Origin: Chloroflexota bacterium
GTDB lineage: Bacteria; Chloroflexota; Dehalococcoidia; Lucifugimonadales; QGNO01
Direction: 5' to 3'
NCBI GenBank assembly: GCA_003228195.2
Contig: QGNO01000001.1
Location: 85,550 to 149,549 of the forward strand
Length of the DNA stretch: 64,000 bases
Below are positions 1 through 64,000 of this stretch, piece after piece. Numbering within the stretch: position 1 is the first letter of the stretch; each line of letters opens with the position of its first letter. The position numbers and the translations under genes were made by a program. The notes beneath the pieces were generated by a model. The model worked only from the letters and a program-made list of their open reading frames with translations. It was not told the DNA's origin and did not search any database.

Positions 1-1465
1 CTATATCAACAAGGAACTTTAATCTGGCTTGGATCTCCTTAAGGATTTGTCGTGCTATAGTTTGCTCTTTTTCGGTTAGACGATATTTGTCAGCGTTATT
101 TTCCCTTTCCCCCTCCGCTGATTGCACCCAGTCGAATGTCTGATTAATTGACTGGGCAGTTACATCCATTATGCTTTTGCCTAGTATGGTCACCGCCAAG
201 GATTCAAACTTTAGCCGCTTCCCGTTACAGGTATGACATGGATGACTGGTCATGTACCGCTCTATTTGCCTTCGCATGTAGTCAGACGGTGTTTCTCTGT
301 GACGACGCACTAGGTTTGAGATAATGCCTTCAAATGTTGTTTTCCATTTGTATGTTCGGCCTCTTCGTGTTGTGTGAATGAGCTCTATAGATTTACCACC
401 ATTGCCATATAGGATCATGTCTAAAAAGCGCGACTCCAATTCCTTTACCGGGATCGTTGTTGAAAACCCGTTTTCTCGGGCTAGCGATTCTAAGAGGCTC
501 CAGTACAAAGTCGTAATAGAACCTACCCGCCTCCATGGCTGTATCGCTCCTTCGAGTAATGACAGGTCTTTATTAGGCATTACTAGGTCCGGATCTATTT
601 CTAGTCTGAAGCCTAAGCCTGTGCACTTTGGGCAAGCTCCATAAGGCGAATTGAAGCTGAAGGTACGAGGCTCAATTTCACCTAGGCTTATATCGCAATG
701 GACGCAAGCGAAGTGTTCAGAGAATAGCTGTTCTTCACCAGTTTTAGCATCTAATATGCTAACGGTGCCTCCTCCATGATGTAATGCAGTTTCTATTGAA
801 TCTGTCAGCCTTCCAGTGTCCATTTCCTTTTCAATTACAAGGCGGTCTACAACTATCTCGATTGTGTGCCATTTGTTCTTGTTCAGATTAAACGAATCAG
901 ACAAATCCTGGATCGCTCCATTGAGTCTGATCCTTACAAAGCCTTCTTTACGAGCTTCATCAAAAACTTCTTTGTGCTCACCTTTTTTGTGAATAACTTT
1001 AGGTGCCAGCAACATTATTCGCTTGCCGTTTGGGAAGTTCTTAATCACGTCTACAATTTGTTGTGGAGTTTGCTTATCCACCGGTCTGCCACACTTGTAA
1101 CAATGAGGCCGGCCGATGCGGGCAAACAGTAGACGCAGATAATCGTATATTTCCGTGACTGTTCCTACGGTAGAGCGTGGATTGTGTGACACGCCTTTCT
1201 GATCTATAGATATGGCTGGGCTCAATCCCTCTATATATTCCACATCCGGTTTGTCCATACGACCAAGAAACTGTCTTGCGTAAGCTGATAGGGATTCGAC
1301 GTACCGCCGTTGTCCTTCGGCGTAAATAGTGTCAAATGCAAGCGTTGACTTGCCGGAGCCCGACACCCCTGTTATAGCGACCAGTTTGTTGCGAGGGATT
1401 ACTACGTCTATGTTCTTAAGGTTGTGCCCCTTCGCGCCTTTAACAACTATATTTTCTGATACCAT
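1..1465 (-). CDS. uvrA: Excinuclease ABC subunit A (UvrA), N-terminal ~488 codons; the 3' end lies beyond the left window edge
   Basis: Missing from the ORF track because the frame runs off the edge. My reverse-strand translation starts at the ATG complementary to 1463-1465. It reads [68 protein letters not shown]... and stays open to position 1. It has a Walker A motif and UvrA-type Cys pairs (CYKC, CVHC...CPKC, CHTC). Confidence 0.92.
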
Positions 1466-1540
1466 ATTAGACTCCCTCGTCTAACTCTTCGTCTGAGTAC
1501 ATTTCCTGCCACATTAGTTTATCGGAAAGTTCTCTGTCCT

Positions 1541-2023
1541 CTAGATATAAATTTCTTTATAGAGTTGTAAGGTGAGCGTGAGGTGCCCTAGGTGTTGCCC
1601 TACATGTTCTAGCGTATGCAGGACCGCCCATCTTCTAGTGACAAGTCGGCCGCCGTATTCAAAAGATTCATTCAGTTCTTCTTGGGTAATTCTACTTAAT
1701 ACTTGATGAGTTGTTTTCCCGACCTTGATTAGGGTCTGTTGAAGTTGAGAAAATGACGGAATAGACTCCATTGGCCGTTCGGACACTGCAAATTCTGAAG
1801 CTCGATCTCGATTAACGTTAATTTTCCCCACTAGTTCGTGTATGTGGTAAGCCTCACTCCCAGCTACGTGGGTTATCAAAACGTGAGCTGAGTTTGTTTC
1901 GGCTTGCGGATGTTGTGTAGGTTTCCATATCAGCTCGTCCGGGCTCCTTTGGTGAATCGCTTCCTTGAATTCATTGCGCAAGTATTCAAATCTTTCTATA
2001 TAAGCTTCGGCTTCAAGATTCAT
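1541..2023 (-). CDS. DinB-family (DinB_2-like four-helix bundle) metal-dependent protein
   Basis: 160-aa ORF. Conserved His positions (HVAGSEAYHIHE; LEHVGQHLGHL) are typical of the DinB/YfiT-like His triad. It sits next to uvrA. Confidence 0.7.
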   Translation of the reverse strand: MNLEAEAYIERFEYLRNEFKEAIHQRSPDELIWKPTQHPQAETNSAHVLITHVAGSEAYHIHELVGKINVNRDRASEFAVSERPMESIPSFSQLQQTLIKVGKTTHQVLSRITQEELNESFEYGGRLVTRRWAVLHTLEHVGQHLGHLTLTLQLYKEIYI

Positions 2024-2107
2024 TGTGCCCCCCAGAAGCTAAAGGAATTCACCTAGTCTACTAGCCTGCAACTTTCTTGTCTAAGATTGGCGAAATGCGG
2101 GGATTCA

Positions 2108-2137
2108 TTGCAGACCCTTAGATGTGCAACGTATAAT
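2108..2137 (+). promoter_or_regulatory. Sigma70-like promoter for pdxS-pdxT (TTGCAG - 18 nt - TATAAT)
   Basis: TTGCAG at 2108-2113 and TATAAT at 2132-2137, read directly. It lies inside the long version of the pdxS ORF (2087 start). That argues for the ATG at 2186, which is preceded by GGAGGG at 2175-2180. Confidence 0.45.
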
Positions 2138-2185
2138 GCGTTTGCCCGATACTCAGATGTTAGGGACTTAATTTGGAGGGACAAA

Positions 2186-3067
2186 ATGGATAAGGGTACT
2201 TGGCAAGTTAAGGCCGGTCACGCCCAGATGCTTAAGGGCGGGGTGATAATGGATGTTGTTAACGCGGAGCAGGCCAGAATTGCTGAGGCCGCGGGTGCGT
2301 GTGCCGTCATGGCGCTCGAAAGAGTGCCGGCAGATATTAGAGCTGCTGGTGGAGTTGCGAGAATGGCAGATCCAGAGCGGATAGTCTCAATAATGGAGGC
2401 AGTTACAATCCCGGTGATGGCAAAATGCCGGATTGGGCACTTTGTGGAAGCTCAGGTTCTAGAAGCGTTGAGAGCTGACTATATAGATGAATCCGAGGTT
2501 TTAACCCCAGCCGATGAACAAAACCACATATGGAAACATGGATTCACAATCCCGTTTGTATGTGGTGCAAGAGATCTTGGAGAAGCTCTTAGGCGAATAG
2601 CTGAAGGAGCAGCAATGATTCGAACCAAAGGTGAGGCGGGTACTGGAAATGTGGTTGAGGCGGTTCGGCATATACGATCAGTGATGAGCGAAATAAGAAA
2701 GGTTAAGAATATGAGTGACGACGAGCTTCAAGCCGAAGCTAAAATTTTAGGGGCGTCTTTGGAATTACTGAAAGAAGTTAAGGAATTGGGCCGCCTTCCA
2801 GTAGTAAACTTCGCTGCTGGTGGTGTGGCAACGCCCTCGGATGCTGCCTTAATGATGCAACTAGGGTCTGACGGGGTGTTTGTTGGTTCTGGTGTTTTCA
2901 AATCAGATGACCCTGAAAATATTGGCAAGGCTATTGTTGAGGCTGTAACCCATTACAATGATCCTAAGATAATCGCTGAGGTTTCCAAGGGTTTGGGAGA
3001 GCCGATGGTAGGGATAGAAATGAGTTCTCTGAAAGAGGAGCAGATTCTATCTACCAGAGGTTGGTAG
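2186..3067 (+). CDS. pdxS: Pyridoxal 5'-phosphate synthase, lyase subunit PdxS
   Basis: [52 protein letters not shown]... is the highly conserved PdxS/SNZ N-terminus. The ATG at 2186 is preferred over the track start at 2087 (RBS GGAGGG, internal promoter). Confidence 0.94.
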
Positions 3068-3071
3068 GGGA

Positions 3072-3650
3072 GTGAAAAAAATAGGCATCCTTGCAGTTCA
3101 AGGCGACTTTGCCGAACACATACAATCCTTGAATAAGTTGAAGGTTGAAATTGAGGAAGTTCGACTTCCAGAGCATCTTAATGATTTAGATGGCTTGATT
3201 ATTCCAGGCGGTGAGAGTACGTCCCAGTCCCGCTTAATGGACATTTATGGATTAAATACCCCGGTAATAGAAAATGTTCGCAATGGCATGCCTGTTTGGG
3301 GTACGTGTGCGGGAATGATTTTGCTCGCTGGAAAGCTTGTTGAGCCACACCCTGTTCCCTTGGGTTTAATGGATACCGAAATACAGAGAAATGCATATGG
3401 TCGTCAGGTAGACAGCTTTGAGGCAGATGTGTCCGTGCCTTGTTTGAGTGGTGGAAACTTCAGGGCGATATTTATTAGAGCGCCGAAAGTGGTGAGCGTA
3501 GGCAGTGGAGTAGAGGCCCTTTCTTGGTCATCAGACGGTGACATCTTCGCAGTTAGGCAAGGTCATATGTTGGCAACATCATTTCATCCTGAACTCACTA
3601 ATGACCTTAGATTCCACGAGTATTTTGTTGATATGGTTAATAGTAGTTAA
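3072..3650 (+). CDS. pdxT: Pyridoxal 5'-phosphate synthase, glutaminase subunit PdxT
   Basis: MKKIGILAVQGDFAEH..., catalytic Cys in GTCAGMILLA, and FHPELT. It starts 4 nt after pdxS. Confidence 0.94.
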   Translation: MKKIGILAVQGDFAEHIQSLNKLKVEIEEVRLPEHLNDLDGLIIPGGESTSQSRLMDIYGLNTPVIENVRNGMPVWGTCAGMILLAGKLVEPHPVPLGLMDTEIQRNAYGRQVDSFEADVSVPCLSGGNFRAIFIRAPKVVSVGSGVEALSWSSDGDIFAVRQGHMLATSFHPELTNDLRFHEYFVDMVNSS

Positions 3651-3762
3651 GAATGACCAGGCAAGTTTATATAACTCCGTTGATGTAATTCGAGAGTTGT
3701 TATGTACTTGTCGAGATTATGCCACTGTAATAATTGCCAAATTATGTTCGTGAAAAAACTAT

Positions 3763-5370
3763 TTGAGGGTGAGTACAATTAATAGAGAAGGATTAAAAAC
3801 ACTTGGTGAAGAAGACTTGGTGAGTTTGCTTAGTGTGATGCCGGATCGCTTACTCGATGCCTTGCAAAATCGCGATGATTTTGGCGATTTATTGGAGATA
3901 GTTATGGATGTTGGCCGACCACCGGAAGCAAGGTTTTTGGGTGGAGACATTTTTCTGTCAGAGCAAGAGATTTCTGAAGATGACCTGCGTTATGTCACGG
4001 AACGAATTGGGGAATTCGGTCAAGATAATCGAGCTGGTATTGAAAGAACTTTGCATAGAATTTCTGCTATTAGAAACCGAGACGGTAAGGTCATAGGTAT
4101 AACCTGTCGGGTTGGAAGGGCTGTTTTCGGCACCATTAAGCCAGTTGAGGAGTTGGTCCGCAGCGGCAAAAGCGTTCTGTTGCTCGGTCGCCCGGGAGTT
4201 GGCAAAACGACTATGCTAAGGGAGGTGTCTCGTATCTTGGCTGATGATGCTCAGAGGAGAGTAATTGTCGTAGACACTTCGAATGAGATTGCAGGTGACG
4301 GCGATATACCTCATAGGGCAATTGGTCATGCCCGCAGGATGCAGGTTCCTACTCCGGCGCTGCAACATGATGTAATGATTGAGGCTGTTGAGAATCATAT
4401 GCCTGAAGTGATCATAGTCGATGAGATGGGTACCGAACTTGAGACTGCAGCGGCCAGGACTATTGCCGAACGTGGGGTGCAACTTATAGCTACAGCCCAT
4501 GGGAATACTTTGCAGAATCTCATAATGAATCCTACATTGAGCGATTTAGTAGGCGGTTTAGAGTCAGTTATACTTGGTGATGATGAAGCGAGAAGGCGAA
4601 GAACCCAAAAAACTATCCTGGAGAGAAAACGTCCTCCGACGTTTGATTCCGTTGTTGAGATCAAGACTTGGGGTGAAGTAGCAATACACTATGATGTTGC
4701 TTCAGTCGTTGACGTTATGTTACGAGACTTACAGCCTCGACCTGAGGTAAGAAAGGCCGATTCATTGGGTAGGGGTGAATTAGAAGAAAGGGCAGTGTTT
4801 TTCCTTTCTAATGGAACGAAAGATTCGAAATTCGAGACCAGTCGTAGTAGTTTTCGTAAAAATGTGCCGGATGATCAGGAGACATCTGTTTCGGCAGAGA
4901 CTATTTTCATTTGCCCTTTTGGGATAAATAGGTCTTTCATTCAGGAGTTAGCAACTCGTGCTGTAGCGACTATAATGCTAACCGACAACATTGAACAAGC
5001 AGACGTTTTGTTGACGACTCGAATTCATTACAGGCGCAATGCTAAATTGGTAAAAAGTGCACAAGATTTAGGAGTTCCGATCCACGTCTTAAGAAAGAAT
5101 ACCAAATTACAGATACAGCAGTTTTTGTCAGGATTCGGCAAAGGAAGTAGTAGGAAACTTGCATATAGTAAGCCGGCATCTCTTGAATACGCGATGCAGG
5201 AGGCCCAGGACGCTGTTGAAAAAGTCTGGGATGGGGAGCCATATATAGAACTCGAACCACAAAGACCTTTCATACGTCGGCAACAGCATGAGCTTGCAAA
5301 TAGGTACAACGTCGCCTCTCAGAGCGTAGGAGTCGAACCAGAACGAAGGATCACGGTTTTTAGGCGTTAA
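3763..5370 (+). CDS. AAA ATPase fused to a C-terminal R3H nucleic-acid-binding domain (Ycf45 / SpoIIIAA-like family)
   Basis: LLEIVMDVGRPPEARF, Walker A LLLGRPGVGKTTMLRE, Walker B VIIVDEMG. The C-terminal segment IELEPQRPFIRRQQHELANRYNVASQSVGVEPERRITVFR fits an R3H motif. A TTG start at 3763 or a GTG at 3769 is possible. Confidence 0.78.
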   Translation: MRVSTINREGLKTLGEEDLVSLLSVMPDRLLDALQNRDDFGDLLEIVMDVGRPPEARFLGGDIFLSEQEISEDDLRYVTERIGEFGQDNRAGIERTLHRISAIRNRDGKVIGITCRVGRAVFGTIKPVEELVRSGKSVLLLGRPGVGKTTMLREVSRILADDAQRRVIVVDTSNEIAGDGDIPHRAIGHARRMQVPTPALQHDVMIEAVENHMPEVIIVDEMGTELETAAARTIAERGVQLIATAHGNTLQNLIMNPTLSDLVGGLESVILGDDEARRRRTQKTILERKRPPTFDSVVEIKTWGEVAIHYDVASVVDVMLRDLQPRPEVRKADSLGRGELEERAVFFLSNGTKDSKFETSRSSFRKNVPDDQETSVSAETIFICPFGINRSFIQELATRAVATIMLTDNIEQADVLLTTRIHYRRNAKLVKSAQDLGVPIHVLRKNTKLQIQQFLSGFGKGSSRKLAYSKPASLEYAMQEAQDAVEKVWDGEPYIELEPQRPFIRRQQHELANRYNVASQSVGVEPERRITVFRR

Positions 5371-5372
5371 TT

Positions 5373-6056
5373 ATGGGCTTATTCGTCGTTTTTGAAGGCT
5401 TGGATGGTAGTGGAAAATCTACCCAGGCTCGTAGGTTATATGAGGCTTTGAGAAGCGAAGGCGTCTCGGTTGCTTTGTTTCATGAGCCAGGTGGAACGGT
5501 GTTGGGGGAAGAGATACGTAGGTTGTTGAAGTCGGAAGCAATTACAGGCATCACACCCCTTTCGGAACTTTTCTTATTTGCTGCTGCAAGGACTCAACTT
5601 ATCAAAGAGAAATTGGGCCCAGCCATTACGCAAAATCAGGTCGTTGTATGTGACCGATTTACTGCATCTACTGTCGCATATCAGGGCTTTGGTAGGGGAA
5701 TGTCACTAGAGGTTGTCACCAAAATAAATGATATAGCGACTGACGGTACCATCCCAGATCTGACAATTCTTTTGGATATTTCACCTGAAGATGCTTTCGA
5801 AAGGCATAAATCTCGGCATGATTTAAGCAAGATTACTTTTGAGAATGATATTTCTTTGGGCGTTAATCAATACAGCATTCATGACAATAGTGATGAAAGA
5901 TTTGAAAAAGAACCTTTGTCTTTTCACAGAAAAGTTCATGAGGGGTACGCGCAAATGGCCCAAGCAGACCCTCAAAGATGGTTTGTATTAGATGCGACTC
6001 TTACACCAGACGCTTTGACCGCGTGTATCGAAGAAAAAGTAAAAAAACTGATCTGA
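5373..6056 (+). CDS. tmk: Thymidylate kinase
   Basis: P-loop FVVFEGLDGSGKSTQ, HEPGGT, and the DRF motif (VCDRFTAST). Confidence 0.9.
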   Translation: MGLFVVFEGLDGSGKSTQARRLYEALRSEGVSVALFHEPGGTVLGEEIRRLLKSEAITGITPLSELFLFAAARTQLIKEKLGPAITQNQVVVCDRFTASTVAYQGFGRGMSLEVVTKINDIATDGTIPDLTILLDISPEDAFERHKSRHDLSKITFENDISLGVNQYSIHDNSDERFEKEPLSFHRKVHEGYAQMAQADPQRWFVLDATLTPDALTACIEEKVKKLI

Positions 6057-6125
6057 TTTGCTGAGTTAGTTTGATAATGGTTAGCGATAGTTGTTTTGTG
6101 AAATGGATAAAATGCAGTTCTTGAA

Positions 6126-6551
6126 TTACCCAAGTTGAATCAATGGGGTACCTGCAGCCACATTTTGGCCTGTGTCAACAAAAACCGCCCTAACGGTTCC
6201 TCCATGCGAAATCTTAATACTTTGTTCCATTTTCATGGTCTCCAGTACGCAAACTTCCGCACCAGTGTCCAGTTTGTCCCATACCTCTGCGGTGATTGAA
6301 ACGACTCGACCAGGCATTGGAGACCTAATGATTTTCTTATCCTCCTGAGTAATTGCAGAAAGGCCTGGAGTCGCATGATTCTGTTTGGGGAGATTTGCAT
6401 TTTGTGGGGAGTGCTGGATCGGGCCAGCTTGTACTTCTATCGCCATTGTTTCCCCATCCACTACCATCTGAAAAGGGTACTTTTGAGGTTCTTCAAGTTC
6501 TACAGTATGCCATGTTCCTTTTACTTTTATACGTATCTGTCGTTTTACCAT
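6126..6551 (-). CDS. Biotin carboxyl carrier protein / biotinyl-domain protein
   Basis: C-terminal biotinyl domain with the ETMKME biotinylation motif (VCVLETMKMEQSI). Its ATG overlaps the stop of the upstream biotin carboxylase (ATGGTAA). Confidence 0.82.
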   Translation of the reverse strand: MVKRQIRIKVKGTWHTVELEEPQKYPFQMVVDGETMAIEVQAGPIQHSPQNANLPKQNHATPGLSAITQEDKKIIRSPMPGRVVSITAEVWDKLDTGAEVCVLETMKMEQSIKISHGGTVRAVFVDTGQNVAAGTPLIQLG

Positions 6552-8086
6552 AGAATCCCTCTATCCGCCCTAGGTGCCATCTGCATGGAACGACCGTAGG
6601 CCTTCCAGGCGTTTGATCGCCTTGTTTGTCCGTTCCCAAATAGCGTTCCTAAAGCCACAGCAACAGCGGCAGTTGCTTCCCTTTCCTCCAGGGGGCTAAG
6701 TACGCGATTAGTGTCTTCGGATAGTCGACGGAGTATGTGTGTGGAATACTTATTGTCCTTGAACACGTCGTCTTGAAGTACGTCACGTATTACTGGGATA
6801 TTGTTAACAATCCCTTCGATATGATAGTCATTCAGAGCTTCTATAAGCGTGCTTATAGCTAGTTTTCGTGATTTCGCCCAAACTATAACTTTTGATATCA
6901 GAGGATCGTAGTAGGAAGAAATTTCTTGTCCCGAAGATACTCCACTGTCAATTCTTACGTTATTTTTAGTTGGTTCAACTATCTTATTTATTGTGCCAGT
7001 AAATGGGATAAAAGTGACTGGGTCTTCTGGGTAGATTCTGGCCTCTATTGAATGTCCTCTAGTTTTGATATCGTCTTGATCCCATGTCAATGGTTTATTA
7101 GCTGCGATCTGGATTTGTTGCTCTACTACATCTAGCCCCGTTATCATTTCTGTTACAGGGTGTTCAACTTGCAACCGAGTATTCATTTCAAGGAAATAAA
7201 AATCTCCTGATTGATCAAGCATGAATTCAACAGTTCCTGCATTTGTGTAATCTAAGTGACGAACAAGTTTCAGGGCAGCCTGACACATTTTCTTCCTCTG
7301 CCGTTTGCTTAGTTTTCTGGCTGGAGCCTCTTCTATAATTTTCTGATTACGCCTTTGTACTGAGCAGTCTCGTTCGAATAGATGGAAGGCGTTGCCGTAA
7401 TTGTCAGCTAGGACCTGTACTTCGATGTGAGAGGGGTGTTCGAGATATTTTTCTATGTACATTTCCGAATTTCCGAAAGAACTTTCGGCTAATGACCTAG
7501 CTCGTTTCAGGTTTTCAGGAAGCTCGTCTTCGTTGTGGATTAGACGAATACCTATACCTCCACCACCAGAACTGGCTTTTAGCATGACTGGGAAGCCAAT
7601 ATTTCTTGCTGTTGACGAGGCATCTTCGTCTGTAACTATTCCGTCAGAGCCGGGAAGTAAAGGCAATCCAGCTTCGGATGCAAGGCGGCGAGCCTGAACT
7701 TTGTCTTTCATAAGATTCATGACTCGAGCGGACGGGCCTATGAAGACTATTCCGGCTTTTCCACAAGCATCTGCGAAGTCAGAATTTTCAGAGAGAAAAC
7801 CATACCCTGGGTGTATTGCCTCTGCTCCAGACCTTTTGGCGGCTCTTATTATGGACTTTATATTTAGATAACTCTCTGATGCGGGCGCTTTGCCTACTCG
7901 TATAGCTTCATCAGCGACCTTTACATGAAGTGAGTGTCTGTCAGCGTCTGAATATATGCCTACAGTCTTGATTCCGAGTCGCTCGCACGTCCTCATGATA
8001 CGGCACGCAATTTCACCTCTGTTAGCTACGAGTATTTTTTTGAAAGATGGCTTTATGGGGTCCAATTCTTTTTTCTTTCTAGCCAA
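6545..8086 (-). CDS. accC: Biotin carboxylase subunit (acetyl/propionyl-CoA carboxylase alpha-type, ATP-grasp)
   Basis: KILVANRGEIACRI, HPGYGFLSEN, GGGGIGIRL, EMNTRLQVEHPVTE. At 513 aa it has a C-terminal extension relative to a typical AccC. Confidence 0.9.
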   Translation of the reverse strand: MARKKKELDPIKPSFKKILVANRGEIACRIMRTCERLGIKTVGIYSDADRHSLHVKVADEAIRVGKAPASESYLNIKSIIRAAKRSGAEAIHPGYGFLSENSDFADACGKAGIVFIGPSARVMNLMKDKVQARRLASEAGLPLLPGSDGIVTDEDASSTARNIGFPVMLKASSGGGGIGIRLIHNEDELPENLKRARSLAESSFGNSEMYIEKYLEHPSHIEVQVLADNYGNAFHLFERDCSVQRRNQKIIEEAPARKLSKRQRKKMCQAALKLVRHLDYTNAGTVEFMLDQSGDFYFLEMNTRLQVEHPVTEMITGLDVVEQQIQIAANKPLTWDQDDIKTRGHSIEARIYPEDPVTFIPFTGTINKIVEPTKNNVRIDSGVSSGQEISSYYDPLISKVIVWAKSRKLAISTLIEALNDYHIEGIVNNIPVIRDVLQDDVFKDNKYSTHILRRLSEDTNRVLSPLEEREATAAVAVALGTLFGNGQTRRSNAWKAYGRSMQMAPRADRGILW

Positions 8087-8097
8087 TATTGATCACC

Positions 8098-8886
8098 TTA
8101 AGTTGTTGGTACATGCACAGTCCCTTCCAGCTTTGAGACGGACCTGACGAATGCTTTGGAGAGCATCTCTCGATCTAGTGTATACCTTATATAGGCGTCC
8201 ATCAAAGACCGCAACTCAAATTGTAACGGTTGGGTTATTTTTAACAAAAGAGAATCCTTTAACGTAGACTTAGCGAAGAAACGGAGTACTTTCAGCGCTC
8301 CTATAGAGACGGGTCGGAAATTTGTCTGGTGGTTAATACACGCTTTGCAAATGACACCGCCATGACTTGGGTCAAAATAGTGATTTCCTTCAACTATTTT
8401 ACCCTGACACTCGGTGCATTGATGTAACTCGGGAGAATAACCAGCTTGGATTAACAAGTGCATTTCCATATAATGTAAAATCAGTTGCACATTTGATGAT
8501 TCTTCCTCAAGCGCGCACAATCCTTTCAGATAAATGGAATACCCGTATGGGTTGGGCGATTCCAGTGGATTTATGGTGTCTACAAGCTCAGTTAAATAAA
8601 TAGCGCTTGAAAGTCTGGGCAAGTCTGTTTTGATAAAGTAAAACGATTCTCTAGATTCGGCCCCGGTAACGACATCTAAAGTGCGCCCTCGAGAAACAGT
8701 TAAATTTGTACAGGTGAGTGGCTCAAGATGCCCAGCTAACTTGCTGTTAGGCTTTCTTAAACCCCGAGCCGCAACTCTTAATTTCCCAGCAGTTTTTGTG
8801 AATACTGTGATTATTCTATCCGTTTCTCCTAATGGGTAAGATCGCAGTACTAATCCTTCGGTATTGTAAAGTCTTGGTGTGCTCAT
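8098..8886 (-). CDS. recO: DNA repair protein RecO
   Basis: N-terminal OB-fold region (TEGLVLRSYPLGETDRIITVFT) and a Cys4 zinc motif (CTECQG...CKAC). The ATG at 8886 is preferred over the track start at 8916, which overlaps the recR stop at 8888. Confidence 0.85.
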   Translation of the reverse strand: MSTPRLYNTEGLVLRSYPLGETDRIITVFTKTAGKLRVAARGLRKPNSKLAGHLEPLTCTNLTVSRGRTLDVVTGAESRESFYFIKTDLPRLSSAIYLTELVDTINPLESPNPYGYSIYLKGLCALEEESSNVQLILHYMEMHLLIQAGYSPELHQCTECQGKIVEGNHYFDPSHGGVICKACINHQTNFRPVSIGALKVLRFFAKSTLKDSLLLKITQPLQFELRSLMDAYIRYTLDREMLSKAFVRSVSKLEGTVHVPTT

Positions 8887-8887
8887 C

Positions 8888-9514
8888 CTAGAATTCCTGC
8901 CTGCCTTCGAAGGCACGGGTAAGGGTGATTTGATCAGCGTACTCTAAGTCACCGCCTATTGGCAGCCCCATAGCTAGGCGGGTCACTTTTTCGACTAAAT
9001 GAGATATTAGCTTGTGTAAATACATAGCCGTAGCTTCGCCTTCTAGGTTGGGGTTTGTTGCAAGTATCACTTCAGTTACGGCTCCCCCTTTGAGTCGTGT
9101 AAGCAATTCGCTAATTCGTAATTCATCTGGGCCTATTCCATTGATTGGAGATATGGCACCGTGAAGCACATGATAAAGACCTTTGTAGGCATGAGTTCGC
9201 TCAATAGCTAAAACATCAAGCGGTTCTTCTAGGATACATATTCTTGCAACATCTCTTTCGGGATCTAGGCAAATTGGGCAAGGATCTTTTTCGGAAATGT
9301 TCTGGCATTGAGAACACAAAATCGTGCGGTCCTTCATCGCCAGAATAGCTTCAGCAAGATTCTCAGACTCAGCTTTCGGCATGCGCACTAGATAGTAAGT
9401 TAAGCGTTGAGCGGTTTTGGAGCCAACTCCTGGCAACTTGTGAAATTCTTGTATTAGCCGAGCGACAGGCTCCGCAGTTGGTAAAAAGTCATCGCTATTC
9501 ATAGTTCGGTACAT
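8888..9514 (-). CDS. recR: Recombination protein RecR
   Basis: LPGVGSKTAQRL helix-hairpin-helix, C4 zinc finger CSQC...CPIC, and a Toprim region (ILEEPLDVLAIE). Confidence 0.94.
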   Translation of the reverse strand: MYRTMNSDDFLPTAEPVARLIQEFHKLPGVGSKTAQRLTYYLVRMPKAESENLAEAILAMKDRTILCSQCQNISEKDPCPICLDPERDVARICILEEPLDVLAIERTHAYKGLYHVLHGAISPINGIGPDELRISELLTRLKGGAVTEVILATNPNLEGEATAMYLHKLISHLVEKVTRLAMGLPIGGDLEYADQITLTRAFEGRQEF

Positions 9515-9640
9515 TAACAGTATTGGTTACTGTAGGTATGCTGATCATATTTCCTGTGTGCATTGTTCTGTTTGAGCTCTTAGGCATAAAAAACGAGTTG
9601 ATTATATTTCGGTTATTTGGATAATAGCCTTACAATTCTA

Positions 9641-9943
9641 CTAAAGTCCAGGTATGTTAATATTCCCGGTGATTTTACCCAGCCTTTCTGCCATTAATTT
9701 CTGCGACTTGTCTAAGCCTTCATTAACGGCTGCGATTATTAGGTCTTCTAGCATCGACAGGTCTTGAGAATCGATTACTGAAGGATCTATTTTTATGGAA
9801 AGCAGCTTTTGTTTACCATTTACCTCTGTGGACACAACGCCACCGCCGGATGTCGCTTCTACTGTTTCGTTCTCAAGTTGTAGCTGCGCTTCATTTAAAT
9901 GTTTTTGCAACTCCTGCGCTTGCTTCAATATGTTTTTATTCAT
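9641..9943 (-). CDS. ybaB: Nucleoid-associated protein YbaB/EbfC
   Basis: 100-aa protein reading MNKNILKQAQELQKHL...ATSGGGVV...I.ID. It occupies the conserved dnaX-ybaB-recR position and overlaps the dnaX stop by 4 nt. Confidence 0.9.
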   Translation of the reverse strand: MNKNILKQAQELQKHLNEAQLQLENETVEATSGGGVVSTEVNGKQKLLSIKIDPSVIDSQDLSMLEDLIIAAVNEGLDKSQKLMAERLGKITGNINIPGL

Positions 9944-11589
9944 TGTGGTAATTCCTCTCGTTCCTCAACAATGTTCCCTCCCAAGTTTATAGCAGCTTGT
10001 ACTAGCGCATTGTCCTTAGGTTTTTTTGCATCACCTTCCCTGTTTAACAGATAGCAAGAGACATCCACTGGGAGGTTTGTGCCGGCTATATCACAGATGG
10101 TCGAAATTAAGCCGCGTTTGCTTTCAGGGTTGTCAATTTCGTCCATGAAACGTTCCATGTGTGATTTGTGAGAAAATCCTAATCTTAGAGTTTCTCCGTC
10201 TAGATCAACTTCCCAACAATCTCTCAATAGAGCACCCATATTAAATCGCCTTGCTTTGATTCTGCTTAGGGCTTTGATGATACGAGGCCATTCTTCTTTC
10301 AATGTACTGTCGCGTTCTCTTGGATTACCCTGAGAGGTGCCGGAGTCGGTATTTTTGTAGTTTGTATTTGATGTATTGGCTATTTCGATTGCCAAAGATT
10401 CGTTCTTAGGTTCGGGGTTAGGGTTTAATCGCACTGGGGTCTCTACTGTAGATCGTTTCAAAGGGTTACTTACGGAATCAACCTCCAGGTTGTCCGAGGA
10501 GTTATTTGTTGACGAATTTTGAATGGAACTCAAGATCGCAAGTTCCAATGGAAGCGTGGACGGCATATCCATTCGAGAGTTTATTTGACCTATCGCACGT
10601 AGCGTTACCAGAATCGTTTCCTGTTCAATATTCATAATCATGTGAGACTGTTTTTCAACGATTTCAGATGGTTGCACGACTAGTTCTGAGCCCCCAAATT
10701 TTATCAATAGCATATCCCGCAGTTCATCGACCATTTGCCTTTGGAGCTGTACAAGATCCGTGCCCTCAGTCGATAGTTGATTCAAGAGTTTGAAGGAATT
10801 TGTGACGTTGCCAGCTAAAATGTGCCCTATCAAATCGCGAACACGTTCATCCGCAGCCAAGCCGAGTAGCATATTTACATCTTGTATGGTAAGGGGGCTC
10901 CCAAACGAGGTTATGGCTTGCTCAAGCAAGGTTTCTGCGTCTCTAAGGCTACCGGTGGATTGTCTTGTTATTGCATCGAAGACGGCTTCATCAACACTCA
11001 CGTTCTCTGCAGCGGCAATTTTTCTTAACCTTTCAACCATTATTTTGGTGGAAATGCGCCTGAAGTCAAACCGTTGGCATCTCGAAATTATGGTATTCGT
11101 TAATCTATGTGGTTCGGTGGTGGCAAGTATGAAAATTACATGTGCCGGGGGTTCTTCCAATGTCTTAAGGAGTGCATTAGATGCCTCTCTAGTTAACATA
11201 TGGGCTTCATCTAGGACATAAACTTTGTATCTGGATTCCAATGCAGCATAGTTTGCCTTATCTCTGATACTTTTGATCTCATCAATCCCGCGATTGCTGG
11301 CAGTATCTAATTCTAAAAGATCGATAGCATTACCTTCATTTACAGAAATACATATCGTGCAATTGTTGCAAGGATTGCCCTCCGTTGTATTAACGCAATT
11401 AACGGCCTTAGTAAATATCCTGGCTGTACTTGTTTTTCCTGTGCCTCGTGGTCCGCAGAATAGGTATGCGTGAGAAACATTTCCAGTTATTATCGCCTGC
11501 CTTATAGCTCGGGATATTGGTTCTTGCCCAACTAAATCGTTGAACGTCTGCGGTCGCCATTTTCTGTAAAAAACGCCTGAAGATGTCAA
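9940..11589 (-). CDS. dnaX: DNA polymerase III subunit gamma/tau
   Basis: YRKWRPQTFNDLVGQE, Walker A GPRGTGKTS, zinc module CNNCTIC, VYVLDEAHMLT, SRCQRFDF. Confidence 0.93.
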   Translation of the reverse strand: MTSSGVFYRKWRPQTFNDLVGQEPISRAIRQAIITGNVSHAYLFCGPRGTGKTSTARIFTKAVNCVNTTEGNPCNNCTICISVNEGNAIDLLELDTASNRGIDEIKSIRDKANYAALESRYKVYVLDEAHMLTREASNALLKTLEEPPAHVIFILATTEPHRLTNTIISRCQRFDFRRISTKIMVERLRKIAAAENVSVDEAVFDAITRQSTGSLRDAETLLEQAITSFGSPLTIQDVNMLLGLAADERVRDLIGHILAGNVTNSFKLLNQLSTEGTDLVQLQRQMVDELRDMLLIKFGGSELVVQPSEIVEKQSHMIMNIEQETILVTLRAIGQINSRMDMPSTLPLELAILSSIQNSSTNNSSDNLEVDSVSNPLKRSTVETPVRLNPNPEPKNESLAIEIANTSNTNYKNTDSGTSQGNPRERDSTLKEEWPRIIKALSRIKARRFNMGALLRDCWEVDLDGETLRLGFSHKSHMERFMDEIDNPESKRGLISTICDIAGTNLPVDVSCYLLNREGDAKKPKDNALVQAAINLGGNIVEEREELPQ

Positions 11590-12146
11590 ATTTGTGCCTC
11601 CGAATCTTCAATGCCCGAAAGGATTTCTGTTTCCACGCCTTTCATTGCCAGTTCCTCTCCTAGGTCCAAATGGTCAAATCCTATTAAATGTAGAACGCCA
11701 TGAGCTATAAGTAATGCCATTTCATCTTTCGCAGTTTTCCCTTCCGAGGTTGCCTGCCTTTCACATTGCGGATATGAAATTATTACTTCGCCAACAAAAT
11801 GGCTATATTCCTTAGGAGTTATGAAGGGACTCGAAAGGACGGATGTTATAGGCTCCTCATTGCCCATATAAATACCTGGATGTTCGGAAGAGAATGCCAA
11901 GACATCAGTGGTTTTATCCAAACCCCTATATTTTCTGTTTAAATTGCGAACCACGTCATCTCCGGTTACTAGTAAACTTAATCTATGGCCAATGTCTGTT
12001 ATCCCGGATGATGCTAATCCCTTGAGTAAAGCCAACTTGGCTACCTTGCATATCCACACGGCGGACAAGGATTCCTGGAACTCAGGACGTATTTGAACAT
12101 CTATCGGTTGTCCTTTTATGTCGTCACCATGGGCAGATGATAGCAC
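11586..12146 (-). CDS. ybeY: rRNA maturation endoribonuclease YbeY
   Basis: Metal-binding motif HGVLHLIGFDH. It overlaps the dnaX start by 4 nt. The true start may be internal to the 186-aa ORF. Confidence 0.88.
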   Translation of the reverse strand: MLSSAHGDDIKGQPIDVQIRPEFQESLSAVWICKVAKLALLKGLASSGITDIGHRLSLLVTGDDVVRNLNRKYRGLDKTTDVLAFSSEHPGIYMGNEEPITSVLSSPFITPKEYSHFVGEVIISYPQCERQATSEGKTAKDEMALLIAHGVLHLIGFDHLDLGEELAMKGVETEILSGIEDSEAQI

Positions 12147-12239
12147 AGGGGGAATGGCTCAGGAAAGAACGCAAACCAATTGCTTCTAAAGGTAAATTCG
12201 CCCTGTTAAACAGAATGGGGGCTTGCTGTACATAAGTTA

Positions 12240-13469
12240 TCATGGCGAGGAAATTCCATTCTCCTCTAGGAGCTTTAGAAATTGTTCGTGATTGTATATT
12301 CCTTCAACTTTACGAATGAAATCGCTTAGAGATGACGAGGCTTTCCTGAGTTGCATCAGTTGGTTGTTTATTGGGCTAATGGATGTTGGGCTGTCTGAAT
12401 AGGTACCATGGAAAGCAAAAAATGCTTGGTTGAGTTTTCTAATGGCGTAACCGTTATCAACGAATTTCTGACGCTGTTTTTCTAAATAAGCCTCTGTTTC
12501 CTCTATTTGGCCTTTTTCCAAAAGTGCGTCCGCCATGAGCCTAGTTTTTCTCATTTCCTCGTTGAAACAAAACAGTTCCTTTGGGCATTCATTCGTCTCT
12601 CCTTGGCCAACAACAGACTTTTGGGGATTTTCTCCGGTCAATTGAGCGTAAATCAGATTGCTTAATTCCTCACCGAATATATTTGCAGTAGTTTCGTTGA
12701 TAATGTTCATGTTTGAATCTTTGTGGATACTACGACCTAATGGCTGGAAAAATAGATGGCTGTGAAGCCACTCGTGCCCAGCGATGTCTATGGTGGTACG
12801 TAGATCATATGTGGCTATCATGTTAGGGAAAGTTGACAGTCCTCCGATGTTCTCTACGATTGCGGACAATTCCTCTTGATCGAGAATCATGGTTTCTAAC
12901 ATTTCACGTGTCGAAGGCGGTAAATTAGGTTTGAGAAATACTGACTCCAAGCGTTCTATCTTGTTTCTGGGGGAGGTGACTAATATCGTAGGCAGTGGTT
13001 CAAATACGAAATCTACAGGGGGAAAGAACAATGGTCCCACCATTATCTTCGGGATTTTTTCAGACCTCAGAGTATCTGATATCATCGACTCGAAAGCTTC
13101 CTCCGATTTCATCTGTATCTTTCTCACTTCTTGATTCGATTTTGCAAATGTCTCCTCTATAAATTCTAATTTTGTATCCTTTCTTATAGCGGCTTCATTC
13201 ATTAGAGCATCAAGATTCGCCACTTTCTTTTGGTGGGCCAAGAAATCTGCGATAAATGTGGCCCGATCGTTGATTTGTTCACTGAGCGGGAATAGATTCA
13301 CTCCAATCTTGTAAATCCATTTCAGTGGAAGGTGAGAAGGTTCCCATGTTGCCAGGTTAAAGTGGTATCGTACCGAAATCTCCTTTAGAGGGGTTGCTTG
13401 AAGGGTATCGTGTGGTGAGGCGGCAGAAAAAACGATAACGATAGTTAGTATTGAGTATAAGTTTTTCAT
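12240..13469 (-). CDS. Secreted hypothetical protein with an HExxH (HEWLH) zinc-metallopeptidase-like motif
   Basis: 409-aa ORF with a hydrophobic N-terminal signal-like segment (MKNLYSILTIVIVFSAAS). It carries AGHEWLHSHLF followed by ETTANIFGEE. I could not recognise a named family. Confidence 0.6.
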   Translation of the reverse strand: MKNLYSILTIVIVFSAASPHDTLQATPLKEISVRYHFNLATWEPSHLPLKWIYKIGVNLFPLSEQINDRATFIADFLAHQKKVANLDALMNEAAIRKDTKLEFIEETFAKSNQEVRKIQMKSEEAFESMISDTLRSEKIPKIMVGPLFFPPVDFVFEPLPTILVTSPRNKIERLESVFLKPNLPPSTREMLETMILDQEELSAIVENIGGLSTFPNMIATYDLRTTIDIAGHEWLHSHLFFQPLGRSIHKDSNMNIINETTANIFGEELSNLIYAQLTGENPQKSVVGQGETNECPKELFCFNEEMRKTRLMADALLEKGQIEETEAYLEKQRQKFVDNGYAIRKLNQAFFAFHGTYSDSPTSISPINNQLMQLRKASSSLSDFIRKVEGIYNHEQFLKLLEENGISSP

Positions 13470-13637
13470 CTATAACTCAGGTTAGTGAATCGTTGCTCAA
13501 ATGTACAACCTTTTCAATTTGAGGCGCCAGATGATTATTGATCAATTAGTGAACTAAAGTCGGCTTGGAAAACAGGACCTTATTGCTATGCGAATTTGAT
13601 CAGAAAAGGGTTGAAAACGAGCTTTGGTAGTCGCTGA

Positions 13638-13666
13638 TTGCTAAGCTATCGTTCCTTGATTACAAT
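13638..13666 (+). promoter_or_regulatory. Sigma70-like promoter (TTGCTA - 17 nt - TACAAT) upstream of the NHL/YHS gene pair
   Basis: TTGCTA at 13638-13643 and TACAAT at 13661-13666, read directly. It implies a leader of about 210 nt before the ATG at 13886. Confidence 0.4.
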
Positions 13667-13692
13667 GTGGCGATCTAGGGAGGACTTGCCAA

Positions 13693-13700
13693 GGGGGGGG
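13693..13700 (+). repeat. Uninterrupted G8 homopolymer tract in the intergenic leader
   Basis: Sequence aagggggggg at 13691-13700. It lies just downstream of GGGAGG (13677-13682). Confidence 0.9.
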
Positions 13701-13885
13701 TAAACGAGTGCCTGTTGTAGACGTTGGTGATATCCGTAATGTTGCTCTTTTTTCTCATTCTGGCATTCGATCATTATGACGAAGTCCCAGCACATATAAC
13801 TCAGCGGATTGTTGGAGAAAATGACAAAGAAAAAGTTACTTCAAGTTAAGAATATGTGGTCAATTGGAAATGATGGAGAGGTTTG

Positions 13886-14713
13886 ATGACTAGATTTATT
13901 GTAGGAACGGGTAGTCACGTTTACGAGGTAATTCATCCGTTTGGAAAGTTGCCATCCGGCATGACATTTGGGAATACTTCTCATGTCGCAACGGATTCAG
14001 AAGGTAAGGTTTACGTTTATCAGAGAAAGGACCCGCCCATCCTAGTGTTTGATGGGGAAGGAAACCTAGTTGATTCTTGGGGCGATGGAGAATTAATGGA
14101 TGGTCATGGAATCTTTATCACTGAAAGTGACGAAGTGTTTCTCTCTGACAGAGATGCCCATGAAATACTTAAGTACGATACAAAAGGAAACGTTTCCTTG
14201 AGATTGGGTGAGAGAGAGAAGCCTGCTTTGGAAGAACCGTTTAACCATCCTGCTGACATCGCCGTGACGGGTGATGGTGAAATCTATATTGCGGATGGGT
14301 ACGCGAATTCTAGGATACATCGGTTCAAGCCTGATGGCACATATGTTAAATCTTGGGGGTCTTGGGGTGTAGGGCCTGGTCAATTCTCCGTTCCTCATGG
14401 AATTTGGGTTCATAAGGATCTGGTATACGTATGTGACCGAGAGAATCATCGCGTGCAAATTTTTGACACGAGCGGTGCCTATATATCTGAATGGGTGGGA
14501 TTTTTTCATCCGATGGACATATTTATTGATTCAGAGGAAACGGTTTATGTTACTGATCAAGTTCCCGGAATGACCATGCTTAATTTAGACGGACAGATGA
14601 TTACTCGTATACGTACGGCTGCTAATGCACATGGAGTATGGGTTGATATATATGGCAATATGTACGCTGCAGGTAATGAAGCTTTAGTTACTAAATATAA
14701 GAAAATATCATAG
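13886..14713 (+). CDS. NHL-repeat six-bladed beta-propeller protein (peptidyl-alpha-hydroxyglycine alpha-amidating lyase-like), no signal peptide
   Basis: Repeated blade motifs: GHGIFI, NHPADIAV, PHGIWV...VCDRENHRVQIFDTSG, FHPMDIFI, AHGVWVD. The RBS GGAGAGG at 13875-13881 favours the ATG at 13886 over the TTG at 13883. Confidence 0.8.
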   Translation: MTRFIVGTGSHVYEVIHPFGKLPSGMTFGNTSHVATDSEGKVYVYQRKDPPILVFDGEGNLVDSWGDGELMDGHGIFITESDEVFLSDRDAHEILKYDTKGNVSLRLGEREKPALEEPFNHPADIAVTGDGEIYIADGYANSRIHRFKPDGTYVKSWGSWGVGPGQFSVPHGIWVHKDLVYVCDRENHRVQIFDTSGAYISEWVGFFHPMDIFIDSEETVYVTDQVPGMTMLNLDGQMITRIRTAANAHGVWVDIYGNMYAAGNEALVTKYKKIS

Positions 14714-14725
14714 GACGATGACCAG

Positions 14726-14932
14726 ATGCTAAGAAAAATTTTGGACCTTTTTGATTCAGGAGACTCTTTTACAGATCCTGTTTGTGGAATGACAGTTTCC
14801 CTTGCGAAACCTCATGGTGGAAGCCATGAATATAAGGGTGAGACGTACTATTTCTGTGGGCCTGGGTGTAGAGTTGCTTTCTCTAAAGATCCAGATCCAT
14901 ATTTGTCTGGAGAGAAGAAGATTGAGATGTAG
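14726..14932 (+). CDS. YHS/TRASH-domain metal-binding protein
   Basis: 68 aa reading DPVCGMTV...[17 protein letters not shown] (C...CxxxC TRASH pattern). It starts 12 nt after the NHL gene. Confidence 0.8.
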
Positions 14933-15020
14933 ATCATTAATCTACCGTTTTGCTATTGAGCTATTATCCTGCCGCGCAACTGTAATTGGATGACAAACTA
15001 AGTAATTAGTAGGGCAGTAG

Positions 15021-17486
15021 TTAAACAACTATGTTAACTAGCCTACCTGGAACGTAAATAAGTTGTCGGATGTCCTTGTCGCCAACGAATCCTTGAGCGT
15101 TAGGACTGTTTAGAGCTGCTTCCTTTGCTTCGTCTTCAGATATACCTACCTGAACCGAAATCTTGTCGCGCACTTTCCCGTTAACCTGAACTATCATGGT
15201 TATCATTTTGTCAGCCGCTAAAGCTTCATCCCATTGAGGAAGTAGTTGACTGTGTATGCTGTAAGAATTTCCTAGCCTTTCCCATAATTCTTCGGATATG
15301 TGCGGTGCTATTGGAGCCAACAGTACGAGTAGAGTTTCGACAGCCTTTTGCCAAACTGCTGGAACTACATTCTTCTTTAGTGCTATAGTCCCAAGTTTGT
15401 TGGTGAATTCCATCATAGCCGCTATAGCGGTATTGAAATGAAAACGATCCAAATCAGTTATAACTTTGCGTATAGTTTTGTGAGTATCTCGCGTGAGGTC
15501 TTGGGTAGTTGCTTCATCGACTTTGTCAAATTCGCCAGTATCGATGTGAGCTATGTCCCATACACGGTTTACCCAGCGTGACATTCCTTTGATTCCACTG
15601 TCACTCCAATCGCCGCCTTGTTCCCAGGGGCCTAGGAACATTAAGTAAATGCGAACTACATCAGCACCTAGGGATTCTACGAACGGATCTGGTGCGATTA
15701 CGTTTCCTCGTGATTTGCTCATCTTGTGATGGTCGGCAATAATTGTTCCTTGGTTGAATAATCTCAGGAAAGGTTCTTCGAAGTTCAGCAAACCTAATTC
15801 ATTCAGTGCCTTGGTAAAAAATCGTGTATAAAGCAGGTGCATAACGGCGTGCTCGGCTCCGCCAGTGTATTGATCCACTGGCCCCCATAGCTTTAATAGC
15901 TGTTTGTCAAAAGGACCTTTATCATAGTTTGGGCTGACATATCTGAGCTGATACCAGGAGGAATCAACAAATGTGTCCATAGTGTCAGTTTCACGCTCAG
16001 CTTTAGCTCCACAATTTGGGCATATCGTGTTTAGGAATTTTGTATTAGATGCGAGTGGCGATTTTCCCTTAGGCTGAAAATCAGCATCTCGTGGTAGCTC
16101 TACTGGTAAGTCTTCCTCTGGAACTGGGACAGTCCCACAAGTGCTACAGTAGATTATAGGAATTGGTGTCCCCCAATATCGTTGTCTTGAGATAAGCCAA
16201 TCTCTTAGCCGATAAGATATTGTTCGATTGCCGAAGCTGGCATTTTCTACATGCTCAGCAATCAGTCTTATTCCTTCATCGCTAGAAATGCCATCAAATA
16301 TGCCGGAATTTATTAGTAATCCTGAACCTAGATATGCTTCTGGCAAATCCTCCCCATTCCAGTTTTCAGGAGATATAACCACCTTTATTGGCAGATTCTT
16401 TTTGGTCGCAAATTCGAAGTCACGCTGATCGTGTGCTGGTACGCCCATAACAGCCCCTGTGCCATAGCTTAATAGGACGTAATCGGCGGCGAAGACAGGA
16501 ATCTTGTCGCCATTCAGTTGATTTATCGCATAGCAACCGGTGAACTCGCCTGTTTTTTCTCTGTCAGTTGCCAAACGCTCTATTTCTGACTGTTGACGAG
16601 CCAGTTGGATATAGTCGTTGATGGCGAGCTTTTTATCTGGTGTAACTATTTTCTCAATCAGGGGATGTTCAGGAGCCAGAGCCATGAAGGTCACCCCATG
16701 AATAGTATCAATTCTGGTAGTAAAAGTATGAAGTTCGGTTTCCTCTACGCCAAGATGAGAAATGTCGAAACTTATATCAACACCTTCGCTTCGGCCTATC
16801 CAATTTTCTTGTAAGGTTTTTATCCTCGTAGGCCAGTCAATTAGCTTCGAAAAGTCTAATAACTTGTCTGCAAACTTAGTTATTCTGAAAAACCATTGCT
16901 CTAGATTGGTTCGTTCTACCTGAGCATCACATCTTTCGCATTTTCCATCTACCACTTGTTCGTTTGCTAAAACGGTTTGATCATTAGGACACCAGTTAAC
17001 CGGCGCATTTTCCCGGTAGGCAAGACCATTCTTGAAGAATTGGAGGAATATCCACTGATTCCAGCGATAATATTCAGCATCCATAGTACTTAATACTCTA
17101 GTCCAGTCGTAGATTGTGCCCATAGATCGTAATTGGCGTTTCATGTTGGCAATGTTCTGGATGGTCCAGTCGTGCGGGTGTACCTTTTGTCTTATAGCAG
17201 CATTTTCTGCAGGCAGTCCGAAAGAGTCGAAACCCATGGGATGAAGGACATTGTAGCCTTGCATTCGTTTGAATCGCGCGTGAGCATCGGACGGAGCCAT
17301 CGCATACCAGTGACCGATATGTAAATTTCCCGATGGATATGGATACATGGTCATTTCATACCATTTGGAGCGCCCGTTATCATCGTCTACTTTGTAGAGG
17401 TGATCACTAGCCCACCTCGCTTGCCACTTCTTATCGATTTCTTGAGGGTTATAGCGCAATTCGGTTTGACGTTTGTTTGTAGCCAT
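15021..17486 (-). CDS. leuS: Leucine--tRNA ligase
   Basis: HIGH motif (PYPSGNLHIGH), KMSKS motif (HKMSKSRGN), zinc-type Cys pairs, 821 aa. Confidence 0.97.
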   Translation of the reverse strand: MATNKRQTELRYNPQEIDKKWQARWASDHLYKVDDDNGRSKWYEMTMYPYPSGNLHIGHWYAMAPSDAHARFKRMQGYNVLHPMGFDSFGLPAENAAIRQKVHPHDWTIQNIANMKRQLRSMGTIYDWTRVLSTMDAEYYRWNQWIFLQFFKNGLAYRENAPVNWCPNDQTVLANEQVVDGKCERCDAQVERTNLEQWFFRITKFADKLLDFSKLIDWPTRIKTLQENWIGRSEGVDISFDISHLGVEETELHTFTTRIDTIHGVTFMALAPEHPLIEKIVTPDKKLAINDYIQLARQQSEIERLATDREKTGEFTGCYAINQLNGDKIPVFAADYVLLSYGTGAVMGVPAHDQRDFEFATKKNLPIKVVISPENWNGEDLPEAYLGSGLLINSGIFDGISSDEGIRLIAEHVENASFGNRTISYRLRDWLISRQRYWGTPIPIIYCSTCGTVPVPEEDLPVELPRDADFQPKGKSPLASNTKFLNTICPNCGAKAERETDTMDTFVDSSWYQLRYVSPNYDKGPFDKQLLKLWGPVDQYTGGAEHAVMHLLYTRFFTKALNELGLLNFEEPFLRLFNQGTIIADHHKMSKSRGNVIAPDPFVESLGADVVRIYLMFLGPWEQGGDWSDSGIKGMSRWVNRVWDIAHIDTGEFDKVDEATTQDLTRDTHKTIRKVITDLDRFHFNTAIAAMMEFTNKLGTIALKKNVVPAVWQKAVETLLVLLAPIAPHISEELWERLGNSYSIHSQLLPQWDEALAADKMITMIVQVNGKVRDKISVQVGISEDEAKEAALNSPNAQGFVGDKDIRQLIYVPGRLVNIVV

Positions 17487-17505
17487 TGGAAACTCCTATA
17501 CGGTT

Positions 17506-17534
17506 ATGCTATTTAGGGTTTCTCATGCTGTCAA
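17506..17534 (-). promoter_or_regulatory. Sigma70-like promoter for leuS (TTGACA - 17 nt - TAGCAT on the minus strand)
   Basis: Plus-strand tgtcaa at 17529-17534 and atgcta at 17506-17511. AGGAG RBS at 17493-17497, 6 nt before the ATG. The leader is very short. Confidence 0.5.
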
Positions 17535-17629
17535 TCCATAGAGGTCAGGTGAAATAAAATGTGGAGAGTCAGTTATATCGAAGTTGGCGACTTGACTAGT
17601 TACTTATTGTCTGGGTAAACGATTAGCGT

Positions 17630-17658
17630 TTGCGACTGTTATTAACGAATGTTATAGT
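17630..17658 (+). promoter_or_regulatory. Sigma70-like promoter for tRNA-Ala (TTGCGA - 17 nt - TATAGT)
   Basis: TTGCGA at 17630-17635 and TATAGT at 17653-17658. The tRNA 5' end follows 13 nt later. Confidence 0.5.
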
Positions 17659-17671
17659 TGGACGCTGAAGT

Positions 17672-17747
17672 GGGGCTGTAGCTCAGTTGGGAGAGCGCCT
17701 CAATGGCATTGAGGAGGTCAAGGGTTCGACTCCCTTCAGCTCCACCA
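17672..17747 (+). tRNA. tRNA-Ala (anticodon GGC), 3' CCA encoded
   Basis: Folded by hand: acceptor GGGGCTG/CAGCTCC with the G3:U70 Ala identity pair, and D arm GCTC-AGTTGGGA-GAGC. The anticodon arm is CCTCA-atGGCat-TGAGG and the T arm is AAGGG-TTCGACT-CCCTT. Total 76 nt ending in CCA. Confidence 0.95.
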
Positions 17748-17808
17748 TCTAGCCCACATTAGCTTGATTGAGATTAAGTGATACGAGTTGCGTGAATTTG
17801 ATAGGGTG

Positions 17809-18522
17809 TTAACTTAATTCGAAGCTTTTGAACCCTTCAGCATACCCCATCTGGTGCTCCTTGCCGGCATTTTTCTTCCATTCTTTGGATCGTTCGGCTG
17901 CTTCAATACCGAGTTGGCTTTTGTGCGCAAGAAGGGACTCTATCGCAATATCTATGCTTGAGCTGACGTCTACCCATTTATCTGGTTTGCCGTGTCCCAT
18001 TATCAGTACTTCACGTACTTTGTGCGTTTCAAATCCCTCCCCCAATAATTCTGGAAATGTGAGGTGGTCGCGAGCAGCAGGGTATACCGCAGAGAGAGCA
18101 GCTTCCCCAGCTGCAAAATGGTCTGGGTGTCCTATATAGCCAGATCCCGTTAAACTTCGAGTGGGGTTAGTAGTTATCAGAATATCTGGCTTGAAGCGTC
18201 TGATTTCACGAGATATGTCGCGTCTCAAATCAAGACTAGGTTCCAGATATCCATCAGGGTAGTTCAAGAAAACGACGTCATTCAGACCTAGCAATTTTCC
18301 TGCCGCTATTTGTTCGTTGTTGCGCATCTCAGACAGTTCTTGTGGAGTAATAGTCCGATCCGAAGTACCTTTGCTTCCATCTGTGCAAAGTACATAAACA
18401 AACTCGATACCTTGTCTGATCCATTTCGCGACAGTTCCGGAGCATCCGAATTCAGCATCGTCAGGGTGTGCCACTACAACCATGCCTCGAGTGTACGTTT
18501 CAATCGCTTTATCTTTGACCAT
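17809..18522 (-). CDS. PIG-L / LmbE-family N-acetylglucosaminyl deacetylase
   Basis: VVAHPDDAEFG motif plus HPDH. 237 aa. Confidence 0.85.
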   Translation of the reverse strand: MVKDKAIETYTRGMVVVAHPDDAEFGCSGTVAKWIRQGIEFVYVLCTDGSKGTSDRTITPQELSEMRNNEQIAAGKLLGLNDVVFLNYPDGYLEPSLDLRRDISREIRRFKPDILITTNPTRSLTGSGYIGHPDHFAAGEAALSAVYPAARDHLTFPELLGEGFETHKVREVLIMGHGKPDKWVDVSSSIDIAIESLLAHKSQLGIEAAERSKEWKKNAGKEHQMGYAEGFKSFELS

Positions 18523-18871
18523 TTGATGTAACCTCGCTACTAAGTGTGTTTAAGTCTAGGCTAATCAGATTTTGAGTTGAATTAGCACTCAAGTGAGACT
18601 TCACAACGCTAGGATACAGCATTATGCTTCCAAGTTGTTTATCCCAGTAGCACCTTCTGTATTTGTCAAAAAGACCTAGATTTTGCTTCAGGTCCTGTTC
18701 GATCTTTTCTAACTCTATTTTGAGTTGTCTTCCCTCTAAGTCTCGAATGAACTGATCAGGGCCTGGACTTATGTTGGTTAAGTTAAAGAGCTGTTCTAGC
18801 GTATCGACCCTTGCCTGAAAGGAGTCTATCGGCGTGTCGTCGAAATCGAAGAGGTGTGCCTCGGTTCTCAA
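18509..18871 (-). pseudogene. Truncated HAD-superfamily hydrolase remnant (motif I and cap region only)
   Basis: LFDFDDTPIDS matches HAD motif I (DxDxT), followed by a helical cap-like region and LYPSVV. There is no room for motifs II-IV because the PIG-L gene begins at 18522. Confidence 0.4.
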
Positions 18872-18872
18872 A

Positions 18873-19763
18873 TCAGGCTCGCCCTGCCATTCGATCTGCG
18901 AAAGTACTATCTATCTCGGTAGGCCATTGCCGTTTTAGGTCGTCTCTTACGTTCACTTTAAGGCTACCAAGTCCACTGATTTCCATTTCTATCACGTCAT
19001 CATCTTGTATTGCCCCGAGACCTTGGTGGTTTGTACCTGTAGCGATAATGTCGCCAGGATCTAGCGTTGTAATCGAAGAGATCCACGCTATGCAGGCAGC
19101 TACATTGTGCGCCATGTCGCTAGTGGAAAGTTCTTGTCTGAGTACGCCGTTAACGGTGAGTTTTATGGGAAGAGCTTGGGGGTCTGCAATTTCATTTTTA
19201 GTTACGATGTAGGGTCCGATTGGAGCAAAGGTATCCCAACTTTTATTCCAAAAGAAGTTGCCCCCACTTAACCCGCGTGCAGATACATCAATAAAGTTCA
19301 TGTAGCCAAAAACGTGATCGAATGCACTTTCGACCGCAATATTGGTTCCTTCTTTTCCGATAACTACTCCCAATTCGGCTTCGTGATGGAATACATTAGC
19401 CTCGGACTTGGGCAGAATTATAGTGTCTCCAGGTCCGATTATGGCATTCCGCGATTTTAGAAAGGCATGTATGGGAGGCTTTTCTTTGAGCGCACCGTTC
19501 TCCATGTAATTCACGGCCATTGCTACAATTTTCCCTGGTCTTGGTACCGGTGGCCCCAACTTTACGGAGCTCACCGGAACTCTTGAACCAGATAGAGCTA
19601 TCTCGTCTAATTTAGTGCGAAGCGAATCAAAGTTTTCCATTATGCCGTTCAACAAACCTTGAGCAGTGACGGCATTGATTCCCAGATTGGCTTCAGTAAC
19701 ATCTACGATTGCCGAATCGATGACAATTCCTATTCTTGAATCGTTAAAAGTGGCAAATTTCAT
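18873..19763 (-). CDS. Fumarylacetoacetate hydrolase (FAH) family protein, paralog 1
   Basis: GKIVAMAVNY, HHEAELGVVIGK, TLDPGDIIATGT. Confidence 0.88.
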   Translation of the reverse strand: MKFATFNDSRIGIVIDSAIVDVTEANLGINAVTAQGLLNGIMENFDSLRTKLDEIALSGSRVPVSSVKLGPPVPRPGKIVAMAVNYMENGALKEKPPIHAFLKSRNAIIGPGDTIILPKSEANVFHHEAELGVVIGKEGTNIAVESAFDHVFGYMNFIDVSARGLSGGNFFWNKSWDTFAPIGPYIVTKNEIADPQALPIKLTVNGVLRQELSTSDMAHNVAACIAWISSITTLDPGDIIATGTNHQGLGAIQDDDVIEMEISGLGSLKVNVRDDLKRQWPTEIDSTFADRMAGRA

Positions 19764-19766
19764 GAT

Positions 19767-20666
19767 CTAGCTCCCTGCAGCTTCTCTTGCCGCTTTGTCG
19801 GCGCGGGTTTCTCGAGGCCATTCTCTTTTTAGATGGTCGATTACTTTGAAGTGAATTCTACCTAGCCCTTCGACTTCCATCTCGACATTATCGCTATCCT
19901 GCAGTGGACCAAGATCTAGGTGATTTGTACCAGTAGCTATAACGTCGCCAGGGTCTAGCGTTGTTATGCTGGATATCCACTCTATACACTCTGGTATCTT
20001 GTGTGCCATTGAGCTTGTGGAGAAGGTCTGATTAAGTTTGTTGTTTACCCAGAGCTTCACATTAATATTCTGCGGATCCGAAATCTCATCTTTGGTAACT
20101 AGGTATGGACCCATAGGAGCAAAATTACTCCAAGATTTGATAGGGAAGTAGCTGTCATATGGGGGGTTACCCAAGTCCCTTGCCGAGATATCAACCACGT
20201 TTAGGTAGCCGAAGACGTATTCGTAAGCCGTACTTCGTCCTACGTTACTGGCGGTCTTTCCTATTACGACTCCTAGTTCAGCTTCATGTTCAAATATGGA
20301 AGCTTTCGCAGAAGGGAGGTTCACGGTATCATCGTCTCCGGCGACAGAATTAGGTGATTTCAAGAAGCCGTTAATTGGTGGCATTTTGGAATCTGGACCG
20401 CCCTCTAGGTAGTTTATCGCCATGCAAACAATTTTTCCGGGTTTAGGCAATGGAGATTGAAACTTAACCTGGGTTATTGATATAGGATCGCCGTTTGCAG
20501 CACTGGATTTTATGGGATCTTCATATAGTTGAAAATTTTCAATGATGTGATTTATTAGATCATTGGGTTTGAGGCTAGATTTATTTGCGACGACTTCAGA
20601 CACGTCTACTATTTTGTTGCCCTGGACAACTCCTAGCCTGAAGTCGTCGTAAAAAGCCAGTTTCAT
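19767..20666 (-). CDS. Fumarylacetoacetate hydrolase (FAH) family protein, paralog 2
   Basis: GKIVCMAINY, EHEAELGVVIGK, TLDPGDVIATGT. It is collinear with the neighbouring paralog along its whole length. Confidence 0.88.
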   Translation of the reverse strand: MKLAFYDDFRLGVVQGNKIVDVSEVVANKSSLKPNDLINHIIENFQLYEDPIKSSAANGDPISITQVKFQSPLPKPGKIVCMAINYLEGGPDSKMPPINGFLKSPNSVAGDDDTVNLPSAKASIFEHEAELGVVIGKTASNVGRSTAYEYVFGYLNVVDISARDLGNPPYDSYFPIKSWSNFAPMGPYLVTKDEISDPQNINVKLWVNNKLNQTFSTSSMAHKIPECIEWISSITTLDPGDVIATGTNHLDLGPLQDSDNVEMEVEGLGRIHFKVIDHLKREWPRETRADKAAREAAGS

Positions 20667-20704
20667 TTTCCCTCCGTACTACCTAGTTGATGCTAAAATT
20701 CTAT

Positions 20705-22018
<1,314 letters not shown>

Positions 22019-22031
22019 CTAACCAAAAGAT

Positions 22032-22054
22032 AGCCCCGAACTTGTAGTGGGGCT
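22032..22054 (-). terminator. Weak hairpin plus T-tract between thiolase and purA (minus strand)
   Basis: The minus strand reads AGCCCC-actacaagttc-GGGGCT-ATCTTTTGG: a 6-bp stem, an 11-nt loop and a T4 tract. The large loop makes this a weak call. Confidence 0.25.
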
Positions 22055-22126
22055 GTGTGATTATAACAGCGAGTTACGTTAGTTGGAAGATAGTCCGGCA
22101 TAATTTTGAAATGTGGTAGGCTTTCT

Positions 22127-23311
22127 TCATCTTAACCTACGAAATACGGTGGCACATCCTTGGCCGCCTCCAACACACATCGTAACGATTCCATGTTCTC
22201 CGTTTCTAGTTGAAAGCAAATCCATTAACTTTACTGTCATTATTGCTCCCGTTGCCCCGATCGGATGTCCCAAAGATATTCCACTCCCGTTAACGTTGGT
22301 TTTGGATAAGTCCAATTCGAGTTCATTGATACAGTGAATGGTTTGAGCAGCGAATGCCTCGTTGATTTCGAAAAGGTCAATGTCTTTGATAGATAAACCT
22401 CCACGCTCCAGAGCTTTGTGCACTGCTGGAATTGGTCCGGTTCCCATATAAGCTGGATCTACTCCTACCACTGCACTAGACACACATTCAAGTTGTGGAA
22501 CTACCCCCAATTGGCGGGCTTTTTGTTCAGACATAACAATTACGGCTGCAGCCCCATCGTTAATTGATGAAGCATTGCCTGCTGTCACCGTTCCATTTTC
22601 TTTGAATATTGGTTGTAATTCAGCGAGTTGTTGTATGGTGGTGTCAGCTCTAGGACCTTCATCTCGTTCCACTAGGAAAGCTTCACCATTTTCATCTTCT
22701 AGCTTGACAGGCGAAATCTGATTCGCAAATAGGCCTTGTTCCAGTGCTAGAGAAGCACGCTGGTGGCTAAGCAGGGCCAATTTATCCTGATCCGATCTAC
22801 TCACGTTGTATCTAGTTGCTATGTTTTCAGCCGTAATTCCCATGTGGTAGTAATTTACCGGACAACTCAGCCCTTCAACTAAGGAGTCATCCATTTGTTG
22901 CTTACCCATTCTTAACCCACTCCACCTAATGTTCCGGACAACATATGGAGCGAGGCTCATATTTTCAATGCCACCAGCCACTATCACTTCTGATCTTCCG
23001 GCCCGTATGGCATCAGAGGCGATGTTTATTGCATCCAATCCAGAGGCACATTGTCTATTTATAGCTATTACCGGAACCTCTTGTGGTATACCGGCTTTTA
23101 AAGAAGCGAGGCGTGGGGCATAGCCCGCTTCAGCCGCCTGAAGAACGTTCCCTATAATAACCTCGTCGACGATTTTAGGGGAAACTCTTGAACGTTCCAA
23201 TGCAGCTTTGATTGCGACTGCACCCAAATCAGAAGCGCTGAAAGATTTGAATGCCCCTCCGAATCTACCGATGGGCGTCCGTGCTCCGGATATGATAACG
23301 GGCCGTTGCAT
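22127..23311 (-). CDS. Acetyl-CoA C-acetyltransferase (thiolase II)
   Basis: Active-site NRQCASGL, GHPIGATG, CVGGGQG. 394 aa. Confidence 0.93.
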   Translation of the reverse strand: MQRPVIISGARTPIGRFGGAFKSFSASDLGAVAIKAALERSRVSPKIVDEVIIGNVLQAAEAGYAPRLASLKAGIPQEVPVIAINRQCASGLDAINIASDAIRAGRSEVIVAGGIENMSLAPYVVRNIRWSGLRMGKQQMDDSLVEGLSCPVNYYHMGITAENIATRYNVSRSDQDKLALLSHQRASLALEQGLFANQISPVKLEDENGEAFLVERDEGPRADTTIQQLAELQPIFKENGTVTAGNASSINDGAAAVIVMSEQKARQLGVVPQLECVSSAVVGVDPAYMGTGPIPAVHKALERGGLSIKDIDLFEINEAFAAQTIHCINELELDLSKTNVNGSGISLGHPIGATGAIMTVKLMDLLSTRNGEHGIVTMCVGGGQGCATVFRRLR

Positions 23312-23417
23312 TTCGAACTCCTATGTTGGCATTAATGGGCTAATTGATTGCATTGTCCTTGCTTCAATTATAGGTGTCAAACTGGTCGGCAGTGTTCTTT
23401 AGCGGCTGTTCTGGCTA

Positions 23418-23426
23418 TGTTATAAT
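23418..23426 (+). promoter_or_regulatory. Extended -10 element (TGtTATAAT), possible prs promoter
   Basis: tgttataat at 23418-23426. The -35 region is poor (TTTAGC). It would give a leader of about 160 nt before prs. Confidence 0.3.
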
Positions 23427-23592
23427 CCTGAAGATAAGAGTGAGTTTCGAAAATTAGAGAAAGACACTACACGCGCTATAGCCGATATTGACGTTTTGAA
23501 TTGATTAATAGGGTCAATAGCGTGAATCTGTTTAAATGGAATCTAAAGCAGTGCTGAGTGGAGAACTCTACTAATATTTGTGAGTCGAAATT

Positions 23593-24540
23593 ATGGCAAA
23601 CTTTGAAGAGCTCAGAGTATTTTCCGGCAATGCGCACCAGACGTTAGCGCGATCCATATGCGAATATTTGGGCATATCTGTTGGAGAGGCAGACGTGTTC
23701 AAGTTTGCCAACGATAACACTTTTGTGCAGTTCAAGGAAAACGTTCGGCAGCGAGACATTTTTTTGGTCCAGCCGTTCTCTTATCCTGTAAACGAGAACA
23801 TTATGGAACTGCTGATTATGATAGATGCTGCTAAGAGGGCTTCTGCTGGTAGGATTACGGCTGTCATACCCTATTTTGCCTATGGAAGAACCGACAAAAA
23901 GGATCAGCCTAGGGTACCAATTACTGCAAGGCTGATAGCCGACCTAATTTCTACCGCGGGTGCTGATAGAGTACTTACGATAGATTTACATGCAGGTCAG
24001 ATACAAGGATTCTTTGATGTCCCAGTAGATGAACTTACCGCACTTCCCATATTGGCACGGTATATTAAGGATAAAGCGCTTGTTGACCCGGTGGTGGTGG
24101 GGGTTGATTTGGGTGCGATAAAGAGGGCAAGAGACCTTGCTCAGCGCTTAGGTGTTCCATTGGCGATCATAGAGAAAAGAAGAGTAGGGAATGAAGATCG
24201 GACAGAAACATTAAACGTAATCGGAGATGTTGAGGGCAAAATCGCAATAGCTTTGGATGATGAAATAGATACGGGTGGGTCTTTGTTATCCACAATTGAA
24301 ACTCTTGAACGACAAGGTGTAACAGAAGTTTATGCTTGCTGCACGCACGGAGTTTTGTCTGGAAGTGCGAAGGAAAAATTGGCTCATAGCACTCTGAAAG
24401 AACTTATAATTACAGATACTTTACCCTTAAATAATGGCGCCAAATCAGCAAGAATAACGGTATTGTCAGTGGCTCCACTTTTAGGGGAGGCTATACACCG
24501 TATTCACGGAGGGATGTCCGTCGGATCAATGTTCCAATAG
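23593..24540 (+). CDS. prs: Ribose-phosphate pyrophosphokinase
   Basis: LRVFSGNAHQTLA, YFAYGRTDKKD, DLHAGQIQGFF, and the PRPP-binding loop ALDDEIDTGGS. Confidence 0.96.
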   Translation: MANFEELRVFSGNAHQTLARSICEYLGISVGEADVFKFANDNTFVQFKENVRQRDIFLVQPFSYPVNENIMELLIMIDAAKRASAGRITAVIPYFAYGRTDKKDQPRVPITARLIADLISTAGADRVLTIDLHAGQIQGFFDVPVDELTALPILARYIKDKALVDPVVVGVDLGAIKRARDLAQRLGVPLAIIEKRRVGNEDRTETLNVIGDVEGKIAIALDDEIDTGGSLLSTIETLERQGVTEVYACCTHGVLSGSAKEKLAHSTLKELIITDTLPLNNGAKSARITVLSVAPLLGEAIHRIHGGMSVGSMFQ

Positions 24541-24595
24541 GCCTATACATGGCTGAGTTACTGGAATATCTGAAATCTGTCGACGCATAGGTATT

Positions 24596-27259
24596 TTGAG
24601 TATTATAAGTGGTCTACTTAATAGAATAACTGGCTCAAGTGATGATCAGATCAAGCGACTTAAGCAGGTTGTGGATCAAATAAACATACTGGAGCCATCA
24701 TTCGGGAACCTTCCAGACGCTGATCTTAAGAAAACGTCCATCAGGCTTTCAGATGCGCTTTCAAATGGTAAGACACTTGACGATATCTTGCCGGAGGCTT
24801 TCGCTGCCGTTAGAGAAGCATCGAAAAGAACTATTGGCATGAGGCATTACGATGTGCAACTTATGGGCGGTATAGTACTGCATCAGGGTAAGATCGCCGA
24901 AATGAAAACAGGAGAAGGGAAGACTCTTGTGGCTACGTTGCCTCTTTACCTCAATGCGATACAAGGAAATGGGGCACATCTGATTACTGTCAACGACTAC
25001 TTGGCCAGGCGTGATGCTCAGTGGATGGGGCCGATATATCATTCTCTGGGCCTAACTTTGGCAACTCTGCAACACAATGCGTCATTTCTTTATGATCCTG
25101 AATTTGATGGAGGCGATACCAACTTTAAGTATCTCCGTCCAGCCACTAGGCAAGAGGCTTATGCTGCTGACATAACCTATGGGACTAACAATGAATTCGG
25201 CTTCGACTATTTAAGGGACAATATGGCCGTTGCGATTAAGGATGTTGTCCAGAGGAATCTGAATTTTGCCATCGTTGATGAAGTAGACAATATCCTAATT
25301 GATGAAGCTAGAACGCCATTAATTATCAGCGGATCCGCTAGGCAATCTACAAAAATGTATTACACCATGGCCAAGTTGGTGCCTAGATTGATAATCGATG
25401 AAGATTACAATTTTGAGGAAAAGGAACGCACTGTGGTTCTTACAGAGGATGGCATGTCCAATCTGGAACGCCTACTGAATGTTGATAACTTATATGACCC
25501 TCAGAACTATGTTCTGACGCACTATGTTGAAAATGCACTTAGGGCTAATGTGGCATACCAACGGGACAAAGACTATGTGGTGCAACAAGGAGAGGTGATT
25601 ATAGTAGATGAGTTTACTGGCCGGCTAATGCCTGGGCGACGCTATGCTGAGGGCTTACATCAGGCGATTGAAGCAAAAGAGAACATCCAAGTGAGGCAAG
25701 AAAGCCTAAGTTACGCGACTATAACTTTGCAAAATTACTTCCGAATGCACTCTAAGCTTTCAGGCATGACTGGCACAGCCTCCACTGAGGGAGAGGAATT
25801 TTGGAAGATATATAAGCTTGATGTTATTCCAATACCAACCAATAAGGTGATGATTAGAGAGGATCTTCGCGACGCTATTTATAAGAATGAGGACTCCAAG
25901 TTTCAGGCAGTGGCTAACAAAATAGACGAGTTGAACAAAGAAAGAAGGCCTGTTTTGGTTGGCACGACTTCAATAGAAGCTTCCGAACGGTTAAGCAATA
26001 TTCTTAAACGCCGAGGAGTTGTACATCAGATACTTAATGCCAAACAACATGAAAAAGAAGCCTCTATCATTGCTCAGGCAGGTCGCTTGGGTGCTGTTAC
26101 GGTTGCGACTAACATGGCTGGAAGGGGAACAGATATAGTATTGGGAGGATTTCCAGAGGGTAGAGGCTCGCAAGATTGGGAAGAGGAAAACAGGTCGGTG
26201 ATTGACCTTGGTGGTTTATATATTATAGGGACGGAACGGCATGAGGCACGGCGTATTGACAATCAACTTCGAGGACGCGCTGGGAGGCAAGGGGATCCTG
26301 GCAGTACCAAGTTTTACATATCACTTGAAGATGAATTAATGCGTAGATTTGGAGGAGAGCGCGTAAAAAAAATAATGGAGTGGGCTGGTTTAGAGGATGA
26401 CGTTCCGGTTGAATCGAGGATGGTATCTAAAGCGATAGAGAGTTCGCAAGTTAAGGTTGAGGCTTTTAATTTTGATGTAAGGAAGCATCTTGTCGACTAT
26501 GACGATGTTGCTAACGCGCACCGCGACGTTATTTATGCGGATCGGCATAGGGCACTATCGGAAGCTGATCTTAAACATAACATAAAGGACATGATTCACA
26601 ATGAACTTGACGCGATAATTGGGGCACATACCAATGATCGTGATAACGAAAATTGGTCAATTGACACTATGGAAGCCGAACTGGTGGCGATAATGCCACT
26701 CCCTGCTAATATAAACTTAGAAAACATCGAAAATATGCGCCCTTCAGAAATGTTTGATGCATTAAGTGAGCACGCGGATATACTTTACGAAGAGAACGAA
26801 GCGAAGATTGGGTCCGTTAATATGAGAACCTTAGAGCGGATTTTGATGTTGAGGGTGATCGATTCTCACTGGATTGAGCATCTCACCAGTATGCAAAATT
26901 TGCGTCAAGGCATAGGGCTACAAGCATATGGACAGAGGGATCCATTGGTTATGTATAAGAAAGAAGCACATGTTCAATTTGGCGACCTTCTTGGTCGAAT
27001 ACAGCATGATGTCGTGCATACTATATTTCGCGTTGGTGCTACATCAACAAATGAATTTTCAAGGGGGGGTAGTTCCAGTAGAGGCCCTGTAACATCTACC
27101 AAATTCGCTTCAAATTCACTGCTAGATCAAGCGGCCACAAAATCTCCTGTCAACGGAGCTGGTTTATCGCCATCAGGTTTTGGTAAAGTCGGCCGGAATG
27201 ATACGTGCCCATGTGGAAGCGGCAAGAAATTTAAGAAATGCCATGCCGCACTAGTGTAG
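24596..27259 (+). CDS. secA: Preprotein translocase ATPase SecA
   Basis: MKTGEGKTL Walker A, VDEVDNILIDEARTPLIISG, TNMAGRGTDI, and a C-terminal zinc motif CPCGSGKKFKKCH. TTG start. Confidence 0.97.
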   Translation: MSIISGLLNRITGSSDDQIKRLKQVVDQINILEPSFGNLPDADLKKTSIRLSDALSNGKTLDDILPEAFAAVREASKRTIGMRHYDVQLMGGIVLHQGKIAEMKTGEGKTLVATLPLYLNAIQGNGAHLITVNDYLARRDAQWMGPIYHSLGLTLATLQHNASFLYDPEFDGGDTNFKYLRPATRQEAYAADITYGTNNEFGFDYLRDNMAVAIKDVVQRNLNFAIVDEVDNILIDEARTPLIISGSARQSTKMYYTMAKLVPRLIIDEDYNFEEKERTVVLTEDGMSNLERLLNVDNLYDPQNYVLTHYVENALRANVAYQRDKDYVVQQGEVIIVDEFTGRLMPGRRYAEGLHQAIEAKENIQVRQESLSYATITLQNYFRMHSKLSGMTGTASTEGEEFWKIYKLDVIPIPTNKVMIREDLRDAIYKNEDSKFQAVANKIDELNKERRPVLVGTTSIEASERLSNILKRRGVVHQILNAKQHEKEASIIAQAGRLGAVTVATNMAGRGTDIVLGGFPEGRGSQDWEEENRSVIDLGGLYIIGTERHEARRIDNQLRGRAGRQGDPGSTKFYISLEDELMRRFGGERVKKIMEWAGLEDDVPVESRMVSKAIESSQVKVEAFNFDVRKHLVDYDDVANAHRDVIYADRHRALSEADLKHNIKDMIHNELDAIIGAHTNDRDNENWSIDTMEAELVAIMPLPANINLENIENMRPSEMFDALSEHADILYEENEAKIGSVNMRTLERILMLRVIDSHWIEHLTSMQNLRQGIGLQAYGQRDPLVMYKKEAHVQFGDLLGRIQHDVVHTIFRVGATSTNEFSRGGSSSRGPVTSTKFASNSLLDQAATKSPVNGAGLSPSGFGKVGRNDTCPCGSGKKFKKCHAALV

Positions 27260-27344
27260 TGCTCATAAATGGGGAAGTAATTGATTCCTCGCATTATTTC
27301 ATTAAGCAGTCTTAAGCTTGCATCTGTAAAAGATTTTTTGAACA

Positions 27345-28034
27345 ATGACAACTGTTATTAACTATGACAAAAGTAAAGTGGCGGAACTTGCAGCTAGCGA
27401 TGTTGTAAGTGCCTTGAAAGCTGCTATAGATGATGGTGTTCCTTGGCCAAAAGCCCTCCTAGACGCTGTTAGGAAGTGGCCTTTAGCAGAAGAAAAGTTT
27501 AAGGGTGTTCACTATAAGTACCTTTTGCTTGGAGAGGCGTTCGATTGGCTTGTCCTTGCGGCTAGACTCTTGGATGATATGAATGATGTGGTTTCGGAAG
27601 ATGAGAAAGTGTCCTTTTTGTTCGATGGTCATTTCATAGATCAATTTACAAGAGAAGATTTTTATAATCTGATAGGTCCTGAGAAACGAGTATCTCTCTT
27701 AAATTACCGTTATGGAGTCACAGTTGAACAGGCTCTGATTTTGTCAATTGAGGATGCGATTAGGAAGGAGCGGCGTTCGCTTAGTCTTCCTGATTCGGAT
27801 GATTTATCCGACAAGGCGTTTCAGTACATTTATGGCGATACGCAAAGAGGTTTGTTGCGAATCTTTCGGAAGAAAATGGGGCGTACTGATCGCAATTCCA
27901 TAACGGTTACTGAACTTAAAGAGTTTACATATTGGTTATTCAGCCGCAGAGTTCAATCTTCTGAAAGTGCTAGGATTGCTAGCGACACGAAGAAAGGTTT
28001 GGCTAGACTATCTCTTATGCTTGATCGAGCTTGA
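27345..28034 (+). CDS. Hypothetical protein (229 aa), no recognisable motif
   Basis: Clean ORF filling the secA-valS gap. Predicted soluble and helical. I recognised no family. Confidence 0.55.
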   Translation: MTTVINYDKSKVAELAASDVVSALKAAIDDGVPWPKALLDAVRKWPLAEEKFKGVHYKYLLLGEAFDWLVLAARLLDDMNDVVSEDEKVSFLFDGHFIDQFTREDFYNLIGPEKRVSLLNYRYGVTVEQALILSIEDAIRKERRSLSLPDSDDLSDKAFQYIYGDTQRGLLRIFRKKMGRTDRNSITVTELKEFTYWLFSRRVQSSESARIASDTKKGLARLSLMLDRA

Positions 28035-28090
28035 AATGTGACGTCGCTAGGACATTAGCTAAAGAGTTAACTATCTGTGCTGATTTACCG

Positions 28091-30766
28091 TTAGCGCCCC
28101 AGTTGTTTAAGAATGTCTCTTAACCGGTTCTGTCTTTCAAGTGATGTTTTCAAACGTTCACGTTCACGTTCGACTACTTCAATTGGGGCGCGGGATGTAA
28201 AATTATCGTCATTAATTCTCGTATTCAAACTTGCACCTAATTGTTCCGCTGATAGGAGCTCTTCTTCCAGTCGATTTCGTTCGGCATTTAAATCAACGGT
28301 ATCTGGCATATAAATAAACGCAGTAGCATTTCCTACCACTAGTGAAACTGCCTCACTTTTGTCAAATGCCTGATTGGACTCGACGATATCTAGCACGTTA
28401 ATGCGGGCTAATTTCCTTATTAACTCAGATTCTTCACTGATAATTGGTTTTGCAGAATCAGTTGTTATTACTGCCCTCAACCTGTGTTGTGGCGCTACTT
28501 GTAATTCAGCTCGCAGGTTTCGCACCGCATGGACTATTCCTATTATAGTGTCAACTTCTTGTTCGACCTCCGTTTCTATGAAGCCTTTAATATGGGTTGG
28601 ATAGGGAGCTATCGAGATCGATTCGGGTTTGAATTCTTCTTCGGGAAGAACACTTATTAATCTTTGCCAAAGGTCCTCGGTCAGGAAGGGCATAAAAGGG
28701 TGCAAAAGCCTTAGGGTGCGTTCCAAAACATGACCTAGTACCATAGGCGGCTTTTGATCTCCTTGGCCTATTCTTACCTTAGCCATTTCAATATACCAAT
28801 CTGCGAACTCGGCCCAAAGAAAGTTGTACAGTTCTCTTTGAGCCTCACCAAATTGAAAATCATTAATGAGTTGATCTACTTTCTCAGTCAATCTGTGATG
28901 CCTGCTTAGTATCCATCTGTCTTCACGGTGTGTTAACCCTTGCAAGGTGGCCCATCCAGATAGTGTATTCGCCTGTTTCAGCGAGCCCACCACGAAGCGG
29001 CTCACATTCCAAAGTTTGTTGGCGAAATTACGTGCTCCATCTAGTTTGTCATCACTCAGGCGACTATCGTTCCCTGGTGTAGTGCCTGTTGTGAGAGCAA
29101 AACGCAAAGCATCTGCCCCGTATGTTTCAATTAACTGGAGAGGGTCTAGCACATTGCCTCGGCTTTTGCTCATTTTAGATCCATGAGCGTCCAATACCAA
29201 GCCGTGGAGATATACGGTTTTAAATGGGATGTTGCCAGTATTCTCTAGCCCCAGCATTATCATTCTTGCAACCCAAAAGAATAAAATGTCGTGACCGGTT
29301 TCCATGACTGTTGATGGATAAAAGTAACTCAGGTCTTCTGTTTTGTTGGGCCATCCCAAAGTGGAATGAGGCCATAGACCCGAACTAAACCAAGTATCCA
29401 GAACGTCAGGATCTTGCTTAATGGAGGCTGATCCACATTTGCTGCAGTGAATCGGAGTTTCTACTTCCACAGTAATTTCTTCACATGTTTCGCAGTACCA
29501 AACTGGTATTCGATGGCCCCACCAGATTTGTCGACTAATACACCAGTCTCTTATGTTTTCCATCCAATTGAGGTAAACACGTGTGAAACGTTGTGGGACT
29601 ATATTTATACTGCCGTCATTTATCGCTTTTATTGCTGGCTTAGCAAGCGGCTTCATTTTTATAAACCACTGCTTACTCACTATTGGTTCCACGACCGAGT
29701 CACAGCGGTCACAATGTCCTATGGACATCTTGTGGACCTCAGTTTTGTCTAATAGCCCTTCCTGGTTTAGTCTTTCCATCACAGCCTTGCGCGCTTCTTG
29801 CATGTCTAGGCCAGCGTAGGGTCCGGCTTCCTCATTCAGGGTACCATTTTGGTTTAGTATATTTATTATCGATAGGTTATGCCTTTGACCTATTTCGAAG
29901 TCTACAGGATCGTGTCCTGGAGTGACTTTAAGGGCTCCCGTTCCAAACCCTATCTCCACCGCTTCATCAGCAATGATAGGGACTACTCTTTGGGTTATAG
30001 GCAGTACTACTTTCTCCCCCACAAGAGTTGCGTATTTTGGATTATCTGGATGCACAGCCACCGCGGTATCCCCTAGCATAGTTTCGGGACGGGTTGTAGC
30101 TACGGTGATGTGTTGGTTGCTTCCTTGTATCGGATAACGAATGTGGACTAGGTTGCCATTCTCATCTTGGTGTTTTACCTCTAAGTCTGACAGAGCAGTC
30201 TCACAACGTGGACACCAGTTAATTATGCGCTCGCCTTGGTAAATTAATCCTTTATGGTACAAATTTACAAAAGTATGTAGGACAGCGTTGCTAGGCTCTG
30301 GATCTAGGGTAAATCTTTTCCGGGTCCAGTCACAAGAGGCTCCGAGGCGTTGATGTTGCCGGTCAATTGTGTTGCCATATTCGCTTACCCAGTCCCAGAC
30401 TTTTTCTGTAAACCTTTCTCTGCCAAGTTCGTGACGAGTTTTGCTTTCATTTCTTAAAAGTGTCCGTTCTACGACCACTTGAGTTGCAATGCCAGCGTGA
30501 TCGGTTCCGGGTAGCCATAGTGTGGGATCGCCTTTCATTCGGTGCCAGCGAGCCATTGCATCTTGGATTGAAGCCGTTAATGCATGCCCCAAGTGTAGTT
30601 GCCCAGTGACGTTGGGTGGGGGCATGATAATCACAAACGGATTCTTTGCCCAATCTATAGTCGGAGTAAAGTAGCCCTTATGCTGCCAAAATTGGTAGAG
30701 CTTCTCCTCAACGTGGTGGTCATACGCTTTTGGGAATTCTGTATCGCTATTGTAGGTAGTCATCAT
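28091..30766 (-). CDS. valS: Valine--tRNA ligase
   Basis: PPPNVTGQLHLGH (HIGH), KMSKSRGN (KMSKS), and a C-terminal coiled-coil. 891 aa. Confidence 0.97.
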   Translation of the reverse strand: MMTTYNSDTEFPKAYDHHVEEKLYQFWQHKGYFTPTIDWAKNPFVIIMPPPNVTGQLHLGHALTASIQDAMARWHRMKGDPTLWLPGTDHAGIATQVVVERTLLRNESKTRHELGRERFTEKVWDWVSEYGNTIDRQHQRLGASCDWTRKRFTLDPEPSNAVLHTFVNLYHKGLIYQGERIINWCPRCETALSDLEVKHQDENGNLVHIRYPIQGSNQHITVATTRPETMLGDTAVAVHPDNPKYATLVGEKVVLPITQRVVPIIADEAVEIGFGTGALKVTPGHDPVDFEIGQRHNLSIINILNQNGTLNEEAGPYAGLDMQEARKAVMERLNQEGLLDKTEVHKMSIGHCDRCDSVVEPIVSKQWFIKMKPLAKPAIKAINDGSINIVPQRFTRVYLNWMENIRDWCISRQIWWGHRIPVWYCETCEEITVEVETPIHCSKCGSASIKQDPDVLDTWFSSGLWPHSTLGWPNKTEDLSYFYPSTVMETGHDILFFWVARMIMLGLENTGNIPFKTVYLHGLVLDAHGSKMSKSRGNVLDPLQLIETYGADALRFALTTGTTPGNDSRLSDDKLDGARNFANKLWNVSRFVVGSLKQANTLSGWATLQGLTHREDRWILSRHHRLTEKVDQLINDFQFGEAQRELYNFLWAEFADWYIEMAKVRIGQGDQKPPMVLGHVLERTLRLLHPFMPFLTEDLWQRLISVLPEEEFKPESISIAPYPTHIKGFIETEVEQEVDTIIGIVHAVRNLRAELQVAPQHRLRAVITTDSAKPIISEESELIRKLARINVLDIVESNQAFDKSEAVSLVVGNATAFIYMPDTVDLNAERNRLEEELLSAEQLGASLNTRINDDNFTSRAPIEVVERERERLKTSLERQNRLRDILKQLGR

Positions 30767-30846
30767 TCAATCCACAGTCGCAATTGTACCATTATTCAAG
30801 TTTGAATCTAATTTGCAACAACGGAAATATTCTGATAATTGCAATA

Positions 30847-31812
30847 CTAAGTCTTAATAGTCGCTGTTGCCATTAAGGCAGCGCCTACGACGGTTGCATT
30901 ACCGCCAAGACGACTTTTCACAATTTCTACGTCGGTGTCTAGTGCGTTAGTCGTGTGAACCCTTATCATATCTATTAGTTTTTCTGTGCCTTCTATAACG
31001 CCGCCACCTAGTATGATTTTGCTTGGATTGAAAATGTTCACTATAGATTTAACGCCGACTGCCAAGTATTCTGCAGTACATTCCATTAGCTCTGTAGCCA
31101 ATGGGTCATTTTGTTGGAATGCCTGAGATACAGTTGCGGCGCTTATGTCCTCGATCTTCCCATGAGCTAATTCCAGCATGACGGCACCTATTACTGGGTT
31201 CAGCATCACAACTTTCTGGGCTCTGCTTGCTATTCCCCAGCCCCCTGCCATTGATTCTAGGCAGCCTCGATTTCCGCATCTACAAAGTGGTCCGTTAACA
31301 TCAATTGTGGTGTGCCCTAATTCTCCTGCGTACCCTGACTTACCAGATAGCAGTCTACCCTCAGTTATTATTCCACAACCGATACCAGTACCAACAAATA
31401 AACAAACTAGGTCGTTCGTATCTTTACCAACTCCACTATGCCATTCTGAGAAGACTGCTGCGCGCACGTCATTTGTTACGAAGCTAGGGATATTAAAAGC
31501 ATCTTGTAGGATTTGTTTGAGAGGCACCCCTGTCCATTTTTTGAGATTGGGGGATGTTACTACTATGCCGCTATCCTTTTCGATCAAGCCGGCTGCCCCA
31601 ACTCCTATAGCTACAGCAGTAGCTCCGGACACGTTTTGAAGGTGTTTTACACTGGTTGAGATGCGGTCTATGAATTGACCAACGGAAAGTTCATAGCCGC
31701 TTGGGAAACATGTTGTAGACACGACATCGCCTATGGGAGAAACGAGCCCCGCCATTACTTTGGTGCCACCTATGTCAACGCCCAGAGTGAGAGCTGATTT
31801 CATAGTACTCAA
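30847..31812 (-). CDS. ROK-family sugar kinase (glucokinase-like)
   Basis: LGVDIGGTKV ATP motif and the ROK zinc motif GHTTIDVNGPLCRCGNRGCLE. Confidence 0.86.
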   Translation of the reverse strand: MSTMKSALTLGVDIGGTKVMAGLVSPIGDVVSTTCFPSGYELSVGQFIDRISTSVKHLQNVSGATAVAIGVGAAGLIEKDSGIVVTSPNLKKWTGVPLKQILQDAFNIPSFVTNDVRAAVFSEWHSGVGKDTNDLVCLFVGTGIGCGIITEGRLLSGKSGYAGELGHTTIDVNGPLCRCGNRGCLESMAGGWGIASRAQKVVMLNPVIGAVMLELAHGKIEDISAATVSQAFQQNDPLATELMECTAEYLAVGVKSIVNIFNPSKIILGGGVIEGTEKLIDMIRVHTTNALDTDVEIVKSRLGGNATVVGAALMATATIKT

Positions 31813-31897
31813 TGTGGATATACTTGAATCTCGAATAACTAGAAACTGGAGATCGCGCGAGACCTTTTAATGTTTTTCCTATTACAGAGATTACTTA

Positions 31898-32377
31898 CTA
31901 AAAAAACAAGAACTTGCGCTTGCGCTTTGTTGCTGGCCTTGGTTTCTTGTCAGCCGAACTACCAAGCGAGGAGATCACAGCTCTAGGGTTTTCTTTAAGT
32001 AGAGATGGTAGTAATTCGTATAGTCTTTCAACTTGCTCTGTATCTAAGTCTCTTGTTACGGTTTGTACAGCACCCACACGACGCATAGCCAATGTGCCAG
32101 GCAAGTTTTTCATCGCTTCGTCATAGGCTCGAGCTACTTGTTCTGCTTTGTCGGCATCCATTTTAACCCAAGTCTGAAGTCTGCTATTAGTGAATATATG
32201 CAGCTTGTCTTCGTCCAGTTCATGTTCTGCTCTGGCCATATCAGTGATTTGTTTGATCCGTTCATCTTCCGATAAGCCGGCGAGCTCATTGTACCTAGTT
32301 GTCATTTGTGATTGACGCGCATCTTCTTTTGCTGCAACAAGGCCCACCCATTGTTTGACTTCCTTAGATTCAGCCAT
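31898..32377 (-). CDS. Hypothetical protein (159 aa), helical with a polybasic C-terminus
   Basis: Clean ORF with a strong RBS region (AGGAGG, read on the minus strand just upstream of the ATG). The C-terminus is KKPRPATKRKRKFLFF. No family recognised. Confidence 0.55.
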   Translation of the reverse strand: MAESKEVKQWVGLVAAKEDARQSQMTTRYNELAGLSEDERIKQITDMARAEHELDEDKLHIFTNSRLQTWVKMDADKAEQVARAYDEAMKNLPGTLAMRRVGAVQTVTRDLDTEQVERLYELLPSLLKENPRAVISSLGSSADKKPRPATKRKRKFLFF

Positions 32378-32632
32378 AGATGCCTCCTTATTTCCTGCCT
32401 GAATTCTCGCAGGCTATCACGCGGATTGTCACCAAATTGACACGATCATATTGTGAGCATTCCTTTCTGTCAACAACTCTTAAATAACAGGCACTGACAT
32501 TACGTTGCCATAATCTAATATCTCCCCGAACTTTGATTAATTTAGATCGCTCTTCCCAAGTCCACTGACGTGTTCTACAATAACGAAACTCAAGTTTTCG
32601 TGTAGACCAGTTTTGATTTTAAGGAGGAGTAA

Positions 32633-33967
32633 ATGGCTAGCATGACCGAGAGGTTCTACGATCTTCATCCTACCTCAAGACGATTGTATGAGGATCGTGC
32701 AAAAGGGCTTTTCCCAGATGGGGTAACGCATGAGACTCGTTATCTTGCTCCTTTTCCTATTTACGCGACTCACGCTGAAGGTGCTCGGAAGTGGGACGTC
32801 GACGGCAATGAATATGTTGACTACGTCTCCGGGCACGGATCATTATTGCTGGGGCATTCCCATCCGGCAATTGTTAAGGCTGTTAGTGACTACGTTGCTC
32901 TTGGTACACACTTTGGCGCCAATACTGAGGTCGAAATAAAATGGGGAGAACTTGTAACTAAGTTGATACCGTCTGCGGAAAAAGTCCGTTTCACCAGTTC
33001 GGGCACGGAAGCGACCATGATGGCGATGAGGCTCGCCCGTGCTTACACAGGCAAGAATAAGATCATAAAGTTTTTTGATCACTTCCATGGTTGGCACGAT
33101 TATGCTGCGGCTAATGGCAATGAATCGGGCCCTGGTATACCCGCAAGTACATGGGAAAGCATGATTGTGCTTCCGGAAGTTAATGATATTAACGCTGTAG
33201 AAAGAGCACTTGATGTGGACGATGATATCGCGGCTATAATTTTGGAGCCCACTGGCGCTCACATGGGAGTTTCACCGATAAAGCCTGCATTTCTGGAAGA
33301 ATTAAGAGCCGTAACAGAACAGCGCAGAGTAGTGTTGCTATTTGACGAAGTAGTTACAGGCTTCCGTTCATCACGAGGGGGAGCACAGGCCAGATTTGGT
33401 GTCACTCCTGATCTCACATCGCTAGCTAAGGTATTGGGTGGAGGTCTACCTGGAGGTGCCGTTGCCGGAAAGGCTGAAATATTAGACATGATTCAACGTA
33501 GAGGGGATGTGGAGTGGGATTCGAACAGAAGAGTCATTCATGCTGGTACTTTCAATGCCAACCCATTGTCAGCTGCTGCCGGGTCCACTGCGTTGGAGTT
33601 GGTTGCTAATACTAACGCTAATGCCCATGCTGAGACTATGGCGACAAGGCTTAAGGCTGGTATTAACAATGTAATGGCTAGGTTGGAAATCCCAGGGTGT
33701 GCTTATGGAGTCGCTTCTCTGGTGCACCTGACCATGGGCACTCCAACGGACCCTGAATCTATAAACGATATGCCTCATGCAGAAATAAGGGCAGCGATGA
33801 CGCCTGAAAAACTTAGTGGTATAAAAATTAGCCTGCTTAATGCGGGAGTTGACCCGATGTGGAAAACCATGATTGTATCGGCTAAGCATCAGGAGGCTGA
33901 CATCGATTTTACCATCGCAGCCTATGAAGAAGGTTTTTCTAATATGCGAGAAGAAGGGATAGTCTAA
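32633..33967 (+). CDS. Class-III aminotransferase (glutamate-1-semialdehyde 2,1-aminomutase-like family)
   Basis: PLP-lysine context DLTSLAKVLGGGLPGGA, FDEVVTGFR, SGTEATM. RBS AAGGAGGAG. The sequence does not show whether it is a true HemL. Confidence 0.88.
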   Translation: MASMTERFYDLHPTSRRLYEDRAKGLFPDGVTHETRYLAPFPIYATHAEGARKWDVDGNEYVDYVSGHGSLLLGHSHPAIVKAVSDYVALGTHFGANTEVEIKWGELVTKLIPSAEKVRFTSSGTEATMMAMRLARAYTGKNKIIKFFDHFHGWHDYAAANGNESGPGIPASTWESMIVLPEVNDINAVERALDVDDDIAAIILEPTGAHMGVSPIKPAFLEELRAVTEQRRVVLLFDEVVTGFRSSRGGAQARFGVTPDLTSLAKVLGGGLPGGAVAGKAEILDMIQRRGDVEWDSNRRVIHAGTFNANPLSAAAGSTALELVANTNANAHAETMATRLKAGINNVMARLEIPGCAYGVASLVHLTMGTPTDPESINDMPHAEIRAAMTPEKLSGIKISLLNAGVDPMWKTMIVSAKHQEADIDFTIAAYEEGFSNMREEGIV

Positions 33968-33998
33968 ATAAGAAACTTCGAAAGATGAGGTTACAAGC

Positions 33999-34946
33999 CT
34001 GAACTGCGTAAATTGCGATTTCGATAATAGTCACAAGGCGGAATATTGTAGCCAATGTGGTGTGGGGTTGTCGGGGGATCTTGATGAAGCAGCTGACCGC
34101 TTGGCTAAAACCCTTCTTAATGAGGTAGCTGAGGTACATGCGGTGGAAGATGATCAAGAACCACTTTATACTCTCCCACCTGTCCCACGTTTGGATAGTT
34201 TCTATCAATCTTTCCGCCCGAAAAATCTCGGCCTTCTGGTAACTGAAACGCTGAGAATATGCTGGCTCAACTTAGGTCTGTTGTTGAGAGTATCGATAAT
34301 CGCCCACTTGCCATTTTTCCTGACAGTATTTCTGCCTATTTCTTCTGCTTTTCTCCCATTGGTTTTTTTCGTCGTGATCTTTGGATTCCTGATGGGGCAA
34401 TTTGCGAATGCCGCCACAACATATATTGTTGCTGCCAGATACCTTGGATACAATTGTACGGCCGTTATGGCTTATCAAGAATCTTTCGGCATGCGGCGTT
34501 CCCTTTTGGCGAACACTGTCATATTTTCCACAGCAATGTTGGTGGCCATATTGCTGAGCACCATAGGGATTGGTATTCCGTTAGTAATATTCATTCTGCT
34601 CGCCTGGAGTTTTTATGTTCAGGCCGTCATTCTAGAGAAGAAAGGATATATGGAAGCGCTACTAAGAAGTTGGAATTTGGTAAAGCGGGACTTGGTTAGA
34701 TTGTTGGGTGTTGGGGCAGTGTTTATGTCTATACAAGCCCTTGTGGTATTAATTATTAGCTTCATTAGTCAGTTGGTTTTCCCCGAAGCAACGGCTGTTG
34801 GGGGTCTTTTCCAAATACTTGGAGTCGCAATAGTTACGCCGTTCTTTTATGTGGGTACGGCCGTAGTTTATATTGACCTGCGATCAAGATTGGAGAACCT
34901 TAATTCAGATATATTGGCTAAAGAGATCGGTTGGATACGTGGTTAA
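33999..34946 (+). CDS. Zinc-ribbon domain membrane protein; proposed non-canonical CTG start (track start is GTG at 34062)
   Basis: In frame upstream of the GTG the sequence encodes LNCVNCDFDNSHKAEYCSQCG (CxxC-x11-CxxC), bounded by a TAA at 33969-33971. No ATG, GTG or TTG lies in frame. GAGG at 33987-33990 sits 8 nt before the CTG at 33999. The C-terminal part has several hydrophobic helices. Confidence 0.55.
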   Translation: MNCVNCDFDNSHKAEYCSQCGVGLSGDLDEAADRLAKTLLNEVAEVHAVEDDQEPLYTLPPVPRLDSFYQSFRPKNLGLLVTETLRICWLNLGLLLRVSIIAHLPFFLTVFLPISSAFLPLVFFVVIFGFLMGQFANAATTYIVAARYLGYNCTAVMAYQESFGMRRSLLANTVIFSTAMLVAILLSTIGIGIPLVIFILLAWSFYVQAVILEKKGYMEALLRSWNLVKRDLVRLLGVGAVFMSIQALVVLIISFISQLVFPEATAVGGLFQILGVAIVTPFFYVGTAVVYIDLRSRLENLNSDILAKEIGWIRG

Positions 34947-34980
34947 GCAAATGTTTTTATTCGATTGATATAGTCTAGTT

Positions 34981-35691
34981 TTGAGCCGCCCTACGAGTGG
35001 ACCCATTATGAGCAATTTACAGCCAAGAATTACAGGATTATTTGTTACTCTAGCGACGTTATTTATTGCGCTTTTAATAACCTCAAACATAATTGCCGTT
35101 AAGATAATTGAAGTCGGTGGACGGATCGTACCTGCGGCGATAGTTCTATTTCCTTTAACCTACATAATTGGTGATATCCTTACTGAGGTCTATGGGTATA
35201 GATTAGCAAGAAAGGTAATCTGGTTGGGTTTCTTGGGCAACTTTGTTGCAGTGGTTGGATTCTGGTTGGGTGGTTTGTTGCCCGCCGCCGAGTTTTGGGG
35301 CAACGATGAGGCTTATCACATCATATTGGGGGCTACCCCCAGATTACTTGTTGCATCTTTGGGTGGATATCTAGTAGGGGAATTCACCAATTCGATTGTA
35401 CTATCGAAGCTGAAACTGGCTACAGATGGTCGGTGGTTGTGGATGCGCACAATTGGCTCTACGGTAGTTGGTCAAGGGCTGGACTCAATCGTTTTCATAT
35501 CTGTGGCGTTTGTTGGCACTTTGGCATTTAATAATCTTACAGAATTAATAGTCACTCAGTGGTTGGTTAAAGTTTTCTATGAAATATTGGCTACCCCGTT
35601 GACATATCTGACTGTAAGCTACGTGAAGAAGTGGGATGGAATAGACACGTACGATACTGACGTATCTATAAACCCACTTGATTTGAGATAG
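34981..35691 (+). CDS. yhhQ: Queuosine-precursor transporter (YhhQ / DUF165, VUT family)
   Basis: IVLFPLTYIIGDILTEVYGY and the multi-pass membrane profile are typical of YhhQ. An alternative ATG start lies at 35008. Confidence 0.84.
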   Translation: MSRPTSGPIMSNLQPRITGLFVTLATLFIALLITSNIIAVKIIEVGGRIVPAAIVLFPLTYIIGDILTEVYGYRLARKVIWLGFLGNFVAVVGFWLGGLLPAAEFWGNDEAYHIILGATPRLLVASLGGYLVGEFTNSIVLSKLKLATDGRWLWMRTIGSTVVGQGLDSIVFISVAFVGTLAFNNLTELIVTQWLVKVFYEILATPLTYLTVSYVKKWDGIDTYDTDVSINPLDLR

Positions 35692-35715
35692 TCGGAATCT
35701 CTAGATTCGAAATTG

Positions 35716-37269
35716 CTAGCCATTAAATTCCGTAATGGGCTGAGCTAGTATCCACAGGCTTGTCATCGTGTAGGCTATCATTAATACTAGCATCGGGTAC
35801 TGGCTTCTTAACGCAGACCTACGATCCTTTAGTTGCCTCACCGCGGTTACGTGCGATATGTAAACAGCTATTATGTGGCCCAGAACGATCGCCGCTACCG
35901 ATACTACCCAGGCAAACTTAGCATTTACTATCGCTATGTTTGGTTTGAATGTTGCAGTCCCGAAAAGGTCCCATCCGTAACCGAATGGATCTGAAACAAG
36001 AGTTATCAGGAGTTGTCCCTGTATAAGTAGGTAGGATAGATAATGCGATAGATGATACGCGAGAGCTATTGGAATCAAGGAGAAAACAAACAATTTGGCG
36101 AATTTTAATGTGTCGACCGACTCGTTACTAAAGTAAGACATGGCTCTACAAAAAATTAGATATACAGTAAGAAACAAGAGCGGAAAAAGTAAAAGCCCAA
36201 AAGTCTCTACTCCAAGCAACCGAGAGCCGCCGAGGAATTCAAAAATGGGTAGCATCGCAAAGGCTATATCAACCCACAAAGGGGTGGCAGTGAATCCGTC
36301 GAAAGTAACTGTAGATAAAATCAGTATTACCGTGGCGAATAAAGAAAGAGAAGTATTTTGTCCGTTTAATAGACCTGCCCCAAATGGCCTCAGATTAACC
36401 TGCCGGGCTGCTTCAGGCGACCGATTAAAACAGTTGTAACAGTTCACACATCCGTTAACGTTGTATTCACAGTCCGAGACACAAAAAAGGCAAAGTTTAT
36501 CCGAGTTAACCCTAACTTCTGTAGGTGCGAAACTTCCGAATAAGTCAAAAAATATGGTGAAAATATCCCCATTACTTATCCATTTCTCTTTCCCGAAAAT
36601 AAACATTCCGATCCAATTGATGAAGGAATAATAAAGTATAAAAATAGAAAGAGTTCTTGGGGTCGCTGAACTCGGGTATACAAGTTCTACCCAAGCGAAT
36701 AGCAGGAACAGGGAAAAGGCTGGCCAGACGCCCAAGCGGGTCGGGTAGCGGCAATTTAGTGACAATCTATCGTTGTGGGAAATGCGTCTATAAATCCCGT
36801 CAGCTATTTCAAATAAAGTTTTGAGTGGGTTAATAAATTTCCAGACGTTGCCTACTAAAGCGGCTACGTAAGTCAGAGCTACCCAAAAGATAATCCATAC
36901 CATTGTCGGCGCTAGATTCTTAATGGGTCCTTGGTCTCCGATCAACCCAGAGGCGATGGTCAGGATGAAAGCCAATAACGCAAAACCTTTAACTAGAGTG
37001 TGAATCACACGATTTTTTAGGAACCAGCCCACTCTTTTGTGATAGATGTCTACCGTAGTATAAGAGCCTGAAGGCTTGCTATTACGGAGGAAATAAGCTA
37101 TCAGTAGAAATGATAGTCCCACTGCGGCACCGGCGCCAATAAGATATATCGATAGTGGGACTGGTAAATCGTACCGTTCCCCAAAGCCGTGTGCATACGT
37201 TGGTTGAATTGCTAAGCTTAGTATTAAAGCAATGGAAAGACCGACTACAACTCTTGGCGTTGCGTTCAA
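35716..37269 (-). CDS. Uncharacterised polytopic membrane protein with a predicted mature N-terminal His and a six-Cys loop
   Basis: 517 aa. Signal-like N-terminus ...IQPTYA/HGFGERYDLPVPL, at least 10 hydrophobic segments, and a loop C260-x2-C-x3-C-x6-C-x2-C-x2-C280 encoded at about 36430-36492. Last gene of a three-gene operon. No family recognised. Confidence 0.7.
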   Translation of the reverse strand: MNATPRVVVGLSIALILSLAIQPTYAHGFGERYDLPVPLSIYLIGAGAAVGLSFLLIAYFLRNSKPSGSYTTVDIYHKRVGWFLKNRVIHTLVKGFALLAFILTIASGLIGDQGPIKNLAPTMVWIIFWVALTYVAALVGNVWKFINPLKTLFEIADGIYRRISHNDRLSLNCRYPTRLGVWPAFSLFLLFAWVELVYPSSATPRTLSIFILYYSFINWIGMFIFGKEKWISNGDIFTIFFDLFGSFAPTEVRVNSDKLCLFCVSDCEYNVNGCVNCYNCFNRSPEAARQVNLRPFGAGLLNGQNTSLSLFATVILILSTVTFDGFTATPLWVDIAFAMLPIFEFLGGSRLLGVETFGLLLFPLLFLTVYLIFCRAMSYFSNESVDTLKFAKLFVFSLIPIALAYHLSHYLSYLLIQGQLLITLVSDPFGYGWDLFGTATFKPNIAIVNAKFAWVVSVAAIVLGHIIAVYISHVTAVRQLKDRRSALRSQYPMLVLMIAYTMTSLWILAQPITEFNG

Positions 37270-37281
37270 TTGTTAATCACC

Positions 37282-37725
37282 TCATTTGGGAAGTACTTCT
37301 AGGAATCCCAGGATGATATCTGCATTTTCGAATTCATGTGACACGCCTTTATCGGCTGTATCATGATTATGCTGATGTTCACCCTGTTTGTGATCTTCAC
37401 TATCGACATGCATTTCAAAAGCGAATTTGCCTGTGGCGTTGGCCTTGAATTGGATTTCAGAGGTCTGCCCTGTTTTTATTATTGACTCCAAATCGTACCC
37501 ATGTATATGGAGTGTTCCGTCTTCATCCGTTGTTATGTGCAATGTCACTTGGTCATCTTGAGTTACTCTGAGTTTATTATGTTCTGCTCCAACGGTCCGA
37601 TTAACAATGGATAAATTAAAGTTTCTAGCGACTGGTTCTCGATTCCCGCTGCACCCTATGACTAATAACGTTAATAGGACGAGAATGCCTGCGAGTGAGG
37701 TATTGCATGTTGGTTTTAGGGTCAA
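37282..37725 (-). CDS. His-rich lipoprotein, cupredoxin-like beta-sandwich (tentative)
   Basis: Lipobox LLVIGC. LRVTQDDQVTLHITTDEDGTLHIHGYDLE...GKFAFEMH resembles Cys-less cupredoxin_1-type domains. His/acidic tail HVDSEDHKQGEHQHNHD. Confidence 0.62.
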   Translation of the reverse strand: MTLKPTCNTSLAGILVLLTLLVIGCSGNREPVARNFNLSIVNRTVGAEHNKLRVTQDDQVTLHITTDEDGTLHIHGYDLESIIKTGQTSEIQFKANATGKFAFEMHVDSEDHKQGEHQHNHDTADKGVSHEFENADIILGFLEVLPK

Positions 37726-37771
37726 CGCTGATCTCCTTATAGATAGGCTTTAACGCATAATTATAAGTCGA

Positions 37772-38281
37772 TTATTTTTTAGAGACAATTATTATTGCAG
37801 GAAGAATCAGTAATACCCCAACTAATATGGACGCAATAATTTCCCAATTGATTTTTGTGTCTGAAACAGTGACTATGAAACTGCCATCAATCGTTGAGTG
37901 ATCCAATTTGATTATGGGCTTCAAATTGTAATCACCCGTAGCTGTCACTGGTACGGAAACGTCATAGTGCACTGGCAGTATGGAGGAGATACTTCCATGG
38001 GCAATGTATCTCCCTCCGTCGCTTCCCTCTACCTGAATAACAATTTCTTTAGCTTCAATTGGAACATTGTTCTCTAGGACGTGGACTGACAGCGATAGTT
38101 GGCCAACAAGATGGCTCGCATCCCTAGAAAAGACAACAATTTGTATGGGCCCTTCTACTTTGCTGAACAATTCTATATTGGTGGCTCCATTCGCCATAAC
38201 TGGATGTGTTGAGACGAACCAAGCTAAAGAAACAGTAGCGAACAGGGCTAATCCAAGGCTAATCTGCATATTGTGAGTCAC
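37772..38281 (-). CDS. Secreted beta-rich (Ig-like, possibly FixH/YtkA-like) protein with a C-terminal membrane anchor
   Basis: 169 aa with a signal-like N-terminus (...STHPVMA/NG) and a C-terminal TM segment IIASILVGVLLILPAIIIVSKK. GTG start at 38281 or ATG at 38269. Confidence 0.6.
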   Translation of the reverse strand: MTHNMQISLGLALFATVSLAWFVSTHPVMANGATNIELFSKVEGPIQIVVFSRDASHLVGQLSLSVHVLENNVPIEAKEIVIQVEGSDGGRYIAHGSISSILPVHYDVSVPVTATGDYNLKPIIKLDHSTIDGSFIVTVSDTKINWEIIASILVGVLLILPAIIIVSKK

Positions 38282-38370
38282 TAGACAGATACCATATATG
38301 GTTGGTTTTCAAATCGTTTAAGGTGCCCAAAAATGATAAGTCCAAAACCTTTTAGCATAGTTCGCGCGAT

Positions 38371-40335
38371 CTATTGAGGAATGTGTTTTTCATACCAGTC
38401 TAATACTCTGTTTAGGTACTCTTCGCGCATTTTAAGGTGTCCGGAGTTTCGAAACCCGTGCGCTCCGCCTGGGAATCTTACAAACTCAACCTTTTTACCT
38501 AGCCTCTTAAGGGCTACAAAATATTGTTCGCTTTGACCGATTGGGCAGCGCAGATCAGACTCTCCGTGTAGTAATAGCACTGGAGTTTCTACGTTTGGTG
38601 CGTAGGTTATAGGTGATCGCTTTATCAGCTCATCAAATACGACGTCACGGCGCCCACCCCACTGCTTCTCCCCGAAACTTATTCCTATGTCTGAAGTCCC
38701 TGACATACTGGAGAGATCTATACAAGGAGCACCTACTATCGCGGCCTTAAATCTGTCAGTATGGCCAACTATCCAACTTGTCATGTACCCTCCGTAACTG
38801 TACCCATGCACCCCCATGCGTGACTGATCGACGTATGGCTTTTCGATCATTTCGTCGACGGCTTGCATAAGGTCTAGGTAGTCTTCACCACCCCAATCAT
38901 TTAGCACGGCCATAGTAAAGTCACTTCCGTAAGTTGATGAGCCTCTCGGATTCACAGCCAGCACGATGTATCCTGCGTTTGCTAAAATCTGATGCAGTGG
39001 ATTGAAGGCATCTGTAAATACACCGTTAGGCCCACCATGTATTTCTAGAATCATTGGGTACTTTTTTGACTCGTCAAAATCTGGAGGTAGCATTATTCTG
39101 GACTGTATTCGGAACCCCGCTCTTTCGAGCTCGAACTTATTCAATTTGCCCAGTGAATGCTCTGACAGGTAGTCGCCGTTGTAATCGACTATCTTTTTGG
39201 CTTCTCCACTCGGAATTCTTACCACTTCAATATTACTCGGTGCGTCAGGGGATACTGAAACCACAGCGGCGAGTGAAGCGTCTGAATTCATTGACATTGC
39301 GGTCAACTGTGCATTGCCGCCATAGAGTTTGTTCACTGCTCCGCCTGATTCTGATATTGAGCAAATAAAGGTTTCTCCTTGCGAATCTGCAAGAAAATAA
39401 ATGGTACCGGAAGCTGTCCAATGGATTTTTGTGAATGGCCCCTGGGGTGGAAAGCCAGCTACAGGCTTTATAGAGTCGTCCGTAATCTTTTTGAGATCCT
39501 TTCTTGGATTCACAATGTATATCCAGCCTTGATAGCTTGCACTACCATTCTCAATGTCCGAACCTACCACTATCAGACCATTGCCATTTGGCGACCATGC
39601 TATTGTGGCTATTGTGTGTAGACCACTTGACGTCATTTCTGGATCTCCGCCGGTAGGCGAAACTACGTAGGCTTGGGAGTAATCAAACAAATCTCTATCA
39701 TCGGACCTCTCTGAAATGAAAGCTATCTTAGATGCATCTGGTGACCAAGCGGGAGCGTAATTTTCAAAGTCGCCAGAGGTAATTTGATTGCAATCGGTTG
39801 TCATGACATCTGTTACAAACAATTGCCTGTGTCCGTCACCACGCCACCCTAATACGTCATGTCTATATTTTATTCTGGTGACAACTTTCACTAGTGGATT
39901 TTTCTTTGGATCGTGATCAGATGGCAATCCATCGGGATCAACATTGGAAACTAGTACTACACGATAGTCTATGGGAGACCATGCGAAGTCACTTACTCCA
40001 CCAACCAGCTTGGTCACTTGTGACGCTTCCCCACCTCTAGTTGGAATTATCCATACTTGATTTTTCCCATCGGAGTCTGCTCGCAAGAAGCCTAAATATC
40101 GATCGTCATGGGAGAATAATGGATGAGAGTCCTTCCGGCCATGAGTGAATTGCACTATCGATCCGTCCGCTAGGCTTGCCAGTTCGATTTGAGATTTGTC
40201 TTCTAATTCTTGTTCGTCGACCCAAGATTTAGTGAAAGTCAAATACTTACCATCTTTTGACATGTCCGGTGCTGAGACGTTAATGAGTCGATAGACTATG
40301 TCTGGATTTATAGGACTACTCATTTCGTCCTCCAT
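38371..40335 (-). CDS. S9-family serine peptidase (prolyl oligopeptidase / acylaminoacyl peptidase-like) with an N-terminal beta-propeller
   Basis: Nucleophile elbow GYSYGGYM and LLLHGESDLRCP. The N-terminal region has WD40-like/TolB-like repeats. 654 aa. Confidence 0.9.
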   Translation of the reverse strand: MEDEMSSPINPDIVYRLINVSAPDMSKDGKYLTFTKSWVDEQELEDKSQIELASLADGSIVQFTHGRKDSHPLFSHDDRYLGFLRADSDGKNQVWIIPTRGGEASQVTKLVGGVSDFAWSPIDYRVVLVSNVDPDGLPSDHDPKKNPLVKVVTRIKYRHDVLGWRGDGHRQLFVTDVMTTDCNQITSGDFENYAPAWSPDASKIAFISERSDDRDLFDYSQAYVVSPTGGDPEMTSSGLHTIATIAWSPNGNGLIVVGSDIENGSASYQGWIYIVNPRKDLKKITDDSIKPVAGFPPQGPFTKIHWTASGTIYFLADSQGETFICSISESGGAVNKLYGGNAQLTAMSMNSDASLAAVVSVSPDAPSNIEVVRIPSGEAKKIVDYNGDYLSEHSLGKLNKFELERAGFRIQSRIMLPPDFDESKKYPMILEIHGGPNGVFTDAFNPLHQILANAGYIVLAVNPRGSSTYGSDFTMAVLNDWGGEDYLDLMQAVDEMIEKPYVDQSRMGVHGYSYGGYMTSWIVGHTDRFKAAIVGAPCIDLSSMSGTSDIGISFGEKQWGGRRDVVFDELIKRSPITYAPNVETPVLLLHGESDLRCPIGQSEQYFVALKRLGKKVEFVRFPGGAHGFRNSGHLKMREEYLNRVLDWYEKHIPQ

Positions 40336-40423
40336 TGCTTAGCAAGTTGGTTAGTGAAAAATAGCGAGGCTTCGTGGAGCGTCGGTAGATAATAAAAAAC
40401 GGCAAATGTTGCGTATTAATTTA

Positions 40424-41191
40424 TTAGAACATCCAATGTCCGCCATCTACACAGAGTGTTTGACCTATCACATAACTCGCATCATCCGATACCAGAAACG
40501 CGATGGCTCCAGCGATCTCTTCAGATTCCCCAAAGCGACCTGCCGGTATAGTTAGGAGAGCATCTCTTTGCTGATCCGCAGGTAGTTTTTTCCAAGCTGC
40601 GTTGGGCAGGGTGGCGATTGCACCTGGGGCGATAGCATTGACGTTGACACCATGAGGGGCAAGGTCAACAGCTAGTTGGCGGGTCAGGCCTAACAATCCG
40701 GCCTTTGCTGCAGCATAAGGTATTACCCTGCTACGACTGTTGCTTCGGCCTGCTCCTGATGAAATGTTGACTATACGACCCCATCCTTTTTTCTTCATAT
40801 CTTGTGCAAATGTCTTTGCGGTAAGAAAGGATGCTCTCATATTCAAGCTAACTACGGCATCCCAATCCTCCTCTGTTAAATCATCTAAGCCGGGAGGAGC
40901 TCCAAGGCTTGCACCCGCAACGTTTACTAATATATCCACAGTTCCGAGAGCCTCGACTGTTTGTTTTGCTGCTTGCTGTACTTGGTTCATTCCAGTGACG
41001 TCTACCTGTATGGCAATAGCCTTTTGTCCTGCCGCTTTTATCTCTTCGGCAGTTTCTATAGCTTTGTCGCCTACTATGTCCCAACAGGCGACAGACGCTC
41101 CGCGGTTTGCCAATTCCTTAGCGGTTACTTTTCCCATACCCATTGCTGAACCTGTAACTACTGCTACGTGACCATCCAAATTAGTTCCCAT
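40424..41191 (-). CDS. Short-chain dehydrogenase/reductase (SDR)
   Basis: TGSAMGMG cofactor motif, NVAG, and catalytic YAAAK. Confidence 0.92.
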   Translation of the reverse strand: MGTNLDGHVAVVTGSAMGMGKVTAKELANRGASVACWDIVGDKAIETAEEIKAAGQKAIAIQVDVTGMNQVQQAAKQTVEALGTVDILVNVAGASLGAPPGLDDLTEEDWDAVVSLNMRASFLTAKTFAQDMKKKGWGRIVNISSGAGRSNSRSRVIPYAAAKAGLLGLTRQLAVDLAPHGVNVNAIAPGAIATLPNAAWKKLPADQQRDALLTIPAGRFGESEEIAGAIAFLVSDDASYVIGQTLCVDGGHWMF

Positions 41192-41207
41192 TTTGCCCTC
41201 CTAAGGC

Positions 41208-42554
41208 TTATCCATTTAGGAGCGATGTAAATTCGTTGACGTCGCTCAAAGTTTCTAGGCAATCAATTGTTTTTACTACGCTGTCAGCTGTTTGTTGATC
41301 CAAGTTGTCTCGTGTTATGAACATAAATTTATCGATAAGTTGTTGGTGAGTTACTGGATTGGCTGCGTCACCTCTTATAGAGGTCGTGGTTTCCCTGATA
41401 ACTCTCCCATCTTTCAGAACTATCTTTACTTCTGCGCAGGATTGATCATCACGGCTCATGGTCATTTTAGTATCCAAAGTTACGTTTACCTTATTTGATA
41501 GTTCAACAATATCTTTGTCAATTCTAGGTGAATCGTAGAAGGCCGTTATATCGGTAGTATGTAGGACAAGTGCTGATGCTACAGCGTAGGGTATATTAAA
41601 CTTTGCGCTCAACATGTTTGGTGGGTAGGGCCCTATCATGCCCTCAGGTATACCTCCTATAGTTACCACCTCGACTTCCTCTACTTCATCAGGCTTGAAA
41701 CTTTCCCTTTGGTTTATATCCATAATGGCATCAAGAGTGGGGTGATTATATCTACAACAAGCGTGAAACTTGAAGTAGTTTTGTTGTATACGGTAGATGT
41801 CACCCAATCCTAATACAGCTTTATCTGGCTCAAAGGTATCACCAAGGATAGATCCAAAAATGTCAGATGGGGCGTCATGTATACCGGTGAACCCTGCCTC
41901 ATACATGTGAACTGCCAATATGCCCTGGAATCCAGATCTGCCTGAATAGGCATTTCTGATCGTCGCGCCTTCAAAGCATGGTGTCCAGCTGTTAGCAGGG
42001 CTCATTGATGTCGATATATTTATTATGTTTCTCATTTCATTCGCTGAGTAGCCTGATAGCTTTGCTACTGCAACTGCCGCGCCAGGCGTGCCCCAATGAC
42101 CGTGGGAGTGAACGTTCTTGCGAGGTCTGCTTGCAGTTCCCAGGCGAGACGAGACTTCATATCCTACGATGAGGCTTTCAATAAGTTTTTTCCCGCTCGA
42201 GTGCAGCTCTTCTCCTACAGCCAACGCTGCTGGCAACACATGGATGGATGGATGGCCTCCTCCATATCGATTGCCTTCGTCCATTTCTAAACCTACACCC
42301 GCAGTGCCGTTTGCGAGTGTTGCCCACATTGGCTCAGCTTTCAAGCCCGCTCCTAGGATCGTTGCGGTTTGTGGTGAAGATCTTGCAGCAGCAAGCTTGG
42401 CTAGGGACATGTTTTCGGGGAGACCATACCCGGCCACTATGGCACCAACGGTGTCGAGTACTACCTCTCGGGCGGCGTTTACAGCATCCACACTGAGATC
42501 TTCGTAGCTAGTAGTGGCTGCGAAGTCGGAGAGGGTCTCCAGATAATCTGTCAT
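41208..42554 (-). CDS. MmgE/PrpD-family protein (2-methylcitrate dehydratase superfamily)
   Basis: The overall MmgE/PrpD pattern (N-terminal helical domain ...VLDTVGAIVAG..., GHWG, C-terminal domain). The ATG at 42554 is preferred because GGAGG at 42561-42565 sits 6 nt upstream. The track start at 42584 overlaps the preceding gene. Confidence 0.86.
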   Translation of the reverse strand: MTDYLETLSDFAATTSYEDLSVDAVNAAREVVLDTVGAIVAGYGLPENMSLAKLAAARSSPQTATILGAGLKAEPMWATLANGTAGVGLEMDEGNRYGGGHPSIHVLPAALAVGEELHSSGKKLIESLIVGYEVSSRLGTASRPRKNVHSHGHWGTPGAAVAVAKLSGYSANEMRNIINISTSMSPANSWTPCFEGATIRNAYSGRSGFQGILAVHMYEAGFTGIHDAPSDIFGSILGDTFEPDKAVLGLGDIYRIQQNYFKFHACCRYNHPTLDAIMDINQRESFKPDEVEEVEVVTIGGIPEGMIGPYPPNMLSAKFNIPYAVASALVLHTTDITAFYDSPRIDKDIVELSNKVNVTLDTKMTMSRDDQSCAEVKIVLKDGRVIRETTTSIRGDAANPVTHQQLIDKFMFITRDNLDQQTADSVVKTIDCLETLSDVNEFTSLLNG

Positions 42555-42564
42555 CCTAAGCCTC

Positions 42565-43995
42565 CTAGTTAACCCTACCACCAACGGGTGGTAATGGGGG
42601 ACCGGCGCTTATGAATTCCCCGAACCCTGAATTCTGTTCAAGCTTACCTTGATTCAGTACTACTTTGCCTCGCAATAGAGTCATCCACGGGCTTCCTATT
42701 TGAGTCCAACCTTCGTATGGAGTGTAGCCAGAGTTACCTATGTGCTCATCTGCTGTTATTGTTTTGGTTACGTTAGGGTCATATATAAGTAAATCAGCAT
42801 CTGATCCTGGTCTGATAACCCCTTTTCTTGGGTAGATGCCGAAAATACGGGCTGGGTTTTCAGATAGCACTCTTGCCATCCACGTTAATGGTAATCCTCG
42901 CTTACCAATGCCTTCACTGTAGACAAGGGGTACTAATGTCTCAATAGATGGAGCGCCAAAAGGAATAGGCGTGCCGTCATCTGCGACATAGATGTTTTCA
43001 CGTCCCTTTTCCTTCAACTCTTTAGAGCCAGGGGAGTGGTCGCTGCCTACGGCTGATATGTATCCTTCGGCAGCGCCACTCCACAGGGCTTTTTGATTAA
43101 TGTGGTCTGATGGGCGTAACGGTGGCCCTATTTTTACTAAGGGACCAAGCGTCTCCATAGCTGATTCATCCAGCAAGAGATACTGAGGGCAGGTTTCTGT
43201 CCATACCTTTTGTCCTTCACTCTGTGCACGTTTGATCCGCTCGAGCCCGGCTTGTGTACTTAAATGAACAACATAGATAGGGCAGTTGGTCATCTTGCCC
43301 AGATTTATAGCCCTGTTAATTGCCTCTTCTTCAACCCAAATGGGACAACTTGCGGGAAAATCCGTGGGTTTGGTAAGCCCAGCGGCGATCCTTTTGTCCT
43401 CTAGATAGTCGATCACGTCTCCATTTTCACAGTGCAGCTGCATTATTCCGTTATGTTCGGCTATTATTTCCATTGCCTTAGCTATAAACGAGTCACTGCA
43501 CATCCGAGTTAAAGATTTCTTATATGTCATGAACAACTTGTAAGAAGTGACCCCCATGCTAAGAGCTTCAGGTAGACTTTCCAATATGTACTCTGGGTTA
43601 TCCAATATGAAATGGAAGGAATAGTCCAATACGGCTTCTTTATTTAGGCGATCCCTTAGCCGGTTGATTGCTTGGGGCAGCGTCTCTTTGGCGTTTACAT
43701 CATATCCACCAAAGGGGAGAACAGTCGTAAGTCCAGCTAAAGCAGCCGCCTTAATGCCCAGTTCATAAGGGTCGACATTGTCAAAGTGGCTATGTGCATC
43801 TATGGCGCCTGGGAAGACTTGTTTGCCTGTAGCGTCTATATAGTTGTGCGCTTCTGGTAAAGTGTCGTCTGGTCCGACCCCGACAATTTTCTCACCCTTG
43901 ATAGCCACTCCGCCCTCAAAGGTGTGAGTTGGGGTGACGACAGTACCACCATGAACAACCGTATCTACTTTAGAAACTACCATCATTTCCTCCAT
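42565..43995 (-). CDS. Cyclic amidohydrolase (D-hydantoinase / dihydropyrimidinase family)
   Basis: Metal-binding AIDAHSHF. The carboxylated-Lys context VTSYKLFMTYK is characteristic of hydantoinases and dihydropyrimidinases. VHLS and GSDH are also present. Confidence 0.87.
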   Translation of the reverse strand: MEEMMVVSKVDTVVHGGTVVTPTHTFEGGVAIKGEKIVGVGPDDTLPEAHNYIDATGKQVFPGAIDAHSHFDNVDPYELGIKAAALAGLTTVLPFGGYDVNAKETLPQAINRLRDRLNKEAVLDYSFHFILDNPEYILESLPEALSMGVTSYKLFMTYKKSLTRMCSDSFIAKAMEIIAEHNGIMQLHCENGDVIDYLEDKRIAAGLTKPTDFPASCPIWVEEEAINRAINLGKMTNCPIYVVHLSTQAGLERIKRAQSEGQKVWTETCPQYLLLDESAMETLGPLVKIGPPLRPSDHINQKALWSGAAEGYISAVGSDHSPGSKELKEKGRENIYVADDGTPIPFGAPSIETLVPLVYSEGIGKRGLPLTWMARVLSENPARIFGIYPRKGVIRPGSDADLLIYDPNVTKTITADEHIGNSGYTPYEGWTQIGSPWMTLLRGKVVLNQGKLEQNSGFGEFISAGPPLPPVGGRVN

Positions 43996-44152
43996 ACTGA
44001 CTCGAGTTAGTTTTCAGTCCATTACAGCGCATAGTTAAACTGAAGACTAAATCAGATGGTATCAGATTTTTGCCGGCTTCGTTAAATGTGTCGGGATTTA
44101 GCCTGATTATTGGAGATTACTATAAGTTAATAGTTGTTGGGGCAAGGCGCAT

Positions 44153-45166
44153 TTACTTACTTCCCGCTATGGTTTTTGGAAGATGAGATTCTCCATCAAA
44201 CTTTTTCCAAAGATGGCATGCAACTTCATGGTTATTCCTTATTTCAATTAATGAAGGGTTATTTGAATCACAGCCTTCGAAGGCATTTGGGCATCTTGGG
44301 TGGAATCTGCAACCCGAAGGAGGATTCACCGCACTTGGAGGCTCACCGTGAATAGTGGCTCTTTTTCGAAATCGATTTGACGGATCTGGTTGTGGCACCG
44401 CTTCAACCAGAGCTCTTGTATAAGGGTGTAGGGGGTTTGAAATAACTTTTTTAGTCGGACCTGTTTCTACAATGTGCCCTGCATACATGACTGCGATTCG
44501 ATCCGAAAAATGATAAGCAGTCGCGATGTCGTGGGTTATGTATATAAAAGCCGTATTATGTTTTTCCTGAAGTTCTCTCATAAGGTATAGAATTTCTGTT
44601 CTACTTGATGCGTCTACCATAGAAACTGGTTCATCGGCAATAATAAGGTCAGGTCCTAACACCAATGCTCTGGCGATTGCGACTCTTTGCCTTTGGCCCC
44701 CAGACAACATGTGAGGGAACTTAGGGTAGAAATCATTGCTAGGGCTTAATCTAACCTCTTCAAGTGCGTTTTCGGCGGACAATCGTCGAGTTGTCGCATC
44801 TTTTATTTGGTGAATTATCAGGGGCTCTTCGACAATTTGGCCGATAGTCATGTAGGAATCTAGACTCGAGTATGGGTCCTGAAAAATTGCTTGAGTTTTC
44901 CTTCTGAAATCAATTAAGTTCTTCTCGCTGGCGCCAGACAATTCCGCGCCATCGAATAGGATGGAACCCGAACTAGATTTGATTAGAAGTAAGCACGCCC
45001 GGGCAAGAGTTGTTTTGCCGCTTCCTGATTCTCCAACAATCGCTAGGGATTCCCCTCTACTTAAAGCAATTGATACGTTTTCTAATGCTTGAACACGGAC
45101 AGAACCAAGAAGTCCCTGTCTCGCTTTAAACTCGACCGACAGATTGAACGTTTCCAGTATATTCAT
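44153..45166 (-). CDS. ABC transporter ATP-binding protein (Opp/Dpp F-type)
   Basis: Walker A GESGSGKTT, signature LSGGQRQR, and an oligopeptide-type C-terminal domain (HPYTRAL, GCRFHPRCP). Confidence 0.93.
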   Translation of the reverse strand: MNILETFNLSVEFKARQGLLGSVRVQALENVSIALSRGESLAIVGESGSGKTTLARACLLLIKSSSGSILFDGAELSGASEKNLIDFRRKTQAIFQDPYSSLDSYMTIGQIVEEPLIIHQIKDATTRRLSAENALEEVRLSPSNDFYPKFPHMLSGGQRQRVAIARALVLGPDLIIADEPVSMVDASSRTEILYLMRELQEKHNTAFIYITHDIATAYHFSDRIAVMYAGHIVETGPTKKVISNPLHPYTRALVEAVPQPDPSNRFRKRATIHGEPPSAVNPPSGCRFHPRCPNAFEGCDSNNPSLIEIRNNHEVACHLWKKFDGESHLPKTIAGSK

Positions 45167-46152
45167 TGTTTAGTCTCAAATAACCAACATTTTACCTGCC
45201 CGTGTTTTGGTATGTTAATTAGCGAAGGTTCATCGCTAGTACATTTCTCAAACACGTATGGACACCTAGGGTGAAATCTGCAGCCTTTAGGTGGGTGTAG
45301 AAAGCTTGGAGGATCACCAGGTATGAACTGTGGTTCTATATTTTCCTTGATCAGTGGCATGCTGGCTAGGAGCATTTGCGTGTAGGGATGCTGCGGGCTA
45401 TTTAGGATTGAGGTTGTAGGGCCTGTTTCTACAATGCGCCCTGCATACATAACCGCTAGCTGGTCACAAATATCGCTCGCTAAAGCTATGTCGTGTGTAA
45501 CGAAAATAATCGAAAGATTTAAATGTTTCTTGAGATCCTTTAACTGATCCATAATTTGTGCTTGGATAGTTACATCCAATGCCGAAGTAGGCTCGTCCAG
45601 AATGAGCAGCCTAGGCCGTAGCACAAGCGACATGGCGATAAGTACACGTTGTTTCAGGCCACCGCTTAACTCGTGGGGATAGCGATTGAAAGTTTCGGCA
45701 GGGAGACTCACAAGTTCGAAGAGGCGTAAAACTTCAGCCTTCGCCATATTTTTTGGTGTGCCTTGATGAACAATAAGTGGCTCTGTAACCTGATCACCTA
45801 TTTTGATTACTGGGTTTAGAGATTCTAGTGCAGCTTGGAAAACCATTGATATTTTTTGCCAACGAACAGTGCGGCGGAAAGTATTCTCAGGAGTTTTTAA
45901 GATATCTAAACTTTCTAGTTCCATTGCGGTAGCTTCCATTGTCGCGTTATTTGGTAGTACGCGCATTAGTGCAAGTGCCATACTGCTCTTGCCAGCACCA
46001 GATTCACCTACTATTCCCAGGCTTTCGCCTGGCGCAACTGATAAAGATACTGCATCCACTGCGGTTAATACTCCATCAGGAGTTTTGTAGTTAACTTTCA
46101 GGTCACGTACTTCTAATAACGGTTCAGATATATGTATTGCCACTTTGCTCAC
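45163..46152 (-). CDS. ABC transporter ATP-binding protein (Opp/Dpp D-type)
   Basis: Walker A GESGAGKSS, signature LSGGLKQR, HPYTQML, GCRFHPRCP. Confidence 0.93.
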   Translation of the reverse strand: MSKVAIHISEPLLEVRDLKVNYKTPDGVLTAVDAVSLSVAPGESLGIVGESGAGKSSMALALMRVLPNNATMEATAMELESLDILKTPENTFRRTVRWQKISMVFQAALESLNPVIKIGDQVTEPLIVHQGTPKNMAKAEVLRLFELVSLPAETFNRYPHELSGGLKQRVLIAMSLVLRPRLLILDEPTSALDVTIQAQIMDQLKDLKKHLNLSIIFVTHDIALASDICDQLAVMYAGRIVETGPTTSILNSPQHPYTQMLLASMPLIKENIEPQFIPGDPPSFLHPPKGCRFHPRCPYVFEKCTSDEPSLINIPKHGQVKCWLFETKQ

Positions 46153-47573
46153 TACTTTTCCACTCTCAATTTAGGGTTTATTGCGGGCTCTAATGCGAGT
46201 GCTATTAGAACGAATGCCATTGCTGTTATAACTATGAGTACACCCGGAGGCATTATCCACCACCAATACCCGAGATAAACTGCGCCTGTTCTAAATCCGC
46301 TTTCAAGTATTTGTCCCCAAGTGGGAATAGACGGATCCCCTAAACCTAAGAAACTCAATCCTGCTTCCGCCAGGATTGCTGCGGGGGTGAAAAATATCAT
46401 TTGAGCCAATACGAAAGGTGCTATCTGAAACAGGATGTGTCTAAACATGATTCGTGAATTGGAAGCGCCGAGAGCTTTTGTTGATTCCACCAATTGCCCT
46501 GTCCTAATCTGCAGAACCATACTCCTGACTACAATTGTCAGTCCTGGCCAACCAAAAAGTATCATTATTATTACGACAATCCATAGTTTTTGCCCGAGGA
46601 TAAATATTAGAAATATTAGTATCGGTAGCAGTGGCACATTGCTCCATATGTCTGAGAACCTTTGAATTATAATGTCAGTTTTGTTCCCTTTGAATCCACT
46701 TATTATGCCTAAGGTTGACCCGATAACTGTTGCGAAAACCGACGTTGTCAATCCGATTATCAAGGCAATTGGGAATCCGAATAGTAAGCCGAGCGCAAGA
46801 TCGCGACCAGCAGAGTCTGTTCCCATAAACCCGAACGAATTGCCTCCCAAGACTAGTTTTAAACTTCCAACAGAATCACTGGGATGATTCATATAGGAAA
46901 GTATTTGGAAATCGTACTGTCCGTTAAGCGGAACGAACTCTAGGTTTCCTTGGTGGCTTGGTTGACCAAAAACGACTTGTTCAACCAAGCCAGACAGGGC
47001 TTCAGGATTAGTTTTAACGTCGAATTCCGCCTCCAAGAAACTGACCAGTGAAATTAGTGTCTCGGTTTCACTTGTAAGAAACACACGAAGTGGTGTCTCC
47101 TCAAATCGTTTGTAAGGGCTACTCTCACCTGGTCTGGCCCCCCTTAATACTTGTTGGTAGAGAACGATTTCTCTTCCATCTGGGCGAACTACATTTAGTT
47201 CTAGCAAAGGAGGGCGGTTATGAAATGTGACATCCGTGAATGAGAGTGTTGTGAAGGTGGGTGACTTGCCACTGTTGTATTCATAATGGAATGAGTAATT
47301 TTGCACGAGGTTAGCTTGGGTTTCTTGGGGGCTGACTTCGAACACTTTGTGCGCAATTGAATTATTGCCCATGAATAATCCCACCCAAAATGGAGGTACT
47401 GATTTAGGATTATCGGCCCATGCTGCAGGATTATTCCATCTCTTGGAGCCAAAATCCATAGGGAAAAGAAATACTACAGTGACAGATATAATGACTATAC
47501 CAAGCAGCAGCGCAACACCAGCTTTTCCTGATCCGCTCCTTAGCATTATAGTTAAGATATCTTTTGTATCCAT
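46152..47573 (-). CDS. ABC permease (OppC/DppC-type) with a ~220-aa extracytoplasmic insertion after TM1
   Basis: The typical GTDSAGRDL motif appears only at about residue 250. The C-terminal half has the standard six-TM BPD-type permease profile. Confidence 0.9.
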   Translation of the reverse strand: MDTKDILTIMLRSGSGKAGVALLLGIVIISVTVVFLFPMDFGSKRWNNPAAWADNPKSVPPFWVGLFMGNNSIAHKVFEVSPQETQANLVQNYSFHYEYNSGKSPTFTTLSFTDVTFHNRPPLLELNVVRPDGREIVLYQQVLRGARPGESSPYKRFEETPLRVFLTSETETLISLVSFLEAEFDVKTNPEALSGLVEQVVFGQPSHQGNLEFVPLNGQYDFQILSYMNHPSDSVGSLKLVLGGNSFGFMGTDSAGRDLALGLLFGFPIALIIGLTTSVFATVIGSTLGIISGFKGNKTDIIIQRFSDIWSNVPLLPILIFLIFILGQKLWIVVIIMILFGWPGLTIVVRSMVLQIRTGQLVESTKALGASNSRIMFRHILFQIAPFVLAQMIFFTPAAILAEAGLSFLGLGDPSIPTWGQILESGFRTGAVYLGYWWWIMPPGVLIVITAMAFVLIALALEPAINPKLRVEK

Positions 47574-47575
47574 AG

Positions 47576-48625
47576 CTAGCTATACCTGATTCGTGGGTCG
47601 AGAATTAAATAAAGTACTTCCAAAACGAAACGTGCAGTCACATATAGCAATGCGAATATGAATGTGAGAGCTACAATAACGGCTTCGTCAGCAGCCAAAA
47701 TGGCGTCGTAGTAGAGGCGCCCCATTCCGGGCCAGTTAAAAACGGTTTCAGTAAGTATCGCACCGCCCAACGATGCAGCCAGTCCCAGTACTAGATTAGT
47801 AACGATGGGTGGAGCAGCTACTCTCAGAATATATTTGAGAGTCACCGTTCTTTCGGGTAGCCCTTTCGCTCGAGCCACGGTAACGAAGAATTCCTGTGAT
47901 GTATTAAGTACCATAGTCCGTACCGTATAGATCCAAGCTCCGAGTGAAACTAAGACCAAAGTTATGATTGGGAGGATTGCATGGTAAATTAGGTCTATTA
48001 ATCGTAGAAGGCCTTGTTCAGGTGGAGGGGTACTGTGTATACCTCCCGCTGGTAGAATCCTTAGCTGAAATGCGAAAATGAGGATAAATAAAATACCTGT
48101 CCACCACGCTGGAAGGGCGTATGAAATTGCAGACATATACGAGACAATGCGGTCAAACTTGCTCCCTACTTTTGTAGCAAGTTTGACGCCGATGGCTAGA
48201 CCTGCCACAGCCGTAATAATTGAGGCGGAAGTAATAAGTACCATGGTATATGGTAGTCGCTCGAGTACTATGGTTGTAACCTTCGGGCTTCCGTCAAAAC
48301 TTCTCAAAGTACGCGCTTCGCCAAGGTCTAGAACCATGAGTCGCCATAACATATCAGGCAGTCTTTGATGCCACTTTTTGTCTAGTCCATAGAGCTTCTC
48401 TCGTTCCTCACGTTGAGTATTAAGTACCTGCTCTAATTCGTCTGGGTTACGAATGGTTTGAGCGAGGCCTTCTCGGATGCCACGCATTTCCTCATTCACT
48501 ATGGCGCCCAATATGCGATCAGAGAATCCGGTCGCGCCCAAAGTGACCACTAGCATCAATAGCACTACTATTAAAACTCCGAAGAGGGAAAGGGCTCTCC
48601 CGACTAGTGTGACGCCTAGGGACAT
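47576..48625 (-). CDS. ABC permease (OppB/DppB-type)
   Basis: 349 aa, with the EAA-loop region ARAKGLPERTV. Confidence 0.9.
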   Translation of the reverse strand: MSLGVTLVGRALSLFGVLIVVLLMLVVTLGATGFSDRILGAIVNEEMRGIREGLAQTIRNPDELEQVLNTQREEREKLYGLDKKWHQRLPDMLWRLMVLDLGEARTLRSFDGSPKVTTIVLERLPYTMVLITSASIITAVAGLAIGVKLATKVGSKFDRIVSYMSAISYALPAWWTGILFILIFAFQLRILPAGGIHSTPPPEQGLLRLIDLIYHAILPIITLVLVSLGAWIYTVRTMVLNTSQEFFVTVARAKGLPERTVTLKYILRVAAPPIVTNLVLGLAASLGGAILTETVFNWPGMGRLYYDAILAADEAVIVALTFIFALLYVTARFVLEVLYLILDPRIRYS

Positions 48626-48641
48626 AATGCCTTAGGTTTAG

Positions 48642-51167
48642 TTAACTTTTCATTGATATAAGAGGTGGCCCGGAACATGAGAATCCCCCACGTTTCTTAG
48701 AGGATGTTGAGGTCGCTGTGCTTTCAGCTTTTGAAAGCACAGCCGTTTTTGCGGGTGCCGTTTCTGTAGAAGACGCTTTTATGTTAACTCGACGTTCTGC
48801 AAGTGACGAAACCTTGTCGCTTGAACCTACCAAGAATAGATGGTACATCCCATTGACCATTTTGCCAGTTATCTCTGAAGGAATTGTTAGGCTATATGCA
48901 TTATCCGCCTTATTAGTTATGCCTTTGGCTAAGATACTACCATTTGATGGATCTATTAGAAGGTATCGTACATCGATTACTCCAGGGCCATCCATTGTCA
49001 GATTTATAGTAGATGGCGATCCAATTAAGATGTTGGAGGACTCAACTCTCGAAAACCTAATTTGTGGGGGCGATCCCTTGTACCAATCTCCCGGTTTGAA
49101 AGGATAAGTTGGGTCGCGAAAAGCGACAATCTCGGCAAATTGAGACGGTGGATCATATCGGGTCAGCTTGAATGGTCCGTTGCTGATAACAGCCATTTCA
49201 AACTTGTCTATCCAGTCTAAAGCAGCCTGATATCGGTCGACAGCGTCTTGATTGGAGACTGAAACGCCTGCACTTTCGAAGGTATCTTTCGGATAATTAT
49301 TAGTATCTCGCAGTTTGATCAATGCACGTCGTAATAGGCGGACATCGTTATTCATTACCAAGTTTAACCAAGGAACGCTGAATCTTTGGGCTGCAGTATC
49401 AGTATAAGCGGCCCTCCTATCCTCGAAAACTAACTTATCCATTGCGGCCATGATTTCCCAAGGCATACTGACGCTGGCCATGTTTGCGTATTCTGCTATG
49501 TAATCATTTGCAAAGTGCCAGTAGTCTACGTAAACCTCCAACTTATTTGGGTCAATTACTCTGATACCTCTTACGGTATCTAAGAACGGTTTACTTGTTA
49601 CAGCTAACGCAAATTCCACCTTAGATTTATCTTCATCTAGCACTCGGTCAAATGCCTGTCCCACTGTGTAAAGAACATCCGCCATTGTTATAGGTTGATT
49701 GTGATGCCACTTGGATTGAAAAAACAGTGAATAATCAAAGGTGACTTTGCTGGTAGCTTTTACTCCATCTCCAATTGATATGAATTGATCGTTCTTTGCA
49801 TCCCATAACTGAGCATTGGCTGGTACGTTCATTTTGTCTTTAGGCCCAAATGTATCCACTTTGTACGAGGCGCGGAAAGGGATGGGAAGTCCTGTGAAAG
49901 GATCCCTCCACAATGGTGGATCGTGAAGATTGTTCCAGATGTCGGTGCTGTACAAGTCCCCAAAGCCGCCAATTGGATTCCAGGTTGTCCGTTCCGTCCA
50001 AACCCATAGGTTACCTACTGTCAGAGTGTCCTTTCCTGGGACGTGAGCTTCCCGTAAAGTCCAAATAGATTTTGGTCCTGCCGATATATCTTGGGTAACA
50101 CCTCGCAAGTCTTTTGAAGTTGGCAGGCTGTTTACAATTGTAGCTAGCCATATCCTGACTGATTCTTCCAGAGCTACTGTGGTAATGTCTTCGTAGATTC
50201 TGTTGCGCTCGTTTATGTTTTGGAAGTCGCCTCGGAACAACTTTTTCCCTAGTTCATCCAATACGGGGTTTTCGTATTGCCAAAAACCTATTTCCTGCCA
50301 ACCTGGCATGTTACCGAGCCAAGGGGCGTTCATGCTGTTTGCTGTGCCATAATCAAACCGTTCGGCTGCTCCTCTGCCCCATCCCTCTGTGTATAGATGC
50401 CATTGGAATAATTTTGGATCCGTTCCATAAACTGAAAGTATCGCTGGAGCGAAATTCAGATAGGTTGGTGCAACAGTGAATCCCAGCTTGTCTAATTCGG
50501 CCCTGATCAGATCGCCAACTTCACGACGCTCATCCTCAACTCGGATAATGAATTTCACTTGTACAGGCTTTCCATTGTAGTGCCACTTATCTTTTTCCAA
50601 TGTTGCGCCAGAGCTAACCATAGCTTCTTGAACGAGATCTTTGGCAAATTCGGGATCGTATCTTATGTCAAGAGTTTTGAGTTTGGAATAAACGGTTAAG
50701 TAGTCATAATCAAAAGGACCGACATGTGCGACCATCGATTTAGCCAGTCCTTTATATATTTCGTTTGATATGAATTTCCGGTCGATTGCATATTGGAGAG
50801 CTTGCCGTACCTCTTTTATAGAAAAAGGATTAATTTCTCCATCAGGAGCCGGGGCTGGGTTCAATACGAGAGAAATTGATGTAGCCGGGGCTTCATACAT
50901 AGTGATATTGTCGGCATTTTTTAGTTGTCTGGCAGCCTCAGTCTTCAGGCTAAAAATATAGAAGTCCATATCGCCATTAGCCAGAGATTGACTGGCTAGG
51001 TCGACATGGAATGATTGAAAGTGAATTCGCTCTGATGCCGGACCACGTTGGCTGTGTGGCGGCGTGAAGTCATCACTCGGCTGTGCAAGTACGCCTGGCC
51101 CGATTTCTAGTCCGATCACCAGCACTAGGAGTAGAAATCCAAATCTAAATCTATGACTCATATGCAT
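48642..51167 (-). CDS. Oversized family-5 ABC substrate-binding protein (841 aa)
   Basis: Signal peptide. SBP_bac_5 hallmarks are NPFSIKEVRQALQYAIDR and NGPFKLTRYDP. There is a ~150-aa C-terminal extension ending in a Ser/Thr/Ala-rich tail. It heads the permease and ATPase genes. Confidence 0.85.
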   Translation of the reverse strand: MHMSHRFRFGFLLLVLVIGLEIGPGVLAQPSDDFTPPHSQRGPASERIHFQSFHVDLASQSLANGDMDFYIFSLKTEAARQLKNADNITMYEAPATSISLVLNPAPAPDGEINPFSIKEVRQALQYAIDRKFISNEIYKGLAKSMVAHVGPFDYDYLTVYSKLKTLDIRYDPEFAKDLVQEAMVSSGATLEKDKWHYNGKPVQVKFIIRVEDERREVGDLIRAELDKLGFTVAPTYLNFAPAILSVYGTDPKLFQWHLYTEGWGRGAAERFDYGTANSMNAPWLGNMPGWQEIGFWQYENPVLDELGKKLFRGDFQNINERNRIYEDITTVALEESVRIWLATIVNSLPTSKDLRGVTQDISAGPKSIWTLREAHVPGKDTLTVGNLWVWTERTTWNPIGGFGDLYSTDIWNNLHDPPLWRDPFTGLPIPFRASYKVDTFGPKDKMNVPANAQLWDAKNDQFISIGDGVKATSKVTFDYSLFFQSKWHHNQPITMADVLYTVGQAFDRVLDEDKSKVEFALAVTSKPFLDTVRGIRVIDPNKLEVYVDYWHFANDYIAEYANMASVSMPWEIMAAMDKLVFEDRRAAYTDTAAQRFSVPWLNLVMNNDVRLLRRALIKLRDTNNYPKDTFESAGVSVSNQDAVDRYQAALDWIDKFEMAVISNGPFKLTRYDPPSQFAEIVAFRDPTYPFKPGDWYKGSPPQIRFSRVESSNILIGSPSTINLTMDGPGVIDVRYLLIDPSNGSILAKGITNKADNAYSLTIPSEITGKMVNGMYHLFLVGSSDKVSSLAERRVNIKASSTETAPAKTAVLSKAESTATSTSSKKRGGFSCSGPPLISMKS

Positions 51168-51186
51168 TCCGTTTGATAAATGCCTC

Positions 51187-53520
51187 TTAGGTTGAAGCGG
51201 TTCTATTCCTTCTGATTAGCATGGTTAGCAACACACCACCGGCAATTATTGGAATTGCTGACGCCGCCAGAAGTAACTTGAGTAATGTAGATGGTGAATT
51301 GTCTCCTACAGCCTCTTCCCCAGATTGAATCTGAGATATAGATTCTCTTAGATGTTTTATCTCTTCAGCGAGGCTTTCTGACCCAGTGCCGTCACCATTT
51401 AAGAACTGGAGGCTAGCGGTTAGTTTGTCGATTTTTTCGGTGGTCTTTTGAAGGTTGTCGAAGCCGAAATCCATAAAGAAAGAAGACGAAGCAATGTTTC
51501 CAGACTCCTCAATAGCCCGAACAGTGTGGGCTCCTTCTCCGGAAATTGGCATAAATATCTGCGCTGAGAACCTTCCATCGGGGTTTGTCCGAGTGGTAGA
51601 AATTATTACCCCGGCAACTTCTAGAAACACGTTACGTTCAGGTTGGAAATTGAAGCCTTGTATGACAACATCTTTACCACCAGCACCAGATGGAGGGGAG
51701 ATGAATATCGATGGAGCTGGCATAAGTTTTTTTCGTGCGAACCCAATTTTTTGATTTAATCCGCCGAATTCACCTAGGCGACTGTCAGCCCAGGCCATGT
51801 AGACATCATCTTTTGTGGATGCAATAGCAAAATAGTCTCCTAGGAAACGGCCGCCAGGGAAAGCCCTGTTTGGATTTGAAGGAAAGTCAGTTACTCGACT
51901 GTTTATTCCCCAAGTCTTTCCGCGGTCGTCGGAGGTAGCATAGTAGATGTGGTAACTTACGTTTTTCGGATCGTCTCTGAAATCCCCCCACATGGCGTGT
52001 AGGTGACCATTGGGATCAATGGTGATTTCCGGGAAGAACTGAAACGCACTTCCTTGATCATCATTTATAATTTTCCGTCGACTCCAGCTATTACCCTTGT
52101 CATTAGAGTTCACGAAGTAAACATCTCCGTCATCATTCGGGTCATCTGAAGGCATAGCTACCCACAGTACGTAGACATCGTCATTGTCACCTATTGCCAG
52201 TTTAGGAAAAGCTGAAGCCCATGAACGGAAGGGATGGTCTCTAGACCTAAATCCTGGCTCCAGAAAACCACTTGCCCGGCGAGGTTGCTGGAAAGATCTC
52301 CCACCATTGTCTGATCTTGTCACGTAGATTTCTCCAAGTCCCTCGAACGAGTCGTCATTTGTAGAGTCAACCCAAGATACGTAAACTGTTCCATCGCCCG
52401 CCACGTCCACGTCTGGGCCTTGGACAATTTGGCGGTTGCTCGTAGCTTGACCTGCTTCGGCTTGAGCCGGAGGCGCATTTATGGAATCTGGTTGATCCGT
52501 ATCAATAGGATTGAAAAGGATATTGAAGACAGCTCTTGGACTGACCTCAATGGGGGCAGTCCAAGTAACGCCACCATCTGCAGAACTGACTAACTCTATT
52601 ACAGTCTCTAATTTGCTTGAGGCAATAAATGGCAGCTCATCCATCCAAAGGACGGAGGCGGTTTCCATGAAATTGGTATAGACCACATAGATTACGTCTT
52701 TTGAAGGATCCGTAGGGCTAGGTCCAACCGCCATCCAAGGTTTATCCAGAAATCCAACCTGTATCTCCCCTCGGACTCTTCCGTCGCTACTAGGTAAAAC
52801 CTTAGATGAGAACTTAGCCCTTGATGAGACGGTAGGTTCAATCCATGACAGACCACCATCTTCGGATCGAGCTATCGATATTGAAGATATCATCGCAGAG
52901 CCAACCAAGGGCCCGATAGTAAACTCCTCTATGTCCAAAGAGATAGAGGCGAGATAAGCAGTGCCTTCTTGATTGAACGCTACTATTGGATCACCAGCAG
53001 ACCCCAAGTCTGTCTTAGGATATTTTGCTCTGGCTGGACCTTCCCATGTTGCTCCTCCGTCTATGGTGGAGTAGGTAGTCATGTTCGGAAAATTGTAGTC
53101 GATCATGCCGACAATAATGTGCTCGGGGTCGTTAGGGTCTATAGCAATGCTTGGTTCGGTTTGAAATGGGGCCTGGGAGAAATCACTTGGTATTAAGATG
53201 TTGCGGCTGAACTTCGCTGATGGATCGCGATACGGAACAAGTGCGGCACCGCCGCCTGCCTGTTGCGAAGGGGATCCTGAAACGGCCGTATTAGGTGCAA
53301 CAATGCTACCTTTGGAATCAAAGTTCATAACAGGATCTTGCCCAGTGGTGATTAACCAGTTTCGCCCTGAGAGGCGGTCGCGGATGGTGCTAGAAGGAGC
53401 CACTAGCTCCCCAGGCTTCAGTTTAGTTATGTCTTTGGTTGCGTCATCAGCGGTAGCTACTAGAGGTATTAGTGTTATACCTAATGTAAAGATGAAAGCC
53501 AAGGTTATTTTGATTTTCAA
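51187..53520 (-). CDS. Surface-anchored BNR/Asp-box six-bladed beta-propeller protein with an IPT/TIG-like domain and a C-terminal TM anchor
   Basis: Six Asp-box-like motifs: TIDGGATW, SEDGGLSW, SADGGVTW, SDNGGRSF, SNDKGNSW, SDDRGKTW. N-terminal signal peptide and C-terminal TM LLLAASAIPIIAGGVLLTMLIRRNR. I saw no sialidase FRIP motif. Confidence 0.8.
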   Translation of the reverse strand: MKIKITLAFIFTLGITLIPLVATADDATKDITKLKPGELVAPSSTIRDRLSGRNWLITTGQDPVMNFDSKGSIVAPNTAVSGSPSQQAGGGAALVPYRDPSAKFSRNILIPSDFSQAPFQTEPSIAIDPNDPEHIIVGMIDYNFPNMTTYSTIDGGATWEGPARAKYPKTDLGSAGDPIVAFNQEGTAYLASISLDIEEFTIGPLVGSAMISSISIARSEDGGLSWIEPTVSSRAKFSSKVLPSSDGRVRGEIQVGFLDKPWMAVGPSPTDPSKDVIYVVYTNFMETASVLWMDELPFIASSKLETVIELVSSADGGVTWTAPIEVSPRAVFNILFNPIDTDQPDSINAPPAQAEAGQATSNRQIVQGPDVDVAGDGTVYVSWVDSTNDDSFEGLGEIYVTRSDNGGRSFQQPRRASGFLEPGFRSRDHPFRSWASAFPKLAIGDNDDVYVLWVAMPSDDPNDDGDVYFVNSNDKGNSWSRRKIINDDQGSAFQFFPEITIDPNGHLHAMWGDFRDDPKNVSYHIYYATSDDRGKTWGINSRVTDFPSNPNRAFPGGRFLGDYFAIASTKDDVYMAWADSRLGEFGGLNQKIGFARKKLMPAPSIFISPPSGAGGKDVVIQGFNFQPERNVFLEVAGVIISTTRTNPDGRFSAQIFMPISGEGAHTVRAIEESGNIASSSFFMDFGFDNLQKTTEKIDKLTASLQFLNGDGTGSESLAEEIKHLRESISQIQSGEEAVGDNSPSTLLKLLLAASAIPIIAGGVLLTMLIRRNRTAST

Positions 53521-53755
53521 GCTTTATACTCCGTTAGCGTTTTATTTTCAGCAAGACCTATGCATGGAATCTCTTAAAGCTATGAAAATGGCCCTACGTT
53601 CCGATGTTATTATAAGGTATATGAGTTGGAATGTGAGCATAGTTGTGCTTGGAGCCCATATTTACCATTACGACTTTGTCTCGAATATATATGAAAATGG
53701 AGTGTTGAGAAAGAAGAATGATTGGTGATTTAGCTATTGTTCTTGGGTTGGGATC

Positions 53756-55981
53756 TTGATCAAAGGCGTTAGATTTACTTTTCTTGTTGTGTCTATTGTC
53801 GCATTGATTTCATGCACAACGACCTCTGAAGCTGACTTGAGTGACCAGCTTTCTCCCACTATAGAGCCTACCAACACTGTTGTGCCGGATCCTACTGCTA
53901 CTCGAGCGCCGGATCCTACAAAAACACCTGTAGTTACTGTATCCCCTACGCCATTGCCGACTGTAATTGCCAGTCCTACATCCGAGATTGAGACACCGAA
54001 GATACCTGAGTCATTCCTCACTTTTACGGAATCAACCTTTGGTTTCCAACTGCGATACCCGCGCTTTTGGAATGTGTCTACCCAAGTTAACCCTCCACTT
54101 ATGGCCATTATGGGAGATCCACACGATGAGAATGCGCCTATATTGCAAGTGAGATTAGGTTACAATTCAGAAATAGTAACGGCGGATGCCGCGGTAGATC
54201 AGATGCTCCCTCAATTGTTTAGTCGCTCTGGCTTTCGTACTATCGATGAGTCGTTTATTAGTCTTGGTGACGGTTCAAAAGGATTTCATACTACATACCA
54301 GTGGCGGGGTGAAAACGGGGAAGAACAGGGCATACTTTTCGCAGCTATAAGAGGATCGAAAAACCTGATTATTCTTGTCGAGTCATCCAAGGAAAAGATT
54401 CAGGCTCATCAGGATGAACTTTTTACTGTAATTTCCAGCGCTTCTTTTGTTGATCCTCAACCTTTTGGCATTCCTCGGGAACAAGCATTAACACTATATT
54501 TTGATGACGGACCGTTGCTACTTGATCCGGCAGTGGCCCAAGAGACACAAACGATAAGATATATCACCCAAATATTCTCAGGGTTGACATCGTTCAACGA
54601 GGACTCACTATTGACCCTGGAACTTGCTAGAAGTTGGGATGTTTCCGCAGATGGTATGGTTTACACTTTCACATTGCGTGATGATGCAAGATTCCATGAT
54701 GGTAGGAAAGTGACGTCTGGGGACGTCAAATTTTCATGGGAGCGGGCAGTAAGCTTGGATTCTGTTTCGGCGACCGCTCGAACGTATTTGGGCGATATAG
54801 TTGGGATAGAGCAGTTTATAGACGGCAGTTCCACGGACATTAGTGGAGTTCAAGTTGTGGATGAAGCCACCCTTCAGGTCACTATAGATGCGCCGAAGGC
54901 CTATTTCCTATCAAAATTGACACATTCGTCAACTTTTGTTGTAGACGAGAACCAGGTGACAGCTGTAGAGGCGAACAGTGTTCCTTGGTGGTCAACCCCT
55001 AACGGAACAGGCCCGTTCAAGCTGACAAAGTGGGAACCCGGGCGGGTCATGGTGCTCCAGGCTAACGAAAATTTTTATCGCAATCCCCCAGTAATTCCGT
55101 ACATCGTTTATAAGCTGTTTGGTGGCGTCCCACGTTTGATGTATGAGAATGGTGAAATAGATGTGGCTAGTATTTATGCCGACGAATTGTCGATAGTGAA
55201 AGGTGTCAATTACCAATTCGCTGATGAGTTACGGCAATCGTCTGAGTTCAGCGTTCACTACGTGGGATTTAGATCAGACAGGGCCCCGTTTGATGATCCA
55301 TTGGTTCGTAAAGCCTTTCTAATCGCCTTAGACAGAAAAACTCTGGTGGAAGATAGAATAGGTGATTCGGGGGAACTAGCTCAAGGGTTCTTGCCTCCCG
55401 GCCATCCAAGTTACAATGCCAAGATTCCTAAAATACCATTTGATTCCGAAGAGGCAAAGCGTCTTCTGTCTCAATCAAGTTATGGAACGGATGGGCTGCC
55501 GAATCTGATTTATTCGGCACAGGGAGCAACTAGGCCTTCAGCGATAGTGTCTAGTCTGATTGAAATGTGGCGGACAAATTTGGGAGCTAACGTTGAGATT
55601 CAACTGGCAGACTCTGACCTATATTTTTACGTGTTAGACCTGTTAGATGACAACCTTTTTACGTATGGATGGGTCGCGGACTACTTGGACCCTCACAACT
55701 TCCTTGATGTGCTTTTCCACTCCAAATCAAAAAATAATATAGGCGGTTATAAGAACGATAAGTTAGATAAATTGCTTGAGGATGCGAGAACTGAGCAGGA
55801 TCCCTCGGTCCGATTAAGTCTGTATCGCAAAGCAGAAATGCTTATTGTCGAAGACGCAGCTGCCATACCTCTCTACCATGGAAGCAACCACGTCTTAGTA
55901 AAACCCTACGTTAAGAATCTGATACTCACTCCCTTTGGCATGTTGAATTTCAGGTCTACTCTCCTCAACAGTAACAAGTAA
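53756..55981 (+). CDS. Family-5 ABC substrate-binding lipoprotein with a Pro/Thr linker and an extra N-terminal domain (741 aa); no adjacent permease
   Basis: Lipobox ALISC and PT-rich linker (PDPTATRAPDPTKTPVVTVSPTPLP). A ~200-aa domain beginning FGFQLRYPRFWNV follows. The SBP_bac_5 body then carries GPFKLTKWEPG and FDDPLVRKAFLIALDR. Confidence 0.85.
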   Translation: MIKGVRFTFLVVSIVALISCTTTSEADLSDQLSPTIEPTNTVVPDPTATRAPDPTKTPVVTVSPTPLPTVIASPTSEIETPKIPESFLTFTESTFGFQLRYPRFWNVSTQVNPPLMAIMGDPHDENAPILQVRLGYNSEIVTADAAVDQMLPQLFSRSGFRTIDESFISLGDGSKGFHTTYQWRGENGEEQGILFAAIRGSKNLIILVESSKEKIQAHQDELFTVISSASFVDPQPFGIPREQALTLYFDDGPLLLDPAVAQETQTIRYITQIFSGLTSFNEDSLLTLELARSWDVSADGMVYTFTLRDDARFHDGRKVTSGDVKFSWERAVSLDSVSATARTYLGDIVGIEQFIDGSSTDISGVQVVDEATLQVTIDAPKAYFLSKLTHSSTFVVDENQVTAVEANSVPWWSTPNGTGPFKLTKWEPGRVMVLQANENFYRNPPVIPYIVYKLFGGVPRLMYENGEIDVASIYADELSIVKGVNYQFADELRQSSEFSVHYVGFRSDRAPFDDPLVRKAFLIALDRKTLVEDRIGDSGELAQGFLPPGHPSYNAKIPKIPFDSEEAKRLLSQSSYGTDGLPNLIYSAQGATRPSAIVSSLIEMWRTNLGANVEIQLADSDLYFYVLDLLDDNLFTYGWVADYLDPHNFLDVLFHSKSKNNIGGYKNDKLDKLLEDARTEQDPSVRLSLYRKAEMLIVEDAAAIPLYHGSNHVLVKPYVKNLILTPFGMLNFRSTLLNSNK

Positions 55982-56030
55982 TGTGATCTGATGGTGATAA
56001 ATATACATCGGAGGCATGTCTTTCACTGTT

Positions 56031-57677
56031 CTAGCTTAATCTAGAGAAAGCGGACTCCTCTTTGGTCATTATCTCTATCAAGGCTGATTTGCCACGTCTG
56101 TTAGCTTCGAGTGCGGTTTCAATGCCTCTCTGGATATCGTCAGGCTTTTCTATTCTTTCACTTTCTAGACCCATGGATTCTGCGAATTTCATGTAGTTTC
56201 CGCCTAGCAAATGTGTGCCAAATTGCTCACTCGCGTTCGGCATTCTATCTCGATATCCACCCATTACACCGTTATTCAGAACAATAGTAATTATAGGTGC
56301 TTCTGCGCGCACTGAAGTTTCAAAATCGAGCCCAGCCATACCTATAGCAGCGTCTCCTACAACATGGACAACCGTTTTATCTGGGGCAGCCAATTTCGCG
56401 CCTATAGATATACCTAGGGAGTATCCGAGCTGCGTAGAGTTGCCCCATCCTATGTAACCGTTAGGGTGGGTGGCATTGTAAAAAGGGATTAATTGGTCAC
56501 GGGGATTTCCTGAATCATGAGTCATTATTGTCGTGGCTTTGTCGAGTACATGATCCAATTCGAATATCACCCTGTATGGATTTATAGGTATCTCATTAGA
56601 GGTTAATAGAGGTTTCCATTCCTCAAGCCATCTTTTTTTCTGAATAGCGACTTCATTTTCAACGTTATTAGCGAAGTACTCATCTCTAGATGCAATTTGG
56701 CTTTTTGCCTCATTGATTAATTGTCTGAGGATTAGCTTGGGATTGCCAAGCACAGCATGGTGCAAGGCGTATTCGTTGTTGAGGTCCCTTTCGTCATCTG
56801 TACACTGGATCAAAACTTTTCCAGCAGGTATACGACAGGACATTAGTGAAGTATGGAACGTGGAACCCAGTCCAAGTATTAAGTCTGCCTCATGCAAGAA
56901 GTGATCGACCATTCCTGTGACAGTTGCCCCTCCATTGCCGATTGAAAGAGGGTGATTTTCCGGAAAGGCACTTTTGCCAGGCGTTATTGTCATAACGGGT
57001 ATCTGAAGAAGTTCTGCAAATTCTTGCAATTCGTCCCATGCTTCGGCTTGTATTACTCCTTGACCCACATGAAGCAAAGGTTTCTTTGCTGAAAGTAGCG
57101 TTTTTACTGCGTCCTTTATATCTTGGGGGTCTCCTGCGCTTTTCTGCCCAAGTATGGGGCTGTATTCGAACTCCTTGTCGCTTATTTCCTCTGAATAAAC
57201 GTCGGTCGGTATTTCTAATAAGACAGGACCGATTTTTCCTGTTCTCAGGTTTCGAAACGCATAGCGTAACATTTCGGGTATCCTTGGAGCCATGTTAAGT
57301 TCGGCACTCCATTTGGTGACATTTCTGTAGTTTATTGCAGCGGGAAAAGATGGATGGACGTTTGTCATATGTCTTTCGGTTCCGCTGGGTAAAACGAGAA
57401 TAGGGATAGAGTCGGCGTAGGCGTGGGCGACACCACCGAAAGCATTTTCTATTCCCGGCCCGTATTGTGTGGCTATAACTCCAATACGACCTCGGCCAGC
57501 GATTCTCGTATACCCATCTGCCATATTGACAGCGCCTCGTTCAGTGCGGGCGAGAATGGGTTTGATCCCGACTTTGGCTGCCTCGTCAATCAGCGGGTTA
57601 GACGGAAAGCAGAAGAGGTATTCAACAGATTCCATTTTCAGAATTTTCGCAATGGCCGTAACACCTTTCATGAACAC
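56031..57677 (-). CDS. Thiamine-diphosphate-dependent enzyme (acetolactate synthase large-subunit-like)
   Basis: ThDP motif GDAAIGMAGLDFETS...LNNGVMGG and N-terminal PYR domain (ERGAVNMADGY). 548 aa. The substrate cannot be told from the sequence. Confidence 0.9.
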   Translation of the reverse strand: MFMKGVTAIAKILKMESVEYLFCFPSNPLIDEAAKVGIKPILARTERGAVNMADGYTRIAGRGRIGVIATQYGPGIENAFGGVAHAYADSIPILVLPSGTERHMTNVHPSFPAAINYRNVTKWSAELNMAPRIPEMLRYAFRNLRTGKIGPVLLEIPTDVYSEEISDKEFEYSPILGQKSAGDPQDIKDAVKTLLSAKKPLLHVGQGVIQAEAWDELQEFAELLQIPVMTITPGKSAFPENHPLSIGNGGATVTGMVDHFLHEADLILGLGSTFHTSLMSCRIPAGKVLIQCTDDERDLNNEYALHHAVLGNPKLILRQLINEAKSQIASRDEYFANNVENEVAIQKKRWLEEWKPLLTSNEIPINPYRVIFELDHVLDKATTIMTHDSGNPRDQLIPFYNATHPNGYIGWGNSTQLGYSLGISIGAKLAAPDKTVVHVVGDAAIGMAGLDFETSVRAEAPIITIVLNNGVMGGYRDRMPNASEQFGTHLLGGNYMKFAESMGLESERIEKPDDIQRGIETALEANRRGKSALIEIMTKEESAFSRLS

Positions 57678-57723
57678 CTCGATATTCGCTAGTTGTCGAA
57701 AGATTATATAAAGGCTTCAGTTG

Positions 57724-57741
57724 AGTCAATCACGGTTGACT
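57724..57741. promoter_or_regulatory. 6-6-6 inverted repeat AGTCAA-tcacgg-TTGACT in the divergent ThDP-enzyme/rpiB intergenic region
   Basis: Read directly. The right arm TTGACT also works as a -35 box, 17 nt upstream of CAGAAT (57759-57764). It may be an operator overlapping an rpiB promoter. Confidence 0.2.
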
Positions 57742-57793
57742 GCTTGCGTCTGTTCGTACAGAATTGTGACACGTTTTAATAAGGGAGAAGCTT

Positions 57794-58255
57794 GTGCGAA
57801 TCGCTATAGGTATGGACCACTGGGGATTCATTTGGAAAGAGGAAATTGTGTCTTTCCTTGAACAACAAGGACATGATCTGGTGGATAAAGGTGCATACCA
57901 GCATGATCCACATGACGATTATCCTGACTTTGTCGTATCCGTTGCACGAGCTGTTGCATCTGGTGAAGTCAGCCGGGGTATCGTTGTTTGCGGAAGTGGT
58001 GTTGGGGCTTCAATTGCAGCCAACAAGGTTCCAGGCGTCAGATCTGCTATGTGTCACGACTCATACTCGGCACATCAAGGCGTGGAACACGATGACATGA
58101 ACGTTTTGGCGATAGGCTCTAGGATAGTAGGGATTGAACTGGCAAAAGAACTGGTAGAAGCTTTCCTCTCTGCCAACTACACTGCTGAGGCCCGCCATCA
58201 GCGCAGGCTCGATAAAGTAAAGGCGATAGAGACAGAAGGGTTCAAGCCAGCCTAA
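57794..58255 (+). CDS. rpiB: Ribose-5-phosphate isomerase B (RpiB/LacAB family)
   Basis: RIAIGMDHWGF, VVCGSGVGASIAANKVPGVR, LAIGSRIVG. GTG start. Confidence 0.92.
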   Translation: MRIAIGMDHWGFIWKEEIVSFLEQQGHDLVDKGAYQHDPHDDYPDFVVSVARAVASGEVSRGIVVCGSGVGASIAANKVPGVRSAMCHDSYSAHQGVEHDDMNVLAIGSRIVGIELAKELVEAFLSANYTAEARHQRRLDKVKAIETEGFKPA

Positions 58256-59457
58256 CTTCGGTTTTTTAGAATTTCAACCACTCTGTGAAGTATGTTTTGG
58301 GCCACGGAGTATTTGCTCATTCTGGGTAGGTCTTCGATAAAGCCACAGCTTCCTATGATAGTCACCTTGTTGGTGTCTGATCCGAACACCCCATTGCTTG
58401 AAGATACGTCGTTAGCTACTAACAGGTCGGCGCCTTTCGAATCTAGTTTGATTCTAGCGTTTTTTAAAAGATCCTCAGTTTCGGCTGCGAAACCTACTTT
58501 GACTTTAGCTCCGTTTGCTTCAGCCAGTATGTCTGGATTCGTTTCGAGTTCTAGGTACGGACTGTTGCTTGACCCTTTCTTAATCTTGTGGGGTGATTTT
58601 AATCTGGCTTTATAGTCACTGACTGCAGCAGCCATAATTAAGGCGTCTGCATTTTTTGAAGCTTTTATAACTGCTTTGTACATGTCTTCGGTATTTTCGA
58701 CATGTATCACTTCGATCGCAGAAGGGTCGGAAAGCTGAGTCGCTGCTGTTATTAGTACGGTATTTGCACCGTTGTCTCGGGCTGCCTCCGCTATTGCGTA
58801 ACCCATTTTTCCTGATGAACGGTTTGTTAGAATTCTGACTGGGTCTATTGATTCGATAGTCCCTCCCGCCGTGACCACGATTTTCCTACCAGCTAACTGG
58901 CTATTTTTCCCGAGTTCGGCAGACAAATGGCCGATGAGTTCCTTGACCTCTATCATGCGACCAGTTCCTGTGAGTCCAGATGCGAGCCGCCCAGTAATCG
59001 GGCCCACTATCGTTGCACCACGTTTCTTCAGCTTGAGGACGTTCTCTTGCACTATCGCGGCTTCAAACATATTGGCATCCATAGCGGGTGCCAAAACCAA
59101 TGGAGCCGAGGTTGCTATAACGGTTAGTGATATAGGATCATCTGCGAGTCCAGATGCTAGTTTACCTATCATGTTGGCCGTTGTGGGGGCTATTACAACT
59201 AGGTCAGCCCTTTGAGCCAAAGCAACATGTGCCATAGCAATTTCCGATTCCGGATCGTAAAGATTAGTTATCACTGGTCTGTGGGCGATACTTTTAAATG
59301 TAAGTGGATTTATAAATTTCTGGGCCGCTTCAGTCAGGATCACGTCCACATTTGCCCCAAGTTGAACGAGTTTGCTACATAGGTCAGCAGCTTTGTAACA
59401 AGCTATGCTCCCCGTAACACCGAGGACTATATTTTTGTTTTCAAATGGCGACTTCAC
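58252..59457 (-). CDS. coaBC: Bifunctional phosphopantothenoylcysteine decarboxylase / phosphopantothenate--cysteine ligase
   Basis: Flavoprotein N-domain (LGVTGSIACYKA, PAMDANM) and CoaB C-domain (ITNRSSGKMGYAIA, AAVSDY). Confidence 0.95.
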   Translation of the reverse strand: MKSPFENKNIVLGVTGSIACYKAADLCSKLVQLGANVDVILTEAAQKFINPLTFKSIAHRPVITNLYDPESEIAMAHVALAQRADLVVIAPTTANMIGKLASGLADDPISLTVIATSAPLVLAPAMDANMFEAAIVQENVLKLKKRGATIVGPITGRLASGLTGTGRMIEVKELIGHLSAELGKNSQLAGRKIVVTAGGTIESIDPVRILTNRSSGKMGYAIAEAARDNGANTVLITAATQLSDPSAIEVIHVENTEDMYKAVIKASKNADALIMAAAVSDYKARLKSPHKIKKGSSNSPYLELETNPDILAEANGAKVKVGFAAETEDLLKNARIKLDSKGADLLVANDVSSSNGVFGSDTNKVTIIGSCGFIEDLPRMSKYSVAQNILHRVVEILKNRS

Positions 59458-60248
59458 TGTAATTCCCCTTTTTGGATTCCAGAGCTGTTCAGTCCATAGA
59501 TTATTCTCAGTCCGATAAGTGTAAGGTCCAAATTCACAAAGTCAAAAACGTCAGATTCTTCAGCTATGAGGGGTGATTGGCCGCCAGTGCCTATCACTTT
59601 TACAACATTGCTGTTTAGCTCAGCCTTAAATCGCTTGACCATGCCTTCAATGAGATCCACGTTTCCTAGGATCAATCCTGCCTGTAATGCATGGGTGGTA
59701 TTTTTCCCGATCACTGTACGCGGAGCCGCTAGTTCGACTCGACGCAACTGTGATGTGTTTGAGAACAAAGCTTCTGCTGAAAGTCTCAATCCCGGTGCTA
59801 TAGCCCCGCCGAGGTATTCAGCCTTATCAGAAACGGCATCCAGAACTGTCGCGGTACCACAGTCAACGATAATGCATGGTCCGCCATAGAGTTGAAATGC
59901 ACTTGCTGCATCTACTATTCGATCGGCACCGACATCTCGAGGATTATCGTATAGTATCTTGATTCCCGTACGTACCCCGGCACCTACAACCAGAGGTTCA
60001 TTATTGAAGTAGCGGTTACAAAGCTCAGTGAAAACTTGAGTTAGAGGTGGGACTACACTACATATCGCTACTGCATCAATTTGCTTAGTGGCTATACCTT
60101 CGAGTGAGAGAAGGTTTATCACGTTTAGTCCGTATTCATCAGCCATTCTTTGCGGTGTAGTCGAAAGCCTCCAAGTTGCCACAAGATCGGCTTCTTGGAA
60201 CACTCCAAGCGTGATGTTCGTGTTGCCTATGTCTATTGTCAATAACAT
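59454..60248 (-). CDS. coaX: Type III pantothenate kinase
   Basis: LLTIDIGNTN, VDCGTAT, DLTLIGL. It overlaps the coaBC start by 4 nt. Confidence 0.93.
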   Translation of the reverse strand: MLLTIDIGNTNITLGVFQEADLVATWRLSTTPQRMADEYGLNVINLLSLEGIATKQIDAVAICSVVPPLTQVFTELCNRYFNNEPLVVGAGVRTGIKILYDNPRDVGADRIVDAASAFQLYGGPCIIVDCGTATVLDAVSDKAEYLGGAIAPGLRLSAEALFSNTSQLRRVELAAPRTVIGKNTTHALQAGLILGNVDLIEGMVKRFKAELNSNVVKVIGTGGQSPLIAEESDVFDFVNLDLTLIGLRIIYGLNSSGIQKGELQ

Positions 60249-60411
60249 ATCGGTCGCCGCAAATGTCGCCGCCGTTTCATACCATTATAGCAAAGACTAA
60301 CGTCTGCTGTGAGAATTGCTAGTTAGTGGGCTATATTCAAGAGTGGGAATAAAGCAACGACCCGAGCGACTGATGCTTGGTTTAGATCCGGCCAATCGGC
60401 CCCTCGGTTGC

Positions 60412-60433
60412 CCGACTAGAACCGTCTAGTCGG
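60412..60433. other. Perfect 9-bp stem / 4-nt loop hairpin (CCGACTAGA-accg-TCTAGTCGG) inside a GC-rich intergenic segment
   Basis: Read directly. No U-tract follows on either strand, so it is not a classical terminator. A second stem ATGCAA...TTGCAT lies at 60445-60469. Confidence 0.6.
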
Positions 60434-60528
60434 TGCCTCTCATCATGCAACCACTCAGGTCGATTGCATCCTATCACTACCTTCAAATATGCTGTCGACT
60501 CTTTTCCGCGGGAATTTTCAAAAGAATT

Positions 60529-61743
60529 TTACTTATTGCTAATCTTCCCCCATTTTAGGGTGGAAGTGAACGCGCTAAGGGCTATCGCAATCGCACCTGC
60601 TAGGAAAAACGCATAGCTCAAATTGGTCGAATCAGCGAGTAATCCTGCGAGATACGGTGAGACAGCAGAAAATATGACACCAGAACTAAAAACTAATGAA
60701 ATGGTAGTTGCCGGCATATTGCTTTGAGCTTGATCTATACCAGCAGCTAGAAGAATGGACATTAGTGAATATGAGACAGACCCCATTAAAAGAACCGTCA
60801 CTATTAGAAGAAGAGGTACAGAACCAGCGAATGGTATTGCTATCGTGAGCAAACCCAATATGGCAAGAGATGGAACTAACACTGATTTTCTTGAATATTT
60901 GTCAGACAAATATCCCAGGAATGGTTGAGCTCCGATTCCTACCACTTGGGATCCAGATACGAAAGCTGCTGTAATAAGTATTGGAAACCCTAGATCATTC
61001 TTCAGATAGATGGGTAAGAATGTCATAATTATTCCCTGAGACGAGCTAAACCCGGCTGTCACTATTAAAGTGGTAATTAGCCCACGTATGCGAAGCATTT
61101 GCCATAAGGATCTTAAATATCCCATAAATGACAAATCAAACTGATTATTCCCCTGCAGATTCTTCAGTGTGATCCATGTTATTACTCCCATCATGAAAGC
61201 GGGAATTACTCCAATCTGCAGAACCGTACGCCATAGGAAGACCGTTAATAGAGTGCCGACAAGAAAAGGTCCTAATGCCTCACCAATACTGCCTCCGGTA
61301 CCATGCAGTGATATCGCAAATCCGCGCCTTTGTGGAAAACGCTCAGCAAGGGCGGCAATAGCGGGTGGGTGCCAAAAAGATATCGCTATACCGGCAATTG
61401 TAGTGTTGATCAAGAGTAATGTATAAGAGTTGCCCCAGCCTATGAAGAAATGAAAAATTCCTACCAGAATAATTGACACCGATAGCATTTCCTTCCATCT
61501 ATTGTTGAATCTATCGGCCATATAGCCTGCAGACAGATTGCCCAGACCACTACCCGCATTCCTAATTGTGGATATCATTCCAACACCCGCATGGCTTAAC
61601 CCGAAGTGAATTTGTATCTCTGTGAGTATTATGAAAAAGCCAGCCACGAAAAGGTGCTTTACTGCGTGACCAAGAACCAGTACGGAAGTAAGTATTTTTT
61701 CAGTTGGCCCGATATTTTCGACAGGTGCGTTATTTGATTTCAT
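60529..61743 (-). CDS. MFS transporter
   Basis: 404 aa with about 12 hydrophobic segments and an MFS loop motif (GYMADRFNNR). Confidence 0.88.
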   Translation of the reverse strand: MKSNNAPVENIGPTEKILTSVLVLGHAVKHLFVAGFFIILTEIQIHFGLSHAGVGMISTIRNAGSGLGNLSAGYMADRFNNRWKEMLSVSIILVGIFHFFIGWGNSYTLLLINTTIAGIAISFWHPPAIAALAERFPQRRGFAISLHGTGGSIGEALGPFLVGTLLTVFLWRTVLQIGVIPAFMMGVITWITLKNLQGNNQFDLSFMGYLRSLWQMLRIRGLITTLIVTAGFSSSQGIIMTFLPIYLKNDLGFPILITAAFVSGSQVVGIGAQPFLGYLSDKYSRKSVLVPSLAILGLLTIAIPFAGSVPLLLIVTVLLMGSVSYSLMSILLAAGIDQAQSNMPATTISLVFSSGVIFSAVSPYLAGLLADSTNLSYAFFLAGAIAIALSAFTSTLKWGKISNK

Positions 61744-63298
61744 ACGATTCCTTTATAGATTTAATTTGCAAAGGGATCTCATTTAGTAGATCGGAGGCTA
61801 ATAAGCCAGAATCGCCAATGCGGAGGCCGATTTGCTCGCCCGATAAACCATGAAGATAAGCGCCACAGGTAGCAGCGTCAAGAGAGGATAGCCCTTGTGC
61901 AAGAAGCCCACCTATTAGGCCAGTAAGAACATCGCCTGTGCCAGCGGACGCTAAGAGGGGATTAGCAAAGGGATTTATACGAGCATGTTCTTTATCAGGA
62001 GTTACTATTGACAGCGCACCCTTCAGAAGCACTACCTTTTCCCAGTAACCAGCACTTTCTTTTGCGATTCCTAAGCGATCCTTTTGAACTTCGTCCACGG
62101 AAGTTCCAAGCAATCGGGCCATTTCACGTGGGTGAGGTGTAAGAATCGTGTGCGAATTGAGGTGTTTGTGCCAGCCGTCAAATTTGGCTAGAAAATTTAG
62201 GGCGTCGGCATCTATTACTATGGGTAAATCGGGAAGGTTTTGATTTTGTAGGAGAAGACGGCTGAGGAATTCACCGGTTTTATTATGCTGACCCAGACCA
62301 CACCCAATGACCATCGCGTCATATTCCGGCAACTTTTCAATTACCTTATCAACATCTTCGTCGTCGATCTCTCCGGTATTTGTGCTTGAGAGTGGTATGA
62401 AGGTCACCTCCGATAATTTAGAAGCTACTATTGGATACACATTCTCGCTAGTAGCGAGAGTGACCAGGCCGACTCCAGAACGATATGCAGCGCTGCAGGC
62501 TAAAATACTGGCGCCAACATAGCTCATTGATCCGGCCACGACTAAAAGGCGACCAAAAGTACCTTTATGGGCATGCTTGGCTCGTTTTGGAAGGAGTGAA
62601 GCAACCAACTCGGGTGTTATTAATTCCAAAGTAATATCGTTTGCAAGTCCTTTTGGCACTCCAATATCTACCGTAGAAAGTTCCCCAGTTGCAACTAACC
62701 CTGGCATTGTGAAGTGACCCAATTTAGGATTCGATAAGGCGACAGTTTGGTCCGCTCCGGCGCAAGAGGGGTCGACCTGACCGCTATCGGAATCGACGCC
62801 TGTTGGGAGATCTACAGCCAGTACCTGAATCCTATTGTCGTTTCGTGCTTTTGAAATTTCTGCAAGGATCTCTTGTAATTGACCTTTAATTGGTCTGCTT
62901 CTCCCGGTTCCCAGGATGGCATCAATAACTAAATGTGAATTCCGAATGACTTTTTTTAGAGCTGCCAGGTTAGGGTCGCTGGATGCATAAATTACACTGA
63001 TGTCAAGTTTTTTTAAGGAGTCCATTTTCTGGTCAGGAATTTTTCTGCCTAGGCAGACATAGACGGTTACGTTAGTGCCCGTGCTCTTAAGATGAGAAGC
63101 CGCAACAAGTCCGTCTCCTCCGTTGTTTCCGGAACCAACTAATATTAATACGGGCGACTTTTTTGGCTCTGATAAGATCGTTATTGCTTTGTAGGCTATC
63201 TCACGTCCAGCGTTCTCCATCAATTGTTCTTTGGAAACCCCAGACGCCTCTGACATGTTCTCCAAGTCGGACATTTGTTTGGAGGTTACTATTTTCAT
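61730..63298 (-). CDS. nnr: Bifunctional NAD(P)H-hydrate repair enzyme (epimerase plus ADP-dependent dehydratase)
   Basis: YjeF_N part (VGSGNNGGDGLV) and C-terminal carbohydrate-kinase part (GSMSYVGASILA, GTGDVLTG). Confidence 0.92.
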   Translation of the reverse strand: MKIVTSKQMSDLENMSEASGVSKEQLMENAGREIAYKAITILSEPKKSPVLILVGSGNNGGDGLVAASHLKSTGTNVTVYVCLGRKIPDQKMDSLKKLDISVIYASSDPNLAALKKVIRNSHLVIDAILGTGRSRPIKGQLQEILAEISKARNDNRIQVLAVDLPTGVDSDSGQVDPSCAGADQTVALSNPKLGHFTMPGLVATGELSTVDIGVPKGLANDITLELITPELVASLLPKRAKHAHKGTFGRLLVVAGSMSYVGASILACSAAYRSGVGLVTLATSENVYPIVASKLSEVTFIPLSSTNTGEIDDEDVDKVIEKLPEYDAMVIGCGLGQHNKTGEFLSRLLLQNQNLPDLPIVIDADALNFLAKFDGWHKHLNSHTILTPHPREMARLLGTSVDEVQKDRLGIAKESAGYWEKVVLLKGALSIVTPDKEHARINPFANPLLASAGTGDVLTGLIGGLLAQGLSSLDAATCGAYLHGLSGEQIGLRIGDSGLLASDLLNEIPLQIKSIKESYEIK

Positions 63299-63669
63299 AG
63301 GGGATTCTTTGAATCAATAGATACTGAGGCCACCGCATACTTTCTGGAGTGAGATATGCTCAAGGCTATATGAATGACAGCAGTTTTTACCGCCACCATT
63401 GCAGCGCGACCGTGGAGTTCTACTTTAGGGCGATCTCCGCGTTGACGGGTCACTTCGACGTCTCTCCAGCCTACTCCACGAACTCCAGTGCCAAGCGCTT
63501 TCATGACAGCTTCTTTAGCTGCAAAACGTGCTGCGAGTTGTGGAAAGCGACCTCTGCAGTAATCGAGTTCCTTTTTAGTGTAAATACGGTTAAGAAACCG
63601 TGCACCCCAACGGTCTATCACGGAAGCTATGCGGTCTATCTCAATTATGTCTATACCTACGGTGTTCAC
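63295..63669 (-). CDS. acpS: Holo-[acyl-carrier-protein] synthase
   Basis: VGIDIIEIDRI, FAAKEAVMKALG, LSISHS. It overlaps the nnr start by 4 nt. Confidence 0.92.
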   Translation of the reverse strand: MNTVGIDIIEIDRIASVIDRWGARFLNRIYTKKELDYCRGRFPQLAARFAAKEAVMKALGTGVRGVGWRDVEVTRQRGDRPKVELHGRAAMVAVKTAVIHIALSISHSRKYAVASVSIDSKNPL

Positions 63670-63843
63670 AGATCAATTATATTATTTATCGTTACAAAAT
63701 ATCACTACCAAACGGATCGTGAATTTCCAGCGGGATCTATTGGGGCGAATGAAAGTGGTTTTCATGTACTTCACTATGGTTTAACAAGTCGTATTAGGTT
63801 AACCTATGAATGAAATATGTAGATGTTGAATTGAGAGGGCCTA

Positions 63844-64000
63844 GTGGCAGCTTCCATAATTAACGGTAAAGGGATTGCCCAAGAAATTAGAAGTGAAGTC
63901 AAAGCAGAAATCGAGATTCTCAAAGAATCGCGCGGATTAACCCCGGGATTAGCAGTGGTCTTGATTGGCAATGATCCCGCATCAGCAATATATGTTAAGA
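63844..64000 (+). CDS. folD: Bifunctional methylenetetrahydrofolate dehydrogenase/cyclohydrolase FolD, first 52 codons; continues beyond the right edge
   Basis: Missing from the ORF track. My translation from the GTG at 63844 reads VAASIINGKGIAQEIRSEVKAEIEILKESRGLTPGLAVVLIGNDPASAIYVK. RBS GAGAGGG at 63833-63839, with an in-frame TGA at 63832-63834 upstream. Confidence 0.85.
   Translation, partial: MAASIINGKGIAQEIRSEVKAEIEILKESRGLTPGLAVVLIGNDPASAIYVK

Follow-up and report, generated by a model that had tools for sequence, protein, structure and literature searches.

We identified a three-gene envelope operon in a marine Chloroflexi genome which we interpret, with moderate confidence, as an undescribed copper acquisition or trafficking module, probably for uptake, at the outer face of the cytoplasmic membrane. 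Support for this reading comes from a cupredoxin fold, a YtkA-like domain, fusions of CopC, CopD and cytochrome c, and neighbourhoods with sigC, CuMMO, CopC, CtaG or PCuAC genes in cultured bacteria; we infer the metal, the direction and the mechanism. An earlier note on this DNA had proposed a co-conserved envelope operon without a characterised family and a candidate role in copper handling, and this core claim is supported by profile searches, fold searches, co-conservation and copper-related neighbours.

Within the window, a stretch of 64,000 nt, the ORF listing contains three neighbouring minus-strand reading frames of 169, 147 and 517 aa (genes 1, 2 and 3). The gaps between them are 46 nt (gene 1 to gene 2) and 12 nt (gene 2 to gene 3), exactly the co-directional layout noted earlier, and a pattern scan found no terminator-like sites between the three genes on the minus strand. 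All three products face or span the envelope, as had been proposed and as their hydropathy segments bear out. Chance is a poor explanation for the trio, which was seen again on other contigs where the 517-aa protein is 100% identical, keeps its gene order in relatives that are 48–58% identical, and is upheld as an arrangement across 83 related loci. Because the flanking genes are heterogeneous between loci, we regard the trio as a self-contained module. Feature coordinates are collected in Table 1.

Table 1 Features of the three-gene operon, in positions of the window.
Feature	Position	Strand	Basis or remark
Gene 1, 169 aa	37772..38281	-	Signal peptide, beta-rich YtkA-like Ig domain, C-terminal TM anchor
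Gene 1 TM anchor, aa 148-166	37784..37840	-	Kyte-Doolittle peak 3.16; conserved in family alignment
Gene 2, 147-aa lipoprotein, Cys-less cupredoxin-fold domain	37282..37725	-	AlphaFold, Foldseek and profile matches
Gene 2 lipobox, V22-I23-G24-C25	37651..37662	-	Read from sequence, after hydrophobic segment
Gene 2 HxHGYD motif (H73-I-H75-G-Y77-D78), candidate metal site	37492..37509	-	Invariant in two family alignments
Gene 2 H106 and variable His/acidic tail, aa 106-122	37360..37410	-	H106 invariant, third candidate ligand
Gene 3, 517-aa polytopic membrane protein, unnamed family	35716..37269	-	Inferred 10 TM, N-out, C-out
Gene 3 signal peptide, aa 1-26, ends T-Y-A	37192..37269	-	Hydrophobic segment 3-21
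Gene 3 His27, predicted first mature residue	37189..37191	-	His in 250/251 aligned full-length members
Gene 3 His409, TM8 outer half	36043..36045	-	His in 253/253 aligned members; helix 387-417
Gene 3 His465-His473, GHIIAVYISH on TM9	35851..35877	-	His in 249/250 and 248/250; helix 450-479
Gene 3 optional cytoplasmic Cys6 insert (C260, C263, C267, C274, C277, C280)	36430..36492	-	Family alignment

The product of gene 2 is confidently predicted to be a membrane-tethered, Cys-less cupredoxin, with a fold that modelling establishes. Its single N-terminal hydrophobic segment ends in L-V-I-G-C25, and the sequence around it (...LLTLL-V22-I23-G24-C25-SGN) fits the lipobox pattern [LVI][ASTVI][GAS]C; lipobox-like ends (...AC/GC) are also present on homologues from Chloroflexota and mycobacteria. 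The only cysteines are the lipobox C25 and C7, which belongs to the signal peptide, leaving a mature domain free of Cys. The AlphaFold model has a pLDDT of 80, rising above 90 over the beta-core (residues 31–107 and 136–145), and Foldseek matches it with a probability of 1.00 to CuA domains, NosZ, nitrosocyanin, 4hcg (a Cupredoxin_1 structure solved with zinc) and two-domain multicopper oxidases. Profile searches against the PDB returned copper nitrite reductase (Cu-NiR, 1.3e-6) and multicopper oxidase (8e-6). The lipobox, by pattern match, and the Cys-less cupredoxin core hold up as originally read, and the strings TLHIHGYDLE, GKFAFEMH and HVDSEDHKQGEHQHNHD are all present. The accompanying statement that the operon has no recognisable family applies only in part to this protein, which matches Pfam Cupredoxin_1 (PF13473) at 21.7 bits (E 2.1e-4), below the 27-bit gathering threshold, and Cu-oxidase_2 at 19.8 bits against a cut-off of 20.4; a PF13473 match is precomputed for some of its homologues.

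At least 2,992 proteins belong to this family. HxHGYD, H106 and E143 are invariant in its alignments, and the HxHG portion aligns with the HWHG of domain 1 of the multicopper oxidase 3g5w. Gene 2 shares the Greek-key beta-sandwich of the cupredoxin superfamily (Cupredoxin_1, nitrosocyanin, CuA, domain 1 of multicopper oxidases and Cu-NiR) as one domain of ~100 residues. Unlike those proteins, it has neither a Cys nor a Met-containing C-terminal loop and therefore no type-1, CuA or red-copper site; two family alignments contain no conserved Cys column, and a ligand set of any of these three types was rejected for want of a Cys thiolate. Characteristic of the family instead is a candidate ligand set of H73, H75 and H106, with D78 or E143. 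Multicopper oxidases have two or more cupredoxin domains, the motifs HxHG, HxH, HxxHxH and HCHxxxH, and T1 and trinuclear sites. Gene 2, which has just one domain, a lone HxHG-like motif, one further His and no HCH, was rejected as a member of that class.

Gene 1 encodes an anchored Ig-type domain that weakly resembles YtkA, below threshold, and may be of the copper-chaperone kind. Gene callers place its start four codons later, giving 165 aa. Hydropathy agrees with the earlier description of a secreted beta-rich protein with a C-terminal TM anchor, revealing an N-terminal signal-like segment (predicted cleavage after VMA30|NG) and a C-terminal TM segment. The protein itself has no Pfam match. 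In its family, Pfam YtkA is matched weakly by 13 of 31 members (best E 0.0015), and the family profile matches PDB 9ll2, a 'Copper resistance protein', at E 2.3e-4. The profile aligns with YtkA/CtaK-like Ig domains (PF13115) and 9ll2 over the domain core (...A.V.v......Y.....G.W...v...), although every similarity signal stays below threshold. These weak YtkA-like signals likewise allow the claim of no recognisable family to stand only in part. Like YtkA and CtaK, gene 1 is membrane-anchored and extracytoplasmic; its anchor is a C-terminal TM helix, not the lipid of CtaK, which is a membrane-anchored lipoprotein (PMC13344008).

Gene 3 is where the absence of a recognisable family stands in full. 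Hydropathy agrees with a polytopic membrane protein, with a signal-like segment followed by ~10 hydrophobic segments. Searches against Pfam and NCBIfam gave zero matches at E<=1, and a sequence search against the PDB gave none, so that no profile places the protein in any named family. The AlphaFold model (pLDDT 80.7, pTM 0.81) likewise had no Foldseek match in the PDB at E<=0.001, the best reaching E 0.04 with a TM-score of 0.14–0.15. Nonetheless, gene 3 belongs to a large and widespread membrane-protein family without a name or a solved relative, comprising 6,371 clusters at 50% identity from many phyla and haloarchaea. Identification as CopD (PF05425) was rejected given the lack of a Pfam match at E<=1 and an hhalign probability of 0.35% against six CopC-CopD fusions, and identification as a HupE/UreJ-2 permease (HupE_UreJ_2, PF13795) was rejected on the same Pfam result.

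Conservation in this family is concentrated on four His residues, one of which comes immediately after a canonical AxA signal-peptidase site. Position -1 of the site is Ala in 232 of 243 members (95%) and position -3 is Ala or Val in 215 of 243, and cleavage is predicted to leave the invariant His27 as the mature N-terminus. His27, H465 and H473 are also kept in distant homologues that are 26–30% identical, His27 in bacterial and archaeal ones alike. Residues 18–40 have pLDDT <50, suggesting a flexible N-terminal arm. The positive-inside (K/R) pattern, which alternates across 260 members, together with the AlphaFold helices points to a topology of 10 TM helices with both termini outside. This would place H27, H409, E195, D324 and D427 at the outer face, whose acidic residues are conserved in the family, H465 in the middle of the membrane, H473 at the inner side, and the Cys insert in the cytoplasm. 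A C-out transporter fits the long forms of gene 3 homologues, which are fused at the C-terminus to an SBP-family-5-like domain (PDB 7fi3, E 5e-16).

The earlier note had singled out the Cys cluster of gene 3 and the His/acidic tail of gene 2 as features rich in metal ligands. The cluster is indeed present, in the K/R-rich TM5–TM6 loop, but both features are variable and dispensable. Six Cys occur in 138 of the 260 family members, 108 of these with the spacing C-x2-C-x3-C-x6-C-x2-C-x2-C-[FW] (F in gene 3 itself), and 90 of the 260 (35%) have none; the only similarity of the insert is to a zinc-ribbon protein and is non-significant. The tail differs between members in both length and composition, and residues 113–132 of gene 2 have pLDDT <50. 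Conservation points instead to HxH...H in the cupredoxin, and to the N-terminal His and three TM His in gene 3, as candidate ligands.

Genomic context provides further links to copper. The genes are co-conserved: in 55 of the 83 related loci, from Chloroflexota, Rokubacteria/Methylomirabilota and Proteobacteria, the gene immediately upstream of the membrane gene encodes the cupredoxin, and homologues of gene 1 lie upstream of the module in 45 of the 83. The pairing of cupredoxin and membrane gene is also found in Variovorax, Nonomuraea and three mycobacteria. At seven Dehalococcoidia loci a CopC-CopD-cytochrome c fusion takes the place of the cupredoxin inside the same operons, and some loci have a cytochrome c that is either part of a fusion with CopCD or the product of a gene immediately preceding the membrane gene. 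Plasmids of M. dioxanotrophicus and M. chubuense carry, in this order, sigC, a lipoprotein, the cupredoxin, the membrane protein and an anti-sigma factor, with CuMMO genes adjoining; SigC counters copper starvation in M. tuberculosis (PMC7924339). An M. gallinarum plasmid has CopC nearby, together with a metal-sensitive regulator, TlpA, subunit III of an oxidase and a protein for oxidase assembly, and in Sulfitobacter an adjacent gene encodes PCuAC. The distant homologues (Rhizobiales, Roseobacters, haloarchaea) have no cupredoxin partner and lie in nicotinate-catabolism or unrelated neighbourhoods.

The module is most likely an analogue of CopCD/YcnJ in its architecture, with a non-homologous core. 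YcnJ, a combination of CopC, CopD and YtkA, helps sustain oxidase function when Cu is limiting (PMC13344008). Labour would be split in the same way: metal is bound outside the cytoplasm by a beta-sandwich protein, the membrane component is polytopic and bears His, and an Ig domain of YtkA type completes the set. A cleavage-exposed N-terminal His occurs in both systems, on the soluble domain in CopC and, by predicted cleavage, on the membrane protein in the trio. CopC-CopD is swapped with or adjacent to trio components in Dehalococcoidia loci. However, Pfam CopC and CopD match none of the three proteins, the hhalign comparison with CopC-CopD fusions separates the 517-aa family from them, and the binder of the trio has a cupredoxin fold, not that of CopC. 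The two systems can share one operon and may not be redundant.

A second parallel is 'anglerase' (Ang-1/Ang-2), in which N-terminal-His domains that bind Cu2+ or Ni2+ are attached to permeases such as HupE/UreJ-2; the His is 100% conserved right after the signal peptide, and capture of Cu2+ or Ni2+ feeding the permease has been proposed (PMC12537917). Gene 3 similarly has a processed N-terminus, by predicted cleavage, that starts with His on a putative membrane permease. Unlike anglerase, its His is on a ~12-residue arm (HGFGERYDLPVP) directly before TM1 and not on a folded domain, its membrane part (~490 aa, 10 TM) is not HupE/UreJ-2, and the trio has a separate cupredoxin partner. The resemblance to FixG/CcoG-FixH that had been pointed out holds as an analogy only: there too, a small anchored Ig-like partner joins a polytopic protein that has a Cys-rich segment in the cytoplasm, and the context is one of copper. 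As a relationship it fails, since the insert is optional and gene 3 has no Fer4 or FixG Pfam match and no PDB fold match. The absence of ferredoxin motifs is as described earlier, and a polyferredoxin-type cupric reductase, for which two family-wide CxxCxxCxxxCP [4Fe-4S] motifs are required, was therefore rejected.

We propose that the cupredoxin would bind Cu at H73, H75 and H106, possibly with D78 or E143, and deliver it to His27 on the flexible N-terminus of the membrane protein. His27 could act as a brace or 'fishing-line' ligand, working with E195, D324, D427 and H409 at the outer face. The ion might then descend a ladder from H409 (outer leaflet) via H465 and M497 (mid-membrane) to H473 and Q490 (inner leaflet) and into the cytoplasm; ligand geometry and ladder are placed only by sequence position within predicted helices. 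In members that have it, the Cys6 insert could accept Cu(I). The YtkA-like protein may be an accessory copper-binding partner, loading cuproenzymes for example. Several points count against a copper module: the distant homologues lack a cupredoxin partner, 4hcg contains zinc, and the putative YtkA assignment is below threshold. Paths for Cu(I) are usually lined by Met or Cys, and a His-lined path would be unusual for this ion. No energy-coupling component is evident in the module. Furthermore, a second importer would seem superfluous at loci whose operon already has a CopCD fusion, a hint that the function may not be import.

The last point would be accounted for if the membrane protein were not a conduit but a transmembrane redox enzyme, either an oxidase or a reductase of Cu(II) or Fe(III), although we consider this unlikely. 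The four invariant His would bind heme b or catalytic copper, electrons would be supplied on the cytoplasmic side, through the Cys6 insert in members that have one, and the cupredoxin and YtkA-like protein would be periplasmic substrates or partners, following a CcoG/FixG-FixH-like logic. Three of the His do lie within TM helices, but the four are at different depths (N-terminus, outer, middle, inner) and do not form the 2+2 pattern of a di-heme protein. The insert contains a CxxCxxC triplet, and one JGI record labels a gene 3 homologue 'polyferredoxin'; however, more than a third of members do without the insert, it has no CxxCxxCxxxCP ferredoxin signature, and its zinc-ribbon similarity is not significant. 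Cytochrome c at some loci and an Ig-like partner of YtkA/FixH type would suit electron transfer, whereas a cupredoxin without Cys offers no type-1 or CuA electron carrier, and gene 3 has no Pfam match to cytochrome b, ferric reductase or Fer4 families.

All metal-specific neighbours that we found are copper genes (CopC/CopD, PCuAC, CuMMO, CtaG-type assembly factor, sigC), and every one of the closest relatives of gene 2, by profile or by fold, is a copper protein. Regulators or enzymes for nickel, zinc or iron were not recurrent in the examined neighbourhoods. These observations make it quite improbable that the cargo of the module is Ni, Zn, Co, Fe or a metal chelate such as a metallophore, with the cupredoxin-fold protein as a generic 3-His binder for a secondary transporter. 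Nevertheless, a site of three His and a carboxylate and a His-lined path would suit Ni, Zn or Fe(II) equally as well as Cu(II), the zinc of 4hcg and the distant homologues without copper genes nearby are consistent with another metal, and so are the SBP-like fusions of the long forms. SBP family 5 includes nickel and metallophore binders. The N-terminal-His appendages of permeases can bind either Ni2+ or Cu2+ (PMC12537917).

We doubt strongly that the membrane protein is unrelated to metals, as a small-organic permease or envelope assembly factor with structural or catalytic His and coincidental copper-like neighbours: its homologues do occur within clusters for nicotinate degradation, with Liv-type ABC transporters alongside, in Rhizobiales and Roseobacters, beside an esterase in Sagittula and beside an aldehyde oxidoreductase in one haloarchaeon, and an SBP-like fusion would suit an organic substrate too, but a cupredoxin-fold partner accompanies most loci of the window gene's clade, CopC-CopD fusions specifically substitute for that partner, copper neighbourhoods arise independently in three phyla, and an invariant His placed precisely at the point of signal-peptide cleavage is a recognised means of chelating metal (PMC12537917).

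Returning to the copper module, we tentatively suggest that gene 3 might found a new class, in which signal-peptidase cleavage creates an N-terminal His brace on a polytopic protein of unseen fold, this His feeds a His/Met-lined membrane path for metal translocation (or metal-dependent catalysis), and a Cys-less cupredoxin is the dedicated partner. If such a class exists, it would be an important, hitherto missing route by which bacteria and archaea import copper, found in thousands of lineages, with carriers including SAR202, Rokubacteria, Methylomirabilota, mycobacteria with copper monooxygenases, and haloarchaea.

The envelope module comprises three minus-strand ORFs, 46 and 12 nt apart, an arrangement described in an earlier note and confirmed by ORF calling; they encode a 169-aa anchored protein (gene 1), a 147-aa lipoprotein (gene 2), and a 517-aa membrane protein (gene 3). 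We propose, at about even chances, that this trio acts as a module for acquiring or trafficking copper. A pattern scan revealed no terminator-like site between the genes on the minus strand, and promoter and terminator scans gave counts equal to shuffled expectation and are uninformative. Each gene occurs once in the window, where searches for CopC/CopD, a paralogue of the trio, and the His-rich (DHHFAER) gene found beside the module elsewhere returned nothing. The same trio with the same surroundings was found on other assemblies, and a Chloroflexi MAG encodes a ‘hypothetical protein’ 100% identical to the 517-aa protein. Synteny with the S9-family peptidase gene upstream is confined to close relatives (58%-identical), in which extra genes part the peptidase from the module, so it is probably unrelated.

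Coordinates of the module, its surroundings in the window, and variant genes at related loci (L numbers) in other genomes
Feature	Location	Strand	Remark
Gene 1, 169 aa	window 37772-38281	-	ORF call
Gene 2, 147 aa	window 37282-37725	-	ORF call
Gene 3, 517 aa	window 35716-37269	-	ORF call
Gene 3 Cys6 insert, aa 260-280	window 36430-36492		predicted cytoplasmic TM5-TM6 loop
S9-family peptidase gene	window 38371-40335	-	90 nt upstream of trio
Vut_1/YhhQ-type transporter gene	window 34981-35691	+	convergent, 24 nt downstream of trio
tRNA-Ala(GGC)	window 17672-17747	+	sole RNA gene found in window
Fourth small gene (examples)	L001:3212-3640, L003:3468-3860		upstream of YtkA-like gene
Long-form gene 3	L016:1590-4352, L034:5914-8658, L052:3531-6260, L060:5896-8676, L063:5890-8718, L074:1590-4316, L083:2390-5323		
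385-aa secreted protein	L016:436-1587, L034:4698-5909, L052:2040-3221, L060:4314-5471, L074:99-1280		upstream of cupredoxin gene
CopCD fusion gene	L023:3734-5989, L039:3536-5767, L054:3582-5852, L061:1333-3603, L067:3582-5990, L076:3420-5708, L079:3562-5844		
227-385-aa anchored protein	L039:1606-2712, L054:1690-2847, L067:2252-2935, L079:2624-3511		CopCD loci

Hydropathy places a signal-like segment and about ten hydrophobic segments in the 517-aa protein, in keeping with the polytopic protein anticipated earlier. It has no Pfam or NCBIfam match at E ≤ 1, and neither phmmer nor a profile search found a counterpart among PDB sequences. The AlphaFold model is confident (pLDDT 80.7, pTM 0.81), and Foldseek found no match for it in the PDB (best E 0.04, TM-score about 0.15). 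A relationship to CopD was rejected (hhalign probability 0.35%), and the 5+5 internal repeat typical of transporters was not detectable when the N-terminal half was aligned with the C-terminal half (hhalign probability 0.5%). Our literature search found no paper describing the family, and there is no curated model for the core protein. That it constitutes a categorically new class of transporter or enzyme is the less likely case, though a real chance.

The family is large. A word-indexed search returned >4,000 relatives, whose only Pfam domains were C-terminal TPR fusions, and an exhaustive profile search recovered 6,371 clusters at 50% identity (E ≤ 1e-3), 1,548 of them at E ≤ 1e-30. At least 576 GTDB species genomes encode the family. 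The best 80 loci are from Dehalococcoidia/SAR202, Rokubacteria/Methylomirabilota, Alpha-, Beta-, Gamma-, and Deltaproteobacteria, Nitrospiraceae, Rubrobacter, and Gemmatimonadaceae. Among the carriers in culture are Variovorax, Rhizobium, Ralstonia, Nonomuraea, several mycobacteria, Roseobacters, and haloarchaea; a feature that is annotated is named ‘hypothetical protein’. One Rokubacteria MAG (L081) has two paralogues of the membrane protein gene side by side in divergent orientation, at 3347-4780 (-) and 5449-7515 (+), with a cupredoxin gene between them.

Residue conservation was counted in 260 full-length family members. Position 27 is His in 250/251 and follows a hydrophobic stretch, with Ala at -1 in 232/243 and Ala or Val at -3 in 215/243. 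Cleavage at this predicted canonical signal-peptidase I site would leave His as the mature N-terminus. Conservation is also high over the next 12 residues (HGFGERYDLPVP), and the low model confidence of residues 18-40 suggests a flexible arm. Three further histidines (H409, H465, and H473), along with E195, D324, D427, Q490, and M497, show virtually no variation. Loops rich in Lys/Arg (1.1–2.2 per 10 residues) alternate family-wide with poor ones (0.3–0.8), and from this pattern combined with the predicted helices we infer 10 TM segments with both termini outside. Judged by position in those helices, H27, E195, D324, D427, and H409 would lie towards the outside, H465 (with M497) mid-membrane, and H473 (with Q490) towards the cytoplasm.

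The Cys cluster of gene 3 bears on an alternative in which the membrane protein is a transmembrane redox enzyme of CcoG-like logic. Six Cys are present in 138/260 members, 108 of these 138 with the spacing C-x2-C-x3-C-x6-C-x2-C-x2-C-[FW] (C-F at the end in the window protein), and none in 90/260, so the insert is optional rather than core. It lacks the ferredoxin signature CxxCxxCxxxCP, and its only sequence resemblance, to the zinc-ribbon ribosomal protein eL40, is non-significant (E 0.9). A FixG/CcoG-type ferredoxin was rejected on the Cys spacing and the optional nature of the insert. The earlier note was right that the FixG motif is missing, but its comparison holds as analogy, not homology, and we consider a redox enzyme unlikely.

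The partner encoded by gene 2 is a Cys-less cupredoxin. Its single N-terminal hydrophobic segment ends in V-I-G-C25 (hydropathy), in keeping with the lipoprotein proposed from the sequence, and the mature protein has no Cys. Pfam matches are sub-threshold (Cupredoxin_1 scores 21.7 bits, below the cut-off of 27; also Cu-oxidase_2), and NCBIfam gives weak matches to NosZ and nitrosocyanin. A profile of homologues finds at least 2,992 proteins and, among PDB sequences, copper nitrite reductase (E 1.3e-6), two-domain multicopper oxidases (E 8e-6 and 2.9e-5), and nitrosocyanin (E 4.4e-4). The AlphaFold model has a beta-core with pLDDT above 90 and matches CuA domains, NosZ, nitrosocyanin, 4hcg, and two-domain laccases at a Foldseek probability of 1.00. 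Across 65 sequences H73, H75, G76, Y77, D78, H106, and E143 are invariant, and the HxHG motif aligns with HWHG of a multicopper oxidase. The His/acidic tail varies in length and content among homologues and is modelled at pLDDT below 50. Aligned Chloroflexota and mycobacterial homologues are lipoproteins and several proteobacterial ones carry an ordinary signal peptide, a split that would fit a site of action beyond the cytoplasmic membrane, whether the host is monoderm or diderm. Against copper specificity, 4hcg is a Cupredoxin_1 protein solved with zinc bound; we see a small chance that the module transports a metallophore or a metal other than copper.

In the 169-aa protein, hydropathy shows a signal-like N-terminus and, at 148-166, a strong TM segment close to the C-terminus, as expected of the secreted, anchored protein first described. 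It has no Pfam or NCBIfam match of its own. The profile of its 31-member family finds the PDB entry 9ll2, ‘Copper resistance protein’, over the domain core (E 2.3e-4), and 13/31 members match Pfam YtkA weakly; a YtkA-like domain is suggested by these profiles, not established. The earlier statement that the trio belongs to no recognisable family survives HMMER, modelling, and Foldseek for gene 3, and holds only in part for its two smaller partners.

Iterative searches of the ORFs of 83 related loci with the window proteins addressed co-occurrence, which the earlier note had raised as a check. At 55/83 loci, in all phyla sampled, the gene immediately preceding the membrane gene encodes a cupredoxin homologue, and a YtkA-like gene is present at 45/83, mostly in Chloroflexota. 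The cupredoxin-membrane gene pair also occurs in Variovorax (partner E 1e-27), Nonomuraea, and three mycobacteria. Gene 3 is partnerless at 11/83 loci; at about half of these the upstream sequence is too short to tell. The genes flanking the module vary by genome (ribosomal operons once, catabolic genes elsewhere) with no enriched family; the module is therefore self-contained.

Several loci encode additional proteins. Upstream of the YtkA-like gene at 27/83 loci is a fourth small gene (130–180 aa) encoding a His-rich membrane protein, an N-terminal TM segment followed by DHHFAERxPxHxH...HxH...HxH, with no Pfam or NCBIfam match; it was either lost from the window lineage or never present there. 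Some gene 3 members bear C-terminal TPR domains, and long forms (908–977 aa) end in an extra domain of about 400 aa that shows a relationship to an SBP-family-5-type protein (PDB 7fi3, E 5.3e-16) and is not detected by Pfam SBP_bac_5. This fusion agrees with an outside C-terminus and gives a hint of transport. At five of the seven long-form loci examined, a gene upstream of that for the cupredoxin encodes a conserved secreted protein of about 385 aa with no Pfam or PDB match; its copies are 45–88% identical to one another and share an invariant G-H-E-x-P-x-Y-P-S-[YF]-Y-P just past the signal peptide.

Copper genes accompany the membrane gene in several lineages. Seven Dehalococcoidia loci without a cupredoxin encode a 750–800-aa CopC-CopD-(YtkA-like region)-cytochrome c fusion (L039, Pfam: CopC 5e-20, CopD 3e-17, Cytochrome_CBB3 1e-12), which resembles YcnJ with an added c-type heme domain. 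It occupies the usual cupredoxin slot directly upstream of the membrane gene, except at L061, where unrelated ORFs spanning about 2.4 kb separate the two; at one further locus a cytochrome c gene is directly upstream. CopCD loci (L039, L054, L067, L079) also encode an anchored protein of 227–385 aa with a C-terminal TM helix, an acidic or His-rich insert, and no Pfam or NCBIfam match, whose predicted mature N-terminus is again His (...FA|HDDEE... or ...LA|HGDEE...). Sharing an operon with CopCD speaks against the module being simply a redundant importer.

On two mycobacterial plasmids the pair sits in an ECF-like cassette adjoining copper membrane monooxygenase genes. On a Mycobacterium dioxanotrophicus PH-06 plasmid (L084, NZ_CP020812.1, 4490-12563), sigC, lipoprotein, cupredoxin-like, membrane protein, and zf-HC2 anti-sigma genes are followed by monooxygenase genes C, A, and B, and M. 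chubuense NBB4 pMYCCH.01 (L087, 1-8335) has hmoAB ... sigC, cupredoxin-like, and membrane protein genes. In M. tuberculosis, SigC guards the cell against copper starvation (PMC7924339). A review on how NBB4 monooxygenases are regulated considers the neighboring sigC solely as a possible regulator of smo and leaves the two genes that follow it undiscussed (PMC8784404); a role of the cassette in copper supply seems at least as likely as one in regulating the soluble monooxygenase. M. gallinarum carries the pair on a plasmid, surrounded by genes for CopC, a metal-sensitive regulator, heme-copper oxidase subunit III, TlpA, and an oxidase assembly protein, and in Sulfitobacter a PCuAC chaperone gene adjoins the gene 3 homologue.

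Other contexts count against a general copper role. Distant Rhizobiales and Roseobacter homologues without a cupredoxin lie inside nicotinate-catabolism clusters; those on Sulfitobacter mediterraneus plasmid P3 (L086) and a Neorhizobium sp. NCHU2750 plasmid (L089) are 26–28% identical, and their conserved clusters include 6-hydroxynicotinate reductase, nicAB-type molybdoenzymes, and a Liv-type ABC transporter. The neighborhoods in haloarchaea and Sagittula have no connection to copper. H27, D324, H409, H465, H473, and Q490 are kept in 26–30% identical bacterial and archaeal homologues. A function unrelated to metals seems improbable.

For the copper module, we hypothesize that the cupredoxin binds copper on the outer face at H73/H75/H106 and hands it to the N-terminal His arm of gene 3, whose His/Met ladder would conduct the metal through the membrane, with the YtkA-like protein as an accessory. 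The earlier interpretation as an uncharacterised copper module is supported overall, but the features it stressed, the Cys cluster and the His/acidic tail, are dispensable. The trio mirrors the architecture of CopC + CopD + YtkA (YcnJ; PMC13344008) and of the recent N-terminal-His ‘anglerase’-permease pairs (PMC12537917) but is homologous to neither. The scheme of an extracytoplasmic metal binder with a membrane protein is a known one; its novelty here is a non-homologous core of unmatched fold.

Copper delivery to and across the bacterial cytoplasmic membrane is still poorly understood (PMC13344008 on YcnJ; PMC11923076 on the E. coli AZY operon). The module spans about 6,400 clusters at 50% identity around a core protein without a Pfam, NCBIfam, or PDB counterpart, ‘hypothetical’ in all records seen. 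Nearly all of the Chloroflexota sampled here, an abundant group in marine waters and groundwater, carry it, and on mycobacterial plasmids it adjoins copper membrane monooxygenases. The hypothesis is directly testable in the cultured carriers Variovorax paradoxus, M. chubuense NBB4, and M. dioxanotrophicus PH-06. If confirmed, it would offer a way to improve the heterologous expression of copper monooxygenases, for which copper loading is often limiting. It would also add a family of copper transporters and a functional class of Cys-less cupredoxins, both new, together with a membrane protein exemplifying N-terminal-His metal capture.
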